Below are positions 1 to 64,000 of a DNA stretch of 64,000 nucleotides, one piece after another. Positions within the stretch are counted from its first letter, which is position 1, and every line of letters starts with the position of its first letter. The DNA is taken from NCBI GenBank assembly GCA_003233455.1, contig QILQ01000012.1, positions 4,441 through 68,440 on the forward strand, given 5' to 3'. The translations under genes were made by a program, and so were the position numbers. Below the pieces are notes generated by a model that did no database searches, had not been told where the DNA came from, and was given only the letters and a program-made list of their open reading frames with translations. Origin of the DNA: Candidatus Zambryskiibacteriota bacterium (GTDB lineage Bacteria; Patescibacteriota; Minisyncoccia; Phycocordibacterales; WO2-35-19).

Positions 1-210
1 TTTCGCCCCAGTGCCTCGGCAACAATCGCAGTTGTTCCGCTCCCCATAAATGGGTCAAAAACAATATCACCTTTATTACTTGCAGAAAGTAAGACTTGTT
101 GAATAAGTTTGAGTGGTTTTTGTGTGGGGTGTGCTTTCATTCCATTTTCATCTTTAAGTCTTTCTTTGCCCTTGCAAAGCCCAAAAATCCAATCTGTGTC
201 TTTCATTTGC
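1..210 (-). CDS. C-terminal module of beta-class N4/N6 DNA methyltransferase (AdoMet-binding motif I region), partial at window edge; separate ORF that re-starts at a duplicated junction motif
   Basis: Minus-strand ATG at 210 preceded by in-frame stop; translation MKDTDWIFGLCKGKERLKDENGMKAHPTQKPLKLIQQVLLSASNKGDIVFDPFMGSGTTAIVAEALGRK = HPTQKP + FxGSGTT motifs of CcrM/HinfI-type MTases; runs off window. Confidence 0.6.
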
Positions 211-228
211 TTTCTAAATTAAACATTC

Positions 229-1047
229 TTAATTTCTAGATGAAAGTTTTTTTACTGTTGTATTTTCAACAAGTGATTTCATTTGAGCTATGGCCACTAA
301 GCTCTCTTTTTGTGATATTTCTTGTCGAATAAGCTCAGCGTTCATACTTTCCAGATTTGCCAAACAAACGAGCTGGTAAACATTCGCCTCATCACGAATA
401 TTACCTTTTTTATTTTTATTTTTATTTTTCTCTCGCCACTGCTTTGCCGTCATTCCAAAAAGTGCCATATTTAAGACGTCGGCTTCATTAGTATAAACAA
501 ATTTAGTTTCTTTGGTTGTTACCAAGTGCGGAACGATATGTTTTTTAATTGCATCTGTATGAATTTTATAATTTATTTTTGATAGTGTCCTTTTTACATC
601 CCAACCAAGCAATAATCTTTTGTTTTCGTCTTCTTTTAGTCTTTGAAACTCTTTGATAATGTAGAGTTCAAATTCTGCAGAAATCCAAGATGCAAATTTA
701 AAAGCAATATCTTTATGAGCAAAAGTTCCACCATTTCTTCCAGATTTTGAAATAAGTCCAATTGCATTTGTATTATTTATCCACTTACTAGGCGAAAGAA
801 CAAAAGCATTTGTTCCTGCGTTTTTCCAAAACTGGTCAAATTCGACCAGTTTAAAATCTGGATTATTTATTTTTTCCCAAAAACCAAGAAATTCAATGGT
901 GTTTTTTGATCTCAACCAATTTTTCACTATATCCGCTGGGGCTTCTGCATTTTTATATTTAGCAATATCAGTAAGCGAAATAAAATCCTCCTCTTTTTGA
1001 GAGAAAAAATTGATATTTACATTTTTGACGATTAATTCTTTTTTCAT
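229..1047 (-). CDS. KilA-N domain protein (phage/virus-type DNA-binding N-terminal domain)
   Basis: 272 aa ORF; N-terminal LIVKNVNINFF...FISLTDIAKYKN...ADIVKNWLRSKNTIEFLGFWEKINNPDF resembles KilA-N domain proteins. Confidence 0.5.
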   Translation of the reverse strand: MKKELIVKNVNINFFSQKEEDFISLTDIAKYKNAEAPADIVKNWLRSKNTIEFLGFWEKINNPDFKLVEFDQFWKNAGTNAFVLSPSKWINNTNAIGLISKSGRNGGTFAHKDIAFKFASWISAEFELYIIKEFQRLKEDENKRLLLGWDVKRTLSKINYKIHTDAIKKHIVPHLVTTKETKFVYTNEADVLNMALFGMTAKQWREKNKNKNKKGNIRDEANVYQLVCLANLESMNAELIRQEISQKESLVAIAQMKSLVENTTVKKLSSRN

Positions 1048-1058
1048 AAATTATATAT

Positions 1059-1751
1059 TTAAGTATGTAAAAATATTTTATTGCGATGATATTCTAAGTA
1101 TTCCTCCCTTCCTGCAACTGGTAAATCTTCAAATCGTTGTCCCGAGTGTATATTCAATCTATCAATATTTTTCTGTGCAAGTGTCACAGAAATTATAATT
1201 TCTTTACTATTTGAGAATGTTATAAATCCTCTATCAAACAACTTATCAAATGTTGGGCTAAACAAAAAACCATTTTTTGTATCCAATCTTTCTCGATTGT
1301 CTGACATTACCCACGGCTTTATGTGGCTTGCGTTTAATATTCTTGGGTCATCAATTTTTGTAATGGGGCATCTTTTTAAGGTTAAAATTAATTTTTTTCT
1401 AAATTGAGCCTGTCCAATTCTTATTTTTGTAATAACATCTTTCGTTGTTATTTTAACTTCTAATTTTCCCTCTGGAAGAACCAAGTTATTTTCATCATAC
1501 TCAAAAAGAGCAAATGTTCCTTCTTCAATTTTTTTAAAAGATTTTTTATTTTTTATTTCCCGATACAAAACACCACGAATTCCAGCTTGCCATTCACGAG
1601 ACGTTTTTGCTTCGGGATAATATTTTTCGATTTCATTATAAATAATCTCCCAAGTGGCAATGCCACCATTGTCTTCAAGTAATTTTTTAATTGCTTCAAC
1701 TTTTGTCATATTCTTTTTCATTAACTTTATTTTTAATCTCAACAATATCAT
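1059..1751 (-). CDS. HNH endonuclease (HNH_2-like, N-terminal winged-helix-like region); candidate restriction or homing endonuclease
   Basis: C-terminal RCPITKIDDPRILNASHIKPW...NGFLFSPTFDKLFDRGFITF matches HNH_2 family signature (C..T......L.AsHIkPw...NGl.LsP..H..FD.G.i). Confidence 0.6.
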   Translation of the reverse strand: MILLRLKIKLMKKNMTKVEAIKKLLEDNGGIATWEIIYNEIEKYYPEAKTSREWQAGIRGVLYREIKNKKSFKKIEEGTFALFEYDENNLVLPEGKLEVKITTKDVITKIRIGQAQFRKKLILTLKRCPITKIDDPRILNASHIKPWVMSDNRERLDTKNGFLFSPTFDKLFDRGFITFSNSKEIIISVTLAQKNIDRLNIHSGQRFEDLPVAGREEYLEYHRNKIFLHT

Positions 1752-1867
1752 TGCGATTAATATCTAAAACTTCAGCTATGGTTTCAAAAAACATTCCATG
1801 ATCTCTTAAGTTTTCACAGGTCTCGGATGAACATCTGATTTGAATTGTAATTTTATCCATATCTTTA

Positions 1868-2645
<778 letters not shown>

Positions 2646-2670
2646 TTTAGTTAAAGTTATCAATACAGAC

Positions 2671-2722
2671 ATTATATCATGGTCTTGTGTTTTGACACAA
2701 TGATAATTTACAACACAAGTGT
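2671..2722 (-). promoter_or_regulatory. Promoter (-10 TATAAT) with two palindromic operator-like boxes (C-box-like) upstream of the C gene
   Basis: Minus-strand TATAAT at 2676..2671; palindromes TTGTGTtttgACACAA (2685-2700) overlapping the -35 position and ACACaaGTGT (2713-2722). Confidence 0.35.
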
Positions 2723-2739
2723 AAAAATATGATAGCGAA

Positions 2740-2986
2740 CCCGAACGACAAAACCATTTCCTTACCTTTCTTTTCTTTCGGTGGAGGGGTCTGGGGAGGA
2801 GCCGAACAAAAAATTGAAAGGAAATGGTTTTGGTCGGGTGGTCGCCCGAGGTACGAGGGCGACGGTGCGGTGGAGTTGAGAGAGTTACCACTAAACTCTG
2901 CCTGCGGAGAGAGTGGTCAGAATTATTTCAGGCTCTCGCCGTGGGGCGTGCGCCCGCAGGTGCACGCATTAAACAGCACGCACTTC
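2740..2986. ncRNA. GC-rich, hairpin-dense ~250 bp element of unknown identity (candidate structured RNA or cluster of palindromic repeat elements)
   Basis: Strong local GC excess in an AT-rich genome; nested perfect stems e.g. CGACAAAACCATTTCC/GGAAATGGTTTTGGTCG, GTCGCCC/GGGCGAC, CCTGCGG/CCGCAGG, GCGTGC/GCACGC; six-frame ORFs here are Arg/Pro/Gly-rich junk. Confidence 0.3.
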
Positions 2987-3060
2987 TGGTGCGGGATGGG
3001 GTAATCGAAACCCCGACTCAAGTTTGGAAAACTCGCATTTTACCACTAAACTAATCCCGC
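2987..3060 (-). tRNA. tRNA-Gly (anticodon UCC), CCA encoded
   Basis: GCGGGAT-TA-GTTT-AGTGGTA-AAAT-G-CGAGT-TTTCCAA-ACTTG-AGTC-GGGGT-TTCGATT-ACCCC-ATCCCGC-A-CCA cloverleaf. Confidence 0.85.
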
Positions 3061-3105
3061 AATACAAGCCATTTTAACATATTTTGTGATAACATCTAAT
3101 TAATT

Positions 3106-3177
3106 GTCGCCGTAGTTCAATGGATAGAACAAGACACTCCTAACGTCTAGATGCAGGTCCGATTCCTGCCGGTGGCA
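3106..3177 (+). tRNA. tRNA-Arg (anticodon CCU), no encoded CCA
   Basis: GTCGCCG-TA-GTTC-AATGGATA-GAAC-A-AGACA-CTCCTAA-CGTCT-AGAT-GCAGG-TCCGATT-CCTGC-CGGTGGC-A. Confidence 0.8.
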
Positions 3178-3190
3178 CATTATGCAAATC

Positions 3191-3214
3191 AAAAATCCCC
3201 GGAAGGGGATTTTT
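3191..3214. terminator. Bidirectional intrinsic terminator between tRNA-Arg and hup
   Basis: AAAAATCCCC-GGAA-GGGGATTTTT perfect hairpin flanked by A/T runs. Confidence 0.6.
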
Positions 3215-3266
3215 GATAAGTGAGAACAAAAGAATTTGTTCTTTGTAAGACGCTATGCGTCTTAAT

Positions 3267-3539
3267 TTACCGAACCGCTTCTTTCAAAGCTTTAGCGGCA
3301 CGAAACTTGGGAACTCTCATCGCCGGCACTTCTACGGCTTCGCCAGTGCGAGGATTTCTAGCCGTCCTAGCTGCTCTTTGCTTAGTTGAGAATATGCCTA
3401 ATCCGGCAATTGAAACTTCGCCCCCTCCTTTAAGAGCATCAACAATATCGTTTATAATAGTTTCAACCACTTCTTCGGATTGAACTTTAGTTCCACCAAG
3501 TTTTGTATGAACGGAATTTGCTAAATCTGCTTTATTCAT
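3267..3539 (-). CDS. hup: HU family DNA-binding protein
   Basis: MNKADLANSVHTKLGGTKVQSEEVVETIINDIVDALKGGGEVSIAGLGIFSTKQRAARTARNPRTGEAVEVPAMRVPKFRAAKALKEAV. Confidence 0.9.
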   Translation of the reverse strand: MNKADLANSVHTKLGGTKVQSEEVVETIINDIVDALKGGGEVSIAGLGIFSTKQRAARTARNPRTGEAVEVPAMRVPKFRAAKALKEAVR

Positions 3540-3777
3540 TTTTTATAAAGATTAAAATTTTTATAATTGCTCGACCCTTCACACTTTTTAAAACGGACAA
3601 TCTCGAGAGTCGTCCGTTCTTCCTTCGCTTATAAGTATATATTTAATAGTCTTTTTGGCAATACCTTGACTACTTGCCTGTGGATAGGTCTTGTTATAGA
3701 TAAAAACTTTTAGATTTAATCTTTTCATAAGTAAACGAAGACCTGAAACATAATCAGCACTTACGTTTCGGGTTTTT

Positions 3778-4113
3778 TTATTTTTTAGAATCTAAATATT
3801 TTTGAAGTTCTGTTTTAAGAGTAGGAATTTCTTCAACCACAGTTTTCCAAACCATTTTCAAACTAATATTAAAATATTCGTGAACCGCCATATTTCGAAA
3901 TCCCAAAATTTTAAACCAAGGAAGTTCTACTTTTAATCTTGTCTCTTCTGATATTTTCCTTGCATCCTCTCCAATAACAACTAATTGCATAATAATAGCA
4001 CTTTGTGTTTTTTGATCAGATAAAAAAATTTCTTGTTTTTGATCCTTAATAAAACTTTCTATTTTAGAAACAGAGTCAAGAATTCTTAATATGTAAACTT
4101 TTTCATTTTTCAT
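3778..4113 (-). CDS. HepT-like HEPN toxin (DUF86)
   Basis: R-x4-6-H motif FRNMAVHEY; follows and overlaps a minimal nucleotidyltransferase gene. Confidence 0.55.
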   Translation of the reverse strand: MKNEKVYILRILDSVSKIESFIKDQKQEIFLSDQKTQSAIIMQLVVIGEDARKISEETRLKVELPWFKILGFRNMAVHEYFNISLKMVWKTVVEEIPTLKTELQKYLDSKK

Positions 4114-4390
4114 ATATAGTTTTAAGTTCAGGAACAATGTAGGGTTTCATAAATTTATCAATACTATCTTCAGTTACCACATCAACATCTCTGCCTAGAG
4201 CTTTTATTAAATCTTCTTTTAAATCCATAAAAGTAAACAAGCTTAGTGACTTACCAAGTCTGACTACTAAATCTACATCACTATCTTCCCTCTGTTCACC
4301 ACGAGAGAAAGAGCCAAATATATCAGCTTTAGTAATACCGTATTTTTCTAATACGGGAAATATTTTAATTTTGATATCATCAATATTCAT
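4103..4390 (-). CDS. MntA-like minimal nucleotidyltransferase antitoxin
   Basis: GSFSRGEQREDSDVDLVV nucleotidyltransferase motif, 95 aa. Confidence 0.6.
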   Translation of the reverse strand: MNIDDIKIKIFPVLEKYGITKADIFGSFSRGEQREDSDVDLVVRLGKSLSLFTFMDLKEDLIKALGRDVDVVTEDSIDKFMKPYIVPELKTIYEK

Positions 4391-4409
4391 GACAATATTA
4401 TATCATAAT

Positions 4410-4754
4410 TTAAGATGTTTTTGAGATAATTTTTTTGAAAGTTTCTGGAGAAGTGGCTGCAATTTCAGAAAGCATTTTACGATTTAAAAGAATTTTAGCA
4501 GTTTTTAGTGACCCTATAAATTTACTATAAGTAAGACCGCTCTCACGCAAAACAGAATTCAAACGAACATTCCAAAGTCTTCTAAAGTCTCCTTTTTTAT
4601 CTCTGCGATGAGCAAAAGCATAAGTGCCGGCATGAACAATGGCCTCATAAGCTTGCTTTTCTTTCTTTGATCGTCCAAAACGATAACCTTTTACCTGTTT
4701 TAACACATTCCTTCTTGTTTTTAGAGCGTTAACTCCTTTTTTTACTCTTGACAT
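4410..4754 (-). CDS. rplT: 50S ribosomal protein L20
   Basis: MSRVKKGVNALKTRRNVLKQVKGYRFGRSKK... Confidence 0.9.
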   Translation of the reverse strand: MSRVKKGVNALKTRRNVLKQVKGYRFGRSKKEKQAYEAIVHAGTYAFAHRRDKKGDFRRLWNVRLNSVLRESGLTYSKFIGSLKTAKILLNRKMLSEIAATSPETFKKIISKTS

Positions 4755-4756
4755 AA

Positions 4757-4942
4757 TTATTGATTATTAAGATATCTGCTTTTATTTTTATTTGTCATAC
4801 TAAAAACAACTTGCCTGCGTTTTTTAAGGGTTGTTTTAGTTCTATTTTTAGCGTTAAAATGATTTTGACCAATTTTTCTAGTCATTAATTTTCCATTTTT
4901 AGTTACTCTAATACGTTTTGAATAAGATTTATTTGTTTTCAT
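4757..4942 (-). CDS. rpmI: 50S ribosomal protein L35
   Basis: 61 aa basic protein between infC and rplT, MKTNKSYSKRIRVTKNGKLMTRK. Confidence 0.8.
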   Translation of the reverse strand: MKTNKSYSKRIRVTKNGKLMTRKIGQNHFNAKNRTKTTLKKRRQVVFSMTNKNKSRYLNNQ

Positions 4943-4985
4943 AGACTCATATATTTTGCATAAATATGTTTATCTGTCAAATTTA

Positions 4986-5498
4986 TTATTTGGCTTTTTC
5001 TATTATCGCCGTCATTCCCTTCGGACTTTTTTTGGGTTCCTCGGCTATTTTAAAATCTTCTGATATCAATTTAAAGAATCTTTCCATTCTTTCTCTCAAA
5101 AAAGTGGTATCCATATACTTAGTTCTACCCGGCAGAAATAAATTTATTTTTACTCGATGACCATTTTTAAGCCATTCAGAAGTCTTTTTAGCTTTAAGAT
5201 TTAGGTCGTGTTCACCGGTGCCAACCTTAATCTGAAGACTTTTCATTTCAACCACGCGTGTTTTAGATTTTATGACTTTCTGTTTTTTATTTTCAGTATA
5301 TAAGAACTTGCCATAGTTAACAATTTTTGCGATTGGCGGTCTAGCGTTTGGCGATATTTCTATCAAATCAAGTCCCTGATCTAAAGCTTTGTTTATTGCT
5401 TCTCTAGTTGAGACCACTCCGAAGTTTTCTCCTTCGGGTCCAATAAGACGAACTTCCGTCGCCTTAATATTATTATTTATTCTATATTTGATAGCCAA
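4986..5498 (-). CDS. infC: Translation initiation factor IF-3
   Basis: IRINNNIKATEVRLIGPEGENFGVVSTREAINKALDQGLDLIEISPNARPPIAKIVNYGKF; infC-rpmI-rplT order. Confidence 0.9.
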   Translation of the reverse strand: MAIKYRINNNIKATEVRLIGPEGENFGVVSTREAINKALDQGLDLIEISPNARPPIAKIVNYGKFLYTENKKQKVIKSKTRVVEMKSLQIKVGTGEHDLNLKAKKTSEWLKNGHRVKINLFLPGRTKYMDTTFLRERMERFFKLISEDFKIAEEPKKSPKGMTAIIEKAK

Positions 5499-5554
5499 AA
5501 ATTATAAATTATTTCTAAAGACAATTAGAGTGTAGCATTTTTATTTATTTCTGT

Positions 5555-6508
5555 CTAAAAAGGATTTCTGGCGCCACGGATTTCAAAGTGAACATGAGGA
5601 CCGGTAGACTTACCAGTGGTGCCAATAAAAGCGATAACTTGTCCTTGTTTTACAGTTTCTCCTACCGAAACTTTATTTCTACTATTATGAGCATATAAAG
5701 TTTGGGTGCCATTTTTATGTCTAAGAACTACATAATTACCATAACCACCATTCCAACCACCAAATTTGCTAATTATCACTTTTCCATCAGCAGAAGCCAG
5801 TATCGGAGCACCAACTGAAGTGGCAAGGTCAACAGCATTATGTCCGTGGATACCTTGAGTTTTTCTGCCACCAACAATCGGTCTTAAATAATAACCTTTA
5901 TATTCTTTAATACCAGAAGAACCGGATGGACTTAAATAACTGGCATAAGATGGGGTGGATATTTCTCCGTCTGGAATTATGATAACAGAACCGACTTTTA
6001 GAGAATCTCCTTTCTTTAAATCGTTGTAAACTATTATTTCATTCATATCTCCTTTATATTTTTTGGCTATAGAAGAAAGAGTATCCTTTTTGACAACAAC
6101 ATGTTTAACTCCAGAAATAGGCAAGATCACCAAAGTTTCTCCAACTTTTAGAATATTAGAAGGAAGGTTATTACCCCATTTTATGGTATTTACCGTCACA
6201 TTAAACATTTCAGCTATTTGAGAAAGAGTATCTCCCGAACGAACCACGTAAGTGCTTATCTGGTCGCTAACAATCTTTGGTATCTCCGAAACAGAACCGG
6301 CGGGACCAATATTGGACACCAAAGCATTGTCTTTAACTTCCGGAATATAAGAAATATTATTACCGAGCGGAGCAACTACCGCTACCAAAAGAGCCATATT
6401 TTGAATATTTTTATTAGGAACTAGATTTTTGCTATCCGAACCTCTCCAAAGAATATTAAATAGACCAGCAGATACCGAGATTGGCAATAGTAAAATAACT
6501 AACACCAA
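5555..6508 (-). CDS. LysM-domain M23 family metallopeptidase
   Basis: Two LysM repeats (YVVRSGDTLSQIAEMFNV; HVVKKDTLSSIAKKY) and M23 motifs HNAVDLA...GPHVHFEIR. Confidence 0.8.
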   Translation of the reverse strand: MVLVILLLPISVSAGLFNILWRGSDSKNLVPNKNIQNMALLVAVVAPLGNNISYIPEVKDNALVSNIGPAGSVSEIPKIVSDQISTYVVRSGDTLSQIAEMFNVTVNTIKWGNNLPSNILKVGETLVILPISGVKHVVVKKDTLSSIAKKYKGDMNEIIVYNDLKKGDSLKVGSVIIIPDGEISTPSYASYLSPSGSSGIKEYKGYYLRPIVGGRKTQGIHGHNAVDLATSVGAPILASADGKVIISKFGGWNGGYGNYVVLRHKNGTQTLYAHNSRNKVSVGETVKQGQVIAFIGTTGKSTGPHVHFEIRGARNPF

Positions 6509-6728
6509 AAATAACTTTTTTAAATTAAAAAAAGATTTTAAATTGATATTTCGCCTGATTTTCGTTAAAAAATAACGTTTATTTGAATCAGGGTCATCGG
6601 GAATTTTTAAAATAAGCCTAAGGTTAATGATAATTCAGGATTTTCTGGAAAATATTGCTCAACAGAGCCATATTTCAGTATTTCTGCAAATTACAAACAC
6701 GCTCAAAATTGTATCAAAACATACTTCT

Positions 6729-6790
6729 TAGTCAACCATAAATGTGAATAATTTATTATATGATTTTAGGATTTGGTGTTATACTGAGTT
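6729..6790. repeat. Copy 1 of duplicated ~60 bp promoter/leader element (extended -10 TGtTATACT)
   Basis: 53 nt identical to 8512-8564; lies directly upstream of membrane-protein gene. Confidence 0.6.
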
Positions 6791-6797
6791 CATTAGA

Positions 6798-7367
6798 ATG
6801 AGTAATCAATTCAAAACATTTTTGAAATTTGCTGGTTTGGCAGTAATTATTATTATTATTCCAATTATTTCCGACTTATTAGGGAAGAATATTATAGAAT
6901 GGTTTTTTCTTCCCGCCGTAGTAATTTTTCTTTTTTTAATCTGGCGTAAATTATCTCCAAAATTAAAAAGTAAAAATCCAGTAGCTGAAAATATTCCCGC
7001 AATAATCAGCTGGCAAAGACAACTTATTTCCTCTCTTATTTTATCCATAGTGGTCTTTTTGGGTTTTGCCATGTTGGTATTTATCTTAATGCCTGTTCTT
7101 GTGGACTTGGCAGTTTTTATTGCTAATATAATAGGAGGGGTTATTACTAATATTATACTTCAGATACTTTTAATACCTTTTTTAATAATTATAATAGCCA
7201 GATGGATTTCAACGATAAAACATTCCATATTGGTGAGATCAGACGACTTTGCCAGAAAATCTGCCGAAAAAAGAATTATAAAACTGTCATTAGCTATAGG
7301 AGTAGTAGTTCTTATTGAAATTGGTCTTTTCTTTGGAAATATGGTGTTCGGTTTGATCGGTCTTTAA
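6798..7367 (+). CDS. Hypothetical polytopic membrane protein
   Basis: ATG at 6798 (MSNQFKTFLKFAGLAVIIIIIP...), multiple hydrophobic helices; the track's upstream start is a GTG inside the repeat. Confidence 0.4.
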   Translation: MSNQFKTFLKFAGLAVIIIIIPIISDLLGKNIIEWFFLPAVVIFLFLIWRKLSPKLKSKNPVAENIPAIISWQRQLISSLILSIVVFLGFAMLVFILMPVLVDLAVFIANIIGGVITNIILQILLIPFLIIIIARWISTIKHSILVRSDDFARKSAEKRIIKLSLAIGVVVLIEIGLFFGNMVFGLIGL

Positions 7368-7500
7368 ATGTAACCGAGTTTTTGATAATTTTTTATTGCA
7401 TAGATGTTCCCGAAAGCAAAACAGATACTGGTTGGTGGATTCTCCTTTTATTGAAATAAAGATATTATAAAATCGTTAGTAGGTAGAATTAATTAAAAGT

Positions 7501-8421
7501 ATGGATTTACAAGAAACAAATCAAAATTTAAACGAGCAGTTTGGGTCAGAGGTTTTTAAAGAAGAAAAAAGACTTAAACGGTGGCAGGCCTGGGTCATGT
7601 ATTTCATAGCGGTTGTTTTCTTGGGCGTTTTGGTTTTTGTGGGGCGTAGTTATTATGCAAACTACAAGGATCAAATGATTATTTCTGCAGTAACAGAGTC
7701 CTTGAGATATATTGACGAGTATAAAAAACAATTTGGTATGTACCCTTCGGGCAAAAATTTTTATGAGAGTTTTTATTATAAAAATTATCCCAAAGAAAAT
7801 AATTTAATAGTGCCTCGAGTTATGTATAGCGACGGAGTTTATCCTTATTCCCAAGTAAAAAATAATCCCGGATTTGCCGGACAAAAAAAAGCCCTTAAAT
7901 CTGTTCAAGAAGAAATGAGAGTGTTTGAAATTAGTTATTTTCTTTCCAAGGATCGATTATATCGAATTGGAGAAAAATGCACAGGCTCGAATGTAATAGG
8001 GTCGCCAATAGATTATTATTGTATTTTAGGAGCGAAAATTAATATTTCTAGCTGGCAAACATACCGCAATGATAAATATGGGCTTGAAATTATGTACCCA
8101 AATAATTGGTTTATTAAGGATAACAATAGAGGCGCCAATTGGGCAATATTTTTACAAGATAAAAAATATGAAAATGATAAAATTAATCCTTCCGGTCTGG
8201 CTATAGCCGATGCGGAGAATACAGACTTAAGTGGTGCAAAAAATAAAAGAGTTTTTGATATAAATGATACACACAGTACAAATTTTCTTGAGAAAGTTAT
8301 AAGTATATATTTTACAGATAATTCAAAAACATTTTTTGCAACATGTACATCCGATATCAATATTTGCAACCAAATCCTCTCCACATTCCGGTTTTTAGGG
8401 CCGGAAACCGAATCCAATTAA
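7501..8421 (+). CDS. Hypothetical membrane-anchored protein
   Basis: 306 aa ORF with N-terminal TM helix, no recognisable domain. Confidence 0.35.
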   Translation: MDLQETNQNLNEQFGSEVFKEEKRLKRWQAWVMYFIAVVFLGVLVFVGRSYYANYKDQMIISAVTESLRYIDEYKKQFGMYPSGKNFYESFYYKNYPKENNLIVPRVMYSDGVYPYSQVKNNPGFAGQKKALKSVQEEMRVFEISYFLSKDRLYRIGEKCTGSNVIGSPIDYYCILGAKINISSWQTYRNDKYGLEIMYPNNWFIKDNNRGANWAIFLQDKKYENDKINPSGLAIADAENTDLSGAKNKRVFDINDTHSTNFLEKVISIYFTDNSKTFFATCTSDINICNQILSTFRFLGPETESN

Positions 8422-8511
8422 TTGAAATTAAGATATTATGGACAAAAAAGATTTAAAAATAGTAGGTCAGCAAGAGCAACCACAATCAAAGTTGTAGCAA
8501 AATAGAGTCTT

Positions 8512-8573
8512 TAGTCAACCATAAATGTGAATAATTTATTATATGATTTTAGGATTTGGTGTTACACTAAATT
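8512..8573. repeat. Copy 2 of duplicated ~60 bp promoter/leader element
   Basis: 53 nt identical to 6729-6781. Confidence 0.6.
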
Positions 8574-8681
8574 TATTAAAAATGGTATTATAACTTTATG
8601 GAATGAGTAAGTAAGTAGGGCAGGCGGACCAACCAACAACCGAATCTTGTTTAATATTTTATACGTTAAGTTAAAAAATCT

Positions 8682-9074
8682 ATGTCAAAAAATTATTTTG
8701 TAAAAATTCTGTCATATTTCATTTTCGCTCAAGCAGTTTTTGTGTTTTATAAATTTATTCCGATGTTATTTCAGTGGTATAGTCCCGAGGCAATATTTCT
8801 ACTCCCATGGGGTTTAGCGATAACGGACGGCATTCTCGCGACAATTACAGGAATTGGAATTTTACTCAAAAAAAAGTGGGGGATAATTTTTTATTTTATT
8901 TTTGCCATATTTCCAATACTGGCGGCAATTTTTCTTTCACAGATAGCCGGTCTTATAATCAGAACAAAACTACCGGGGATTAGTGAAAACTGGCTTGTGA
9001 TTACTAATACTATTTTTGCATTTTATATTCTATTTAGTGAATGGAAAGAGTGGACAACACAAAAGAAAAGCTAA
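8682..9074 (+). CDS. Hypothetical small membrane protein
   Basis: 130 aa, 3-4 hydrophobic helices. Confidence 0.35.
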   Translation: MSKNYFVKILSYFIFAQAVFVFYKFIPMLFQWYSPEAIFLLPWGLAITDGILATITGIGILLKKKWGIIFYFIFAIFPILAAIFLSQIAGLIIRTKLPGISENWLVITNTIFAFYILFSEWKEWTTQKKS

Positions 9075-9756
9075 CGGATAAATAGTTAAAATTATAATTT
9101 TTTTCAAATTATGGGTTAAAAAGGAATTACAAAAATTGTTTTAATTTGGGTCGTAACAATAATGGCCCTTGTTGATTTTATTAGTTTTGTTATTTATCGC
9201 ACAATGGCCAGTTTCAGCTTTGGCGAATTGATATTTTCTATATCCCATATAGTGACAGTCTCTTTGATATATTCAACTTTAGTTGGACTAATTGGTTCTT
9301 TTTTTATTGGTTGGTTAGGCGAAAATCTGAATATAGAAAAAATTTAAAAAAGATATTTCTTATTACCTTTTTAATTTCTATTTTAATATTTCTAATATGG
9401 TATACAATTAGTAGTCTTTCATTAATTCAAAAACATTTTTGAAATTCTCTGATAAGATAGTAATATGAAAAAAGATTTTGGAAACTGGCACAATAAAAAA
9501 GATAAATTAGAAAATATAGAAAAAAGACCGTTTTTTAAAGAAAGAGAAATTTGGTTTTGTTATCTTGGTTTAAATATTGGAGACGAAGAAGATGGAAAAA
9601 GATTGGGTTATAAAATTGGCGAGATAAGTAAAAATGATTTTTCTGAATTAAAAAGAAAACTCAAGAAATTACTTCCTTGAGATTCTTTTTACCTCTGTCT
9701 TGCGACAGAGTCGGACCGAAGCCATTTGTGAATATAGTGTAGCAAAATCAAAAAAA

Positions 9757-12700
9757 ATGTCAAGTGATTTTTTAGAATTAAATAAAGCTCAAAGAGAAGC
9801 AGTGGAAACAACCGAAGGTCCTCTGCTTGTTTTGGCGGGAGCGGGAGCTGGTAAAACCAAAACTGTCACCTACAGAATTTTAAATTTAATCCAAAAAGGA
9901 GTTGCTCCAGAAAATATTTTGGCCGTAACTTTTACTAATAAAGCGGCTAGAGAAATGGAAGAAAGAATTTCAAATCTTTTAAAGAAAACTTTAAAACTAA
10001 ACAGACCAATTTCAATAGTTGGCAAACCATTTGTGGCCACTTTTCACGGACTCGGAGCTTTTATTATTAAAGAAAATTTTAGGGAAGCTAAAATTAAAAA
10101 ACATTTTAGTATTTATAATAGAGAAGATTCTAAAAAAGCCATTAGAGAAGCTTTGCGAAAAAATAATTATGATACCAAACAATTTGAACCAGGGAAAATA
10201 CTTTCTATTATTTCTCGCGAGAAAAGCAATTTTGTGGTAATAGATGAATATTTGGAAACAACGGAAGGAAACTATTTCAGAGATATGGTCGCCAAAGTTT
10301 GGCAAGATTATGAGATAATTTTAAAAAAAGAAAACGCTTTAGATTTTGATGACTTGCTTTTGGTAGCCGCCAAACTTTTACAAAAAAAGGAAATTAGAAA
10401 AGTTTACGAAAATAGATGGAAATATATTCATATTGACGAATATCAAGATACCAACAAAGTGCAATACCAAATTGTGGAAGCAATCGGCAGAGGACATCAA
10501 AATGTATGCGCGGTGGGAGATACGGATCAATGTCTTATAAAAGGATCGGAAATAAAAATGGCAGACGGTAGTTTGAAAAAAATTGAGAATATAAAAAAAA
10601 ATCAGTATGTATTATCAAATTATGGAAGCGGTGATTTACGTCCTGCAAAAATCACGCGAAAAATAAAAAGCTTTTTTAAGGGTGATCTTATTAGAATCAA
10701 AACAAAAAAAGGAAAAATTATAACGAGCACACCAAATCATACTCATTTTGCCGGATATCAGTTAGAAATCACTCCTCAATTATATTTCAACTACCTTATG
10801 TACAAAAAAGGAATCGGGTGGAGGATAGGTACAACTCAGGTTCATACAAAAGGACAAATAAAACCTGTTATAGGATTTGTACAAAGATCAAATCAAGAAC
10901 ACGCTGATGCTTCGTGGATTATAGCAGTTCACCAAACATCCAACGAGTCCAGAATCCAAGAATATATTTTTTCGCTTAAATACCAAATTCCAACACTTCC
11001 TTTTGTTCCAAGAAAAGGACTCAGTACTGGAGGATATGTTCATGACAAAAATTACCTTAAAAAAATATTTTCCTCTTTCAATACAGAAAAATCCGCCCTT
11101 AAATTACTTTCTGATTTGGGGCTACAATATAATTACCCTCACCATTACCCTCAATCGTCTAATTCTAGTAGAATAAATATAAATGTAACCCTGTGTGGAG
11201 ATAGACGGGGACAAAATCCATTTCATAGAATTTCTGTTCATGGAAATAATAAAATGGAAAAGAAAATACTTGAAACTGCTGGATTTTCTGTTCGCCAAGC
11301 AAAATTAAACACTAAAAATTGGAGATGTGAAAAAGGTTCTTCTAATTACGGAGAAATTTGTATGTTGGCCACGAAGATAGCTTCACTTTTTGATAACTCA
11401 AAAATAATCTTCAGAGCCAGACTTGGTGGTACAAAATCTAACCCAAAGAACAGCAATTCTTTACCGTGTATACCAGCAGGTTCTGTAATGCTAGGTATGG
11501 CTTTATTTTCTATTGACGGCTATGATATTGTATCAAAAATTTCACGAATATCAGTAACCAAAAAAGAAGTTTTTGACATTGATGTTGAAAAAACTCACAA
11601 CTTTATTACAAATGATATAGTAACCCACAATTGTATTTATAGTTGGCGAGGAGCTAACATAAAAAATATTTTGAATTTTGAAAAAGATTACAAAAATGCG
11701 AAAATAGTGGTCTTGGAACAAAATTATCGTTCTACTAAAACTATTCTGGCAGTGGCCAATAAAATTATTGAAAAAAATAAATTCAGAAAAGAAAGAACTT
11801 TAACGACAGAAAATTCAGTGGGTGAAAAAATTGGAATTTTTGAAGCTCTAACCGAAAATCATGAAGCTCAATTTATAGTGGAAAAAGTTAAAGAATTACA
11901 AAAAAAAGGAGTAAATCTTTCTGATATGGCGGTTTTATACAGAGCGAATTTTCAATCACGCGTTTTGGAAGAAGAATTTTTAGCTAAAGATGTGCCTTAC
12001 CAAGTGTTGGGAACTAAATTTTTTGACAGAAAAGAAATTAAAGATATTTTGGCATTTTTAAGGTTTTGTTTTAATCCGGAAAGTATTTCTGATTTAAAAA
12101 GAATAATAAATGTGCCTCCCAGAGGTATAGGTAAAATTACTCTTTTAAAAATTGTGGAAGGGAAAGAAAAAAATTTGCCAGTCAAAATGAAAATAAAAAT
12201 GAAAATTTTTAGAGATCTTTTGAGAAAAGTTAAAGATTTCGCCAGTCAAAATCCATTATCTAAAACTATTTTATTTATAGCGAGAGAAGTCGGTTTAAAT
12301 GAAAATCTTAAAAAAACAGAAGAAGGGGCAGAGAAGATAGAAAATATAAAAGAGCTGGTAACCTTGGCTTCGCATTATGATAAAATATTTAAAGAAGATA
12401 ATGAAGGAGTAAAAAACTGGGATGAAGCGGTGGAAAAATTATTAGAAGATACTTCTTTGGCGTCAGATCAAGACAGTGACAAAAAAGAAAAAAAGGGAGT
12501 TCGTTTAATGACAGTGCATGCCAGTAAAGGTCTTGAATTTACTTATATTTTCATTACCGGCTTGGAAGAGGGACTTTTTCCGCATAGTAGAAGTCAAGAT
12601 GAAAATTTGAGCGAAGAAGAAGCCGAGGAAGAACGCCGACTTTTTTATGTGGCTATTACTCGCGCTAAGAAAAAACTTTTTCTTTCTTACGCTCAAACTC

Positions 12701-12849
12701 GCACCATTTTTGGTAGCAGAGGAATTAATATTCCCTCTGAATTTATACTGGAAATTCCAGATAAATATTTGGAGAGAGAATCTTTGGATTCTCTCCCTAC
12801 GGGAGACAGGTACTCAAAAAGAAAACCACTTATTCATATTGAGTTTTAG
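9757..12849 (+). CDS. uvrD: UvrD/PcrA-family ATP-dependent DNA helicase, intein-containing
   Basis: Walker A AGAGAGKT, motif III GDTDQ/CIYSWRGAN split by intein, C-terminal VHASKGLEF...YVAITRAKKKL. Confidence 0.85.
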   Translation: MSSDFLELNKAQREAVETTEGPLLVLAGAGAGKTKTVTYRILNLIQKGVAPENILAVTFTNKAAREMEERISNLLKKTLKLNRPISIVGKPFVATFHGLGAFIIKENFREAKIKKHFSIYNREDSKKAIREALRKNNYDTKQFEPGKILSIISREKSNFVVIDEYLETTEGNYFRDMVAKVWQDYEIILKKENALDFDDLLLVAAKLLQKKEIRKVYENRWKYIHIDEYQDTNKVQYQIVEAIGRGHQNVCAVGDTDQCLIKGSEIKMADGSLKKIENIKKNQYVLSNYGSGDLRPAKITRKIKSFFKGDLIRIKTKKGKIITSTPNHTHFAGYQLEITPQLYFNYLMYKKGIGWRIGTTQVHTKGQIKPVIGFVQRSNQEHADASWIIAVHQTSNESRIQEYIFSLKYQIPTLPFVPRKGLSTGGYVHDKNYLKKIFSSFNTEKSALKLLSDLGLQYNYPHHYPQSSNSSRININVTLCGDRRGQNPFHRISVHGNNKMEKKILETAGFSVRQAKLNTKNWRCEKGSSNYGEICMLATKIASLFDNSKIIFRARLGGTKSNPKNSNSLPCIPAGSVMLGMALFSIDGYDIVSKISRISVTKKEVFDIDVEKTHNFITNDIVTHNCIYSWRGANIKNILNFEKDYKNAKIVVLEQNYRSTKTILAVANKIIEKNKFRKERTLTTENSVGEKIGIFEALTENHEAQFIVEKVKELQKKGVNLSDMAVLYRANFQSRVLEEEFLAKDVPYQVLGTKFFDRKEIKDILAFLRFCFNPESISDLKRIINVPPRGIGKITLLKIVEGKEKNLPVKMKIKMKIFRDLLRKVKDFASQNPLSKTILFIAREVGLNENLKKTEEGAEKIENIKELVTLASHYDKIFKEDNEGVKNWDEAVEKLLEDTSLASDQDSDKKEKKGVRLMTVHASKGLEFTYIFITGLEEGLFPHSRSQDENLSEEEAEEERRLFYVAITRAKKKLFLSYAQTRTIFGSRGINIPSEFILEIPDKYLERESLDSLPTGDRYSKRKPLIHIEF
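10531..11631 (+). other. Intein (367 aa) inserted in helicase motif III of UvrD/PcrA
   Basis: Block A CLIKGSEI after GDTDQ; block B TPNHTHF; blocks F/G VFDIDVEKTHNFITNDIVTHN followed by +1 Cys (CIYSWRGAN). Confidence 0.75.
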
Positions 12850-12887
12850 AGTATTGATAATGTTATGATAAAGTATATACTTGAATT

Positions 12888-13136
12888 ATGACTACCCAAA
12901 TAATGTTCAAAATTGAAAATAAGCTCAAGAAAGCAGCTCAAGAAAGAGCCAAAGAAGAGGGAATTACTCTAAGTGATTTTTATAAATCTGCCACCAAATC
13001 ATTTGTGGAAGGTAAAATAACAGTAGGAATAATTTTTGAAGAAGAGAGTTTAAACGATTACACAAAAGAAAGTTTATTGTCTTTAAAAAAAGGATTAGCT
13101 GATTGTAAAAAAGGCAAAGTTTTTAGAACAAGATGA
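12888..13136 (+). CDS. RelB/DinJ-family antitoxin
   Basis: IMFKIENKLKKAAQERAKEEGITLSDFYKSATKSFVEG; overlaps toxin gene by ATGA. Confidence 0.55.
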   Translation: MTTQIMFKIENKLKKAAQERAKEEGITLSDFYKSATKSFVEGKITVGIIFEEESLNDYTKESLLSLKKGLADCKKGKVFRTR

Positions 13137-13390
13137 AAATATTTTGGACGAATGAATTTAATAAAAATTTAAAACTTCTCCCAACTAAAACAAGAAGGCT
13201 CTACAAAAAACAGGAAAATATCTTTTTTGTAAACTGGAAAGATCCTCGCCTCCACACAAAAAAACTAAAAGGAGTTAATCAGATTTTTTCTTTTAGAATT
13301 ACAAGAAAATATAGAGTTTTATTTAAAATTACAGATAAATCCTCAATTTTGTTTGTTTCAATAGGTCACAGAAAAAATATTTATGACTAA
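13133..13390 (+). CDS. RelE/ParE(YafQ)-family toxin
   Basis: 85 aa, ...FSFRITRKYRVLFKITDKSSILFVSIGHRKNIY. Confidence 0.6.
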   Translation: MKIFWTNEFNKNLKLLPTKTRRLYKKQENIFFVNWKDPRLHTKKLKGVNQIFSFRITRKYRVLFKITDKSSILFVSIGHRKNIYD

Positions 13391-14324
13391 ATTTCAACCA
13401 AAAAAATCATTGGGGCAACATTTTTTGAGAGATTCAAAAATACTCAAGAGAATTGTTGATTTTGCCGAGATTAAAAAAACAGATATTATGGTAGAAGTGG
13501 GACCTGGAGAAGGAGGACTTACTAAATTACTTCTTGAACAAGCGAAAAAAGTGATAGCGGTTGAAAAAGATGAAGAGATGGTAATTTTTTTGAAAGGCAA
13601 ATTTAAAAAAGAAATCAAAGAAGGAAAATTAGAAATTGTTGAAGGAGATATTTTAGATTTTTATTCGCAAAATATTTTCTCGCCACTTGCGGACTCAAAC
13701 TATTTTGCCACCAACTATAAATTAGTTGGCAATATCCCATATTACATAACTGGAGCTTTGTTTAAAAAAGCTTTAGAAGCTTCAAATTTTCCAAAATCAA
13801 TAACTTTTGTAGTCCAAAAAGAGGTAGCACAAAGAATTATGGCTCAAAGATGCCTGCCTGCCGGTGGGCAGGGAAAAGAAAGTATTTTGAGTATTTCCAT
13901 AAAAGTTTATGGCAAGCCGAAATATGGGGGAGTTATAAAAGCGGGCAGTTTTTATCCAAAACCAAAAGTTGATTCGGCTATTTTATCAGTAAGAGGTATT
14001 TCAAAAGAAAAATTTCAAAGGACTGACCTTAAAAAAAATCCCAAAGGTCAGTCCTTGGGAAAAGAAAATTTTTCTTTTGGGGAAATACTTGAGCAGAATT
14101 TCTTTAAAATATTAAAAATAGGATTTTCTCATAAAAGAAAGTTGCTTATTAAAAATTTGGAGAACCTGTCAAGGGTCGCCTTTTTGGGGCAACTTTCAAA
14201 GGCGACCCTTGACACTTCAAATCTAAAAGAAATTTTTGAAAAATGTGGAATTTCAGATAAAGCCAGAGCAGAAGATTTAAAAGTTGAAGATTGGATTTGC
14301 TTGAGCAAAAAGTTTTCACCATAA
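13383..14324 (+). CDS. rsmA: 16S rRNA (adenine1518/1519-N6) dimethyltransferase RsmA/KsgA, with in-frame palindromic insertions
   Basis: LGQHFLRDSKILKRIV...VEVGPGEGGLT...FYPKPKVDSAIL...FSHKRKLLIKNL; longer than usual owing to inserted segments. Confidence 0.85.
   Translation: MTKFQPKKSLGQHFLRDSKILKRIVDFAEIKKTDIMVEVGPGEGGLTKLLLEQAKKVIAVEKDEEMVIFLKGKFKKEIKEGKLEIVEGDILDFYSQNIFSPLADSNYFATNYKLVGNIPYYITGALFKKALEASNFPKSITFVVQKEVAQRIMAQRCLPAGGQGKESILSISIKVYGKPKYGGVIKAGSFYPKPKVDSAILSVRGISKEKFQRTDLKKNPKGQSLGKENFSFGEILEQNFFKILKIGFSHKRKLLIKNLENLSRVAFLGQLSKATLDTSNLKEIFEKCGISDKARAEDLKVEDWICLSKKFSP
14018..14056. repeat. Perfect 13-bp inverted repeat (AAGGACTGACCTT/AAGGTCAGTCCTT) inside rsmA coding sequence
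   Basis: Direct reading; encodes RTDLKKNPKGQSLG within the ORF. Confidence 0.7.
14167..14214. repeat. Perfect 17-bp inverted repeat (TGTCAAGGGTCGCCTTT/AAAGGCGACCCTTGACA) inside rsmA coding sequence
   Basis: Direct reading; encodes SRVAFLGQLSKATLDTS inserted between conserved KRKLLIKNLENL and NLKEIFEKCGI. Confidence 0.75.
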
Positions 14325-14361
14325 GCAAAAAAAGTATAAAATCTTTGCTATACTTAAACAA

Positions 14362-15210
14362 ATGATTGCTTTACCAAGTAAAAAAGTTTTGAGTATTTTG
14401 ATTTTAACAACTGCTTTGGTAGTAGCTGTTATTATCGCTTTTGGCAGAGATAAAAACAATAAAACCATAAATTTTGCCAGTAATTTAGTGGCAGGAGATA
14501 AAGTCTCATTACCAAAAAATCCAAATTGGCAAAATGAATTAAATAATGTAACCACCGGTATAAATCAAACAGAAGAAAACGCTTCAACAACAAAAGAAAC
14601 TGCCACTGATATTATATCAAGAAGTTTGATATCAAATTATTTAGCTTTAAAACAAAGTGGTAATTTAAACCAACAATCAGCCAAAAAATTAGTATCTCAA
14701 ACTGTAAATTTAACTAACCAATTGGGAAATAAAGTTGTTTTAAATACCAAACTTAATATTGTGGCTAACAATGGTCGTCAATCAATTCTTGACTATGGTG
14801 AAAATTTAGGAAATATTCTAAAAAAGAATAGACCTAAAGAATTAAAAAATGAATTGAAGATTATCAGTCAAGCGGTAGAATTAAGAGACCCATCAAAAAT
14901 AAATGAGTTGGACAGTGTTATTGTTGTCTATCAAAAAATTGTTGATAAACTGATTAAAATGCCCGTGCCTCAAACTTTTGCTAAAGCTCACTTGGATTTA
15001 ACCAATGGATTAAAGGGGGTAATCATCTCTCTTACAGAAATGAAAACTATTTTTAATGACCCCATTAAAAGTTTGTCGTATATGCAACTATACAAAGAAA
15101 GTGTAAATAAATTTACTCAAGCGATAAAAGCCACTGATATATTTATAATTCAGAATAAGATTATTTATAAACAAGGTAGCGGTGGCTACTACTTATTATA
15201 CGGGATATAA
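14362..15210 (+). CDS. Hypothetical secreted/membrane-anchored protein
   Basis: N-terminal hydrophobic anchor, N/Q/K-rich. Confidence 0.35.
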   Translation: MIALPSKKVLSILILTTALVVAVIIAFGRDKNNKTINFASNLVAGDKVSLPKNPNWQNELNNVTTGINQTEENASTTKETATDIISRSLISNYLALKQSGNLNQQSAKKLVSQTVNLTNQLGNKVVLNTKLNIVANNGRQSILDYGENLGNILKKNRPKELKNELKIISQAVELRDPSKINELDSVIVVYQKIVDKLIKMPVPQTFAKAHLDLTNGLKGVIISLTEMKTIFNDPIKSLSYMQLYKESVNKFTQAIKATDIFIIQNKIIYKQGSGGYYLLYGI

Positions 15211-15251
15211 TAAGGATGAAAAGTCACAAAAATTAAAAGCAATAAAATAAT

Positions 15252-17630
15252 ATGACAAAACTCTCAAAAAAAATTATCGTTTTAGTTTTAGCGACTACCT
15301 TTATTTTTTCTCCTATTTTAGCAACTAAAGTTGAAGCTCAGTGGGTCGTTTGGGATCCGGGAAATTTCGTGCCAAATTCAATTTCCGCCGCAAATAGCAT
15401 AGCACAAACAACAAAAGATTATGGGCTTGATAGTGTAGCTTGGATAATAGTCAATCTTATAATAGAAAGAATGGCGGCCAGCACAGTTAATTGGATAAAT
15501 ACCGGTTTTAAAGGAAGTCCCGCTTATGTAACAGATCCGCAAGCCTATTTTCAAGATATTGGCGATAAGGTAGCTGGTCAATTTATATTTAAAAATCCAA
15601 ATTTGAATTCTCTTTGCAGACCTATAAATGCCAACATAAGATTGGCTCTCAATCAAAATTATATTCAAGACAGAATTTGGCAATGTACTTTAACTGACTC
15701 AGTGGGAAATATGCAAGATTTTTTGGGCGATTTTAATAAAGGAGGTTGGGATAAATTTTTTGAACTCTCGCAAAGACAACAAAACAATCCGATTGGTGCT
15801 TATTTGCAGGCCCAAAATGAGCTTGATCTTCAAATTGCCACCAGACAAGAAACAAAACAAAAAGAACTTAATTGGGGTCAAGGTTTTATGTCTTATAAAA
15901 AATGCGAAATTTACGGACCAGATATAGTAACCCCTGGTTTTCCGGGTGACCCAGCTAGACCAGAAATAAGACAACCTGTTTGTTTGAAAGAAACAACAAA
16001 AACACCTGGGTCAGTAATATCAAATCAATTAAATAAACAGTTAGGAGCCGGTCAAGATAAATTGGTGGCAGCAGATGAAATAAACGAGATAGTCAGTGCT
16101 CTTTTGAATCAACTTATAACTCAAGTGGTTGGTGGCGTGGGTAGGGGTTTGAGAGGATTGAGTAGTCCAAGTCAAACTAACAGTAGTCAAACGTTTACGA
16201 AGCAGTTGTCTAATACTAGTGCAAAATCAACAGTTGATTATTTTGGAAGTACTGTTGATACATCAATTTTAGACATTCCTCCTCCAGATTTAAACGCAAA
16301 CAAGCCCGAGAATTTTAATTCTCAACCTATAAATCTAAATAATTCAAACATTGATACTGTTGCAATAACAGGTGCTTTTAAAATAGGGAGCACATTAGCG
16401 ACTAACATTTCAGTACCAATAGGCACAAATGTAACTTATCAGTGGCAAATAGCAGATACGGAAAATGGAGTATATAAAAATATTTCGTTAGCTACAGGAA
16501 CCACATATACCCCAACAGCGACTGATGTTAATAAATTTATTAGAATCGCTATAAAAGATTCGGGTAGTCTATCTGGAACAATAACAAGTAAAGCCACAAT
16601 AATAACACCTAATGTAAATGCACCAACAGCATCAGATAATAATATTGGAGTATATTTTTGGGCAAGCCCTATAATAAATAGCGGTTCAGATATAATAAAA
16701 ACTGGAGTTAATCTTACTAAAAATCTTGGAGTGAAGAAAATAAGGATAACTCTTAGTTCCAAAACTGATCTTGATTATGGTATAAGCAATAATTGTATAA
16801 GCAATTTTTCTTTGGTTAATATTGCCAAGAGAGGGGATTTCACTTCAATATTTTCTGATCCAAAATTTAATACCATTATGATTACTGCCTATGATGGAGT
16901 GTCTTTCCCTGATTGTATTACCAAAAATTACCTCAATCCAAATTTTGTAACTAAAAATAAGCAACAAATTGAACAAGAATATAAAGATCTTGCAAATTAT
17001 TTGAAAAGTTTCCCTTCAAAAAATTTTATTATATCAAACTGGGAAGGGGATAATGATATATATTGTGGTCAAGCTTATGGAACATCAGCTACTGTTTGTC
17101 CAAATTATTTAAATGCTATGGATGGATTTAAAAAATGGGTAATAGCATACAGCGACGGAATTAGTTCTTCTGGGGCTAGTAATGTTTACAGTGCAGTAGA
17201 ATTTAATATTGCCAGATATTTAAAAAATAATGATTTACCGAGTGTGCTATATGATGTGATTCCAAATGTTAACACAAATTATTTTTCCTACTCTTCTTAT
17301 GAATCAATAAATCCAATCATTACTTTAAATGACAAGGGAAATCAATTAAAATCAGATTTAACTTTAATTAAAAATGTAATTTCTAGTGCAAGTAAAAACC
17401 CAAATAATCTAATTATTGGTGAATTTGGTTTTAGTTCTTCAAATAGAGATTTGGTCAAAGATAGTCTAAAAACTGCTGTTGATATATTTAAAAATAATAA
17501 TATTAATAACTATTTTGTATGGAATCTTTCAGATTCAGGCGGATCATTTGGTTTATATGATGCCAATTCACAAATGACCAGTGCTGGTAAATATGTGTGC
17601 AGTATCGCGGGTGGATTAAACTGTATTTAG
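15252..17630 (+). CDS. Large hypothetical secreted protein (792 aa)
   Basis: Signal peptide MTKLSKKIIVLVLATTFIFSPILATKVEA, no recognisable domain. Confidence 0.4.
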   Translation: MTKLSKKIIVLVLATTFIFSPILATKVEAQWVVWDPGNFVPNSISAANSIAQTTKDYGLDSVAWIIVNLIIERMAASTVNWINTGFKGSPAYVTDPQAYFQDIGDKVAGQFIFKNPNLNSLCRPINANIRLALNQNYIQDRIWQCTLTDSVGNMQDFLGDFNKGGWDKFFELSQRQQNNPIGAYLQAQNELDLQIATRQETKQKELNWGQGFMSYKKCEIYGPDIVTPGFPGDPARPEIRQPVCLKETTKTPGSVISNQLNKQLGAGQDKLVAADEINEIVSALLNQLITQVVGGVGRGLRGLSSPSQTNSSQTFTKQLSNTSAKSTVDYFGSTVDTSILDIPPPDLNANKPENFNSQPINLNNSNIDTVAITGAFKIGSTLATNISVPIGTNVTYQWQIADTENGVYKNISLATGTTYTPTATDVNKFIRIAIKDSGSLSGTITSKATIITPNVNAPTASDNNIGVYFWASPIINSGSDIIKTGVNLTKNLGVKKIRITLSSKTDLDYGISNNCISNFSLVNIAKRGDFTSIFSDPKFNTIMITAYDGVSFPDCITKNYLNPNFVTKNKQQIEQEYKDLANYLKSFPSKNFIISNWEGDNDIYCGQAYGTSATVCPNYLNAMDGFKKWVIAYSDGISSSGASNVYSAVEFNIARYLKNNDLPSVLYDVIPNVNTNYFSYSSYESINPIITLNDKGNQLKSDLTLIKNVISSASKNPNNLIIGEFGFSSSNRDLVKDSLKTAVDIFKNNNINNYFVWNLSDSGGSFGLYDANSQMTSAGKYVCSIAGGLNCI

Positions 17631-17661
17631 TGGTTTTATATTTTATTATAATGAAATAAAT

Positions 17662-20175
17662 TTGGTAAAAATAAAAATGACAAAGAAATTTTTAACATTC
17701 GGAATAATAATAATTATATTAGCTGGGATTTTTGTCCCGTCTGTTGTTTTAGCAATTACAGATGGACAATGTACTGCAGATCAAATAGCTGCTGGTGGCA
17801 TAACCAGAAAGCTTGGGGATATTGTTGATAGTAGAATTACACTTACAGAATACTGTCAAGAAGCAGGAGAAAAAGGAGACCAAGGGGTTGTAGGTGGAGC
17901 TATTAATGATGCTGGTGCCGCGATAAGTGCACCAGCTAAAATAGCGGCTAATTGGATGGGAGCAAAACTTTTTGAATGGATAGGTAAAATCTTAATGACT
18001 TTATCATCCCTTATTTTAATAATTTCCGGTTACATATTTGATAAAATTGTTAATTTCACCATTGTTAATATGTCAAAAAATATTGGCGACCCTAATGGAG
18101 TAGGTGGTAGTATCACTGGAGCTTGGAAAACGCTTAGAGATATCGCCAATATGGCTTTTATATTCGTGCTTCTCTTTGCTGCTTTTAAAGCAATGTTTAA
18201 CACCGATTTTAGTGGTTTTCGCAATACTGTAAAAAATATTATTATAGTGGCTTTACTTATAAACTTTAGTCTTTTCTTTTCAAAAGTGGTTATTGACGCT
18301 TCTAATATTGCTTCCGTCGGTTTTTACAATTCAATTGTGGGAGCCAATTCAAACAGTATTGAATTGGTTGCCGGCAATAAAAGCACCGCTCCCGGAGGCA
18401 CAAGTAATTTTAAAGGTATCTCTGGTGGTTATATGAGAATGTTGGGATTGCAAACATTTTACGGCGCCGATATTTTAACAGGACAAACTGATGCCATAAA
18501 AATATTTATCCTCGGTTTTATGAGTTCAATATTTATGCTGATTACCGCTGTTGTACTTTTAATAGCCGGCGTAATGTTTGCCACTCGTTTTATTATTTTA
18601 ATTTTTTTAATGATTCTCTCACCTCTGGCTTTTATCGCTTATATTATACCGGGAATGGAAGGTCACTTTAAAAAATGGAAAAGTGCATTGATAGACCAAT
18701 CTTTTTTTGCTCCATTATTTTTTGCTTTAACTTGGGTAGTGTTTAAAATTGGTTCTTCACTTGTTACAGTATTAAATGTGTCCACCCAAACAGGCAGTGG
18801 AGCACAATGGACTGATATGATGACAGATCCAAAGAGTGCTACCGCTCTCTTGCTTAATTATGTATTAATAATCGGCTTTTCTATTGCCGCTCTTGTTTTA
18901 TCCAAACAAATGGCGATTAAGACAGCTAGATTTGAAGCTATTAGTGGAGGAATTGGTACTGCAACCATTGGTGGTGTCGCCCGTGTAGGTAGGAATACTG
19001 TTGGAAGAGGGTCAAGAGCACTTCTTAATTCAGACAAATTAAGGAATGCCTCCTCTTCAGAAAAATGGTATTCGGGTGCAGCCAGAGCTGGTCTTTGGAC
19101 ATCTAAAAGAGGAGCTGAAAGCAGTTTTGATTTGAGAGCATCTAATAAATTAGGAAAAGTGCCCGGACTTGGTGGAGAATTGGGAATTCTTGGCAAAGCT
19201 GGAGGTAAAGGAGGGTTCAGTTCGGCAGTAGATAAAAAAGCAAAAGACAAAGCGGCATATTCTAAAGCTATTTATGGGCAGACGGATGAAGAAAAAGAAA
19301 AAGCTAATAAAGAAAAAAGAAAATATGAAGGATATATGGGTGATGACGGTAAATGGGTAAAAGGAGCTAAAGAAGAATACGAAAACACAAAGAAAAAAGA
19401 AGATGAAAGAATCAAAGAGGAAAGAAAAGCGGAAAAAGAAAAGATAGCAAAAACTAAGGAAGAAGCAACAAAAAATGTTAAAGAGAAGGAAGAAAAACTT
19501 CAGCAAGAAAAAGATGCTAGGATAGCTGGAGTGGGAAGTTTTATAAATGAGGAAAAAGCTAATAAAGAACTTGAAGAATCCAAAACAAAATTAGAAAATA
19601 TCACAAAAGCACATGAGTTAGCTATTGAAAGAGAAAAAGCGAAAATTGAAGACGCTGATTATTCGGAAGCTACCATAGCATTAAAAACAGAGGCCGATCT
19701 CAGGAAAGTTGGGTGGGATAAAATTAAAAATGCCGGTGCTGAAAGACAAAGAGCTTATGCTAAAAGACTTGATAAAGGTAAGTTAGGAAAAGTAGCGAGA
19801 GGGATTGGTTCAGGAATACTTAGTGGTAGTGCGGGTGCAGTAACGGGAGGAGCAATGGGATCATTAGCTGGACCAATAGGCACCATTGTTGGATCTAGTG
19901 TTGGGGGTGTTCTTGGTTTTTGGGGTGGAGTAAAAACTAGCCACCAAGGAAATAAAGCTGCCGCGAGAGCAATAATAAAGCAAGCCGAAGGGAAATCTAA
20001 AGCAGAACAATTAGCTGATGCGGCAAGAGATTATCAAAAAGAGGAAGATAAGAAAAAAGAAAAAAATGGTGCAACAGCTGAAAAAGCTACAGATACAACA
20101 AAAGAAAATAAAGAGAAGGAAGAAAAAAATGGTGCAACAGGTTTTACACCACCCCCATCGTCCGCTAACTCATAA
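17662..20175 (+). CDS. VirB6/TrbL-like polytopic membrane protein with long C-terminal K/E-rich coiled-coil and Gly-rich tail
   Basis: Signal/anchor then >=6 TM helices over aa 100-420 (TrbL/VirB6-like topology), followed by ~400 aa charged coiled-coil; sits upstream of PrgI-like and VirB4 genes. Confidence 0.45.
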   Translation: MVKIKMTKKFLTFGIIIIILAGIFVPSVVLAITDGQCTADQIAAGGITRKLGDIVDSRITLTEYCQEAGEKGDQGVVGGAINDAGAAISAPAKIAANWMGAKLFEWIGKILMTLSSLILIISGYIFDKIVNFTIVNMSKNIGDPNGVGGSITGAWKTLRDIANMAFIFVLLFAAFKAMFNTDFSGFRNTVKNIIIVALLINFSLFFSKVVIDASNIASVGFYNSIVGANSNSIELVAGNKSTAPGGTSNFKGISGGYMRMLGLQTFYGADILTGQTDAIKIFILGFMSSIFMLITAVVLLIAGVMFATRFIILIFLMILSPLAFIAYIIPGMEGHFKKWKSALIDQSFFAPLFFALTWVVFKIGSSLVTVLNVSTQTGSGAQWTDMMTDPKSATALLLNYVLIIGFSIAALVLSKQMAIKTARFEAISGGIGTATIGGVARVGRNTVGRGSRALLNSDKLRNASSSEKWYSGAARAGLWTSKRGAESSFDLRASNKLGKVPGLGGELGILGKAGGKGGFSSAVDKKAKDKAAYSKAIYGQTDEEKEKANKEKRKYEGYMGDDGKWVKGAKEEYENTKKKEDERIKEERKAEKEKIAKTKEEATKNVKEKEEKLQQEKDARIAGVGSFINEEKANKELEESKTKLENITKAHELAIEREKAKIEDADYSEATIALKTEADLRKVGWDKIKNAGAERQRAYAKRLDKGKLGKVARGIGSGILSGSAGAVTGGAMGSLAGPIGTIVGSSVGGVLGFWGGVKTSHQGNKAAARAIIKQAEGKSKAEQLADAARDYQKEEDKKKEKNGATAEKATDTTKENKEKEEKNGATGFTPPPSSANS

Positions 20176-20183
20176 TAAATATT

Positions 20184-20738
20184 ATGAACTATAAAGAAAC
20201 AATACTAAAAAGATTAAAAGAATTACCAGAGGCATTAAGGTCTTTCATATTAGACGAAAAATGGAGAGCGGATGCAGAAAGAATTGGCAAGCAATTTAAC
20301 CTTAATGAAGAAAAATACGCTTCTTTTGAAAATGAAATTTTTGTGGTATTACTCGCCCTTGAACCAATCGGTGACTTCGAAGAAAACATAAAAATTACAC
20401 TAAAACTGGACTCAAATATGGTAGGTTGGATTGCTGAAGATGTTAAAAAAAGTATTTTTGATAAAGTCTCTAGCGAACTTAATGCAATATGGAAAGAAAT
20501 TGGAAAAGCAGAAGAAAAACAAAATGAAGAAGTACTAAAAGAAAATCAAACTCCAAAAAATATAGAAAATTCATTTGAGCAAAAAATATCAAATCAAGCT
20601 AAGGCAATGCGCCCCGCCCAAAAAGCTCCAATTAATTTACCAACAGAGCAGGAGAGTGAAGTAAAAACAGAAGAAAAACCAAAAGCCACACAGAGTTACG
20701 AAATAGGAAAAGACCCTTATAAAGAACCATTAAATTAA
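20184..20738 (+). CDS. Hypothetical acidic soluble protein in T4SS-like cluster
   Basis: 184 aa. Confidence 0.3.
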   Translation: MNYKETILKRLKELPEALRSFILDEKWRADAERIGKQFNLNEEKYASFENEIFVVLLALEPIGDFEENIKITLKLDSNMVGWIAEDVKKSIFDKVSSELNAIWKEIGKAEEKQNEEVLKENQTPKNIENSFEQKISNQAKAMRPAQKAPINLPTEQESEVKTEEKPKATQSYEIGKDPYKEPLN

Positions 20739-20743
20739 AAACC

Positions 20744-21163
20744 ATGCGTTTTCAAATACCACAATTTATAGATGTAGAAGACAAAATTTTCGGACCTTTT
20801 ACTTTGAAGCAATTTATTTATTTAGCCGGAGGAGCTTCTGTGGCGGTAGCTTCTGTCACATTTTTTGGTCTTTTTTTTGGAATTCTTATTTCTTTGCCTA
20901 TTGTTGTGTTAGCTCTGGCTTTGGCTTTTTATAAAATAAACAACCGACCTTTTATTTATACTATGGAATCAGCCTTTAAATACATAACAAAAGATAAACT
21001 TTATATTTGGAGAAAAGAGGAAAGAAAAGAAGAGAGGGAAAAAAATAATGAAAAAAAATATAGCTCTTTAGTAGTGCCGAATCTGTCCAAAAGTAAGCTA
21101 AAAGATATGAATTGGGAATTGGATGTTAAGAAAAAAGAAGATAAAAAATTAGTTAATAGTTAA
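20744..21163 (+). CDS. PrgI/VirB3-like small membrane protein
   Basis: 139 aa; F.GPFTLKQFIYLAGGA...two TM helices then K/E-rich tail, immediately upstream of VirB4. Confidence 0.45.
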   Translation: MRFQIPQFIDVEDKIFGPFTLKQFIYLAGGASVAVASVTFFGLFFGILISLPIVVLALALAFYKINNRPFIYTMESAFKYITKDKLYIWRKEERKEEREKNNEKKYSSLVVPNLSKSKLKDMNWELDVKKKEDKKLVNS

Positions 21164-21184
21164 ATATTAGGTTAAAATATATAT

Positions 21185-21808
21185 ATGAGTAAAAATGCGA
21201 CTCAAGAGTTTGTGCCGATAGATGATATTAGAGATGGTATCGTTATATTAAAAGACGGCGGTATGAGAGGTATCTTAATGGCCTCTTCTATAAACTTTTC
21301 TCTAAAATCAGATGATGAAAGACGAGCTATACTGCTTCAATTTCAAGATTTTTTAAATTCTTTAGACTTTTCCATTCAGATATTAGCTCAGTCCAGAAAA
21401 CTTGACATCAGACCATATATCGCTCTTTTAGAAGGAAGATATAAAGAACAAACGAATGATTTGATGAAAATTCAAATTGAGCAATATATGGAATTTATAA
21501 AAAGTTTTACTGAATCAACCAATATTATGACCAAAAACTTTTTTATTGTAGTCCCTTACGACGCGGCCATTATCTCCACTAAACGCAACATTTTTTCCAG
21601 TATTAGCGGTAAAAAAGAAAGCCAAGAAACAAAAGAAGAAAATTTTGAGGAGAAGAAAAATCAGCTTGAACAGAGAATGGGAGTAGTGGAACAAGGTTTG
21701 GTTCGTAGCGGAGTAAGAGTGGCTAAACTTGGCACCGACGAAGTGATAGAATTATTTTATAAAATATTTAATCCGGGAGAATCAGAGAAACCTATAAAGA
21801 TAAAATAA
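21185..21808 (+). CDS. VirB4/TrsE/PrgJ-family conjugative ATPase, N-terminal domain (split gene part 1)
   Basis: FVPIDDIRDGIVILKDGGMRGILMASSINFSLKSDDER...typical N-terminus of Gram-positive-type VirB4. Confidence 0.55.
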   Translation: MSKNATQEFVPIDDIRDGIVILKDGGMRGILMASSINFSLKSDDERRAILLQFQDFLNSLDFSIQILAQSRKLDIRPYIALLEGRYKEQTNDLMKIQIEQYMEFIKSFTESTNIMTKNFFIVVPYDAAIISTKRNIFSSISGKKESQETKEENFEEKKNQLEQRMGVVEQGLVRSGVRVAKLGTDEVIELFYKIFNPGESEKPIKIK

Positions 21809-21812
21809 ATAT

Positions 21813-23627
21813 ATGTTTGATTTTTTAACAAAAAAGAAAAAAAAAGATAATTTGACCGCAGTTTCCATCTTGCCAAAATCAATAACCGAAAGTTCCGAGT
21901 TGGAGCTCAGAGACATCTTGGCACCAAGTGCTTTAAAAGTAAATTCTAAGGAACTTAATTTGGGAGAAAAACTGGTCAGGAGTTTTTTTGTTATATCATA
22001 TCCAAGATTTGTAACCGAAGATTGGTTTGCTCCAATTATAAATATGGATAAAATGTTTGATGTCTCTATTTTTATTCACCCATTGGAAACAGCTAAGATA
22101 CTTAGAAGTTTTCAAAAAAAAGTGGCCGAAGTTCAGAGCCAAATTAGAATAAGAGAAGAAAAAGGTTTAGTCCGAGATCCTGTGCTTGATACCGCTTATC
22201 AAGATTTAGAAAATTTGCGCGACCAGCTTCAGCAGGCTCAAGAAAAAATGTTTGAAGTTGGACTTTATATTTCGGTTTACGCCAGTAGTAGTGATGAATT
22301 GGACAAAGTTGAATCGGAAATAAAATCAATCCTTGAATCCAAACTGGTTTATGTTAAACCGGCTTTATTTCAACAAGAACAAGGGTTTAGAAGTATTTTA
22401 CCAACCGCCGAAGATAAACTTATGGTGCATTCCAAAATAAATTCTTCGCCTCTTTCCAGTTTATTTCCTTTTATTTCTTTTGACCTCACTTCCGATAAAG
22501 GCATTCTTTACGGTATCAACCGCCATAATTCCTCTTTAGTTTTATTTGATAGATTTTCTTTGGAAAATTACAACTCAGTCACTTTCGCTAAAGCCGGTGC
22601 TGGAAAATCCTATAATATAAAACTTGAAATATTACGCACTCTTATGTTTGACGCCGAAGTAATCGTCATAGACCCGGAAAATGAATATGAATATATGGCC
22701 GAAGCGGTAGGGGGTAGATATTTTGACATTTCTTTAAATTCCGACCATCACATCAATCCTTTTGAACTTCCCATTCCGGCGGAAGACGAATCTACCGCCA
22801 GTGTTTTACGAAGCCAAATAATAAATTTGGTGGGACTTTTCAGAATAATGATGGGAGGACTTTCAGCCGAAGAAGATGCTATTATTGACAAAGCTATTAC
22901 CGAAACCTACGCTTTAAAAGATATTACTATTGATTCTAATTTTAAAAATGTGGAGCCACCACTTCTTTCCGACTTTGAATTAGTGCTCAGTGGTATGGAA
23001 GGAGGAGAGTCTTTGGCTCAAAGGTTGTCAAAATATACTAAAGGCACTTGGTCAAATTTCATCAACAGACCTTCAAATATAGATATCAACAAAAAGTTTG
23101 TGGTTTTTTCCATTAGAGATATGGAAGACGAATTAAAACCAGTGGCTATGTATATAGTTACCCATTATATTTGGAATGCTATTAGAAGAGAATTAAAAAA
23201 ACGACTTTTAGTGATTGATGAAGCTTGGTGGATGATGAAATCAGAGGATACTGCCTCTTTCTTATTATCTTTAGCCAAAAGAGGACGAAAGTATTATCTG
23301 GGATTGGCGACTATCACCCAAGATGTGAGCGACTTTTTGAAATCTCCATACGGCGCGCCCATTATCAGTAACTCTTCCATTCAAATTTTACTCAAACAAT
23401 CACCGACAGTGATAGATAAATTGCAACAAGTTTTTAATTTAACTGATGAAGAAAAATATCTGCTCTTGGAATCGGGAGTGGGTGAGGGTATCTTTTTTGC
23501 CGGACTTAAACATGTGGCTATAAAAATAATCGCTTCTTATACCGAAGACCAAATCATCACTTCCGACCCATCTCAAATTTTGGCTATTAAAAAACAAAAG
23601 AAAGAAGATGATGAAAAGAAAAAATAA
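21813..23627 (+). CDS. VirB4/TrsE/PrgJ-family conjugative ATPase, ATPase domain (split gene part 2)
   Basis: Walker A FAKAGAGKS, VIDPENEY, Walker B LLVIDEAWWMM, RGRKYYLGLATITQD. Confidence 0.7.
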   Translation: MFDFLTKKKKKDNLTAVSILPKSITESSELELRDILAPSALKVNSKELNLGEKLVRSFFVISYPRFVTEDWFAPIINMDKMFDVSIFIHPLETAKILRSFQKKVAEVQSQIRIREEKGLVRDPVLDTAYQDLENLRDQLQQAQEKMFEVGLYISVYASSSDELDKVESEIKSILESKLVYVKPALFQQEQGFRSILPTAEDKLMVHSKINSSPLSSLFPFISFDLTSDKGILYGINRHNSSLVLFDRFSLENYNSVTFAKAGAGKSYNIKLEILRTLMFDAEVIVIDPENEYEYMAEAVGGRYFDISLNSDHHINPFELPIPAEDESTASVLRSQIINLVGLFRIMMGGLSAEEDAIIDKAITETYALKDITIDSNFKNVEPPLLSDFELVLSGMEGGESLAQRLSKYTKGTWSNFINRPSNIDINKKFVVFSIRDMEDELKPVAMYIVTHYIWNAIRRELKKRLLVIDEAWWMMKSEDTASFLLSLAKRGRKYYLGLATITQDVSDFLKSPYGAPIISNSSIQILLKQSPTVIDKLQQVFNLTDEEKYLLLESGVGEGIFFAGLKHVAIKIIASYTEDQIITSDPSQILAIKKQKKEDDEKKK

Positions 23628-23672
23628 AACCCACCCTATTTAGATTTATTACAAATTTAAAGTTTCTCGCTT

Positions 23673-23720
23673 CCCCTCTCTTTGATAAGGAGAGGGCACA
23701 CGAAGTGAGGGGTGAGGTGA
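23673..23720. repeat. GC-rich palindromic repeat element, half copy (hairpin CCCCTCTCTTTGATAAGGAGAGGG + GAAGTGAGGGGTGAGGTG)
   Basis: Shares motifs with elements at 42354-42467, 46365-46415 and 47863-47936. Confidence 0.6.
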
Positions 23721-23760
23721 TTAAAAAAGAGATAGAGAAAGTTATGATACAATACTTCTT

Positions 23761-24198
23761 ATGAAAGAAAAACCTCTACAAAATTACCCTCCTTTAAAAA
23801 GACCAGTTAGAACCATACCGCAAAAAAGTGAAGAAAAAAGAGAAAGGATAAGCGTTTGGGTGGGTGCTTCTATGATAATAGTCGCTTTATGTGTTGATGT
23901 GGCTCAAGCTCTTCTTATAATTCTCGGTATAGGATTAGCATTAGGATCAATAATAACTATTGTAGCATACTTTGTTTTTTGGATTTGGTTTATGATTTTA
24001 GGTGTATCATTTATTACTAATCCTAAAAAACTGTTGACGGTGGGTATTGGTGGAGCGGTAGAAGCTTTGCCTCTTTTTAATTTCTTACCAGCCTTTACCG
24101 CCATGATAGCAACAGTAGTCTTTATGACCAAAGCTGAAGACAAAGGTGGTATGATTGGAAAAGCGGCTAGTTTGGCTCAAGGAAAAATAAAATCTTAA
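23761..24198 (+). CDS. Hypothetical membrane protein (T4SS-like cluster)
   Basis: 145 aa, 3-4 TM helices. Confidence 0.35.
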   Translation: MKEKPLQNYPPLKRPVRTIPQKSEEKRERISVWVGASMIIVALCVDVAQALLIILGIGLALGSIITIVAYFVFWIWFMILGVSFITNPKKLLTVGIGGAVEALPLFNFLPAFTAMIATVVFMTKAEDKGGMIGKAASLAQGKIKS

Positions 24199-24238
24199 AA
24201 TATTATATATAATGGAATCTAAATGATATAATAATAAA

Positions 24239-25243
24239 ATGTTAAATAAGTTTATAAAAACTTTAATATTGGTAGGTTTTGGAGTGATAATTCTACCAAC
24301 AATCTCTTTTGGTCAAATAAAAGTAAACACTTCCTACGCTCTTTCAAACGAGCTTGGAGTTGAAATCATTCCCAACTATCCAAAACCGAATAAGATGGTT
24401 TTTATCAATTTAACCCTTTACACTAACGATTTAAATTCTGCTCTCATAACTTGGTATAAGGACGGAAAAAAAGTCTTAAGTGGCAAGGGAAAAACCAAAT
24501 ATTCATTTAGAACAGCGAATGTTGGGAAAGAAACAAAAATTGAAACAGTAATTAAACTTTTAAACGGTTCTGTTTTCTCAAAAGTTTTCACTCTGAATCC
24601 AGCCAATGTTGACTTGACTTGGGAAGCTAACTCATATACGCCACCATTTTATAAAGGTAAAGCCTTGCACCCCAAACAAGGTAGTTTAAAAGTTGTAGCC
24701 ACTCCGGAATTTATTAAAGGAGGTAAAATAATTCTTCCTCAAAATTTAATTTATAAATGGTCAAATGGTCTTAAAGTATATCAAGAGCAATCCGGTTATG
24801 GTAAAAATGTTATTATTTTAAATGGTTCAATTTTAGGAAGAAATGAAAACATAAAAGTTTTAGTGACAGATCCGGTCAATAATTTAGTGGCAGAAAGTTT
24901 TGTTAATATAAAACCAATTAACCCGGAAATAGTTTTTTACAAAGACAGCCCATATTATGGACCTATTTTCAATTTAGCCATCGCTAATAATTTTAATTTA
25001 AAAGCAGAAGAAACACAGATTCTGGCAGCTCCGTATTATTTCACCAAAGAAAATATTAATGGTTTAAAATATGAATGGAGATTAAATAATCAAGTTATTT
25101 CAAATCTTTCAAGCTCCAGAACCGCCATCTTTAGAAAACCTAAAAAACAAGCGGGAAAATCCCTTATTTCTTTGCAAGTTCAAAATCTAATTAGAATCTT
25201 GCAACAAGCAGATAGAAATTTAACAATAAGTTTTAGTGATTAA
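24239..25243 (+). CDS. Hypothetical secreted protein
   Basis: Signal peptide, 334 aa. Confidence 0.35.
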   Translation: MLNKFIKTLILVGFGVIILPTISFGQIKVNTSYALSNELGVEIIPNYPKPNKMVFINLTLYTNDLNSALITWYKDGKKVLSGKGKTKYSFRTANVGKETKIETVIKLLNGSVFSKVFTLNPANVDLTWEANSYTPPFYKGKALHPKQGSLKVVATPEFIKGGKIILPQNLIYKWSNGLKVYQEQSGYGKNVIILNGSILGRNENIKVLVTDPVNNLVAESFVNIKPINPEIVFYKDSPYYGPIFNLAIANNFNLKAEETQILAAPYYFTKENINGLKYEWRLNNQVISNLSSSRTAIFRKPKKQAGKSLISLQVQNLIRILQQADRNLTISFSD

Positions 25244-26165
25244 GAATCATAAAATGAAAAAGATAATTTTAAAAATAGGAATATTGATAATACTTGCAAT
25301 GTTGATGTTGCCAATAACACAAGTTATTGCCGCTGGTGCTACTGATAATTGGGATAATAACACAACAAGTAAAAACGAATATGCGGTTCTGGCACCACTT
25401 CCCGGTGTAGCTAATAAAGTTGGTGATACCACTACTTTAAAAAAATATATCCACGCTATTTTTAATCTGGCCATAGGTCTTTCAGCGGTAGCGGCAGTCT
25501 TAATGATTGTTTTGGGCGGTTTTCAGTATATGTCCACCGATGCTATTATGAAAAAAGAGGAAGGTAAGAAGAGGATTAAAAATGCCATATATGGCTTGAT
25601 TCTTGTTATTTCTGCTTGGCTTATTCTTTACACTATTAACCCAAATCTTTTAAAACTTAACTTAAATATAGAATCCATAACAACAGCCACTCCGGCGGGA
25701 GGAACTTTGACTGGCGTCAGAACAGCAACCGGAGTGGATCTTTTATCCGGAAACAGTTTACAAGCTGATCAAGCTATTAGAGATAATTTAGGTAAGGTAA
25801 AAGTAAATAATAAACCTTGCACAACTCAAAGAACATCTAAATGCACCAATCTTAACGGATTACCCCAATCAATGATTTCTTCTTTGAAGAATTTACAAAA
25901 AAATTGCACCCAAGGTAGTAATAATTCCTGTATTGTTCAAATTAGCGGTGGCACAGAAACTTCTTTACATATAGCAGGAAGTGAACATAAACCGGGTAAA
26001 AGTGTGGTGGATTTATCATCAAAAAACACATTAAATACTTATCTTGGATACCCAACTCCTCAAAGCGGAGACACTGTAACCAAAGATGGTTTAAAATTTA
26101 AATATGAGGTTACTGGAGAAAATGGAGTTTCCACGGGACCGCATTGGCATGTAATACCCCCTTAA
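25236..26165 (+). CDS. VirB2/TrbC-pilin-like hairpin protein fused to C-terminal domain with M23-like motif (candidate T4SS-associated cell-wall hydrolase)
   Basis: Signal peptide, two hydrophobic helices separated by a short polar loop (IHAIFNLAIGLSAVAAVLMIVLGGFQY / NAIYGLILVISAWLILYTI), C-terminal ...GVSTGPHWHV resembling the STGPHxHF motif of M23 peptidases. Confidence 0.35.
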   Translation: MIKNHKMKKIILKIGILIILAMLMLPITQVIAAGATDNWDNNTTSKNEYAVLAPLPGVANKVGDTTTLKKYIHAIFNLAIGLSAVAAVLMIVLGGFQYMSTDAIMKKEEGKKRIKNAIYGLILVISAWLILYTINPNLLKLNLNIESITTATPAGGTLTGVRTATGVDLLSGNSLQADQAIRDNLGKVKVNNKPCTTQRTSKCTNLNGLPQSMISSLKNLQKNCTQGSNNSCIVQISGGTETSLHIAGSEHKPGKSVVDLSSKNTLNTYLGYPTPQSGDTVTKDGLKFKYEVTGENGVSTGPHWHVIPP

Positions 26166-26177
26166 AGTATAAATAAA

Positions 26178-27428
26178 ATGAGTAAAAAAATATTATTGAT
26201 AATAGGAATATTGGCGGTAGTGGCGGTAGCTTTGTTTTTGATTTTAACTTCAAAACCGCAAACAACTGGAGAAAATCGGGTGGGATTTTCCGTTAGAGAA
26301 TTCTTGCCTTTTGGCAAAAATGGCAATACAGAAACAAGCAGTTCAACAACAAAAATAAAAGAAAATCAATCAATTGACACATCATTAAACACAACATCAA
26401 ACCAACTAATACCAAGACTCCGAAAAATATCCAGCGGACCGATAGCGGGAGCGGTTGTTTTTAATATTGGCACCACCAGCATCGTAAGATTTGTGGAAAA
26501 AGGCACCGGTAATATTTATGAAGCGAGATCAGATTCTTTAATAATTAAAAGACTTACCAACACCACTATTCCTAAAATAATAAGAGCTTTTTGGTTGCCG
26601 AACGGTTCCGCTTTCTTAGCTCAAACTTTAATACCGAATAGTGAGATTATAGAAACAAACTTTATAAAATTAAATAAAAATCCTATTAATGTTGGCAGTG
26701 AGAATTTAACTCCATTTAGCACCACTATCGGCAAACTGCCTACTGGTATAAAAGAAATTGCCATTAAGCCTGATAGTTCCAAAATTTTTTATTACACTGT
26801 TTCCGGTTCGTCAAATTGGTTTATTTCAAAACCTGATGGTACTGATAGTTATTTGGTAATGTCTCAACCGCTAACCGAATGGTTGCCAAAATGGATTACT
26901 TCCAACCAAATAATTATGCAGAATAAAGCGAGTTCAGAAAGTGTGAGTTTTAGTTATGTTTTTAATATCAAAAATAAAACTTTCAAAAAGATAGGTTTGG
27001 GTATTAGAGGACTTTCCACAAAGCCAAATTATAATGGAACTTTAACTTTAGCTTCAAGTGGTGGCACTTTTCCTCAATTATTTATTATTGATAATAAAAA
27101 TATTACCATAAGTAAAGTAAACGCAAATACTCTAGCCGACAAATGTGTTTGGTCTAAAGATAAAAATCTTTCTGTTTATTGTGCCATCCCAATTCAAATA
27201 CCAAACGGCAATTATCCGGATATTTGGTATAAAGGGCTTGTTTCTACTGAAGATTTTATAGAAAAAATAGACTTAAATAATGATATTTTTTATAATGTTT
27301 CCAATCTTTCTTCTGAATCCGGTCAAAAAATAGATGTGATGAATTTAAGTATTTCTCCAGACGGAGCTTATCTTATTTTCCGCAACAAAACTGATGATTA
27401 TTTATGGATGTTGAAAATTGAGAAATAA
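26178..27428 (+). CDS. Hypothetical secreted protein
   Basis: N-terminal TM/signal, 416 aa. Confidence 0.35.
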   Translation: MSKKILLIIGILAVVAVALFLILTSKPQTTGENRVGFSVREFLPFGKNGNTETSSSTTKIKENQSIDTSLNTTSNQLIPRLRKISSGPIAGAVVFNIGTTSIVRFVEKGTGNIYEARSDSLIIKRLTNTTIPKIIRAFWLPNGSAFLAQTLIPNSEIIETNFIKLNKNPINVGSENLTPFSTTIGKLPTGIKEIAIKPDSSKIFYYTVSGSSNWFISKPDGTDSYLVMSQPLTEWLPKWITSNQIIMQNKASSESVSFSYVFNIKNKTFKKIGLGIRGLSTKPNYNGTLTLASSGGTFPQLFIIDNKNITISKVNANTLADKCVWSKDKNLSVYCAIPIQIPNGNYPDIWYKGLVSTEDFIEKIDLNNDIFYNVSNLSSESGQKIDVMNLSISPDGAYLIFRNKTDDYLWMLKIEK

Positions 27429-27474
27429 TAATGTATAATTAACCAGTATTCGTTTATTAATATAATTTAATCGT

Positions 27475-29649
27475 ATGAAAAAAATAATTATTCTTTTTAT
27501 TGCATTTTTAATAATATCTCCCAATTTCGCTTCTGCATCTACAATTAATAACTTACAAGAACAAATAAGATCTCTGCTCGCGCAAATTGCCTCACTTCAG
27601 CAACAACTATCACAACAAGTAGGTCAATCTGAACAAAAAATTTATACCAATACAAATAGAAATACATGCCTTTCACTTACCAACAATTTATCATATAGAT
27701 CAAGAGACTCTTGGACAAACGGGGAAGTATCAACATTGCAAGATTTTCTTCAGGTAAAAGGATATCTAAGCTCTGAACCAACGGGGTATTTTGGCCTTCT
27801 TACTCTTGAGGCGGTAAAGAAATTTCAAATCGCAAACGGTATTAGCCCAGTTCAAGGGTTTGTAGGAGTTCTCACTAGAGCAAAACTTAATTCTATGAAT
27901 AGTTGTGCTAAAACAACCACCAAAACAAGTCCAATTTCAACTTCAAACCAAATACACACACTTTCTATTCTTTATCCAACCCATAATGCTTCGTTTATCG
28001 GTACTGGTCCCAGTACAGTAACTTGGACTGATGGCGATGCAAACGGAAAATATGCTATTAAAGTCACTGTTATAAATTCTGTTGGGTATTCTTCAGGTAC
28101 AAAAGTTTTCTCCACTACCCTTACTAGAGAACAATCGGGGTGTTCGGCTAGCGATAAATGTTCCTACTCATTATCAGTAAAAATAGCTGGAACTTATCGT
28201 TTAAGTGTCAAAAATCAAACCAACGGAGTAAGCGATACAGTAAACTTTACAATTCAGGCAAATACAATCTCTCAAGTTCCTTCTATAACTATTCTTTCAC
28301 CTTCACCAATGGGAGTAAAAGGGGGGTTAGATATTGATCCAGGTAGTAATTATACTATTCGATGGACATCAACCGAGTTAAATAAAGTAAAACCTTACTT
28401 ATGTACTTATTCAGGAAGTTGTAAAATTTTAGGGAATGTACCCAATGTTGGTGTTAATACTTATTTAGGTTCTTTTAATTGGTATGTTGATCCAAATCAT
28501 CCATATTTTCCTGGTTATAATTTACGAATAAAACTTGAAGATGCTTCAAATAGTAAGGTGTTTGCTTATAGTGGTTATTTTGATGTTATTCCTATAATTG
28601 ATATAGCTCCTCAAATTCTTTATCCCAAGGGTGGTGAGATACTACAAGGCAACATAACAAATTTTATTTCTTGGAATCCAATATCATATTCCGAAACATT
28701 TGATGTATCAATTATAGGAATTGATTCTGGAAATAGTTATTTAATTATTCAGAATGTACCAGCTAAAGCAACTGATAAGCAATCAATCCAGTGGACACCT
28801 AAAACGGGGATGTACGAAAAAGATACTCGGTTCATGGCACAGGTGTGCAGAACAGGAACAACTCTTTGTTCAAAAAGTAATGGTTTTACTATTAACTTTC
28901 CAAACACTTCACAAACTCAACCATCTAATGGTAATTTCTCCATTTCTAGAAGTTCATTTGATTTCAAATATACTCAAGGTGAAAAAACTCCTCCACTTCA
29001 AGACCTAACTTTTACCAATACCTCTAACACGAAGATTACCTATACTTTAAAAGTAGACAACAAACCTAACTGGTTAAATACTAGCTATAATACAGACTCT
29101 GCAACGGTTTGGCCCGGGACAGTCACTGGCTTGCATGCTCTTGTTGATCCTGTAGGTTTAGCTCCAGGAAATTACAAAACAACCCTCTCTATTAATGGAA
29201 ATTTTACCAATTCACCTATTTCTATTCCAATTACCTTATCTGTAGTTAGTAAACCTACCACATCTAATGTAACCCCCCCAACCAACCTTACCGGCTCTTG
29301 CCCAGCACCTTATACTAAAGCAAATGTTAGTTGGGTCGCTAGTGGATACAGTCCATACTATGTCCGCATGAATCCTGGTGCTTATAATTACACATGGCCT
29401 TTGTCTTCAGGTGGTATAGTAAATCAAGTGACTAATACTAATTGGAGTTTTCCTACTACTCCTGGGAAACATTATACTTGGTGGTTAACTGTCGTAGATC
29501 CTAAAACTGGCACCATGACCGATAGGGTTGTTTATGATTTGTCTTGTGGAACCCCCCCTACAGCTACCACTCTAAACTCCAATCAAATGGCGAATGTTTT
29601 GATGTCTGTTTCGGCAATTTTAAAAAACATACTAAAATCGTTGAGATAG
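27475..29649 (+). CDS. Secreted protein with peptidoglycan-binding (PG_binding_1-like) domain and Ig-like repeats
   Basis: Signal peptide, coiled coil, then TLQDFLQVKGYLSSEPTGYFGLLTLEAVKKFQIANGISPVQGFVGVLTRAKL. Confidence 0.45.
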   Translation: MKKIIILFIAFLIISPNFASASTINNLQEQIRSLLAQIASLQQQLSQQVGQSEQKIYTNTNRNTCLSLTNNLSYRSRDSWTNGEVSTLQDFLQVKGYLSSEPTGYFGLLTLEAVKKFQIANGISPVQGFVGVLTRAKLNSMNSCAKTTTKTSPISTSNQIHTLSILYPTHNASFIGTGPSTVTWTDGDANGKYAIKVTVINSVGYSSGTKVFSTTLTREQSGCSASDKCSYSLSVKIAGTYRLSVKNQTNGVSDTVNFTIQANTISQVPSITILSPSPMGVKGGLDIDPGSNYTIRWTSTELNKVKPYLCTYSGSCKILGNVPNVGVNTYLGSFNWYVDPNHPYFPGYNLRIKLEDASNSKVFAYSGYFDVIPIIDIAPQILYPKGGEILQGNITNFISWNPISYSETFDVSIIGIDSGNSYLIIQNVPAKATDKQSIQWTPKTGMYEKDTRFMAQVCRTGTTLCSKSNGFTINFPNTSQTQPSNGNFSISRSSFDFKYTQGEKTPPLQDLTFTNTSNTKITYTLKVDNKPNWLNTSYNTDSATVWPGTVTGLHALVDPVGLAPGNYKTTLSINGNFTNSPISIPITLSVVSKPTTSNVTPPTNLTGSCPAPYTKANVSWVASGYSPYYVRMNPGAYNYTWPLSSGGIVNQVTNTNWSFPTTPGKHYTWWLTVVDPKTGTMTDRVVYDLSCGTPPTATTLNSNQMANVLMSVSAILKNILKSLR

Positions 29650-29707
29650 AGTGATTAGTATATAAATTAGTTATTATCCATTTAAATTTATTAAATAAAT
29701 AGTACAT

Positions 29708-30445
29708 ATGATCAATCAACAAATACTTAATTATATTAAACAACAACTTAGTCAGGGTGTAACCGAGGAAAATATTAAAAGAGTACTTCTTCAAAATAGT
29801 TGGGGTAATGAAGATATAGATAAGGCTTTTTCTATACTTCACCCCAAAACTCCAACACCTTCAGTACCTTTACCACCATCCTCCTCTGTATCATCAAACT
29901 TGTCGACAAAAACAGAAAATAGTTTATTTATAAATAAGCAAAAAAGATTACACCCTAAAGCAGTCTGGTTGTTTTTCTTTAATAGAATTATTTGGTGGAC
30001 ATTTGTTGCTATTTTCTTAGGCTGGGAAGGAGCGAGTATTCTCAATAGTAATAATACAGAATTAAAAGTATCTTTTAATGGATTATATTTTGTATGGTTT
30101 ATTATTATTTTTGTGATAATAATGATTATTGCTTACATTGTCGCTAAATTAACTTATCATTTTTATAAATTTGAATTGACTGACAGTGAATATAAAGCAG
30201 AACGAGGAATAATTTGGAAAAGATACATTTCTATTCCTTACGAAAGAATTCAAAATGTTGATATATATCGAGGAGTTCTTAATAGATTATTTGGTTTAAG
30301 TGATCTTAATATTCAAACTGCTGGATATGGAGCAGTTGGAATGGCAGGTAAAGGTGGAAGTGAAGGAAGATTACCTGGATTAAGTAAACAAGAAGCAGAA
30401 TTAGTACGAGCAGAACTTATTAAAAGAGCTAAAAGTATAAAGTAA
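29708..30445 (+). CDS. Bacterial PH-domain (YdbS/YdbT-like) membrane protein
   Basis: TM hairpin then ...IPYERIQNVDIYRGVLNRLFGLSDLNIQTAG. Confidence 0.45.
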   Translation: MINQQILNYIKQQLSQGVTEENIKRVLLQNSWGNEDIDKAFSILHPKTPTPSVPLPPSSSVSSNLSTKTENSLFINKQKRLHPKAVWLFFFNRIIWWTFVAIFLGWEGASILNSNNTELKVSFNGLYFVWFIIIFVIIMIIAYIVAKLTYHFYKFELTDSEYKAERGIIWKRYISIPYERIQNVDIYRGVLNRLFGLSDLNIQTAGYGAVGMAGKGGSEGRLPGLSKQEAELVRAELIKRAKSIK

Positions 30446-30470
30446 ATATTTAGAAAAAAATATTTAATAT

Positions 30471-30914
30471 TTAATTCTTATATATAACAAAAAAGGGAGC
30501 CACAAGTGACTCCCTAAAAAACAAACCAACCTCACCGTCCAGTTTATCCCTTACCGTTGGGGTAAATCCCCAGTTTCCTCTGAAAAGTGGTAGTGTCACA
30601 CTTTCCATTAGAACAAACCGTAAAGGTCGTCGGACCAACAGGTGGCATGCCTTCCTTTGGGAAAACTGCGACGCTTCCCGCCAGCGATTGGAGAATTTGG
30701 TCGCCAGCAGAGAACGACCGATGATAACCACCGCGTCGTTAGGGAGTGGTCTGGTCATGATAGCGTAGCGACCATCATCCATTATTCCCTCGCTTCCAAA
30801 CCACACCTCTTCTGGTAGTGGTCCCCACGGATCCACCACCACAGTGGATTTTTCAATCTGTCCACTGTTAATGCGGATTGCATCAATGGGACAGATTCGT
30901 GGCATAATATACAA
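30471..30914 (-). CDS. Hypothetical protein on a GC-rich island (composition unlike surrounding genome)
   Basis: 147 aa ORF with clear GC excess, starts RICPIDAI...; own terminator; next to IS remnant. Confidence 0.35.
   Translation of the reverse strand: MYIMPRICPIDAIRINSGQIEKSTVVVDPWGPLPEEVWFGSEGIMDDGRYAIMTRPLPNDAVVIIGRSLLATKFSNRWREASQFSQRKACHLLVRRPLRFVLMESVTLPLFRGNWGFTPTVRDKLDGEVGLFFRESLVAPFFVIYKN
30489..30520. terminator. Bidirectional terminator hairpin
   Basis: AAAAAAGGGAG-ccacaagtga-CTCCCTAAAAAA. Confidence 0.5.
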
Positions 30915-31002
30915 AAACGTACTCCTAAAACAACCATTTCATGTTATGGTTAAGCTATATAAGTAACATTTGTTAATTAACATGATTAAAAAAACACACT
31001 AA

Positions 31003-31865
31003 ATGCCCACAGTGCGGGTCTTTTTCAATTATCAAAAAAGGACTTAAAAGAAGAGTTCAAACATACTTTTGTAAAAATTGTAGTAGAGGTTTTAGTAGTC
31101 AGAGAAGAAAGAAAAACATTTTAATTAAAAAAATATGGAAGGATTATGTTTTTTTCAAACAAACATTAAGAGAACTTAAATATAAACACAAAAAGGATAA
31201 AAGAACATTAAGAAATATTTTAGATAATTACATTCCTTTAATTAAAAACCACAAACCTAGATTAATACATCTAATTGTAGATGCTACATATTTTGGAGAA
31301 AGGAAAGAGAAAACCAGTTGATGTGTAGTTGTTTTTAGAGATCTCAAAAGAAAAGAAAACCTCTGGTGGAACTTTTATAATACCGAAACCACTTCCGCGT
31401 ATTTAGAAGGAAGAAAATATTTAGAAAATCTAGGATATAAAATACTATCAATTACTGGAGATGGATTTGGTGGTATCAGACAAGCTTTTTATGGTATTCC
31501 AGGTTCATATGAAAAGATTAGTAGTTAAAGGAACTACCAATAATCCTCAAACTGAAGCTGGTCGAGTCCTTCTAGCTTTGATTAAAACATTACCCAATAC
31601 AGACAAAAATACTTTTAACAGACGCTTGTTTAAATATTCCATTAAATATAGAAACTTTTTAAATCAGAAATCAATTAATCTAGAAACTGGAGAAATGTTT
31701 TGGACTCATAAACCATTAAAACAAGCTTTTAATAGTATTCTTGGACTTCAAGAGTTTTTGTTTACCTATGAAAATAATATAAATATATCAACAACCACTA
31801 ATTCACTTGAAGGTCACTTTAGACAGAAATTGTTTCTGTTCACTGTGGTCTTTCTAGAGTATTAA
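31003..31865 (+). mobile_element. Degraded IS1-family insertion sequence: zinc-finger InsA-like part plus frameshifted DDE (InsB-like) transposase
   Basis: CPQCGSFSIIKKGLKRRVQTYFCKNCSRGF zinc ribbon; DATYFGER and ITGDGFGG motifs; C-terminal TTNSLEGHFRQKL; three reading frames needed, so pseudogenised. Confidence 0.5.
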
Positions 31866-31995
31866 AACAAAAAATATTATATTCCATTTTTTTGGCTTCC
31901 ACTATTGCTCCAAACAAAAAGAAACTTGATGAAATTCTATAAAAAAGAGTACGTTTTTGTATATTATGCCAAAAAATTGAGAAATAATTAAAAAA

Positions 31996-32721
31996 TTACT
32001 TTTGGTTTTTTATCTGTTTTCTAATATAGACATCTTGGGCTATACCAAAAACATTACTAACAAACCAATAAAGAGCCACCACTCCAGATATTTTCCAAGA
32101 AATGAAAAATACTATAAAGGGCATAGTATATTTCATTTGTTTAGTCATTATTTTTGCAAAATCTGGTTTCTTGTTTGGATTAATTTTAGTTGTTTTTGTA
32201 TCTCCCATTGATTTAGAAGCTAAGTCCATCTGCCAATAACTGGTAATAGCGGCTAAAAAAGCTAAAATAATACTTTTTTGGGAAACATCTATAAGACCTA
32301 AAAATTTCATAGAGATATCTGTCGGCACTTTTATAAAAGAATATAAGAGATTGGTATCAATATTCGGTAAACCTGATTTAAAAAATATATAATAGAGAGA
32401 AAATATAATGGGAATTTGAATAATAACAGTTAAAATACTGGAAAAGGGGTTGATATTGTTGGTTTTATAAAACTCCATCGTTTTAACCGCTTGCTCTTGT
32501 TTATCTTTATATTTTTCTTTTATTAAAGCCAATTCTCCTTCTTTCTCTTTCATTCTAGTTTGGGTAACGGTAGATTTTTTGGAAATAGGGTAGAGAATTA
32601 GTTTTACTAAAATAGTCAAAATAACGGTAGCGACACCAACATCAATCCAACTTACATTTAGAATAAGAATAAGAATATTATAGAGTGGCGTATAAATAAT
32701 CGTTTTAAAGAAAGCTATCAT
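31996..32721 (-). CDS. yidC: Membrane protein insertase YidC (short form)
   Basis: 241 aa, conserved position after rnpA, multiple TM helices. Confidence 0.75.
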   Translation of the reverse strand: MIAFFKTIIYTPLYNILILILNVSWIDVGVATVILTILVKLILYPISKKSTVTQTRMKEKEGELALIKEKYKDKQEQAVKTMEFYKTNNINPFSSILTVIIQIPIIFSLYYIFFKSGLPNIDTNLLYSFIKVPTDISMKFLGLIDVSQKSIILAFLAAITSYWQMDLASKSMGDTKTTKINPNKKPDFAKIMTKQMKYTMPFIVFFISWKISGVVALYWFVSNVFGIAQDVYIRKQIKNQK

Positions 32722-32722
32722 T

Positions 32723-33052
32723 TTATTTTATTAATTTTGATTTTTTGAGTATAGATTCTAAGTTTTTAATAATTTCCTCATTATTTTCTGGTATTTTTCT
32801 AAAAGAAAAAAAATTAACAGTATTTGATTGTATTTTAGGAATATATTTTTTTAACAACCGATAACCGACGCGTCTCATTTTATTCCGCGTTACCGCGTTT
32901 TTAGCCACTTTTTTAGAAATGGAAAAACAAAATCTGGAAGATTTACTGTTTTTAAAAATAAACTTCAACACAAAAAGGTCATTTTTAAAAATTTTAGTTC
33001 CATTTAATAATGGGAACATTTTTCTAGGAATTCTTCTGTTTTTGGGAAACAT
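32723..33052 (-). CDS. rnpA: Ribonuclease P protein component
   Basis: FSISKKVAKNAVTRNKMRRVGYRLLKKY; rpmH-rnpA-yidC order. Confidence 0.75.
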   Translation of the reverse strand: MFPKNRRIPRKMFPLLNGTKIFKNDLFVLKFIFKNSKSSRFCFSISKKVAKNAVTRNKMRRVGYRLLKKYIPKIQSNTVNFFSFRKIPENNEEIIKNLESILKKSKLIK

Positions 33053-33058
33053 TAAAAA

Positions 33059-33193
33059 TTAAACTGTTAGCTTTTTACGACCCTTTTGGCGACGCTTCTT
33101 TAACACCTTTAAACCACCCACACTTTTGCTGCGTTTTAAGAAACCGTGGCTTTTTGCTCTTTTTCTTTTTTTAGGTTTATAAGTGATTGACAT
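33059..33193 (-). CDS. rpmH: 50S ribosomal protein L34 (not in the ORF track, 44 aa)
   Basis: Hand translation MSITYKPKKRKRAKSHGFLKRSKSVGGLKVLKKRRQKGRKKLTV. Confidence 0.85.
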   Translation of the reverse strand: MSITYKPKKRKRAKSHGFLKRSKSVGGLKVLKKRRQKGRKKLTV

Positions 33194-33290
33194 AATACCA
33201 AACTTTATCAACTGATTATTCACAGATTATAAACATATTTGATAATAAATACAAGTTCCATAAATATTATTTACATATATAATAAACAAT
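33194..33290. promoter_or_regulatory. Candidate oriC / dnaA promoter region with DnaA-box-like site
   Basis: AT-rich divergent rpmH/dnaA intergenic region; TTATTCACA at ~33218. Confidence 0.4.
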
Positions 33291-34634
33291 ATGGACACCA
33301 AGGAATTATGGAATAATATCCTGTTGGAAATAGAGACCTCTGTCTCTAAAGCTAATTTTACAACATGGTTTAAGGAAACTAAAATATCCGGATTTGATAA
33401 AGGAACAATATATTTAAGTGTACCAAACACTTTTGTCCAAGAATGGTTATTGAAAAAATTTCACAGTCTTATATTAAAACTTTTAAGACAATCTTCCGAG
33501 TCAATTCATGCTCTTGAATATGTGATAAAAGAAGAAAGTAAACAAAAAAATCAATATGTGCCGACTAAAACCATACTAGCAACAAGAGAATTACCCTTGT
33601 CTGAACACTATATCAATAAAGATAATAATTTAAATCCAAGATACACTTTCGAATCTTTTGTGGTTGGACCATTTAATGAGTTAGCGAACGCCGCCGCTCA
33701 AGGTGTATTAAAAAATTTAGGAGTAGCTTATAATCCACTTTTTATATATGGTAATACTGGACATGGTAAAACTCATTTAATTCAAGCGGTTGGTAATGCT
33801 GTAAAAGCGATAGATTCATCAAAAAAAATATTTTATTTTACTTCTGAAAAATTTGTTAATGATTATATAAGTTCGGTTCAAGCAAATAAAGTGGATAAAT
33901 TTAAAGAAAAATATAGAAAATATGATATGTTGATAATGGATGATGTTCAATTTCTTTCAGGAAAAGAGAGAACCCAAGAAGAGTTATTTCATCTTTTTAA
34001 TATAATGAAAGACAATAATAAACAAATAGTTTTTTCTTGCGACAAACATCCAAATTTTGTAAATGGTTTAGAGGATAGATTAAAATCTAGGTTTGCTTCT
34101 GGTATGATTGTTGATATACCAGCACCTGACCATGAATCAAGAGTGGCAATTATCAGATCTAAATGTGCCAGTATAAATCTTTTTATAGATAATGAAATTA
34201 TTGATTATTTAGCTGATTCAATAAAGGGTAATATAAGAGATTTAGAAGGTGTAATAAATTTAATAGTTTGTCAAACAGAAACTAAAAATAAAACTTTAAA
34301 TTTAAATGAAGTGAAAGATTTAGTTAAAAATAGTATTAAACAAAAAAAATTATTATCTTATAAAGAAGTTATTAAAATAATAACTGATTTTTATAAAATA
34401 GAGGAAGAGATGATATATAAAAAAACCAGAAAAAAAGAAGTTATAAAACCAAGACAAATAATAATGTATATATTAAGAGAAGATTTTAGTATATCCTATC
34501 CATCAATAGGTGAGAAATTAGGTGGTAGAGATCATACCACAGTAATACATTCATGTGAAAAAATTAAAAAAGAGGTTAAAATTGATATGCTTTTATTAAA
34601 AGAAATACAAGAAATAAGGTCAATTATAGGTTAA
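33291..34634 (+). CDS. dnaA: Chromosomal replication initiator DnaA
   Basis: Walker A GNTGHGKTHL, ...LMDDVQFLSGKERTQEELFHLFN, C-terminal DNA-binding domain. Confidence 0.95.
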   Translation: MDTKELWNNILLEIETSVSKANFTTWFKETKISGFDKGTIYLSVPNTFVQEWLLKKFHSLILKLLRQSSESIHALEYVIKEESKQKNQYVPTKTILATRELPLSEHYINKDNNLNPRYTFESFVVGPFNELANAAAQGVLKNLGVAYNPLFIYGNTGHGKTHLIQAVGNAVKAIDSSKKIFYFTSEKFVNDYISSVQANKVDKFKEKYRKYDMLIMDDVQFLSGKERTQEELFHLFNIMKDNNKQIVFSCDKHPNFVNGLEDRLKSRFASGMIVDIPAPDHESRVAIIRSKCASINLFIDNEIIDYLADSIKGNIRDLEGVINLIVCQTETKNKTLNLNEVKDLVKNSIKQKKLLSYKEVIKIITDFYKIEEEMIYKKTRKKEVIKPRQIIMYILREDFSISYPSIGEKLGGRDHTTVIHSCEKIKKEVKIDMLLLKEIQEIRSIIG

Positions 34635-34812
34635 TTAATTGTTAATAATGTGTTTAAAAACTGTGTTAATTATGTTATTAAAAAAATTAAAAAAGAAGTT
34701 ATAATTTAATTATAAACATTAAATAAAAATTAAAAAAGAAATAGGAGTTTAAAAATAAAGTTTAAAAAAGAAATCCACTAATCCACAAGTATATATAAGT
34801 AATTAAAATAAT
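34635..34812. promoter_or_regulatory. dnaA-dnaN intergenic AT-rich region with DnaA-box-like repeats (second oriC candidate)
   Basis: AAATCCACTAATCCACAAG contains two near-consensus TTATCCACA-like boxes. Confidence 0.35.
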
Positions 34813-35916
34813 ATGAAATTTGAATGTAATAAATTAAAAATAGAAAAAGCTTGTCAAAAAATACTAAAATTAACTGATAAACATTTAACTTTACCGGTGC
34901 TTACTTGTGTTTATTTAGATATTTTAAGTAATAATAAACTTATTATAAAAGCGACGAATTTAGATGTTGGGGTAGAAATTGAAATAAAAATTAAAACAAT
35001 AGAAAAAGGTATTATAACTGTTCCAGCTAATATTTTGTTGGGAGTATTATCTTCTATTAAAGAAAATAATACTTTAATTTTTGAATCTAAAGAGAATAAT
35101 TTTAAAATATTATCCAATAAAAATTCAGTGATTATTAAATGTTTACCCTATGAAGATTTTCCAAGTATTCCAAAATTAGAAAACATAAAACCAATAAAAA
35201 TAAATTGCCATAATTTAATATCTGGGTTTAAATCTGTTTGGTATAGTGCTTCAAGTTCAAATATAAAACCAGAGCTTTCAAGTGTTTATATATATAAAAA
35301 AGATGATAAATTAGTTTTTGTTTCTACTGATTCCTTTCGTTTGGCTGAAAAAAAAATCAATACTAAAATACCAATTAATTTTCCTCAAACTATTATTCCA
35401 TATAAAAATGTTTCAGAAATAATAAAATTATTTGAAGATTATAATGGTGATATTGATGTTGTTTTTGAAAAAAACCAAGCCGCTTTTATTACAGAAGATA
35501 TTTATTTAGTATCAAGATTAATAGATGGAACTTTTCCAGATTACAAACAAATAATACCAAAAACATTTAATACTACTGTTACGGTTTTAAAAACTGATTT
35601 AATAAATTCTATTAAAACATCAAATATTTTTTCAGATTCTTTAAATCAAATTAAATTAAAAGTGAATGTTAAAAATAAATCTCTAGATATAGAATCAAAA
35701 AATAATAATATAGGAGAGTATAAAGAATCAATTACCGCTTCTGTTTTTGGTGATGATTTGGAATTAAATTTTAATAATAAATATATATTAGATTGTATGC
35801 AATCTATCCCTTCTGATAGTTTAATTTTAAGTTTTGATGGGGTTGGTAAACCACTTGCTATAAATGGAGCAACAGATAAAAGTTTCCTTTATATTGTAAT
35901 GCCTATGAATAGATAA
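34813..35916 (+). CDS. dnaN: DNA polymerase III beta sliding clamp
   Basis: 367 aa directly after dnaA. Confidence 0.85.
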   Translation: MKFECNKLKIEKACQKILKLTDKHLTLPVLTCVYLDILSNNKLIIKATNLDVGVEIEIKIKTIEKGIITVPANILLGVLSSIKENNTLIFESKENNFKILSNKNSVIIKCLPYEDFPSIPKLENIKPIKINCHNLISGFKSVWYSASSSNIKPELSSVYIYKKDDKLVFVSTDSFRLAEKKINTKIPINFPQTIIPYKNVSEIIKLFEDYNGDIDVVFEKNQAAFITEDIYLVSRLIDGTFPDYKQIIPKTFNTTVTVLKTDLINSIKTSNIFSDSLNQIKLKVNVKNKSLDIESKNNNIGEYKESITASVFGDDLELNFNNKYILDCMQSIPSDSLILSFDGVGKPLAINGATDKSFLYIVMPMNR

Positions 35917-35999
35917 TCTCACTTTAAAATACCTCACCTTAGTCCCTCTCCTATAAATACAGGAAAAGGGAGAAAGAAAGGAAAAATAATTTTAAAAAA

Positions 36000-36248
36000 A
36001 TGAATAGTATTACTAATTTTTTACAGAAATTTTTAAAATTTGAGAAAGATAATAATATAAAATTAGCTATTATTTTAGATTGTATAAAACAAGCTACAAA
36101 TATAGAGCTAACCAGGGAGATGTTGGAAATAAGAGGGGATAATTTAAAACTAAACTGTAATCCAGTATTCCGAAACGAAATTTTTATGCATAAATCTAAA
36201 ATAGAGGAGTTATTAAAGGTTCAAAAGATATTTTTAAATATTGTTTAA
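36000..36248 (+). CDS. Hypothetical protein
   Basis: 82 aa ORF. Confidence 0.25.
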   Translation: MNSITNFLQKFLKFEKDNNIKLAIILDCIKQATNIELTREMLEIRGDNLKLNCNPVFRNEIFMHKSKIEELLKVQKIFLNIV

Positions 36249-36454
36249 AAACATCCTTAGCCTCTACACATAGTTTTACTGTAACTATCCCTAAAGAAAT
36301 TATTAGGAAATTTGGGTGGCGGGAGCATCAAAAAATCTCTATTGAAGACAAACCTCGCAAGAGGTTGGAGTTAAAGGATTGGAAGAGGAAATAAAAATAA
36401 TTAAATCTAAATAAAATATGAAAACTTGGACATTAAAATTTAGAAAAACTTAAA

Positions 36455-36757
36455 ATGAAAAAAGTTTTTAAAAATGATAGATACAAGAAAGATAGAGGGG
36501 GATATTCTAGATTGTTAGAAATTTCTTGTCAGAAATGTGGTGGACATATTTGTCATTATCAAAAAGATGGACCTGGTGCTTTGAGAAGAATATATGTTGA
36601 TAGGATTTTTGATTCAAAAGTATCTATTTCTAAAAAAAATCTATCTTGCTTGAAAGATCATTTAATTGGAATAAAAATTATATATGAAAAAGAAAAAAGA
36701 CCCGCTTTTAGACTGTTTGTAGATTCAATTACTAAAAAAATAATTAAATCTAAATAA
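36455..36757 (+). CDS. Hypothetical Cys-containing (zinc-ribbon-like CQKCGGHICHY) protein
   Basis: 100 aa ORF. Confidence 0.3.
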   Translation: MKKVFKNDRYKKDRGGYSRLLEISCQKCGGHICHYQKDGPGALRRIYVDRIFDSKVSISKKNLSCLKDHLIGIKIIYEKEKRPAFRLFVDSITKKIIKSK

Positions 36758-37037
36758 TCTAAATAAAATATTAAAATTTAAAGACTGGAAGAAGAGTGTT
36801 CATTCCATAATGAATTAGGACACTTGTAATACAATTAATTCTATAAAGAAAAAATTAAAAAATTTGGAATTCTAGTTTTTGAACTTGAATAATTTAATCT
36901 GAACATAAAAAATAGAAAGATTTTGAGGTCTTTTTTATCCACAGAATATTTGACTTTTAGATTCTAAAATGTATATAATGTTATTGTATCAATACGAAAA
37001 AGACCCGAACGGTGTAGTGCCTAAGGGGCTTTTTTAT

Positions 37038-37529
37038 TTATAAGACTATTTTTGATTTAATATCTTCTTTCTCAAGAGAGTCATAAAATTCACCGCCTAA
37101 TTTTTTATATAGAGAGGATGCAAATTCAGTATTTGGAAATAATATTTTTTCAAATTTATCTTTTTTAATAAGAAAATCAATAAGTTTTTTATAATCCCCA
37201 TCTCCAGAAACAATCACAATTTTATTAAACTTTTCTTGTTCTACTAATTTTTTCATTATCGAAAACACAATATCACAATCAACGTTTCCTTTCTTTTTGC
37301 CTTTTAAAGCAGAGGAATGTTCTCTAAAAGATAATATAAAACCAGCTTTTTGGAGATGATTGTACAAATTTTGTTCCTCTTCAGAAATAAATCCTAAAAA
37401 ATAGTAAGCTTCTGTTACTTTATATTTATCAAAAAGATATTTTCTAAATTTTTTGTGGTTTATTGACCAATTTTTTTCTTTGGTACCCAGATGTAGGTTT
37501 TGTCCATCAATAAAAGCATAATTATTCAT
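37038..37529 (-). CDS. NYN-domain (LabA-like, PIN-related) protein
   Basis: MNNYAFIDGQNLHLG...IVIVSGDGDY; paralog at 48260..48658. Confidence 0.6.
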   Translation of the reverse strand: MNNYAFIDGQNLHLGTKEKNWSINHKKFRKYLFDKYKVTEAYYFLGFISEEEQNLYNHLQKAGFILSFREHSSALKGKKKGNVDCDIVFSIMKKLVEQEKFNKIVIVSGDGDYKKLIDFLIKKDKFEKILFPNTEFASSLYKKLGGEFYDSLEKEDIKSKIVL

Positions 37530-37537
37530 GTAAATAT

Positions 37538-39703
37538 TTAGTTACTTCTTAATATAAACGGACGATCGGCGGAGAGATTATGGTTTTGGGCCCATAAGCG
37601 GACAGAGTATTCCCAGCGTTCAAATTGAGGATCAGGATTTGGATATTCTGGGTAGTCTCCTCTTGGGTCATCTTTATTTACCCAGCTTAATATGGAATGT
37701 GGTCCACCGGTTACTATTCTAATATTTGAGTTTGAAGTTGAGCTTGCAAATTCACCACCTTGCCAAATACCTTGCAAGACTGGTTTTAGGTTAGGATTAT
37801 TTTTAATTAAAGGTTCTTCAAATTGCTCATTTGGTATTTGTGGTAATATTTTATCCATAAAAGCTCTCCACATTGGAGCAACAATAAAGCCAGCTATTTT
37901 CTTTTTCATTGGAGTATTATCGTTGTTCCCAGCCCAAGCTCCAACAGCAATAGATGGAGTGTAGCCAATAATCCAAGCATCTTTATAATTATTAGTAGTA
38001 CCGGTTTTAACAGCAACATCTCTATTTTTAAAATATAAAAAAGATGATGGTCCAAAAGCGGGTGTTCTAGCTATATTATCGGAAAGTATACTAGATATTT
38101 TTAAAGCAATTTCTTTATCTAATACTTTAACAGGTTTGGGATTATGTTTTTCTAAAATTTTTCCATTTTTATCTTTTATTTCAATTATGGGACTGATATC
38201 AGTTTTTATTCCATCATTAGCAAACACTCCATAAGCACCGGTAATCTCAAGAGGAGTAACTTCTCCACCACCCAAAACCAAAGTTAAACCATAATTTCCT
38301 TTCTCGCTGAGAGATTTTATACCCATATCTCTTGCTAATCTTATAGATTTGTTTATACCGGCTAAATACAAAACTTTTACAGATGGCACATTTATTGATT
38401 GAGCTAAAGCATTTCTTAAAGTTGTTGGACCCCTAAAAATATGGTCATAGTTACTTGGAGCATAACAACCATTAATCATTGTTAGATTGTTGGGAGCACA
38501 AGAAGCTGAAAATTGTGTTTTCAAATCAAAAACAACTGTTTCTGGGGTGTATCCTTTTATAAAAGCTTCGGAATAAATAAATGGTTTAATAGTGGAACCG
38601 GGTTGTCTTTTGGCGGTAATAACATTAAAAGCCCCATCTATTTTTTTATCAAAATAATCTCTGGAACCAACCATGGTTAATATTCCTCCTGTTTTTGGGT
38701 TTATAACCACCATAGCGGCATTCTCCGCGTCAAATTTCTTCTTATTACTCATTGCGTAATCGTGAACAATTTTTTCAGCTATAGATTGAAAATTATAATT
38801 TAAAGAAGTTGTTACTCTTAAACCATCAGTGTTTATAATTTCTCCGCCATATTTCTTTTTTATATAATCAAGAACATAAAAAACAAAATGAGGAGCTTTA
38901 ATACTATAATCGCTTTTAGGCATAAAAGAAACTTTTTCAGCCATAGCCGAGTTATATTCTTTTTTGGTAATAAAATTATTTTTAAACATCTCTCTTAAAA
39001 CTAAATTTTTTCTCTCTTCAAGTTTATCTCGGTGTTTACCATAAGGGGAATAATAAGTTGGTGCTTTTGGCAAAGCTGCCAAATAAGCGGCTTCAGCCAG
39101 AGTTACTTCCGAAGCTTTTTTACCAAAAAAAGCTTCACTGGCTTCTTCCACGCCATAAATAACTCCACCATAAGGTATTTCATTTAAATACATTGAAAGA
39201 ATTTCATCTTTAGTTGCCACTTTTTCCAATTTAATAGCCAAGACCCACTCTTTTAATTTTCTTGAGATGAGTTTTTTGGAAGTGAGTAATGAATTTTTAA
39301 CCACTTGTTGAGTAATAGTAGAACCTCCTTGACTAAAGTTTAAAGATAATATATTTACCAGAGCAGCTCTTAAAAAAGAAGTAAACTCAACTCCTTTATG
39401 GTTGTAAAAATCTTTATCTTCTATGGCAATAGTGGCATTCTTAATATGTCTGGATATTTCTTCTATAGGCACCACACTTCTTCTGGTGTTGCCACCAGTA
39501 TCGTATAAAAGAATTTTTCCCGTTCGGTCATATATTTTAGTTGATTCAATAATTCTTCTTTCTCTGATTGATCCCGGAGTTGGTGCCCTAAAAGTGCTAA
39601 TCCAAAGAAAAGTTATAGCTCCCAATATAAAAAAAGCTGAGAACGAAAGAGTTATTAAGGTTTTTATAACTAGTTTATGTTTTACTACAAATCTTTTTAC
39701 CAT
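37538..39703 (-). CDS. Class A penicillin-binding protein (glycosyltransferase GT51 + transpeptidase)
   Basis: IEDKDFYNHKGVEF, GGSTITQQ, SGSTIKPF motifs. Confidence 0.85.
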   Translation of the reverse strand: MVKRFVVKHKLVIKTLITLSFSAFFILGAITFLWISTFRAPTPGSIRERRIIESTKIYDRTGKILLYDTGGNTRRSVVPIEEISRHIKNATIAIEDKDFYNHKGVEFTSFLRAALVNILSLNFSQGGSTITQQVVKNSLLTSKKLISRKLKEWVLAIKLEKVATKDEILSMYLNEIPYGGVIYGVEEASEAFFGKKASEVTLAEAAYLAALPKAPTYYSPYGKHRDKLEERKNLVLREMFKNNFITKKEYNSAMAEKVSFMPKSDYSIKAPHFVFYVLDYIKKKYGGEIINTDGLRVTTSLNYNFQSIAEKIVHDYAMSNKKKFDAENAAMVVINPKTGGILTMVGSRDYFDKKIDGAFNVITAKRQPGSTIKPFIYSEAFIKGYTPETVVFDLKTQFSASCAPNNLTMINGCYAPSNYDHIFRGPTTLRNALAQSINVPSVKVLYLAGINKSIRLARDMGIKSLSEKGNYGLTLVLGGGEVTPLEITGAYGVFANDGIKTDISPIIEIKDKNGKILEKHNPKPVKVLDKEIALKISSILSDNIARTPAFGPSSFLYFKNRDVAVKTGTTNNYKDAWIIGYTPSIAVGAWAGNNDNTPMKKKIAGFIVAPMWRAFMDKILPQIPNEQFEEPLIKNNPNLKPVLQGIWQGGEFASSTSNSNIRIVTGGPHSILSWVNKDDPRGDYPEYPNPDPQFERWEYSVRLWAQNHNLSADRPFILRSN

Positions 39704-39748
39704 CCCTATATATTATGCCAAAAAACAAAATTATGGTAGCATTTTTAT

Positions 39749-40960
39749 ATGTTTAAGTCTAAATCAAAAATAATAACTGATGAAAAAAAAATAGACGAGA
39801 TTCTCACTCGCGGGACAGAGGATATTTTTATTAGGGAAAATTTAAAAAAAGAGTTACTTAGCGGAAAACAATTACGAATTAAACTTGGTATAGATCCAAC
39901 CGGTCCAGCTATTCATTTAGGCAGAGCTGTTCCTTTGCGAAAATTAAAAGCTTTTCAATATCTTGGACATAAAATTGTTCTTATTATGGGTGATTTTACC
40001 GCGAAAATAGGAGATCCTTCTGATAAACTTGAAAAAAGACCGATGTTGACTGATGGTGATATTAAAAATAATCTTAAAGATTACTTAAAACAAATAGGTA
40101 AGATAATTGATTTATCTAAAACAGAAGTTCGTTATAATTCAGAATGGTTAAAAGAAATGGGTTATATGGAAATTGCTAAACTTTTAGAATGTTTTACCGT
40201 CCAACAAATGTCAAAAAGAAGAAATTTTCAGGAGAGATTGAAACAAGGACATGATGTTTTTGTTGTTGAATTTATGTACCCAGCTCTTCAAGGATACGAT
40301 AGTGTAAAAGTTTCTGCTGATGTTGAAATTGGGGGATTTGATCAATTATTTAATTTAAAATCTGGACGAATTGTGCAAAAAAAATATGGAGAAAAAGAGC
40401 AAGATATTATGACAGTATCTATGCTTTTAGGTTCCGATGGAAGAAAAATGTCTTCTTCGTGGGGGAATATAATTTCTCTTCTTGATACTAGTGAAAATAT
40501 GTTTGGTAAAATAATGTCCATTAAAGATGATTTGATTATTCAATATTTTACTTTAGGCACGGATATTTCACTTGTAGAAATCTTAAATATTGAAAAAGAA
40601 CTAAAATCTGGCATCAATCCAAAAAATATAAAATTAAAATTAGCTAAAGAAATAGTGAAAATGTATCACGGAGAAAAAGAGGCGGAAAAAGCGGCAGAAG
40701 TTTTTGAAAATACTTTTAGCAAAAAAGAATTTCCGGAAGATGCTTTGGAAATAAATGTAGCAGAGAATATTAAAATATCAGATGTTTTGGTAAATAATAA
40801 AATTATAGAATCAAAATCAGAATTTCGCCGTTTAGTAATAGCGGGTGCTATCTCAGATTATCCAAACAAAAAAATAAATAATTCTAACGAAATAGTTGGA
40901 GATAAAGAAAGAAAAATAAAAGTTGGCAAAAAAACTTTTATTATTTTAAAACCAAAATAA
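39749..40960 (+). CDS. tyrS: Tyrosine--tRNA ligase
   Basis: GIDPTGPAIHLGRAV (HIGH-like), KMSSSWGN (KMSKS). Confidence 0.85.
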   Translation: MFKSKSKIITDEKKIDEILTRGTEDIFIRENLKKELLSGKQLRIKLGIDPTGPAIHLGRAVPLRKLKAFQYLGHKIVLIMGDFTAKIGDPSDKLEKRPMLTDGDIKNNLKDYLKQIGKIIDLSKTEVRYNSEWLKEMGYMEIAKLLECFTVQQMSKRRNFQERLKQGHDVFVVEFMYPALQGYDSVKVSADVEIGGFDQLFNLKSGRIVQKKYGEKEQDIMTVSMLLGSDGRKMSSSWGNIISLLDTSENMFGKIMSIKDDLIIQYFTLGTDISLVEILNIEKELKSGINPKNIKLKLAKEIVKMYHGEKEAEKAAEVFENTFSKKEFPEDALEINVAENIKISDVLVNNKIIESKSEFRRLVIAGAISDYPNKKINNSNEIVGDKERKIKVGKKTFIILKPK

Positions 40961-41182
40961 AGACTTACTCTGTTTCGTCTAATTCATCTATATCTTTTAT
41001 TGAGGATATTGGTATCCCATTTTCATCTAATTCCTCTTCCTCCTCTTCTGATTCATCTCCAATTCCATATATTTCATCGTGATCCATAAAATTTAATTTA
41101 TTTTTAATTCTGATTAAAATTTAGCCAACAGCTAAAATCAGATTTTATAATTTTTATCACAATGTATTTTTTTTTGCAATAA

Positions 41183-41704
41183 CTAAACCAATATATCTGT
41201 GGATAAGGAAATGGCGGCACAAGTAAGGGCTGTGGCGATAGCGTCATATTCATCATCACGTCTTTTTTTTCCATTAGTTGATGGATTAATTTTAATCAAT
41301 TTTTCCACCATACTGATAACTTGTTTTTTGTCACTTTTCCCATAACCCGTTACCGCCAGTTTTATTTGATTGGGATTATATTCACAAATTAAAAGACTGC
41401 TTCTGGCTCCTTCAAGCAATATTACTCCACGAGCTTCCGCCACTTGGAGAGCGGTTTTTTTATTTTTACTCCAAAGTAGAGTTTCAATTGCCATTTTATT
41501 TGGATGATATTTTTTAATTATTTTTTTAATTTTCTCTCCTACAAGCAGTAATCTTTCGTGGTGGGGAAGTTTACCATCTGTTTCAAAACATTCTGAATAA
41601 ATCAATTTCTCTCCTTTATTAGTTTTTTCAACTATAGCTATTCCGATTCTACCGTAGCCTGGGTCAATACCTAATATTATATTTTTATTTTTTATTGGAG
41701 TCAT
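41183..41704 (-). CDS. ruvC: Holliday junction resolvase RuvC
   Basis: IILGIDPGYGRIGIAIVE... Confidence 0.8.
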   Translation of the reverse strand: MTPIKNKNIILGIDPGYGRIGIAIVEKTNKGEKLIYSECFETDGKLPHHERLLLVGEKIKKIIKKYHPNKMAIETLLWSKNKKTALQVAEARGVILLEGARSSLLICEYNPNQIKLAVTGYGKSDKKQVISMVEKLIKINPSTNGKKRRDDEYDAIATALTCAAISLSTDILV

Positions 41705-41746
41705 ATTTTTATTAAGGCACTTCAAAAGTATATTCTCAACGAAAAA

Positions 41747-42283
41747 TTACTCTGCATTTGTGAAAACTTCTTGAACTTCATCATTTTCTTCAAGTTCTTC
41801 TATTAAAATTTGCAATTTAGCGTTATCTGTTTCTGATATTGGTATCGTATTTTTGGGTGTCCAAATGTTGGCATCTATTTTTTTTTCAAAAGCCCAAGTA
41901 GCTGAACCAGGGACAGCTAACTCAAAACCATTTTTTGAAAGTATGTGTCTTATTTCTTGAGCAGCTCTATTTTTACTTTCGGTTAAAGCCTCAATAATCA
42001 AAGCGGAGCCACCTGGTCCGTAAGCTTCGTATGTTATTTGTTCCATTTCTCCAACCTCGGTTTCCACGCCTTTCTTTACCGCTCTTTCAATATTGTTGTT
42101 CGGCACATTTTCTGTTTTCGCTTTTTCTATAGCGGCTCTCAATCTGGGAGCATTAACATCGCCCCCAACTTTTTTAGACTCTATTGCGATAAGACGAACT
42201 AACTTGCCAAAAACTTTGCTTTTTTGAGCGTCGGTAACCGCTTTTTTATTTTTTATTTTTGACCATTTATTATGTCCTGACAT
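41747..42283 (-). CDS. YebC/PmpR family protein (short)
   Basis: MSGHNKWSKIKNKKAVTDAQKSKVFGKLVRLI. Confidence 0.7.
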   Translation of the reverse strand: MSGHNKWSKIKNKKAVTDAQKSKVFGKLVRLIAIESKKVGGDVNAPRLRAAIEKAKTENVPNNNIERAVKKGVETEVGEMEQITYEAYGPGGSALIIEALTESKNRAAQEIRHILSKNGFELAVPGSATWAFEKKIDANIWTPKNTIPISETDNAKLQILIEELEENDEVQEVFTNAE

Positions 42284-42353
42284 AATTTAAATCATAACAA
42301 AATTGTGATAATTTTTCTAACATCCCTAATCCTTTTAATCCTCTAAAAAATAA

Positions 42354-42467
42354 CCTCCCTAACTCTCCTTACTTTAAGGAGGGAACCGCGCAATAAACTC
42401 TGTTAAACAACTGAATAATAAATATGAGTCACCCTCTCCTTAAGGTAAGGAGAGGGCTGGGGAGAGG
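42354..42467. repeat. Two copies of GC-rich palindromic hairpin element (CTCTCCTTAcTTTAAGGAGGG and CCCTCTCCTTAaggTAAGGAGAGGG) in yebC-ruvB intergenic region
   Basis: Direct reading; same family as 23673, 46365, 47863. Confidence 0.6.
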
Positions 42468-42487
42468 TTAGATAATGCAGTTATAAT

Positions 42488-43537
42488 TTAAAGTAACTTC
42501 TCTTGTTTTTCTTTTGGAAAATCTATATCCAAATGTTTGTAGGCACGTTTTGTGAGCACCCTTCCTTTTGGTGTACGCTCTAAGAAACCAATTTGGAGCA
42601 AATAAGGTTCATTAAATTCTTCAATAGTTGACTCTTCTTCCGAAAGGGAAGCGGCTAAAGTATTAAGACCAACTGGTCCGCCTCTAAATTTATCAGCAAT
42701 AGTTTTGAGTAGGGCAATATCGGAAAAATTAAGTCCCGCTTTATCTATGCCTAAAAGATTAAAAGCTTCTCGGGCTATATTTTGGTCAATATCTTTTTTT
42801 TGGATTTGGGCATAATCTCTAGCTCTTTTTAAAAGATAATTAGCAGTGCGAGGAGTAAACCTGCTTCTTTCTCCTATGTCCTTTGCCGCCATTTTATCTA
42901 AAGAAACTCCCAAAATATTCGCCGAACGTTTGATTATTTGTATAATTTCATTCGGATTATAAAATTCAAGACGAAAGACGCCACCGGAAAACCTGCTTCG
43001 CAGAGGCGAAGAAAGCATAGCTACCCGAGTAGTGGCTCCTATCAGAGTAAAAGCGGGCAATTCAAGCTGAATAGTTCTGGCACTTGGTCCTTTGCCTATA
43101 ATAATATCTAACAACCCCGACTCCATCGCCGGATAAAGCACTTCCTCAATAGATTTATTTAATCGGTGAATTTCATCTATAAAAAGAATATCTCCTGGAG
43201 AAAGGTTGGTGAGTATAGAAGCCAAGTCTCCTATTTTTTCAATAGCTGGTCCGGAAGTTGAACGCATCTGACTGCTTGTTTCTTTGGCTATAAGATGGGC
43301 TAAAGTAGTTTTGCCAAGACCTGGGGGACCGTAAAATAAGAGGTGTTCCGGCGGATGTCCTCTTTCTCGGGCGGCGTCTAAGAGAATTCTAAGATTTTTT
43401 TTTATATTTTCTTGTCCGATATACTCATCCCATTTAGAAGGTCTTAAGGTTTGGTCTAAAAAATCAAGATTTTCACCTGATACACTATTATGATGAGCGG
43501 GTTTGTTTCCTTTGTTTTTCTTGCTATTTATTGACAT
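42488..43537 (-). CDS. ruvB: Holliday junction branch migration ATPase RuvB
   Basis: GPPGLGKTTLAHLIA, ...ILFIDEIHRL. Confidence 0.9.
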   Translation of the reverse strand: MSINSKKNKGNKPAHHNSVSGENLDFLDQTLRPSKWDEYIGQENIKKNLRILLDAARERGHPPEHLLFYGPPGLGKTTLAHLIAKETSSQMRSTSGPAIEKIGDLASILTNLSPGDILFIDEIHRLNKSIEEVLYPAMESGLLDIIIGKGPSARTIQLELPAFTLIGATTRVAMLSSPLRSRFSGGVFRLEFYNPNEIIQIIKRSANILGVSLDKMAAKDIGERSRFTPRTANYLLKRARDYAQIQKKDIDQNIAREAFNLLGIDKAGLNFSDIALLKTIADKFRGGPVGLNTLAASLSEEESTIEEFNEPYLLQIGFLERTPKGRVLTKRAYKHLDIDFPKEKQEKLL

Positions 43538-43617
43538 ATTTTATCATATATGATATACTCTTTTTGAATTTGAAATGATTGTAGTTTGAATAGAATGTTT
43601 TAATTTGCCTACACACT

Positions 43618-43779
43618 GGAGATACAAATCTCTAAGCGACACCTCGCTTTGGCGCGGTTAGACATTAAATCAAGGAAGAGCTGGTATCGTCTTTCGGGAA
43701 GAACCACTAGCTCTTTCCTCAGAATAATGTTTTGCTTTTTATTTAAATATAGAAAGTGTCGCTTAGAGATTTGTATCCC
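43618..43779. ncRNA. 162-bp element closed by 24-bp terminal inverted repeats with internal bubble and apical stem: 6S-RNA-like sRNA candidate or MITE
   Basis: GGAGATACAAATCTCTAAGCGACAC (43618-43642) vs GTGTCGCTTAGAGATTTGTATCCC (43756-43779); inner stem GGAAGAGCTGGT/ACTAGCTCTTTCC; poorly paired middle. Confidence 0.35.
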
Positions 43780-43862
43780 TAATTTCATTATTCACAAAAC
43801 TCTTGCTTCGGCAATTTATTTTGTGTATAACTTTTTAGGAAAAGTTCTTTGAAACGTTAATT

Positions 43863-44573
43863 GTGTTTCGCTACAGCAGAAAGAATCTTAAAGTAGGATT
43901 TTTCCTGCTGTGGCTAAGTGCAAATAAAGCCAAAACCAAACAGCATATGGAACATGTTTCCAGGAAGATTAAAAGCATGTCTTTTAAATCAGATTTTTCG
44001 TTTGACCAAATTTCTCAGCTTGTGTTTTCCTTGAGGAAAAACGGTTGGGATAAAAAAGATGTCACTAATTTGGGTCAGTGTGGAAAAGGGGGGTCGGCCA
44101 GCATTCGCGATTTTCTTGACGGACAAGCCGAGATTATTCTGATTGAGAAAAAAAATGATCTTGTTCTTTGTGCTGGTGTCGATGGCACCAGTACAGCAAA
44201 AAAAGCACTGAACAACCTTGGTTCTTTGGAGAAATACCTTGATTATGACGTTGTCGCCACCATGTTTCATGGTGGGGATGATGAGGTAAAAGTTCATTTC
44301 TTCAAAGTTGGTCGCAGCATCAGCGACAACGATTTGGAGGAAGAGTATAGATTAAATGGGCTCAAGCCTATTGATCCGTATTCGCTAATTGCCGTCAACA
44401 GAATCTACCCAGCTTTTTCCAAGGAGTATCCTAACGGTACCCATTGGAGAGATTCCAGTGGTATGTGGTGCCACTGTGCCTTCTGTAGCTGGTACAATCA
44501 CCACAGTGTTGTTGTTAACCACAACAACAGCTGGTGGGGTAGTAGTCCTTTTTGGTATGCTGGCTTTCGGTAG
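43863..44573 (+). CDS. Hypothetical protein (possible frameshift near 3' end)
   Basis: 236 aa ORF; last ~50 aa are Trp/His-rich while the overlapping frame 44389..44592 encodes a plausible TM helix. Confidence 0.3.
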   Translation: MFRYSRKNLKVGFFLLWLSANKAKTKQHMEHVSRKIKSMSFKSDFSFDQISQLVFSLRKNGWDKKDVTNLGQCGKGGSASIRDFLDGQAEIILIEKKNDLVLCAGVDGTSTAKKALNNLGSLEKYLDYDVVATMFHGGDDEVKVHFFKVGRSISDNDLEEEYRLNGLKPIDPYSLIAVNRIYPAFSKEYPNGTHWRDSSGMWCHCAFCSWYNHHSVVVNHNNSWWGSSPFWYAGFR

Positions 44574-44635
44574 AGCTGAATCGATTCCCTGAAAATTCGA
44601 AAGGATAAGTAGGGGGATCTGTTTTTTTATTAATT

Positions 44636-46348
44636 TTACTCCTCCAAATCAATTACTCTACCTAATTCATCAATAGAAGTAATGCCTCGCAGGATTTTAA
44701 TGACACCATCTTGCTTCATATTTAAAATATTCTGACTCTCGGCTGCTTTATTTACTTCTCTTTCACTCGGATTTTTATTGACAACTTCTTCTATTTTTTC
44801 ATCTGTTAGTATCGCTTCAAAAATGCCGGTCCTACCTTTAAATCCGGTGAAATTACATTCAGCGCAACCAACAGTTTCAAATATATTTGTAGTATCTAAA
44901 TCTTTTAAATAATTTTTATCTGAAATACTATCTGTGATTTTTTTTATTATTTTATTTTCTTTTTCCCTTAAAACAGCTTTCTTTTTGCATTTATTGCAGA
45001 GCTTTCTTATCAATCTTTGAGCCATAGCTATATTGATAGCTGAAGTAATAACTTTTGAATTTACTCCCAAATCAATCAAACGGGGGAAAGTGCCGGCAGC
45101 GTTGTTGGTATGAAGAGTGGAAAAAACAAGGTGCCCAGTTAAAGCGGCATTAACCGCAATTTCGGCTGTTTCTTCATCGCGAATTTCGCCAACCATAATA
45201 ACATCTGGGTCTTGACGCAACGAACTTCTCAAACCTTCAAGAAAGGTATAGCCTTTTTCTTCTTCCACCTGAGTTTGAACTACGCCTTTTAAATGATATT
45301 CAATCGGGTTTTCTATGGTGATCATTTTTATGCCCGGAGTCTGGATTTTTTTTAAGAAAGCATAAAGAGTGGTAGTCTTGCCACTGCCAGTCGGACCGGT
45401 ATTTAAAACCATCCCGTTTGGTTTTTTAAGTTCATTAGCGATTATATTTAATAGTTTCTTATTTATACCAAGATTTTCCAGAGATACTGAAATAGCGTTT
45501 GGATTTAAAACTCTTAAAACTATTGATTCTCCGTAACCACCAGGCAAAAGGGAGGTTCGGATTTCAATTTCCATATCGCCAAGTTTTATACTAAATCTAC
45601 CATCTTGAGCCTTTTCTTTAATATTTAATTTAAGATTTGAAATAAGTTTGATGCGAGAGAGAAGTAATTCATAAGTAGTATGATCAAGCTCTAGTATGTC
45701 ATTTAAAACTCCGTCCAGTCTATATCTAAGTTTGGCTAATTTTTCTTCCGGTTCAATATGAATATCAGAAGCATTTATAGAAATAGCTCCGGCTAATATT
45801 ATTTCCAGTATTTTTGATATACGATAACTTTTTTTTTGGTTTAAAACTATTTCAATTGATTTTTTTACATCATTAGCACTTTTAACCGATTTTACTAAAT
45901 CTTGAATCTCTTCATTGGCGATATCTAAAGATCCTCCCTTCGTTTCCATTGAATAGGAAAGGTCCTTGTAACGGTTCCAAACTTTTTCTAAACTTTGTTT
46001 GGATGCCATAAATAAAAAAGGAACATATCCTCTATCTTTTAAATCTTCAATCAGGGCGATAGTTTTATTATTATTTGGAGAGATGATGGCTATTGAAACT
46101 TTCTTATTGATAATATTAAAAGGAGCTACTTCTATCTCTCTGGCTTCTTTCTCTTTTATTATACGCAGAGCGTCAATATTGACGGGACTGATTGAAAGAT
46201 CAATATAAGGCAACCTATATTTTTGGGACATCATTTGAGCCAAACCCTCTTCTTCTTGTTCTCTTAGTTCTTTGAGTTTTATTTTTTGTTTATCTTCGTT
46301 GAATTTGATTGACATATATAAATTATAACATACAAAAAAATAACTCAC
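44636..46348 (-). CDS. pilB: Type IV pilus assembly ATPase PilB/GspE family
   Basis: Walker A GPTGSGKTTT, GEIRDEETAEIA, tetracysteine CNKC...CAEC. Confidence 0.85.
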   Translation of the reverse strand: MSYFFVCYNLYMSIKFNEDKQKIKLKELREQEEEGLAQMMSQKYRLPYIDLSISPVNIDALRIIKEKEAREIEVAPFNIINKKVSIAIISPNNNKTIALIEDLKDRGYVPFLFMASKQSLEKVWNRYKDLSYSMETKGGSLDIANEEIQDLVKSVKSANDVKKSIEIVLNQKKSYRISKILEIILAGAISINASDIHIEPEEKLAKLRYRLDGVLNDILELDHTTYELLLSRIKLISNLKLNIKEKAQDGRFSIKLGDMEIEIRTSLLPGGYGESIVLRVLNPNAISVSLENLGINKKLLNIIANELKKPNGMVLNTGPTGSGKTTTLYAFLKKIQTPGIKMITIENPIEYHLKGVVQTQVEEEKGYTFLEGLRSSLRQDPDVIMVGEIRDEETAEIAVNAALTGHLVFSTLHTNNAAGTFPRLIDLGVNSKVITSAINIAMAQRLIRKLCNKCKKKAVLREKENKIIKKITDSISDKNYLKDLDTTNIFETVGCAECNFTGFKGRTGIFEAILTDEKIEEVVNKNPSEREVNKAAESQNILNMKQDGVIKILRGITSIDELGRVIDLEE

Positions 46349-46364
46349 CTTTTTTTATTTCAAA

Positions 46365-46415
46365 CCTCACCCCTCACTCCGTGTAGCCCTCTCCTTAATA
46401 AGGAGAGAGGGGAGA
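46365..46415. repeat. GC-rich palindromic repeat element (CCTCACCCCTCACTCC + CCCTCTCCTTAataAGGAGAGAGGGG)
   Basis: Inverted orientation relative to 23673 copy; intergenic. Confidence 0.6.
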
Positions 46416-46488
46416 AACCAAAGGGAACCCTTAAAGAATTAAAGAAATGCCCCAAAAGGTCCCCCTTGGTTTTGTGTAGTATGAAAGC

Positions 46489-46517
46489 TTGACTTTTGGT
46501 TTTGACTTTGTTATAAT
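46489..46517 (+). promoter_or_regulatory. Consensus sigma70-type promoter TTGACT-17-TATAAT
   Basis: TTGACT 46489-46494, 17-nt spacer, TATAAT 46512-46517, ~25 nt upstream of ATG 46543. Confidence 0.5.
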
Positions 46518-46542
46518 TCAAATAGAAAGAGAGAGGTGTATT

Positions 46543-47430
46543 ATGAAAACCATTTTCTTGTGTGTTTTTTTGGCCACCATGCTCACCTTTACGATGAGTG
46601 GGTACGGTAGTAATCAGATTACGACGGGTGCTAAAAAGGCTGCCACCGTGGCAACCAAACAGGCGAAAAATGCTCAAAAGGTTGCCTCATCGGCAACCAA
46701 AAGAGCAGCCAAAAAGGTTGCAGAAGCCCGAAGGGCTGCGGTGAATGTCGCAGAAAAACCCAACAGCAAGAAGGCAAAAAAGAGGGCCTCCATTGCCATA
46801 GAGGTTGCGAAGGTAACACTCGAGCAGGCGAAAAATGCTCAAAAGGTTGCCGAGCAAGCTGCTGAACAGGCAAGGCTTGCCAGAGAAGCAGTTGCTGAAT
46901 TCAAGAGAACCGAGTCCCGTGCTCGATGGGAGGCTCAGCAACAGAGATGGAAGAGAAATCTCAATCTCTCATGTCCCGCCGGTGGGTGGGAGAACGTTGT
47001 CATTGAGCCGGAACTCGGAAGGGACTCCTTTCGAGTCAGTGGCAACAGGGTTGCTAGATTTTTGCTGGCTCGGTATATGGGGCTTGTAACAGCCTTCAAT
47101 CCATACCCAGATGTCGTTAATATTGACGAGGGTAGTCGAGCCCTCGTTCGCGACATGTGTCCCAAAGGGAAGATATCCCTGGTGGCCACCTTGGGGTGGG
47201 ACGCTGGGATTCTTGGTGGAGATGATTATGAGGAAGAGGAATTCCTTTGGACTGTTAGCTTGTACAAGAATGGGCACTTGTACAAGGGAAAAAGTCCGCG
47301 TCTACTCCTGTATGTATATCAATGGGTCAAGGAAAAAAAGCCTGCCCCATGGACAATGGAAGTGGACGACATTGATCGTCCTCTCCCCAAACATCTCCCG
47401 GAGCATAGGGAGGGGGGGCAGTGGAGATGA
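46543..47430 (+). CDS. GC-rich secreted Ala/Lys-rich coiled-coil protein (compositionally foreign)
   Basis: Signal peptide MKTIFLCVFLATMLTFTMSG; repeated KKAA/AKNAQKVA segments; GC3-rich codons unlike neighbours. Confidence 0.45.
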   Translation: MKTIFLCVFLATMLTFTMSGYGSNQITTGAKKAATVATKQAKNAQKVASSATKRAAKKVAEARRAAVNVAEKPNSKKAKKRASIAIEVAKVTLEQAKNAQKVAEQAAEQARLAREAVAEFKRTESRARWEAQQQRWKRNLNLSCPAGGWENVVIEPELGRDSFRVSGNRVARFLLARYMGLVTAFNPYPDVVNIDEGSRALVRDMCPKGKISLVATLGWDAGILGGDDYEEEEFLWTVSLYKNGHLYKGKSPRLLLYVYQWVKEKKPAPWTMEVDDIDRPLPKHLPEHREGGQWR

Positions 47431-47450
47431 GCAGCAATTTCTGTTCCGCT

Positions 47451-47500
47451 GGAGACTGTTCGCACAAAGTGTGCGACAGCCTCCGACGGGACTTTTTTTA
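47451..47500 (+). terminator. Intrinsic terminator
   Basis: GGAGACTGTTCGCACAAAGTGTGCGACAGCCTCC hairpin followed by CTTTTTTTA. Confidence 0.6.
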
Positions 47501-47549
47501 TTTTAATTTTGTTTACAGTTAGTCCTTTAAATTTGTTAAAAGATTTGTA

Positions 47550-47575
47550 TTTTGTAGCGATTAATCGCTACAAAA
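47550..47575. promoter_or_regulatory. 26-bp perfect palindrome upstream of tsaE (candidate operator)
   Basis: TTTTGTAGCGATT|AATCGCTACAAAA. Confidence 0.3.
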
Positions 47576-47630
47576 CAAAGTATATAAATTATTTCAAAAA
47601 TATTTTTTAGCTATGCTACAATATTGAAAT

Positions 47631-48125
47631 ATGAAAGAATTTTTATCTAAAAATGTAGAAGAAACAGCCAAAATTGCTACTGATTTTGGAAAGCAATTAA
47701 ATAGAATAAACAGAAAGGCACCTTCCGCAAAAGCTACTGTTGTGGGGTTGTATGGAGAATTGGGAAGTGGTAAGACTGCTTTTATGAAATATTTAGCGAA
47801 TTTTTTTGGTATTAAAGAAACTATCCAAAGTCCAACTTATGTAATTATGAAAACTTATAAAACCTCACCCCCCAGCCCCCTCTCCTTAACAAGGAGAGGG
47901 GGAGAAGAAAACTCCCGTTCTCTTGGGAGTGAGGTGTTCCAACATTTAATTCATATTGACGCTTATCGGATAGAAAAAGAAGATGAGATGATAAATTTAG
48001 GTTGGCAAGAAATTATATCTGACCCTAAAAATTTAATTTGTATAGAATGGCCGGAAAATATCTCAGGTATAATGCCTGAGCATACTATGATAAAATTTAA
48101 ACAAAAAATGACGAAAGAAAAATAG
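47631..48125 (+). CDS. tsaE: tRNA threonylcarbamoyladenosine biosynthesis ATPase TsaE with in-frame repeat-element insertion
   Basis: VGLYGELGSGKTAFMKYL...IQSPTYVIMKTY...IHIDAYRI...LICIEWPE; 22-aa insert SPPSPLSLTRRGGEENSRSLGS encoded by repeat. Confidence 0.7.
   Translation: MKEFLSKNVEETAKIATDFGKQLNRINRKAPSAKATVVGLYGELGSGKTAFMKYLANFFGIKETIQSPTYVIMKTYKTSPPSPLSLTRRGGEENSRSLGSEVFQHLIHIDAYRIEKEDEMINLGWQEIISDPKNLICIEWPENISGIMPEHTMIKFKQKMTKEK
47863..47936. repeat. GC-rich composite palindromic repeat element inserted in frame in tsaE
   Basis: CCTCACCCC...CCCCCTCTCCTTaacaAGGAGAGGGGG...ACTCCCgttctcttGGGAGTGAGGTG. Confidence 0.7.
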
Positions 48126-48259
48126 TTGTAAAAATAAAAGAATAAATTGGTATTATTAATATAATAAGTTGGTCTAATTATTTTAAAAATGATGGAAAAG
48201 ATGTTGGAGAGCTAGTTAAAGAAGAATTTCAAAAGATAAAAGAAAAGAAAAATTGAATT

Positions 48260-48658
48260 ATGAAAGACGAGAATAATTATGCTTTTATAGATAGTCAGAA
48301 TTTAAACTTAAGTATTAGAGAACTTGATTGGATTTTGGATTTCGCTCGTTTTAGAGTTTATCTGAAAGAAAAATATATAGTAAACAAAGCCTTTCTTTTT
48401 ATAGGTTTTGTTGAATCAAATAAAAAACTTTATAATTTTTTATCTCGAGCTGGATATGTTTGTATTTTTAAACCAACTCTAAAATATAAAAATGGAGAAA
48501 CAAAAGGAAATTGTGACGCAGAATTAATACCCAATAAACTTAAATTTTCTGCTTTGTTAAAATTTCGACAATTACGATCTTTTTTACGTTATATGAATGA
48601 CTTAAGGCAAAAATTGGAGTATAAAAAGAAAAGACCCTATAAGGACAAAACCTTATAG
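48260..48658 (+). CDS. NYN-domain protein paralog (shorter, possibly degraded)
   Basis: NNYAFIDSQNLNLS... aligns with N-terminus of 37038..37529 product. Confidence 0.45.
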   Translation: MKDENNYAFIDSQNLNLSIRELDWILDFARFRVYLKEKYIVNKAFLFIGFVESNKKLYNFLSRAGYVCIFKPTLKYKNGETKGNCDAELIPNKLKFSALLKFRQLRSFLRYMNDLRQKLEYKKKRPYKDKTL

Positions 48659-48710
48659 GGTAATCTTTTCCGTTGGTGATACGATTACAACAATATCAAA
48701 GTAAAAAATT

Positions 48711-51131
48711 ATGTCAAGTAAAAATGTGAATAAAAAAGAAAAGAAGAAACTAGTATTGCTTGATGCACACGCTATTATTCATCGGGCTTATCACGCCATA
48801 CCTGATTTTGCGACCAGTAGGGGTGAGCCGACTGGAGCTTTATATGGGTTGATTTTAATGATTTTGAAAATAGCGACGGATTTGAAACCGGATTATATTG
48901 TGGCTTGCTATGATTTACCAAAACCAACTTATAGGCACGAAGTTTATGAAGGATATAAAGCAGGTAGAGCAAAGACTGATAATGATTTAGTGGAACAGCT
49001 TGAAAAATCAAAACAAATTTGCGAAGTTTTAAATATTCCGATGTATTCTAAAGAAGGTTTTGAAGCGGATGATATGCTTGGCACTATTGTAGAAAAAACT
49101 AAAAATGATAAATTAGATATAATTATAGCCTCTGGCGATATGGATACGATGCAGTTGGTAAAAGATGCCGATAAAAATAATGGAAATGTAAAAGTTTATA
49201 CTTTAAAAAAAGGCATTAAAGAAACTATTTTATATGATGAAAAAGAGGTTAAAGAAAGATTTGGTTTTGAACCGAAATTTTTAGTAGATTTTAAAGGATT
49301 GCGAGGAGATCCATCAGATAATATTATCGGTATAGTGGGCATAGGAGAAAAAAGCGCGACCGAATTAGTAAAAAATTTTGGCAGTATTGAAAATATTTAT
49401 AAAATTTTAAAAAAGAATCCAAAAAAACTTGAAGAAAGAGGTATCAAAAAAAGGATAATAGAACTTTTGAAAGAGGGGGAAGAAGAAGCGAAGTTTAGTA
49501 AAATGTTGGCTACCATCAGAAGAGACGCACCAATTGATTTTATTTTGCCGACTGAAAAATGGAAGGATGGTTTAGATTTGAAAAAAGCAGATAATTTATT
49601 TTCTAAATTTGAATTTAGAAAGATGGGGGAAAAATTAAGGAGTGTTTTAAATAATCGCTCAGGAAGTCCTGCTCAAAAAGTCCTCGGGTCGCACTTACAG
49701 GACTCAACCAAACTTTCCTCACAGGATTTCCTGAGTGATAATGACCTTCAAGAATTAAAAATAGCTCTTTGGGTGGTTAATTCAAATATAACTAATCCTA
49801 AAGTAGAAGATATTTTTAATTTTACTGGTGTAAATTCACTAGAAAAAAGTAAAGAAATAATTTTTGCGGAGCTTAAAAAAAGAGAAAGTGAATTTATTTT
49901 TGAGGAAATAGAAAAACCTTTACTTTCTGTAATTAAAAAAATGGAAGATAGAGGAGTTTTAATAGATGCTGAATTTTTAAAAAAATTAAATAAAAATTAT
50001 TCAAAAGATGTAAAAGAAATAGAAAAGAAAATATGGAAAGAGGCGGATACCGAGTTTAATGTGGCTTCTCCAAAACAGTTGGGAGAAATTTTATTTAATA
50101 AATTGAGTCTGACTGTTAAATATCAAAAGAAAACAAGCACTGGAGCCAAATCAACCAAAGAATCTGAATTGCTAAAAATGAAAGATTTACACCCCATAAT
50201 ACCAATGATTTTAGAATTTCGGGAGCTTTCAAAACTTGTTTCTACTTATATAGAACCTATACCTAAAATGGTGGATAATAAAAATAGATTGCATACTAAA
50301 TTTATCCAAACCGGCACCACTACCGGTCGGATGGCATCGCAAAACCCTAATTTGCAAAATATTCCCATAGGTTCAGAAAAAGGAAAAGTAATCAGAAAAG
50401 CTTTTTTGGCTCCAAAAGGATTTAAATTAGCCTCTTTTGATTATTCGCAAATAGAACTCAGAATTGCCGCTTTTCTCTCCGGTGATAAAAAATTGATTCA
50501 AATTTTTAAGTTAAACGAAGATGTCCATAGCAGTGTCGCTTCATATGTTTTTGGAGTATCAACAGAAAAAGTGGATAAAGAAATGCGTCGGAGAGCTAAA
50601 GTAATAAACTTCGGTATTCTTTATGGGATGGGGGTAAATGCTTTGATGAAAAATTTGGGCTCTGATAGAAAAACAGCTCAAGAATTTTATAATACTTATT
50701 TTGAAAAATTTGACGGTTTGGCGCGATATTTGGATTCTTCAAAAGAAGAAGTAAATAAACTTGGTTATACTAAAACATTTTTTGGTAGGCGGAGATATTT
50801 TGAAGGTATCAAATCCAAACTGTCTTTTATTCGGGCGGCGGCGGAAAGGATGGCTATTAACGCTCCGATTCAGGGAACTTCAGCTGATATTATTAAAATA
50901 GCTATGAAAAAAGTTGATGATTTTATTGTAGAAAATAAATTAGAGAAAAAAGTTTATCTTATTCTTCAAATTCACGATGAGCTTATTTATGAAATATCGG
51001 ATGATTTAATAATGGAAATAACGCCAAAAATAAAAAATATAATGCAAAATATTTTGTCTCCCGAGAAAATTTATAAAGTGCCTATTATTGTTAATTTCTC
51101 TTCGGGACAAAATTGGGGAGAATTATCTTAA
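48711..51131 (+). CDS. polA: DNA polymerase I (5'-3' exonuclease + polymerase; 3'-5' exonuclease domain vestigial/absent)
   Basis: N-terminal 5'-nuclease, C-terminal KFIQTGTTTGRMASQNPNLQNIP, RRRAKVINFGILYGMG, ILQIHDELIYE; only ~90 aa between domains. Confidence 0.85.
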   Translation: MSSKNVNKKEKKKLVLLDAHAIIHRAYHAIPDFATSRGEPTGALYGLILMILKIATDLKPDYIVACYDLPKPTYRHEVYEGYKAGRAKTDNDLVEQLEKSKQICEVLNIPMYSKEGFEADDMLGTIVEKTKNDKLDIIIASGDMDTMQLVKDADKNNGNVKVYTLKKGIKETILYDEKEVKERFGFEPKFLVDFKGLRGDPSDNIIGIVGIGEKSATELVKNFGSIENIYKILKKNPKKLEERGIKKRIIELLKEGEEEAKFSKMLATIRRDAPIDFILPTEKWKDGLDLKKADNLFSKFEFRKMGEKLRSVLNNRSGSPAQKVLGSHLQDSTKLSSQDFLSDNDLQELKIALWVVNSNITNPKVEDIFNFTGVNSLEKSKEIIFAELKKRESEFIFEEIEKPLLSVIKKMEDRGVLIDAEFLKKLNKNYSKDVKEIEKKIWKEADTEFNVASPKQLGEILFNKLSLTVKYQKKTSTGAKSTKESELLKMKDLHPIIPMILEFRELSKLVSTYIEPIPKMVDNKNRLHTKFIQTGTTTGRMASQNPNLQNIPIGSEKGKVIRKAFLAPKGFKLASFDYSQIELRIAAFLSGDKKLIQIFKLNEDVHSSVASYVFGVSTEKVDKEMRRRAKVINFGILYGMGVNALMKNLGSDRKTAQEFYNTYFEKFDGLARYLDSSKEEVNKLGYTKTFFGRRRYFEGIKSKLSFIRAAAERMAINAPIQGTSADIIKIAMKKVDDFIVENKLEKKVYLILQIHDELIYEISDDLIMEITPKIKNIMQNILSPEKIYKVPIIVNFSSGQNWGELS
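49662..49736. repeat. Palindromic repeat element in frame in polA (shares 36-nt core with murE copy)
   Basis: CAAAAAGTCCTCGGGTCGCACTTACAGGACTCAACC vs reverse complement of 57230-57265 (1 mismatch). Confidence 0.7.
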
Positions 51132-51157
51132 CTTTAGTCGGAAAAGTAAAAATTAAA

Positions 51158-51616
51158 ATGCTAAATTTATTTAAAGAATATGAAGGAATTTTCAATCCAG
51201 AAGTAAAAGAAGATTCTAATATAAAAGAAAAAAAAGGAAGAGTTTTTAACTATAATCCTTTTGCTTTGCAAGACGCGATAGGGGAGAAAAATATAAAAAA
51301 AACTTGGATTGAATATCAAAAACTAAAATTAGCCGGTATAGGAGCTGAAGAGATTATACATAGTATAGTAAGAAAAGTAAGAGATATGACATTTATAATA
51401 ATAGGTATCAGCAAAGAAGATTTGGGTTTAAAAGATTATCCGTATAATAAATCAAAAAGAGATGCTAAAAATTGGAAAGAATTAGAACTTAAAAATTTTT
51501 ACACCAAACTGATAATAATTTATCACCAGTCGCGGATGACTTATCCAAATGGTTATTCAATCAATCGGATTGATGAACTTGAGATAGCAATTGAAAAAAT
51601 TTTGCTTAGTATCTAA
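51158..51616 (+). CDS. Hypothetical protein
   Basis: ATG at 51158 (MLNLFKEYEG...), no recognisable domain. Confidence 0.3.
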   Translation: MLNLFKEYEGIFNPEVKEDSNIKEKKGRVFNYNPFALQDAIGEKNIKKTWIEYQKLKLAGIGAEEIIHSIVRKVRDMTFIIIGISKEDLGLKDYPYNKSKRDAKNWKELELKNFYTKLIIIYHQSRMTYPNGYSINRIDELEIAIEKILLSI

Positions 51617-51941
51617 ACTTAGTTATGGCTTCGTGAGTATTGATTTTTCTATAAAATAATTTACTGCAAATAAAAATAACTCTAATAAAAAATCCGGCAA
51701 TCAAGGTTTGCATAATCCAACTCGTATCTCGGATAGCGACTATAAAAAAATTAAAAGTAGAATAAATATTGTTTTTAGGTATGTTGTTTAAAACATTATG
51801 GAAAGAGATTAATAAAAAAGAAATAATAAAAAATAAAGCAAGCATAAAATAATCAGAATAATCCATAAAAATATTTTTTGCATATTCCAAATAAATGCGA
51901 GACATTACTCTTGTTTTTAGATTTAAAAAATTAGTATTCAT
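51606..51941 (-). CDS. Small membrane protein downstream of ECF sigma factor (candidate anti-sigma)
   Basis: 111 aa with 2 TM helices, overlaps sigma gene end. Confidence 0.3.
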   Translation of the reverse strand: MNTNFLNLKTRVMSRIYLEYAKNIFMDYSDYFMLALFFIISFLLISFHNVLNNIPKNNIYSTFNFFIVAIRDTSWIMQTLIAGFFIRVIFICSKLFYRKINTHEAITKFRY

Positions 51942-52473
51942 AATTGTTGTTAAATTTTTTATATATTTCTATAAACATTTTTTTAGATCGATGAACTCTA
52001 ACTCTGGCAGTACTATTTTTTATATTTAATATTCTGGAAATTTCTTTGAATGATTTACCTAAAATATAACGTAAATTTATTATCTCGGCCGCCTTACCGC
52101 CTATTTTGTCTAATACAAATCGCGCATAATTCTGATTGTCATTAATAACATATTCTTCACTTAACATATCCGACGCATCTCCCATTTCTTCAACGAAAGT
52201 AACAGATATATTTTTATATTTATTAATTTGGTCAGCCATACAATTTTTTAAGATAGTATTAGCCCATGGTCTAAACTTACCTCCATTTATGGGAAATTTT
52301 TTACCATATTTATAAATTTTTATAAAAGTATCCTGAACCGCGTCTTCAGCGTCATCTTTTGACCTGAGAGTTTGCTCGGCGATTTTTAAAAACCTCTTAT
52401 AATGGCGGTCAAAAAGTTCGCTAAAATGGTGAGGTCTTTTATATGAAAGCTTTAATATTTCCTCGTCGCTCAT
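51931..52473 (-). CDS. ECF-type RNA polymerase sigma factor
   Basis: DAEDAVQDTFIKIY (region 2), ...ILGKSFKEISRILNIKNSTARVRVHRSKK (region 4). Confidence 0.75.
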   Translation of the reverse strand: MSDEEILKLSYKRPHHFSELFDRHYKRFLKIAEQTLRSKDDAEDAVQDTFIKIYKYGKKFPINGGKFRPWANTILKNCMADQINKYKNISVTFVEEMGDASDMLSEEYVINDNQNYARFVLDKIGGKAAEIINLRYILGKSFKEISRILNIKNSTARVRVHRSKKMFIEIYKKFNNNYEY

Positions 52474-52757
52474 ATTTATATGACTATTGTTTTATTAAAA
52501 ATGTTACATCGTAACTTTCATGGTTAATTGTAGGTCATAAGTGATATAGAAGCAATAATTACAAAATTATGATGTTTATACAAAAAATAAAACAACAAAA
52601 TATAGAATTTTTTCTAAAAGCGCGCCTCTCCAGAGCCCCGCCCTAGAGGGCGTTTAAAACAACAAGACAACACAATTTAAACAAAATTTAATATAAAATT
52701 CCGCGCCATTATGCCAAAAGCATACAACAAGTGCGGAGTTTTTGTTTGTGTATTTTG

Positions 52758-52830
52758 TGCGCCCAGTAGGAATTGAACCTACGACCATTTGCTTAAAAGG
52801 CAACTGCTCTACCAACTGAGCTATGGGCGC
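52758..52830 (-). tRNA. tRNA-Lys (anticodon UUU), no encoded CCA
   Basis: GCGCCCATAGCTCAGTTGGTAGAGCAGTTGCCTTTTAAGCAAATGGTCGTAGGTTCAATTCCTACTGGGCGCA, close to E. coli tRNA-Lys. Confidence 0.85.
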
Positions 52831-52890
52831 ATTAAAACATTGAAAATATAACACAAAATTCTCAAAAACGAAAATTATATAGTATAAATT

Positions 52891-53385
52891 TTACAAAGGC
52901 AAGTCTATGGCGAAAGCACCGGCGCCGGAGAAAAGAAGAGAAATAACAATAGCCAAAAGCATAAAATAAAAAACAAAATTTCTTTTAAGGACTTCCGGTT
53001 CTTTATATTCAATATAGCTTTCGGCAAAGACCAAAAGGCCTAAAACTAAAGCGGCTATTTGAGTATAAAATCCTAGAATAAGCATTACTCCACCTATCAT
53101 CTCAATACCTCCAAATATTTTGACTGCTAATTTAGGGTTGGGTATTTTCAAGGCGGAGAGAGAAATAATCCACCTTTCCTTTTCATTTTTGAAGGCTAAA
53201 AACCCTAGATCTATAAATATAAGACCAGCTACTAGACGCAAAATAAGTGGTGCCAGTAGCGAATAAATAAGTAACTCTGGAAATGGATTTAACATATAAA
53301 TATAATATACTAATATACTAATGATGCAAATGAAACAAATGGCTACAAATAATACAATTGTCATATTAAATAATATACGAAGCAA
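52891..53385 (-). CDS. DoxX-family membrane protein
   Basis: 164 aa, four TM helices, ...FGGIEMIGGVMLILG... Confidence 0.5.
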   Translation of the reverse strand: MLRILFNMTIVLFVAICFICIISILVYYIYMLNPFPELLIYSLLAPLILRLVAGLIFIDLGFLAFKNEKERWIISLSALKIPNPKLAVKIFGGIEMIGGVMLILGFYTQIAALVLGLLVFAESYIEYKEPEVLKRNFVFYFMLLAIVISLLFSGAGAFAIDLPL

Positions 53386-53935
53386 TCAAAATGTTGGTTC
53401 TATTTTTAGGACTGCCGATGCTGTTGGTGTTTCAAAGATAATTTTAGTTGGTTATACTCCAACGCCTACCGATAGATTTGGCAGGGAAAATAAAGGTTTG
53501 ACTAAAGCTTCTTTGGGAGCAGAGAAATTTGTAAAATGGGAGAAAATTGGGAAACTTTCTGAAGTTATTAATAAATTAAAAAATCAGAAAAATTCGTCCT
53601 CCTCACTTAGCACACATAATTTTCTTCTGAAAATTTGCTCTGCTCGGTCTCTCGACCTGCGCAAGGCACGTTCAGAGAAGAATTTTTCTGATTTTTTAAT
53701 TATAGGTATAGAACAAAATAAAAAAGCGATTGATTATAGAAAAATAAAAAATTTGAACCTTGTAACTTGTAACTCTAATCTTGCTCTGGTTTTTGGAAAT
53801 GAAGTTGATGGGCTTTCAAAAGAAGATTTAAAACTTTGCGATATGGTTGCCCAACTTCCAATGTTGGGCAAAAAAGAATCTCTCAATGTTGCTGTTTGTG
53901 CCGGCATTGTTTTGTATTCTTTAATAACTAATTGA
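53321..53935 (+). CDS. SpoU/TrmH-family RNA 2'-O-methyltransferase (with possible inserted segment)
   Basis: NQNVGSIFRTADAVGV...LVFGNEVDGLS...NVAVCAGIVLY; ~35 aa low-complexity insert around 53590-53700. Confidence 0.65.
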   Translation: MMQMKQMATNNTIVILNNIRSNQNVGSIFRTADAVGVSKIILVGYTPTPTDRFGRENKGLTKASLGAEKFVKWEKIGKLSEVINKLKNQKNSSSSLSTHNFLLKICSARSLDLRKARSEKNFSDFLIIGIEQNKKAIDYRKIKNLNLVTCNSNLALVFGNEVDGLSKEDLKLCDMVAQLPMLGKKESLNVAVCAGIVLYSLITN

Positions 53936-54853
53936 ATCAACAATCAGACCTTTTTCATCGTGGAGGTCTATTTTATCATGTCTTGTTCGCCAAAGCGGTC
54001 CAAATTTATTTAAATAAATACGATATTCATTACCCGGAAAATCGGTATCACCAAGATGTTTGGCTATACAAGTATTATAATTTATTTGGGTAGTGATATA
54101 GGTTTTGCAAGCTGAGGAAACAGTATCAGGTAAGTCCCTTATAAATTCATTATCTCTGGTAACGCATCGCGGTATTCTTTCTATAATATTCAAACATTCA
54201 TCATTCCTATCATAAACGTTGGAAAATCTTGGTAAATTTTCGTCTTTTGACAGAGGACATTGTAAAGACAAACTTGGATAAAATGTCCTATTTTCTTCAA
54301 AATAACCGGTACATTTATTTGTTCGGAAAGATATACCTATAGGAGAAAAACCTTTAATTAAATAAACCCTATCTCCTTGTTGAAGGACTACATTACTTTC
54401 TGTTTTGGCAAAAGGAAATGGCAATAAAGCTGCTTGACCGATGATAGTATAATATCCGGTAACTTCACTCTTTAAATACCAGTCGGTTATTTTTAGAGTC
54501 TCATTTTTTTTGAGATTGGTAGAAAGAGAAAGATATTCTTCATTAGGATTATCTTGATAAAGTCCGGATATGTTTGACATTCTAATTTTATCGTAATAAG
54601 GAGAACGTTTGCTTCGTTTTATTTTTTTATCTAAACTTTGTTCTAATTTTTTGATGTCTTTTTTTGCTTCTTTTATATTTGCCGCTACTTCTTTATTTGA
54701 TGAATAACCTAAATTTTTATTGTTTGTTCCGATTGAAGAAATATTTTTGGAGATGTTGTTCCTATTTGTCTTGGCTTTTTTGAGCGGACTGTAAGCAAGT
54801 CCTACAAGAATAAACAAAACTAATATTATAATCAATGGTTCCTTAATATTCAT
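53921..54853 (-). CDS. Hypothetical secreted protein
   Basis: Signal/anchor MNIKEPLIIILVLFILVGLAYS. Confidence 0.35.
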   Translation of the reverse strand: MNIKEPLIIILVLFILVGLAYSPLKKAKTNRNNISKNISSIGTNNKNLGYSSNKEVAANIKEAKKDIKKLEQSLDKKIKRSKRSPYYDKIRMSNISGLYQDNPNEEYLSLSTNLKKNETLKITDWYLKSEVTGYYTIIGQAALLPFPFAKTESNVVLQQGDRVYLIKGFSPIGISFRTNKCTGYFEENRTFYPSLSLQCPLSKDENLPRFSNVYDRNDECLNIIERIPRCVTRDNEFIRDLPDTVSSACKTYITTQINYNTCIAKHLGDTDFPGNEYRIYLNKFGPLWRTRHDKIDLHDEKGLIVDSISY

Positions 54854-55769
54854 ATTTTATCTGGTGTTTGGAGCAAAAGTGAGCGCTTCTGCCCCTAATT
54901 ACTATTCTTTCTATTATACCCGAACAATTCCTTTTTGAACATTTTTGTCCTTTTTTACCGTAAACTTTATGAAAATTCTGAAAACCGCCTTTTTCACCAA
55001 AAACATTTCTATAATCCGATTTGGAATCGCCTCCATATTTAATTGAGAGTTTTAAAATTTTTTGCATTGCTTTAAAAATTTCCGCAAATTTCTCTTTCGG
55101 AATTTTATCGGCGAATGATAAGGGGTGAATGTCGGTTTGCCAAAGAATTTCGTCTGAATAAATGTTGCCAATACCGGCAATGGCTTTTTGGTCAAGTAAG
55201 GCGGATTTTATAGGGGTTCTCTTTTTCTTGCACATTATCTCAAAAAGTTTCTTGGCATTGAATTTCGGGTCAAGAGGGTCCGACCCGAGTTTTGATAAAG
55301 TTTTGTGTTGATGAAGTTTGGTTGTTTCAAAAATAGTAACAGAAGCAAATTTTCTCATATCAGAAAGCACTAAATGTTTATTATTTGATAAAGAAAAAAC
55401 TAGATGTATAAATTGATTGTATGAATCTTGAAGAGGTCCTTTTTTGTAATCACCAACCATTAAGTGTCCTGTCATTTTCATATGGATTATAATGGTGTAT
55501 AAAATCAAGGTTAAACCTTGGAGATTTTCAAGGTTTAACCTTGATTTTATGTGAATTAAAATATTTTTTCCTTTTTTTTCAATAGAAATAATTTTTGCTC
55601 CTACTACAATTTGTTTGAAATAATCAAAATACTTTTTATTTTTTATAGTCTGACTATTTCCGCAAGCGGTATTAACATAAAAATCAGACCAGACATCTTT
55701 AATAGTTTGTCCGATAATAGTCTTTTTTAATCCTTCAACTGTTGTATATACTTCTGGTAGTTCGGGCAT
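54843..55769 (-). CDS. mutM: Formamidopyrimidine-DNA glycosylase (Fpg/Nei family) with in-frame palindromic insertion
   Basis: MPELPEV N-terminus, C-terminal zinc finger C..C...C..C; insert KSRLNLENLQGLTLILYTII before HMKMTGHL. Confidence 0.75.
   Translation of the reverse strand: MPELPEVYTTVEGLKKTIIGQTIKDVWSDFYVNTACGNSQTIKNKKYFDYFKQIVVGAKIISIEKKGKNILIHIKSRLNLENLQGLTLILYTIIIHMKMTGHLMVGDYKKGPLQDSYNQFIHLVFSLSNNKHLVLSDMRKFASVTIFETTKLHQHKTLSKLGSDPLDPKFNAKKLFEIMCKKKRTPIKSALLDQKAIAGIGNIYSDEILWQTDIHPLSFADKIPKEKFAEIFKAMQKILKLSIKYGGDSKSDYRNVFGEKGGFQNFHKVYGKKGQKCSKRNCSGIIERIVIRGRSAHFCSKHQIKYEY
55498..55550. repeat. AT-rich perfect inverted repeat (23-bp arms) inserted in frame in mutM
   Basis: TATAAAATCAAGGTTAAACCTTG-gagatttt-CAAGGTTTAACCTTGATTTTAT. 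Confidence 0.75.
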
Positions 55770-55827
55770 AACTTAAAGATACAAATTTACTAATGATACT
55801 AATAATACAAATGACTACAAATTAAAA

Positions 55828-56109
55828 TTACAATCCTAATCTTTTTTTGGCAATTTCATAAACTTCTTTTCGGTGACCCATAACTTGGATTCTCACTTCT
55901 TTTCCAATAATTTCATAAATAATTCTGTAATCCCCAATTCTCAACCTCCAATATCCTCTAAGATTAGAACGTAGTGGTATACCGTAAATTTCTGGATGAA
56001 ATGATAGTTTTTTGTAACCTTTTAATAAAAGTTTTTTGGATATAGTTCCTAATCTTGGTAGGTCAATGTGCAGAACTTTTGGGTGATAATTTATTTGATA
56101 TGTTTCCAT
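55828..56109 (-). CDS. RelE/ParE-family toxin
   Basis: ...LRGYWRLRIGDYRIIYEIIGKEVRIQVMGHRKEVY. Confidence 0.6.
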   Translation of the reverse strand: METYQINYHPKVLHIDLPRLGTISKKLLLKGYKKLSFHPEIYGIPLRSNLRGYWRLRIGDYRIIYEIIGKEVRIQVMGHRKEVYEIAKKRLGL

Positions 56110-56324
56110 ACTTCTTCATGGGGGATATATTTCACATTCTTTTCTTTAGATCTTTTGTCTGCTATCTCAGCCCAAACAAGATCTTCCTCAAATTCTAAAG
56201 CTTGCTTCACCAACTCCCTAACTTTAGCTGATGTGGGCATGTGATCTCTTTTGGCAAGTTGCTTGATAGCCCAACCTGTGTCTTTATCAACAGTTATGTT
56301 TATTCTTTGTTTTGTGGTGGGCAT
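56091..56324 (-). CDS. Ribbon-helix-helix-type antitoxin partner
   Basis: 77 aa, overlaps toxin start. Confidence 0.4.
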   Translation of the reverse strand: MPTTKQRINITVDKDTGWAIKQLAKRDHMPTSAKVRELVKQALEFEEDLVWAEIADKRSKEKNVKYIPHEEVWKHIK

Positions 56325-56397
56325 AATGTTTTTATTATAAATTTATAATAATTTAAGTGTATCAAAAGTGTAACACTTGTCAATTTGACAATTTTCC

Positions 56398-57816
56398 TTA
56401 TTTAAAAATTTTCTTTAATTCTTCACGAACTACTGTGGCGTCATCCCATTCTTGTTTAGTTCCATTTGGACCCATAATATAAGGGTCGGTACCTTTGCCG
56501 GTAATTAAAACAACCACTTTTTTATTTGAACCTTCTTTATTTGTAAAATCTACAGCTTTTTTGATGGCGGTATTTATAGCTCTTCTTCTGTCCATAATTA
56601 TTTCAACTGGTTTATTTTTTATTCCTTCTTTTATCTCTTCTACAATCTTTTTAGGGTCTTCGTTATAAGGGTCCTCATTTGTTAAAATTATTTGGTCGCA
56701 ATATTTGTCAGCTATTTCTCCCATCACTTTTCTTTTCCAAGTATCTCTACCTCCGCCGGTATTTCCAAGAATACAAATAAGATGATACTTATTTTTCTCT
56801 TTTTTTGAAAGGGGATTATAAGTTTCGTAAACGGCTTTTAATGAATCTGGGGTGTGAGCATAATCAACTACTATATCAATTTGCTTGTTGGCAGGAAGGA
56901 ATTTTGATGTGTCTATTTTCTCCATTCTGCCTCTAATAAATTTTATATTCTCTAATCCTTCTTTTATTTTTTCTAGAGAAATACCTGCAAATCTAGCATA
57001 AGCGATAGCTCCAAGCATATTGGAAACATTAAAAATTCCTGGTAATTTGCTGTGAATGACAATTTTGCCAATTTGAAAAGAGGAACCTTTTTCATCAGCT
57101 TTTATAGCAATAGCATCATTAAGAGAATAAGGAACTTTATTTTTTATATTAAGCTCCAAAAATTTTTCTCCCTCTTTGTCATCGGTATTCGCTATGATCA
57201 CAGGGCCAGAAAAAGATGTCTCTGAGAAAAGTCTGGTTGAGTCCTGTAAGTGCGACCCTAGGACTTTTTGAAGAGATTTCTTTTTCTGGCCTATTAATTC
57301 CTTGGCAATAGTGAGTTTAGCTTTCAAATAATTTTCATAAGAGCCGTGTGACTCAATATGTTCCGGTGCCAAATTGGTGAAAATAAGAGCGTCTAAAAAT
57401 AAAAACTTATGTCTAAATTGAGGCACCCCTTCGGAACTTATTTCAACAATAGCGTAGCTACAGCCCGCACCAACCGCTTGTCTTAAAAATTTTTGGGTAA
57501 AAAATCTACCTCGCAAAGTCATTTTAAACATATTTCTCCATTCTTTTTCTCCAATTTTATATCTTAAAGTGCTAGCTAAAGCTGTTTTATAACCAGCTGT
57601 TTTTAAAATAGTGTTTACCAATTCTACGGTGGTAGTTTTACCTTTAGTGCCGGTAATACCAATGACGATTAATTTTTTAGCGGGGAAGCGATAAATAATC
57701 GCTCCAGTAATTGCTAAAATATAATGATAAATTGGTTGAGTGCTTCTAAATAAACTTTTTGGTATTATTTTTCTGCCAATATTCAATATTTTTTCTAGAA
57801 ATTTTGATTCTTTCAT
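56398..57816 (-). CDS. murE: Mur ligase, MurE-type (UDP-MurNAc-tripeptide synthetase) with in-frame repeat insertion
   Basis: GITGTKGKTTT, DYAHTPDSL; insert ...QKVLGSHLQDSTRL... identical to polA insert. Confidence 0.7.
   Translation of the reverse strand: MKESKFLEKILNIGRKIIPKSLFRSTQPIYHYILAITGAIIYRFPAKKLIVIGITGTKGKTTTVELVNTILKTAGYKTALASTLRYKIGEKEWRNMFKMTLRGRFFTQKFLRQAVGAGCSYAIVEISSEGVPQFRHKFLFLDALIFTNLAPEHIESHGSYENYLKAKLTIAKELIGQKKKSLQKVLGSHLQDSTRLFSETSFSGPVIIANTDDKEGEKFLELNIKNKVPYSLNDAIAIKADEKGSSFQIGKIVIHSKLPGIFNVSNMLGAIAYARFAGISLEKIKEGLENIKFIRGRMEKIDTSKFLPANKQIDIVVDYAHTPDSLKAVYETYNPLSKKEKNKYHLICILGNTGGGRDTWKRKVMGEIADKYCDQIILTNEDPYNEDPKKIVEEIKEGIKNKPVEIIMDRRRAINTAIKKAVDFTNKEGSNKKVVVLITGKGTDPYIMGPNGTKQEWDDATVVREELKKIFK
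57206..57289. repeat. 84-bp palindromic repeat element in frame in murE (outer 11-bp inverted repeat CCAGAAAAAGA/TCTTTTTCTGG, core shared with polA copy)
   Basis: Direct reading. Confidence 0.7.
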
Positions 57817-57830
57817 TTTTTGCTTGTAAT

Positions 57831-58397
57831 TTATTTACCTAAATTTTTAAGAATATATTTTATTTTTTCATTGGCACCAGTTAAATCCTTTGGCAATTTT
57901 TTTATTACCGCTTGAATATCTCTTTCTCTGTAACCAAGCGATTTAAGGGCTTCAAAAACATCCACATCTTCATTTGTTCTGGAATCTCCTTTTTGAGTAG
58001 TCGCTAATTTACCATTTAATTCCAAAACAATTTTTTCCGCTATTTTTCTGCCAATGCCGGATATTTTAGTTAAGGAAGAAGTATCTCCGGTGGCCACTGC
58101 TTCTTCAATTGATTTTACTCCGGCAACGCCAAGTATAGCCAATCCAGATTTTGGACCGACTCCAGAAACGGTGATTAAAAGTTCAAAGACTCTAAGTTCT
58201 TCCTCTGTTTCAAATCCATAAAGATCTAAAGCGGTTTCTCTGACTACCGTATGAGTCCAAAAATTAGCTTCCATACCAACTTTTAATTTTTCCAAAGATG
58301 AAAGAGTGGCGTGTATAACAAAACCCATTCCGTCAACTTTTATAATGACCCGAGTCGGTTTTATATCAAATATTTTACCTGTAATGTGTCCAAACAT
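57831..58397 (-). CDS. ruvA: Holliday junction DNA helicase RuvA
   Basis: MFGHITGKIFDIKPTRVIIKVDGMGFVIHA...VSGVGPKSGLAIL. Confidence 0.85.
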   Translation of the reverse strand: MFGHITGKIFDIKPTRVIIKVDGMGFVIHATLSSLEKLKVGMEANFWTHTVVRETALDLYGFETEEELRVFELLITVSGVGPKSGLAILGVAGVKSIEEAVATGDTSSLTKISGIGRKIAEKIVLELNGKLATTQKGDSRTNEDVDVFEALKSLGYRERDIQAVIKKLPKDLTGANEKIKYILKNLGK

Positions 58398-58532
58398 AAA
58401 TTATGTATTATAGGATAAGTATATCGTATTAAAGTAAAATTGAAAATTTGCGTATTTATCCATTTTCTGTTATTCTTTTGAAGTTGGTTTGAATCATAAT
58501 ACTTAATATGAAATACTTAATACTTCAATAAT

Positions 58533-58793
58533 ATGCCAATAACAAAATCAGCCAAAAAAGCGTTGAGAGGCTCTAAAAAGAAGAGAGTTTTTAATTTACG
58601 CAAAAAAAATAAGATGCAAAGCGTAATAAAAGAATATAAAAAATTAGTTTCAGCTAAAAAAACAGATGAAGCTAAAAAACTTATACCCGAACTTCAAAAA
58701 GCCATAGATAAAGCTAAAAAGAAGGGAATTATAAAGAAAAACACCGCTGCTCGCAGGAAATCTCATCTCGTCAAATTAACTATAAAATTATAA
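58533..58793 (+). CDS. rpsT: 30S ribosomal protein S20
   Basis: MPITKSAKKALRGSKKKRVFNLRKKNKMQS... Confidence 0.85.
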   Translation: MPITKSAKKALRGSKKKRVFNLRKKNKMQSVIKEYKKLVSAKKTDEAKKLIPELQKAIDKAKKKGIIKKNTAARRKSHLVKLTIKL

Positions 58794-58847
58794 AAACAAA
58801 AAGTGGTGGGAAGACCTCTTTTTTGTTAAGGTGTAACTGTATTAAAT

Positions 58848-58919
58848 GCTCTCATCGTTCAATGGATAGGACATAACTTTGCGGAAGTTAAAATGTAGGT
58901 TCGATTCCTACTGGGAGCA
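58848..58919 (+). tRNA. tRNA-Arg (anticodon read as GCG), no encoded CCA
   Basis: GCTCTCA-TC-GTTC-AATGGATA-GGAC-A-TAACT-TTGCGGA-AGTTA-AAAT-GTAGG-TTCGATT-CCTAC-TGGGAGC-A. Confidence 0.7.
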
Positions 58920-58921
58920 CA

Positions 58922-60082
58922 TTAAACAAGTGGTAATTTTTTGGAAAATTCTGACAAAACAAACTGTTCAAAATTCTCACCCTCTTTATTCGGACGCTTT
59001 TTATATTCTTGATAAAATTTAAATATCAAATCTCGTAAATGATTTTCTTCAAATTGCTTAAAATACTCTAGTGACTTATCTCTTAAGTCATCAAGTGAGT
59101 TTATCCCCAACTTATCACATCTTAGCCGAAAATTTCTACTTTGTTTTAATTCTTTTTGAAATCCTCCTTCGGAGAACTCATTCAGTTTTTTAGCAAAATC
59201 TTCATAGGTTTGTGGCGATTTGTCTTTCTTAAGAACATCATTATACGTTCTTATAAATTCTTCGCACAACAAACTAAAATATCCTTCACCATAATCTTGC
59301 CTTAATTTTTCGCTGGCAAGTTTGGATATTTCTCCTTTTTGTTTATCTGTTAACTGTTGAGAAAGTTTTTCCACAATTGGATTTATAATGCTGTGAAGAA
59401 ATTCATGGTCTTGATTATCTACATTATCAATATGAGAAATTATAATATATTCACCAGGAAATGCTGGAAAGGCTCTACCGGAATTTTTTCTATAAAGTGG
59501 GTCAGTTGGAACAAAGCTTATTTTTTGCACATCTGTTGTTTTAGAATCTGGTTTGAAAAAATCAATCAAGGATTCAATCCGTTGTCTGGTTTCTTCCAAC
59601 CTCTTCAATCTTTCATTTCTGTCGTCTTCTATTTTGATGGCAAACTTTTCAGCCAATAGAGAATCAGAAAAAACTTGGTCAAAATTTTCAAGAATTTCTA
59701 ATAACTTGCGATGAACTTCTTGTGGATTTTTTACGTGCGGTTTGTATTTTGCTACCATCTCCAGAACCTTTTTTGCTCGTTCAGGGTGTTTATATGTGAG
59801 AGCCAAGTTATAAAGAGTTTCTTCGTCAACCCCTTGCTCATAAAAATCTCGTATTGTGTCAATAACTTCCGAACTCAAGGGATTATCTTTGAAATAGTCC
59901 GCCGTTTCCATTGCTGGAGTAGTTTCAGTTTCTCCCCAATCTGGATTTTCTGCCTTTAGCAATAAAGAAAATAACTGAGCGCCCCTTTCTTCTTGTATCA
60001 CAATTTCAGGAGTTTTCATTACCTCAAAAACTCCTTCTGGTTTTTTAATATTTTGATTTATTTTTGATTCAAATTTATCCAT
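58922..60082 (-). CDS. Hypothetical protein with HExxH motif (HEFLH)
   Basis: 386 aa; only motif-level evidence. Confidence 0.3.
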   Translation of the reverse strand: MDKFESKINQNIKKPEGVFEVMKTPEIVIQEERGAQLFSLLLKAENPDWGETETTPAMETADYFKDNPLSSEVIDTIRDFYEQGVDEETLYNLALTYKHPERAKKVLEMVAKYKPHVKNPQEVHRKLLEILENFDQVFSDSLLAEKFAIKIEDDRNERLKRLEETRQRIESLIDFFKPDSKTTDVQKISFVPTDPLYRKNSGRAFPAFPGEYIIISHIDNVDNQDHEFLHSIINPIVEKLSQQLTDKQKGEISKLASEKLRQDYGEGYFSLLCEEFIRTYNDVLKKDKSPQTYEDFAKKLNEFSEGGFQKELKQSRNFRLRCDKLGINSLDDLRDKSLEYFKQFEENHLRDLIFKFYQEYKKRPNKEGENFEQFVLSEFSKKLPLV

Positions 60083-60096
60083 ATTTTAAATTTTCA

Positions 60097-60933
60097 TTAT
60101 TTTAGTTTCTCCTCTTTCGGATTTGACAAGTAATTCTTTCTTGTTGAAACTTTTTTACCACTCTTTAATTCCAAATCTTTTCTTGCTTTGCCAGCAACCG
60201 CCCCACCCTCCCGCGCTGTGATTTTATTTTCACCCAAACCTTTTGCGTTTTTGTTTTTCGTAATTTCTGTCGTAGATGCCTCACCAAGCATTGAAAAAAT
60301 CAATTCTAAGTCATTCATATGGTCACGCAGATTTTCTCTTTTGAGTTTTTTGAACTTCTTATATTCACTTGGTGTCATGCCAAAAGTCGCTTTAGAAATT
60401 TCGGCTGTTAAAATTGCATATTCCACCCCTTCTTTCACATCTCTTTTTTGCCATTCGTCAGTCAATGTTTCGCGGACTTCAATGCCTCGCATTCTTTTTT
60501 CTATCCAAACATTTGAATATCCTTTTGCTTTATAGATTGCTCGTGTGCGTTTTATCGCCAATTCTGGGTCTTCAATCTCTTGCACTCGCTCATAACCAAC
60601 TTTTGCAAACCACCGCTTAAACGGTTCTGCTTTTGGTGATGGGATTGATTGAATGATACGAAAAGTTGTTTCGGTATTTGCACAGTCTGTTTCTCTTTTT
60701 TTGCCGTCAGAAGCCATTATTTTCAACCGTCCGATATTTTCGGACACTTCAGAATAACCTTCTTTTTTGAGTTTACTTTTCAAATCACTCCAATATTTCC
60801 GTGGTCTTTCTGTTTCGGTTAGAGCCTTAATAATATCAATGATAGAAAACCACCATTCATTTTTATAAATAATTTTACGAATCTCTTTTCTGCGAAAAAT
60901 TGCTATTTTTGTTGTTGTGATTTTTTTCGCCAT
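60097..60933 (-). CDS. DinD/Bro-N-like (phage antirepressor-type N-terminal domain) protein
   Basis: KIAIFRRKEIRKIIYKNEWWFSIIDIIKALTETERPRKYWSDLKSKL. Confidence 0.45.
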   Translation of the reverse strand: MAKKITTTKIAIFRRKEIRKIIYKNEWWFSIIDIIKALTETERPRKYWSDLKSKLKKEGYSEVSENIGRLKIMASDGKKRETDCANTETTFRIIQSIPSPKAEPFKRWFAKVGYERVQEIEDPELAIKRTRAIYKAKGYSNVWIEKRMRGIEVRETLTDEWQKRDVKEGVEYAILTAEISKATFGMTPSEYKKFKKLKRENLRDHMNDLELIFSMLGEASTTEITKNKNAKGLGENKITAREGGAVAGKARKDLELKSGKKVSTRKNYLSNPKEEKLK

Positions 60934-61044
60934 ATTATTTCAATAATTCATTATTTTAACCTCGGCTAATGTGTATGCTCTGTCTAAATCTAGGAGAGTT
61001 ACAGCGAACCCAGACTGCTAGAGTGTGATGTTAAGGTGCAAAAT

Positions 61045-61512
61045 TTATCTTGCCAAGAGTTTATCAAACCATTTATGAATTAGAGATTCTTCCAAAAATT
61101 CTTCTTCTAAAAATTCTAAAAGAACATCTCTAACATTATTTAAATCAATTTCTTCATTTATAGGCACTATGGTAAGAGGTAATAGAGAATTTGCTGAACG
61201 CATTAAAAGACGATAACCGTGAATATGCTCATCTTCAATCCAAAAAGATTGGTAAGACATCCAAGGATAAAGTCGTCCGCCAAAAACCACTCCTTTATGG
61301 ACTATCTTTATGGTAATTATTTTTGTTTCTTTATACGAAAGCATGCCGATAGTTAATCCGGCGATTATAATAAATACCCCAAACAAAAAATTGCCAAAAT
61401 AAAAAGCCAATACCGACGCACCTAAAGTGATTACGGCAAGTATCCAATACCAGTCATTGGTTTTTTTATCAAAATGATGTTCGGGCGAATGCCATTCTAA
61501 AATAGTTTCCAT
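61045..61512 (-). CDS. Hypothetical membrane protein
   Basis: 155 aa, 2 TM helices. Confidence 0.3.
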   Translation of the reverse strand: METILEWHSPEHHFDKKTNDWYWILAVITLGASVLAFYFGNFLFGVFIIIAGLTIGMLSYKETKIITIKIVHKGVVFGGRLYPWMSYQSFWIEDEHIHGYRLLMRSANSLLPLTIVPINEEIDLNNVRDVLLEFLEEEFLEESLIHKWFDKLLAR

Positions 61513-61664
61513 TTGCTTTATTTTAACATATCAAATCATCTAACAACACTCCCGAGTGGGATATCATTAGAGACTTTAAGTAGAGAAAAAAATTTTCCTC
61601 CCCAAAATCAACTGAAAGTTTTAGTAATTTTCCTGAGCCCTCAACTGATTTGGCTGATATTATT

Positions 61665-61919
61665 TTACCGACTCTTATTTCTACTATAAAATAATGGTTT
61701 TAATTCTTTTTCAGAAATATACTGAGACGCTTGAATGAATATTTGTTTAAGTAAACCCTTATCAATTTCATAATGCATTGGTATGGTAAGAGTCTCTTTA
61801 CTTCCATCGACAATACGCCTAAGTTTTGCGTGGCTTCCATGCTGATCAATTTTTTTAAAACCAAAAGAAGTAAATATTTTAATTAAATCTTTACCTCCAA
61901 GAACTCTCAATTTAGGCAT
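61665..61919 (-). CDS. hicA: HicA-family toxin
   Basis: MPKLRVLGGKDLIKIFTSFGFKKIDQHGSHAKL...TLTIPMH. Confidence 0.55.
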   Translation of the reverse strand: MPKLRVLGGKDLIKIFTSFGFKKIDQHGSHAKLRRIVDGSKETLTIPMHYEIDKGLLKQIFIQASQYISEKELKPLFYSRNKSR

Positions 61920-62133
61920 ACTGGGGTATTTCAAAATTAACAAAAAGTGATGGTTTTTGATTCAATCCATTTTGTTTTAAATCTTCATCAGAAAAATGAA
62001 GTTCTGTGGCCTCTTGAATATTTTTTACAAGCTCGTCAAGGGTTTTTGCTTGAGTGAAAATAGGAAAATCATTAGCATGAGCTGTATAATATTTTTTACC
62101 TTTTTGAATTGTAAATTGGACTATATTTTTCAT
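61912..62133 (-). CDS. hicB: HicB-like antitoxin
   Basis: 73 aa, ...YTAHANDFPIFTQAKTLDELVKNIQEATELHF; overlaps hicA start. Confidence 0.45.
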   Translation of the reverse strand: MKNIVQFTIQKGKKYYTAHANDFPIFTQAKTLDELVKNIQEATELHFSDEDLKQNGLNQKPSLFVNFEIPQYA

Positions 62134-62263
62134 ATCTCTATTATAACATATAATACTCTTATTTCTACTTTTGCAAAATCTTTTATGTTTATCATAAGTA
62201 TAGAGTATAAATATTTTAACTTCATTGTCTATCGGGTATTTATGTTGTAATATCTATGTTTAT

Positions 62264-62350
62264 GGAAGGGTGGCAGAGAGGTCGAATGCACGAGTCTTGA
62301 AAACTCGAGTCTCCGCAAGGGGACCGTGGGTTCGAATCCCACCCCTTCCG
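62264..62350 (+). tRNA. tRNA-Ser (anticodon UGA), long variable arm
   Basis: GGAAGGG-TG-GCA-GAGAGGTCGAA-TGC-A-CGAGT-CTTGAAA-ACTCG-AGTCTCCGCAAGGGGACC-GTGGG-TTCGAAT-CCCAC-CCCTTCC-G. Confidence 0.85.
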
Positions 62351-62530
62351 CAAATTGAAACTTCTATTGATTCTTTTTCTATGCGAAATGTTTGTTTTAC
62401 TCCAAAAACAAAAATCAAATCTACTTTCTCGGGCTTATCCTACTCTGAAAGATACTCATATAAATTTTTCAAGAGTTTTTGTTTTGTAGAATCATTTTGC
62501 ACATTCAAAATATTATCTACCAATTCTTTT

Positions 62531-63193
62531 TTATATAAATTTGTTTGCACTTGTGTGTACCAGTTCCGCGGCAGTTTTACCATTTTTGTTCATATAGTCG
62601 CACACCAATTTGAAGCCAATTGAATACCCAGACCATTTTGGAACATCTTTACCAAAATTCCACGACCAGTAATTTCCGCCTGGTTTCTCCCAGTCTTCTT
62701 TTTTTGCTTTTTTGATGAGAGATAAAATTTCTTCTTCAGATAAAGCAACAGACCACGGATATGGTTTGCCTTCATTAATTTCAATATCAAAATTATCTGC
62801 AAGACCTTCCGCAATAAAAGATTCTAATATACTCGGATTTTCCCAGGGGTACATGATACTCCGCGCGGCATGATGTAGTTCGTGAGTTATGGCGCGGGTT
62901 ATCGTGGGGGCAATGTTTGATAAAAATACCTCTGATTTTGTGTCTAAATAGATAAAAACAAGATTGGGGTTTGGAGAAAAACCGCCAACACCTGTTTCAG
63001 GAATTGTGTTTCCAGGATTATTGCATATTACAACATCGCATATTTGTAAAGACAATACTTTTTTTACTTTATTGATAGCCGACTGTGTTGACGAACGTAA
63101 AATATCTGAAATCTGCGCAACAGACGGATCTGAATCAGCTATGTATATTTTTATAAAATTTGATTTCATTATATTGAAAGTATAGCACATCAC
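62531..63193 (-). CDS. Putative Zn-dependent protease-like protein (HELHH motif, DUF2268-like)
   Basis: ...AITHELHHAARSIMYPWENPSILESFIAEGLADNF. Confidence 0.35.
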   Translation of the reverse strand: MMCYTFNIMKSNFIKIYIADSDPSVAQISDILRSSTQSAINKVKKVLSLQICDVVICNNPGNTIPETGVGGFSPNPNLVFIYLDTKSEVFLSNIAPTITRAITHELHHAARSIMYPWENPSILESFIAEGLADNFDIEINEGKPYPWSVALSEEEILSLIKKAKKEDWEKPGGNYWSWNFGKDVPKWSGYSIGFKLVCDYMNKNGKTAAELVHTSANKFI

Positions 63194-63219
63194 TATAATA
63201 CTATTAAATTATTGAAAAT

Positions 63220-63426
63220 ATGGCAAAAGAAATTACAATCGGGAAAAATATAAAGAAATACCGCAATAAACTAGGATTATCACAAGAAGAGTTTGCTCAA
63301 AAATCTGGTGTAAAATATACAACTCTAACAAAGATTGAAAGTAGCGTAATAAAAAAACCATCTGTTATGATTATGGCACAAATTGCCAAAACGCTTGGCG
63401 TTTCTATTGAGGATTTAATAAATTAA
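63220..63426 (+). CDS. XRE-family HTH transcriptional regulator
   Basis: IGKNIKKYRNKLGLSQEEFAQKSGVKYTTLTKIESS. Confidence 0.7.
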   Translation: MAKEITIGKNIKKYRNKLGLSQEEFAQKSGVKYTTLTKIESSVIKKPSVMIMAQIAKTLGVSIEDLIN

Positions 63427-63436
63427 AAATATACTC

Positions 63437-63964
63437 ATGGCTACATTAGACGAAATAAAAAAGCAAATAAAAAATCTTAGTATAGGGAGTAAGCTTCTTG
63501 GAATAAAGGAAATTAAGGCACTTCCCGATATTTTATGGGAAGATGAAAAACTTGAAAAGATAGTTCAAGGTTTTTATGAAAATGGGAACGGAATACTTAT
63601 TGCCACAAATAGGAGGTTAGTTTTTGTGGACAAAGGTATGATTTATGGAATTAAGGTAGAAGATTTTCCATACGATAAAATTTCTTCGATTCAGTATCAA
63701 ACTGGGATACTTGGCGGAAAAATAACCATTTTTGCTTCTGGCAACAAAGCTGAGATAAAACGAGTAGTAAACGCACAAGCAAAAAATTTTGGTGACTACG
63801 TACGGGCAATGATTTCTAAGACGCAAGATCATTTAAGTAATACAAGCCAACACGCTGAGGATGACATGACTATACAACTTGAAAAATTAGCTATATTGAA
63901 GCAGAAAGGAATTCTTACGGAGGAAGAATTTAATGCTAAAAAGAAATTAATTCTTGGTTTATAA
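63437..63964 (+). CDS. Bacterial PH-domain protein with C-terminal SHOCT domain
   Basis: ...LIATNRRLVFVDKGMIYGIKVEDFPYDKISSIQYQ... and C-terminal LEKLAILKQKGILTEEEFNAKKKLIL. Confidence 0.5.
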   Translation: MATLDEIKKQIKNLSIGSKLLGIKEIKALPDILWEDEKLEKIVQGFYENGNGILIATNRRLVFVDKGMIYGIKVEDFPYDKISSIQYQTGILGGKITIFASGNKAEIKRVVNAQAKNFGDYVRAMISKTQDHLSNTSQHAEDDMTIQLEKLAILKQKGILTEEEFNAKKKLILGL

Positions 63965-64000
63965 ATAATTTAAAATAAAACTATGGAAAATTTATTCAAG

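Follow-up and report, generated by a model that had tools for sequence, protein, structure and literature searches.

A perfect palindrome in frame within fpg points to a dispersed family of coding palindromes in Patescibacteria

The fpg (mutM) gene in the window, the whole 64,000-nucleotide stretch of DNA analyzed here, carries a perfect palindrome in its reading frame, and sequence comparison places this hairpin as one copy of a multi-copy palindrome family nearly confined to Patescibacteria. The account that we favor, and regard as reasonably probable, is that near-perfect DNA palindromes of about 36–55 bp behave as selfish, non-autonomous REP/MITE/RPE-like elements that are tolerated in frame in permissive loops. 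The family is apparently undescribed until now, and our search of the literature on CPR, Patescibacteria, Parcubacteria and Saccharibacteria in combination with palindromic, in-frame or MITE elements found nothing relevant.

The palindrome consists of two 22-nt arms (55,499–55,520 and 55,529–55,550) that are 100% complementary and separated by 8 nt, for a total of 52 bp spanning codons I74 to L90 and reaching one base into Y91 (Table 1). The initial annotation had described a perfect inverted repeat with 23-bp arms; the repeat is real and perfect, but its arms measure 22 bp, since T55498 and G55551 do not form a Watson–Crick pair. Amongst the close inverted repeats of the window it is the longest, and 100 shuffled versions of the window, serving as a chance control, contained zero 22-mer matches at up to 3 mismatches. 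The palindrome translates to IKSRLNLENLQGLTLIL directly ahead of YTIIIHMKMTG, so that the ORF translation agrees with the earlier observation of a repeat in fpg coding for a peptide before the conserved HMKMTG segment; the predicted tryptic peptide of the hairpin segment is LNLENLQGLTLILYTIIIHMK.

Table 1 Coordinates of the fpg palindrome, its parts, its host gene and the further candidate family copies in the window.
Feature	Position	Strand	Details
Full perfect palindrome	55499..55550	-	22-bp arms and 8-nt loop (55521-55528); codes I74-L90
Net insertion (family core), 39 bp, 13 codons S76-L88	55506..55544	-	Sense T-CAAGGTTAAACCTTG-AAAATCTC-CAAGGTTTAACCTTG; gap versus empty-site P0009, P0024
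Outer 3' stem extension	55499..55505	-	Sense ATTTTAT; codons I89, L90 and base 1 of Y91; native fpg sequence in relatives
Outer 5' stem extension	55545..55550	-	Sense ATAAAA (with T of next codon, ATAAAAT); codons I74, K75
fpg/mutM gene, host of palindrome	54843..55769	-	ORF, 308 aa; Pfam, PDB, Foldseek
Second copy, in frame in ksgA/rsmA	14013..14061	+	KFQRTDLKKNPKGQSLGKE; 61.0 bits with leave-out model R2
Third copy, reverse orientation, in frame in ksgA	14167..14214	-	LSRVAFLGQLSKATLDT; 17-bp perfect arms; 37.4 bits with R2
Degenerate intergenic copy, possible member (weak)	46410..46477	+	15.9 bits, E ~0.01 with R2

The host ORF is recognizable as Fpg/MutM from both its sequence and its predicted structure: it contains the Pfam domains Fapy_DNA_glyco (PF01149), H2TH (PF06831) and zf-FPG (PF06827), matches PDB MutM/Fpg entries at 1e-32, and yields an AlphaFold model that aligns with MutM structures at a TM score of 0.86 (Foldseek). 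Every residue that is invariant across 43 orthologs is retained. The model (mean pLDDT 85.5; 67 over residues 81–90) predicts strands at residues 69–78 and 87–96 joined by a turn at 79–86, placing the insertion site at the turn of a β-hairpin in the N-terminal β-sandwich. To locate the insert we relied on the AlphaFold model together with the alignment of orthologs; a phmmer alignment to L. lactis Fpg was misregistered around the insert and was therefore left out of its placement. Going by the open frame, the palindrome is probably translated as extra residues and not removed, and it is presumably neutral for Fpg, the model and the retained invariant residues speaking for tolerance.

We determined how the insertion site is occupied in other Fpg proteins (283 to 360 aa), a comparison that had been proposed as a check on the claim of an in-frame insertion. 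The claim stood: 28 of the 42 aligned orthologs have a short 3-residue turn (GKNILINL-NND-YTIIVHMKMTG), and DNA alignment against two empty-site orthologs, P0009 and P0024, opens a single clean 39-nt gap at 55,506–55,544, a net gain of 13 codons in the window copy. In a neighbor-joining tree without support values, the window protein pairs with P0002 (74% protein identity), followed by the empty-site P0009. This sister ortholog keeps the loop and 3' arm (HQGLTL) without the 15-nt 5' arm. Finding the same residues in orthologs lacking dyad symmetry had been named in advance as evidence against an insertion; P0002 alone shows this, and in part, and its half-element looks like what is left of the same insertion after decay, rather than like native sequence. 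By sequence, the slot was evidently also struck independently in a second clade: ortholog P0010, on contig L003 of another metagenome, has in the identical codon slot a full, GC-richer copy (stem TCGGA/TCCGA) which at 51 nt equals the window copy in length, while its clade is otherwise empty-site in the tree, again without support values. Comparison of filled and empty Fpg sites for a target-site duplication revealed neither repeated bases nor defined ends; the flanks are inverted, not direct (ATAAAA…ATTTTA in the window, AAGCC…GGCTT in P0010).

The family shares an architecture in which (C)AAGG-N5-CCTT is joined to AAGG-N5'-CCTT(G) by a loop that is first A-rich and then C-rich, with the (C)AAGG head present in all aligned copies. 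Within the window, three of four copies fall inside genes, both ksgA repeat segments are gapped against B. subtilis KsgA, and the weak candidate is located in the gap that separates a PilB/GspE-like ATPase gene from the next ORF. The initial annotation had assigned the fpg repeat to a family separate from the GC-rich elements, a division that we abandon: the fpg and ksgA copies have the same architecture, and a covariance model built from other genomes (R2, from which every window sequence and every TTAAA-stem copy had been excluded) scores the fpg palindrome at 63.3 bits and recovers both ksgA copies (Table 1). The GC-richer copy at the same codon slot of P0010 likewise opposes it.

Scanning GTDB genomes with the pattern AAGG-N5-CCTT..AAAA..AAGG-N5-CCTTG, we recovered 114 stretches, of which 72 had N5 complementary at 4–5 of 5 positions (the chance of 5/5 being ~1/1024). 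All but three of these 72 copies reside in MAGs labelled Patescibacteria or unclassified "bacterium", and the three exceptions are contigs from automatically labelled MAGs; the remaining non-CPR matches have non-complementary N5 and were set aside as chance matches. Roughly 35 matches of the first scan, from MAG JASGCE01, belong to a different, non-palindromic repeat and were excluded. Because the search patterns fixed AAGG and CCTT, and in the first scan also AAAA in the loop, the apparent family consensus is partly imposed. With two window copies included, the 74 copies fall into at least five frame/orientation classes, and 56 are in spans that run for 100 codons or more without a stop. A wider search for the arm sequence, as suggested at the outset, showed that over 120 metagenome contigs (a lower bound) have the identical arms AAGGTTAAACCTT/AAGGTTTAACCTT, with diverse loops and flanks; among the matches listed, 77 of 122 occupy long open frames, again stop-free over at least 100 codons. 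In 526 kb of CPR loci, another covariance model (R1) added about 40 copies, and a single gene sometimes contained 5–7. N5 was common to 33% of same-genome copy pairs compared to 4.8% of pairs between genomes. Presence/absence and copy number together suggest that the element is mobile.

We next consider how the arms stay paired and how the stem may have grown. Many family loops are themselves palindromic, down to 0–1 unpaired bases, and outer stems of variable sequence add at least 4 extra pairs in 18 of 73 copies, compared to 1.4 expected. In the window, the 3' flank ATTTTA is the reverse complement of the gene's own 5' flank and differs from the corresponding GAAAAG of P0002 at 6/6 bases (AACAAA in the empty-site P0009), whereas the next 8 bases, TACACCAT, are the same as in P0002; the outer 5' extension comprises native-position codons common to P0002 (ATT AAA). 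In this one sister comparison, the outer 7 bp of the stem show the clustered flank change expected of a template switch, and they most likely overwrote fpg's own codons by this route. Quasipalindrome template switching is a documented mechanism (PMC7202029, PMC8794818, PMC8604942), and it can create hairpins (PMC8794818). That the window copy is perfect despite a decayed sister copy points to active homogenization or a recent second hit at the site. We propose that the 39-bp core entered the β-hairpin turn of Fpg without target-site duplication, leaving the frame open, and that the 13 added residues would lengthen the two strands and form a new turn, LNLENLQG. Arm complementarity would be upheld by a DNA-level process, most likely intrastrand template switching (quasipalindrome correction), and the same process would have copied the 5' flank, as its reverse complement, over 6–7 bases of fpg's own 3' flank, extending the stem from 15 to 22 bp.

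We consider it unlikely that the hairpin is under selection as a cis-acting structure, whether as intragenic RNA tuning fpg expression (an attenuator, an intrinsic terminator or an RNase III site) or as a DNA hairpin or cruciform bound by a host protein; the family would then be a domesticated regulatory or architectural motif and not selfish DNA. The predicted RNA of the 22-bp perfect duplex folds at −30.1 kcal/mol (shuffles −7.0 ± 2.4; z = −9.7). With its A-run and T-run, the stem is reminiscent of bidirectional terminators and of RNase III substrates and might therefore affect fpg expression, and a consensus scan marks terminator-like sites on both strands because ATTTTAT comes after the inner stem. 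An A-run and a T-run also border the intergenic copies L126, L164 and L169, in the manner of bidirectional terminators; a protein might recognize the conserved AAGG/CCTT blocks, and the window copy has stayed perfect while its sister decayed. An Rfam scan of the fpg region gave nothing above the gathering threshold, the top score being 30.9 bits against 80 for a generic miRNA hairpin model. Selection on RNA pairing is disfavored by the covariation, which is essentially Watson–Crick only (G-U in 2 of 365 N5 cells), and the stems are too short or the loops too small for RNase III or termination in most copies. Moreover, the copies are spread over unrelated genes, in either orientation and in several frames, with many in some genes, while the element is absent from most Fpg orthologs and half lost in the sister lineage. 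Unlike uptake or binding signals, lone arms show no excess in the window once the paired copies are set aside (6 single AAGG-N5-CCTT arms, 4 of them in elements; 1.5 expected), and the idea of an uptake signal was rejected on this ground.

It appears less probable still that selection acted on the protein, with an adaptive β-hairpin extension conferring a new Fpg interaction or property and the DNA palindrome being incidental. Consistent with such an extension, AlphaFold predicts an ordered lengthening of the existing β-hairpin, the family's dominant frame codes for the turn-prone peptide R-x-[DN]-L-K-N-P-Q-G-x-T-L, and many orthologs carry inserts in the same slot. However, these inserts include unrelated types (PSTSSGQV, TKDQIF) scattered across the tree, the nucleotide motif is kept regardless of frame and orientation, so that the encoded peptides, QGSTLGILKVEPW among them, are unrelated, and no peptide requires perfect 22/22 complementarity. 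We also looked for PSTSSGQ-type inserts in the 64-kb window and found none.

Two further explanations strike us as very improbable. The first is that the palindrome arose de novo within fpg, through fold-back synthesis or a local template switch, and is not a copy of a dispersed element; hairpins can arise by template switching (PMC8794818), and the outer 7 bp look templated. Yet identical 13-nt arms recur in more than 120 unrelated contigs (a lower bound), the whole architecture is found at about 70 genome loci, and the leave-out model scores the palindrome at 63.3 bits; de novo origin is contradicted for the 39-bp core and favored for the outer 7 bp only. The second, to which we give equally little credence, is that the element goes untranslated through ribosome bypass or removal from the mRNA. 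Hairpin-shaped gaps are bypassed by the ribosome in T4 gene 60 and in the mitochondrial byps of Magnusiomyces, and the size (39–52 nt) and hairpin shape of the fpg element resemble such gaps; however, the insert is a multiple of three with no in-frame stop, the host frame is open through most family copies, and the codons flanking the core are AAA and ATT, where take-off and landing codons would match. That the palindrome is an artefact of assembly or amplification, an inverted duplication formed as a chimera (palindromic chimeras are known from MDA and assembly), is scarcely credible given the homologous element in the same slot of the independent contig L003, the remnant in the sister ortholog, the preserved reading frame and the recording of the window Fpg protein from two contigs.

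We return to our preferred reading of tolerated selfish palindromes. Rickettsia is the only textbook case of selfish DNA lodged in frame within protein-coding genes; if our reading is true, far shorter near-perfect palindromes do likewise throughout the Patescibacteria, a vast radiation about which little is understood. Some of the unusual insertions and variable lengths of CPR proteins would then be accounted for, and the family would offer a natural system in which DNA hairpins are turned into protein hairpins, and a case of template switching visibly rewriting coding sequence. In practice, these elements interfere with gene calling, ortholog alignment and structure prediction for CPR genomes, and the family is now searchable by a simple pattern or covariance model. 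A broader proposal, which we put forward tentatively and hold to be possible but doubtful, is that self-perfecting coding palindromes across CPR spread without target duplication, repeatedly strike the same permissive loops, grow and stay perfect by templated synthesis and seed new β-hairpins or loops in membrane and housekeeping proteins; they might then be an important force, specific to this lineage, in the divergence of CPR proteins, and an ssDNA enzyme may move them.

Several known systems share features with these elements. Intrinsic (rho-independent) terminators, in which a G+C-rich stem leads straight into a U-tract where a transcription unit ends, and terminator-like repeats such as SPRITE likewise combine a hairpin with a following T-rich tract, here on both strands, and some intergenic copies look bidirectional in this manner, but the fpg copy sits mid-gene in an intact conserved gene, with an AT-rich stem whose T-tract is part of a longer stem. 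Quasipalindrome template switching (PMC7202029, PMC8794818, PMC8604942) resembles our case in that multinucleotide replacement makes an inverted repeat perfect or longer; it would account for stem upkeep and growth, but not for the source of the 39-bp core. The coding palindromes of Nematomorpha mitochondria (PMC6649704) are also perfect inverted repeats inside functional protein-coding genes, with both arms translated; those arms, up to 284 bp long, code for conserved native protein regions, whereas the fpg palindrome is an added segment, absent in most orthologs, of a dispersed family.

Amongst mobile palindromes, the direct target-site duplication of MITEs has no counterpart at the Fpg slot, where the flanks are inverted. 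REP elements are by definition extragenic, usually have a GTAG or CGTC head and are linked to a RAYT transposase (PMC12306157, PMC3733652). Like REP/RAYT and IS200-IS605-type hairpins, the family consists of short consensus palindromes in many copies, with no target-site duplication and with compensated stem variation. It departs from REPs in its (C)AAGG head and in its location, the majority of copies in both the genome and the listed arm matches falling in long stop-free spans. A close parallel in behavior is offered by the Rickettsia palindromic elements (RPEs; Ogata et al. 2000, via PMC10969869), about ten families of ~100–150 bp with a conserved peptide. The fpg element differs in being 39 bp long (52 bp with the extended stem) and near-perfect, in its AAGG-N5-CCTT arms and compensated center, in its use of several frames and in its Patescibacteria MAG hosts, and a sequence relationship to RPEs is not expected. 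Like them, it is an in-frame palindromic repeat absent from orthologs, and the family comprises multi-copy palindromes of a reduced-genome lineage that lie in frame in unrelated housekeeping genes, vary among orthologs and are translated, presumably so in Patescibacteria, as added segments compatible with the fold.

The palindrome in fpg consists of two 22-nt arms (55499-55520 and 55529-55550) that are 100% complementary and 8 nt apart. No other close inverted repeat in the window is as long. The initial annotation had assigned it 23-bp arms; because the 23rd pair is T/G, the arms are 22 bp. The inverted repeat itself was confirmed; a 22-mer search (up to 3 mismatches) returned the two arms only and nothing in 100 shuffles. 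Each arm contains the 15-nt near-palindrome CAAGGTT-A-AACCTTG, and the sense-strand RNA folds at −30.1 kcal/mol relative to −7.0 ± 2.4 in shuffles (z = −9.7). The host product matches the Pfam families Fapy_DNA_glyco, H2TH and zinc finger (zf-FPG, 17.8 bits, below the cut-off of 21.3) and MutM entries in the PDB (~1e-32), and its AlphaFold model (pLDDT 85.5) superposes on MutM-DNA complexes with a TM of 0.86. Running from codon I74 through L90 into the first base of Y91, the palindrome translates as IKSRLNLENLQGLTLIL directly N-terminal of YTIIIHMKMTG, in agreement with the earlier reading that placed it ahead of HMKMTGHL.

Several features of the locus were observed alongside. In this Fpg clade, the C-terminus carries invariant metal ligands C277-x4-C282 ... 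C299-x2-H302, compared with CxxC...CxxC in the classical Fpg zinc finger. Within fpg, TTAACC from the element's 3′ arm and a native TATAAT 17 nt downstream form a 10/12 sigma-70-like promoter match (12 such matches, 7.3 expected), perhaps a coincidence given the AT-rich DNA. A 93-aa ORF resembling RelE/ParE-type toxins by eye and a 77-aa partner form a small overlapping pair between fpg and the Mur-ligase gene; the pair is absent from the nearest relative's syntenic contig (L001), and a ParE_toxin gene lies just upstream of fpg on contig L118, which holds the ortholog P0009.

We next compared the site with orthologs. A search over 5.8 billion proteins yielded thousands of Fpg relatives, the best being 283-360 aa, from which we aligned 43 sequences (42 orthologs and the window's). 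In 28 of the 42, GKNILI(N/H)L-xx-x-(Y/H)T(I/V)..HMKMTG describes a 3-residue turn between two strands, where the window Fpg has 16 residues. Empty sites read CTA AAC / AAC AAA CAC in P0009 and CTA AAC / ACC GGC TAT in a second ortholog, P0024, and the filled site reads ATA AAA [39 nt] ATT TTA TAC. The gap relative to both is exactly 39 nt, or 13 codons, bearing out the in-frame insertion that had been proposed; the insert reads T-CAAGGTTAAACCTTG-AAAATCTC-CAAGGTTTAACCTTG, and DNA alignment of filled and empty sites revealed no direct repeat at the junctions. In the AlphaFold model, strands 69-78 and 87-96 and turn 79-86 form a lengthened beta-hairpin with a less confident tip (mean pLDDT 67, residues 81-90). 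Judging from the known MutM fold, we infer that this tip faces away from the DNA-binding side; in that fold, the opposite end of the second strand bears the intercalating Met of HMKM. Because the window Fpg keeps every residue invariant among orthologs, the gene with its insert looks functional.

Positions of the features discussed, with leave-out model scores in bits
Feature	Position	Strand	Description
ksgA/rsmA	13383-14324		313-aa rRNA dimethyltransferase; two in-frame family copies, opposite orientations
ksgA copy 1	14013-14061	+	TTTCAAAGGACTGACCTT-AAAAAAAATCCCA-AAGGTCAGTCCTTGGGAA; same plan as Fpg copy
ksgA match	14008-14066		61.0 bits
ksgA copy 2	14167-14214	−	in-frame palindrome
ksgA match	14161-14220	−	37.4 bits
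Intergenic hairpin with degenerate copy	46389-46477		downstream of PilB/GspE-like ATPase gene
Degenerate intergenic copy	46410-46477		15.9 bits
fpg/mutM ORF	54843-55769	−	308 aa; Fpg/MutM
Fpg C-terminal ligands	54843-54940		residues 277-302
Sigma-70-like match	55486-55514	−	inside fpg
Fpg element, sense	55499-55550	−	63.3 bits, E ~2e-19
Fpg element, antisense			45.4 bits
Inserted core	55506-55544	−	gap relative to P0009 and P0024
Toxin-like gene pair	55828-56324	−	between fpg and Mur-ligase gene
PSTxSGQ carriers (orthologs P0004, P0013, P0015, P0017, P0019, P0025, P0029, P0053)	Fpg protein alignment columns 85-101		DNA in locus L119

The element follows the plan (C)AAGG-N5-CCTT, an A-rich then C-rich loop, and AAGG-N5′-CCTT(G), where N5′ complements N5. 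Two further copies lie in ksgA, both in segments gapped relative to B. subtilis KsgA. We built a covariance model from 66 genome-scan copies, leaving out the window sequences, L003 (a locus holding another filled Fpg ortholog) and all TTAAA-stem copies. Because this model scores the Fpg and ksgA elements and the remaining window hairpins obtained no score, the AT-rich element in fpg and those called 'GC-rich' in ksgA form one family, rather than the separate families of the initial annotation. An intergenic small perfect hairpin, CTCTCCTTAATAAGGAGAG, sits beside the degenerate copy AACCAAAGGGAACCCTT...AAAGGTCCCCCTTGGTT. Single arms are not enriched within the window, and the unit is therefore the pair of arms.

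Scanning genomes, one per GTDB species, with AAGG-N5-CCTT-N0-1-AAAA-N5-9-AAGG-N5-CCTTG recovered 114 stretches, 72 of which had 4-5 of the 5 centre positions complementary. About 35 others are an unrelated, non-palindromic repeat that matched by chance in one MAG, JASGCE01 (Candidatus Paceibacterota MAG10), near-identical over 54 nt on ~35 contigs (L004, L006, L008, L011, L012 and ~30 more): CCAGACCCATTTAAGGCTTCGCCTTAAAAATCCAGCAAGGCTCCGCCTTGCATCC. A dozen in assorted phyla, with non-complementary centres, were also rejected as chance matches. Hosts of the 72 were nearly all labelled Paceibacterota, Saccharibacteria, Nomura-, Zambryski-, Moran-, Kaiser-, Lipton-, Lloyd-, Yanofsky- or Taylor-bacteria, 'Patescibacteria group' or unclassified 'bacterium'; 3 of the 72 lay in MAG contigs with automatically assigned non-CPR labels. 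The window's stem AAGGTTAAACCTT/AAGGTTTAACCTT recurs in three Patescibacteria contigs (L040, L042, L052).

Over 74 copies (the 72 and two from the window), the stop-free span reaches at least 100 codons around 56 and at least 200 around 48, and at least five frame/orientation classes are represented. The most frequent class reads x-R-[SFLT]-[DN]-L-K-N-[PSL]-[QKP]-[GR]-x-[TDN]-L, which the window's SRLNLENLQGLTL fits. Across 526 kb of family loci, a first covariance model detected ~40 additional copies. Copies are sometimes clustered, with several within the first 250 residues of a 1871-aa giant surface-type protein (L078 1224-6839) and five in two adjacent multi-pass membrane proteins (L092 1267-4918), read as RSDLK.., QGxTL.. 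and KGRT.. segments. Exact window arms with an 8-14-nt spacer occur on at least 120 metagenome contigs; among the matches listed, 77 of 122 copies lie in long open frames, and spacers are very diverse with recurrent sub-types, often palindromic themselves so that the duplex extends almost to the tip. Some intergenic copies have A-run and T-run flanks resembling bidirectional terminators. One sub-type (L025, L033, L038, L043, L045, L087, L109) has fixed flanks, GGGAA-AAGG...CCTTG-AGGAG, beyond which copy-specific complementary sequence continues; its AGGAG is Shine-Dalgarno-like, and several members lie in short ORFs or between genes.

N5 was identical in 33% of copy pairs within genomes and 4.8% between genomes, which fits amplification within genomes. 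The variable centre was Watson-Crick only (2 G-U cells of 365), a result partly imposed by pre-filtering copies at ≥4/5 Watson-Crick complementarity. Even so, G-U is not in excess among the residual mismatches. The pattern points to complementarity arising at the DNA level and not by selection on an RNA fold.

The outer stem of the Fpg copy has 8 extra pairs beyond the conserved block. Its 3′ flank, ATTTTA, differs at 6 of 6 bases from the GAAAAG of the sister ortholog P0002, differs from the AACAAA of P0009, and matches the 5′ flank of the window copy in reverse complement; immediately after it, TACACCAT is shared unchanged by the window and P0002. Replacement of a six-base block that lengthens a palindrome is the hallmark of intrastrand template switching (PMC7202029, PMC8794818, PMC8604942). 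The best explanation, from one sister comparison, is that template switching would have lengthened the stem, originally 15 bp, to 22 bp. It is also the best explanation for variable outer stems elsewhere: 18 of 73 copies have at least 4 extra outer pairs (1.4 expected), as do 48 of 122 window-arm copies among the matches listed, and the outer sequence is copy-specific.

In a neighbour-joining tree (277 ungapped columns, no support values), the sister of the window Fpg is P0002 (74% identity), followed by P0009. P0002 keeps the loop and 3′ arm (AAA AAT CAT CAA GGC TTG ACC TTG) and lacks the 15-nt 5′ arm, apparently a decayed remnant of the insertion. P0010, on L003 from another metagenome, has a full copy in the identical codon slot, where the H and Y codons are likewise 51 nt apart; its stem centre is TCGGA/TCCGA and its outer pairs are AAGCC/GGCTT. 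It falls in a different clade of that tree, in which the other members have empty sites, so the slot was struck at least twice or, alternatively, precisely vacated many times. An unrelated insert, (N/D/G)PSTxSGQ(V/A) (CCT TCG ACA AGC TCA GGG CAA GTA in P0019), fills this turn in seven or more scattered lineages, so the turn is a hot spot or the sole tolerated place. P0019 and P0039 carry this type at a second site too, and the next loop, after MVGKY, holds other G+C-rich, P/G/R-rich inserts of 10-45 residues; together these account for the range of Fpg lengths.

The explanation we favour as probable is a selfish, non-autonomous hairpin element that would insert into the permissive Fpg turn and be translated as an extension of the beta-hairpin, with templated DNA synthesis keeping its arms perfect. 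Given the hairpin nature and lack of target duplication, a putative 'peel and paste' single-strand enzyme of the IS200/IS605 or RAYT kind would fit as mobiliser. A selected regulatory or architectural hairpin is unlikely: a consensus scan flagged terminator-like sites on both strands, and RNase III could act on a perfect 22-bp duplex, yet Watson-Crick-only covariation, the varied hosts and orientations, and loss in relatives all speak against it. An adaptive module at the protein level is less plausible still. Local creation of the palindrome's core and translational bypass of the element are both very improbable, and an artefact is hardly credible.

No Rfam family matched the element, and our literature search found no paper on such elements in CPR bacteria, which is absence of evidence only because coverage was incomplete. 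Rickettsia palindromic elements are in-frame, translated and multi-copy in a reduced genome (PMC10969869); the window element works alike, in frame and in multiple copies, but departs from them in size and sequence. The family resembles REPs (PMC12306157, PMC3733652) in being short, with a consensus, copy number and no duplication, but is neither 'extragenic' nor headed by GTAG/CGTC. Because target-site duplication is absent, it is not a strict MITE. The nearest case of translated perfect inverted repeats is the coding palindromes of Nematomorpha (PMC6649704), which, unlike the Fpg element, cover native conserved sequence. Selfish palindromes inside genes are already known as a kind, of which the Fpg element is a variant; the large family it belongs to is seemingly undescribed and confined to Patescibacteria.
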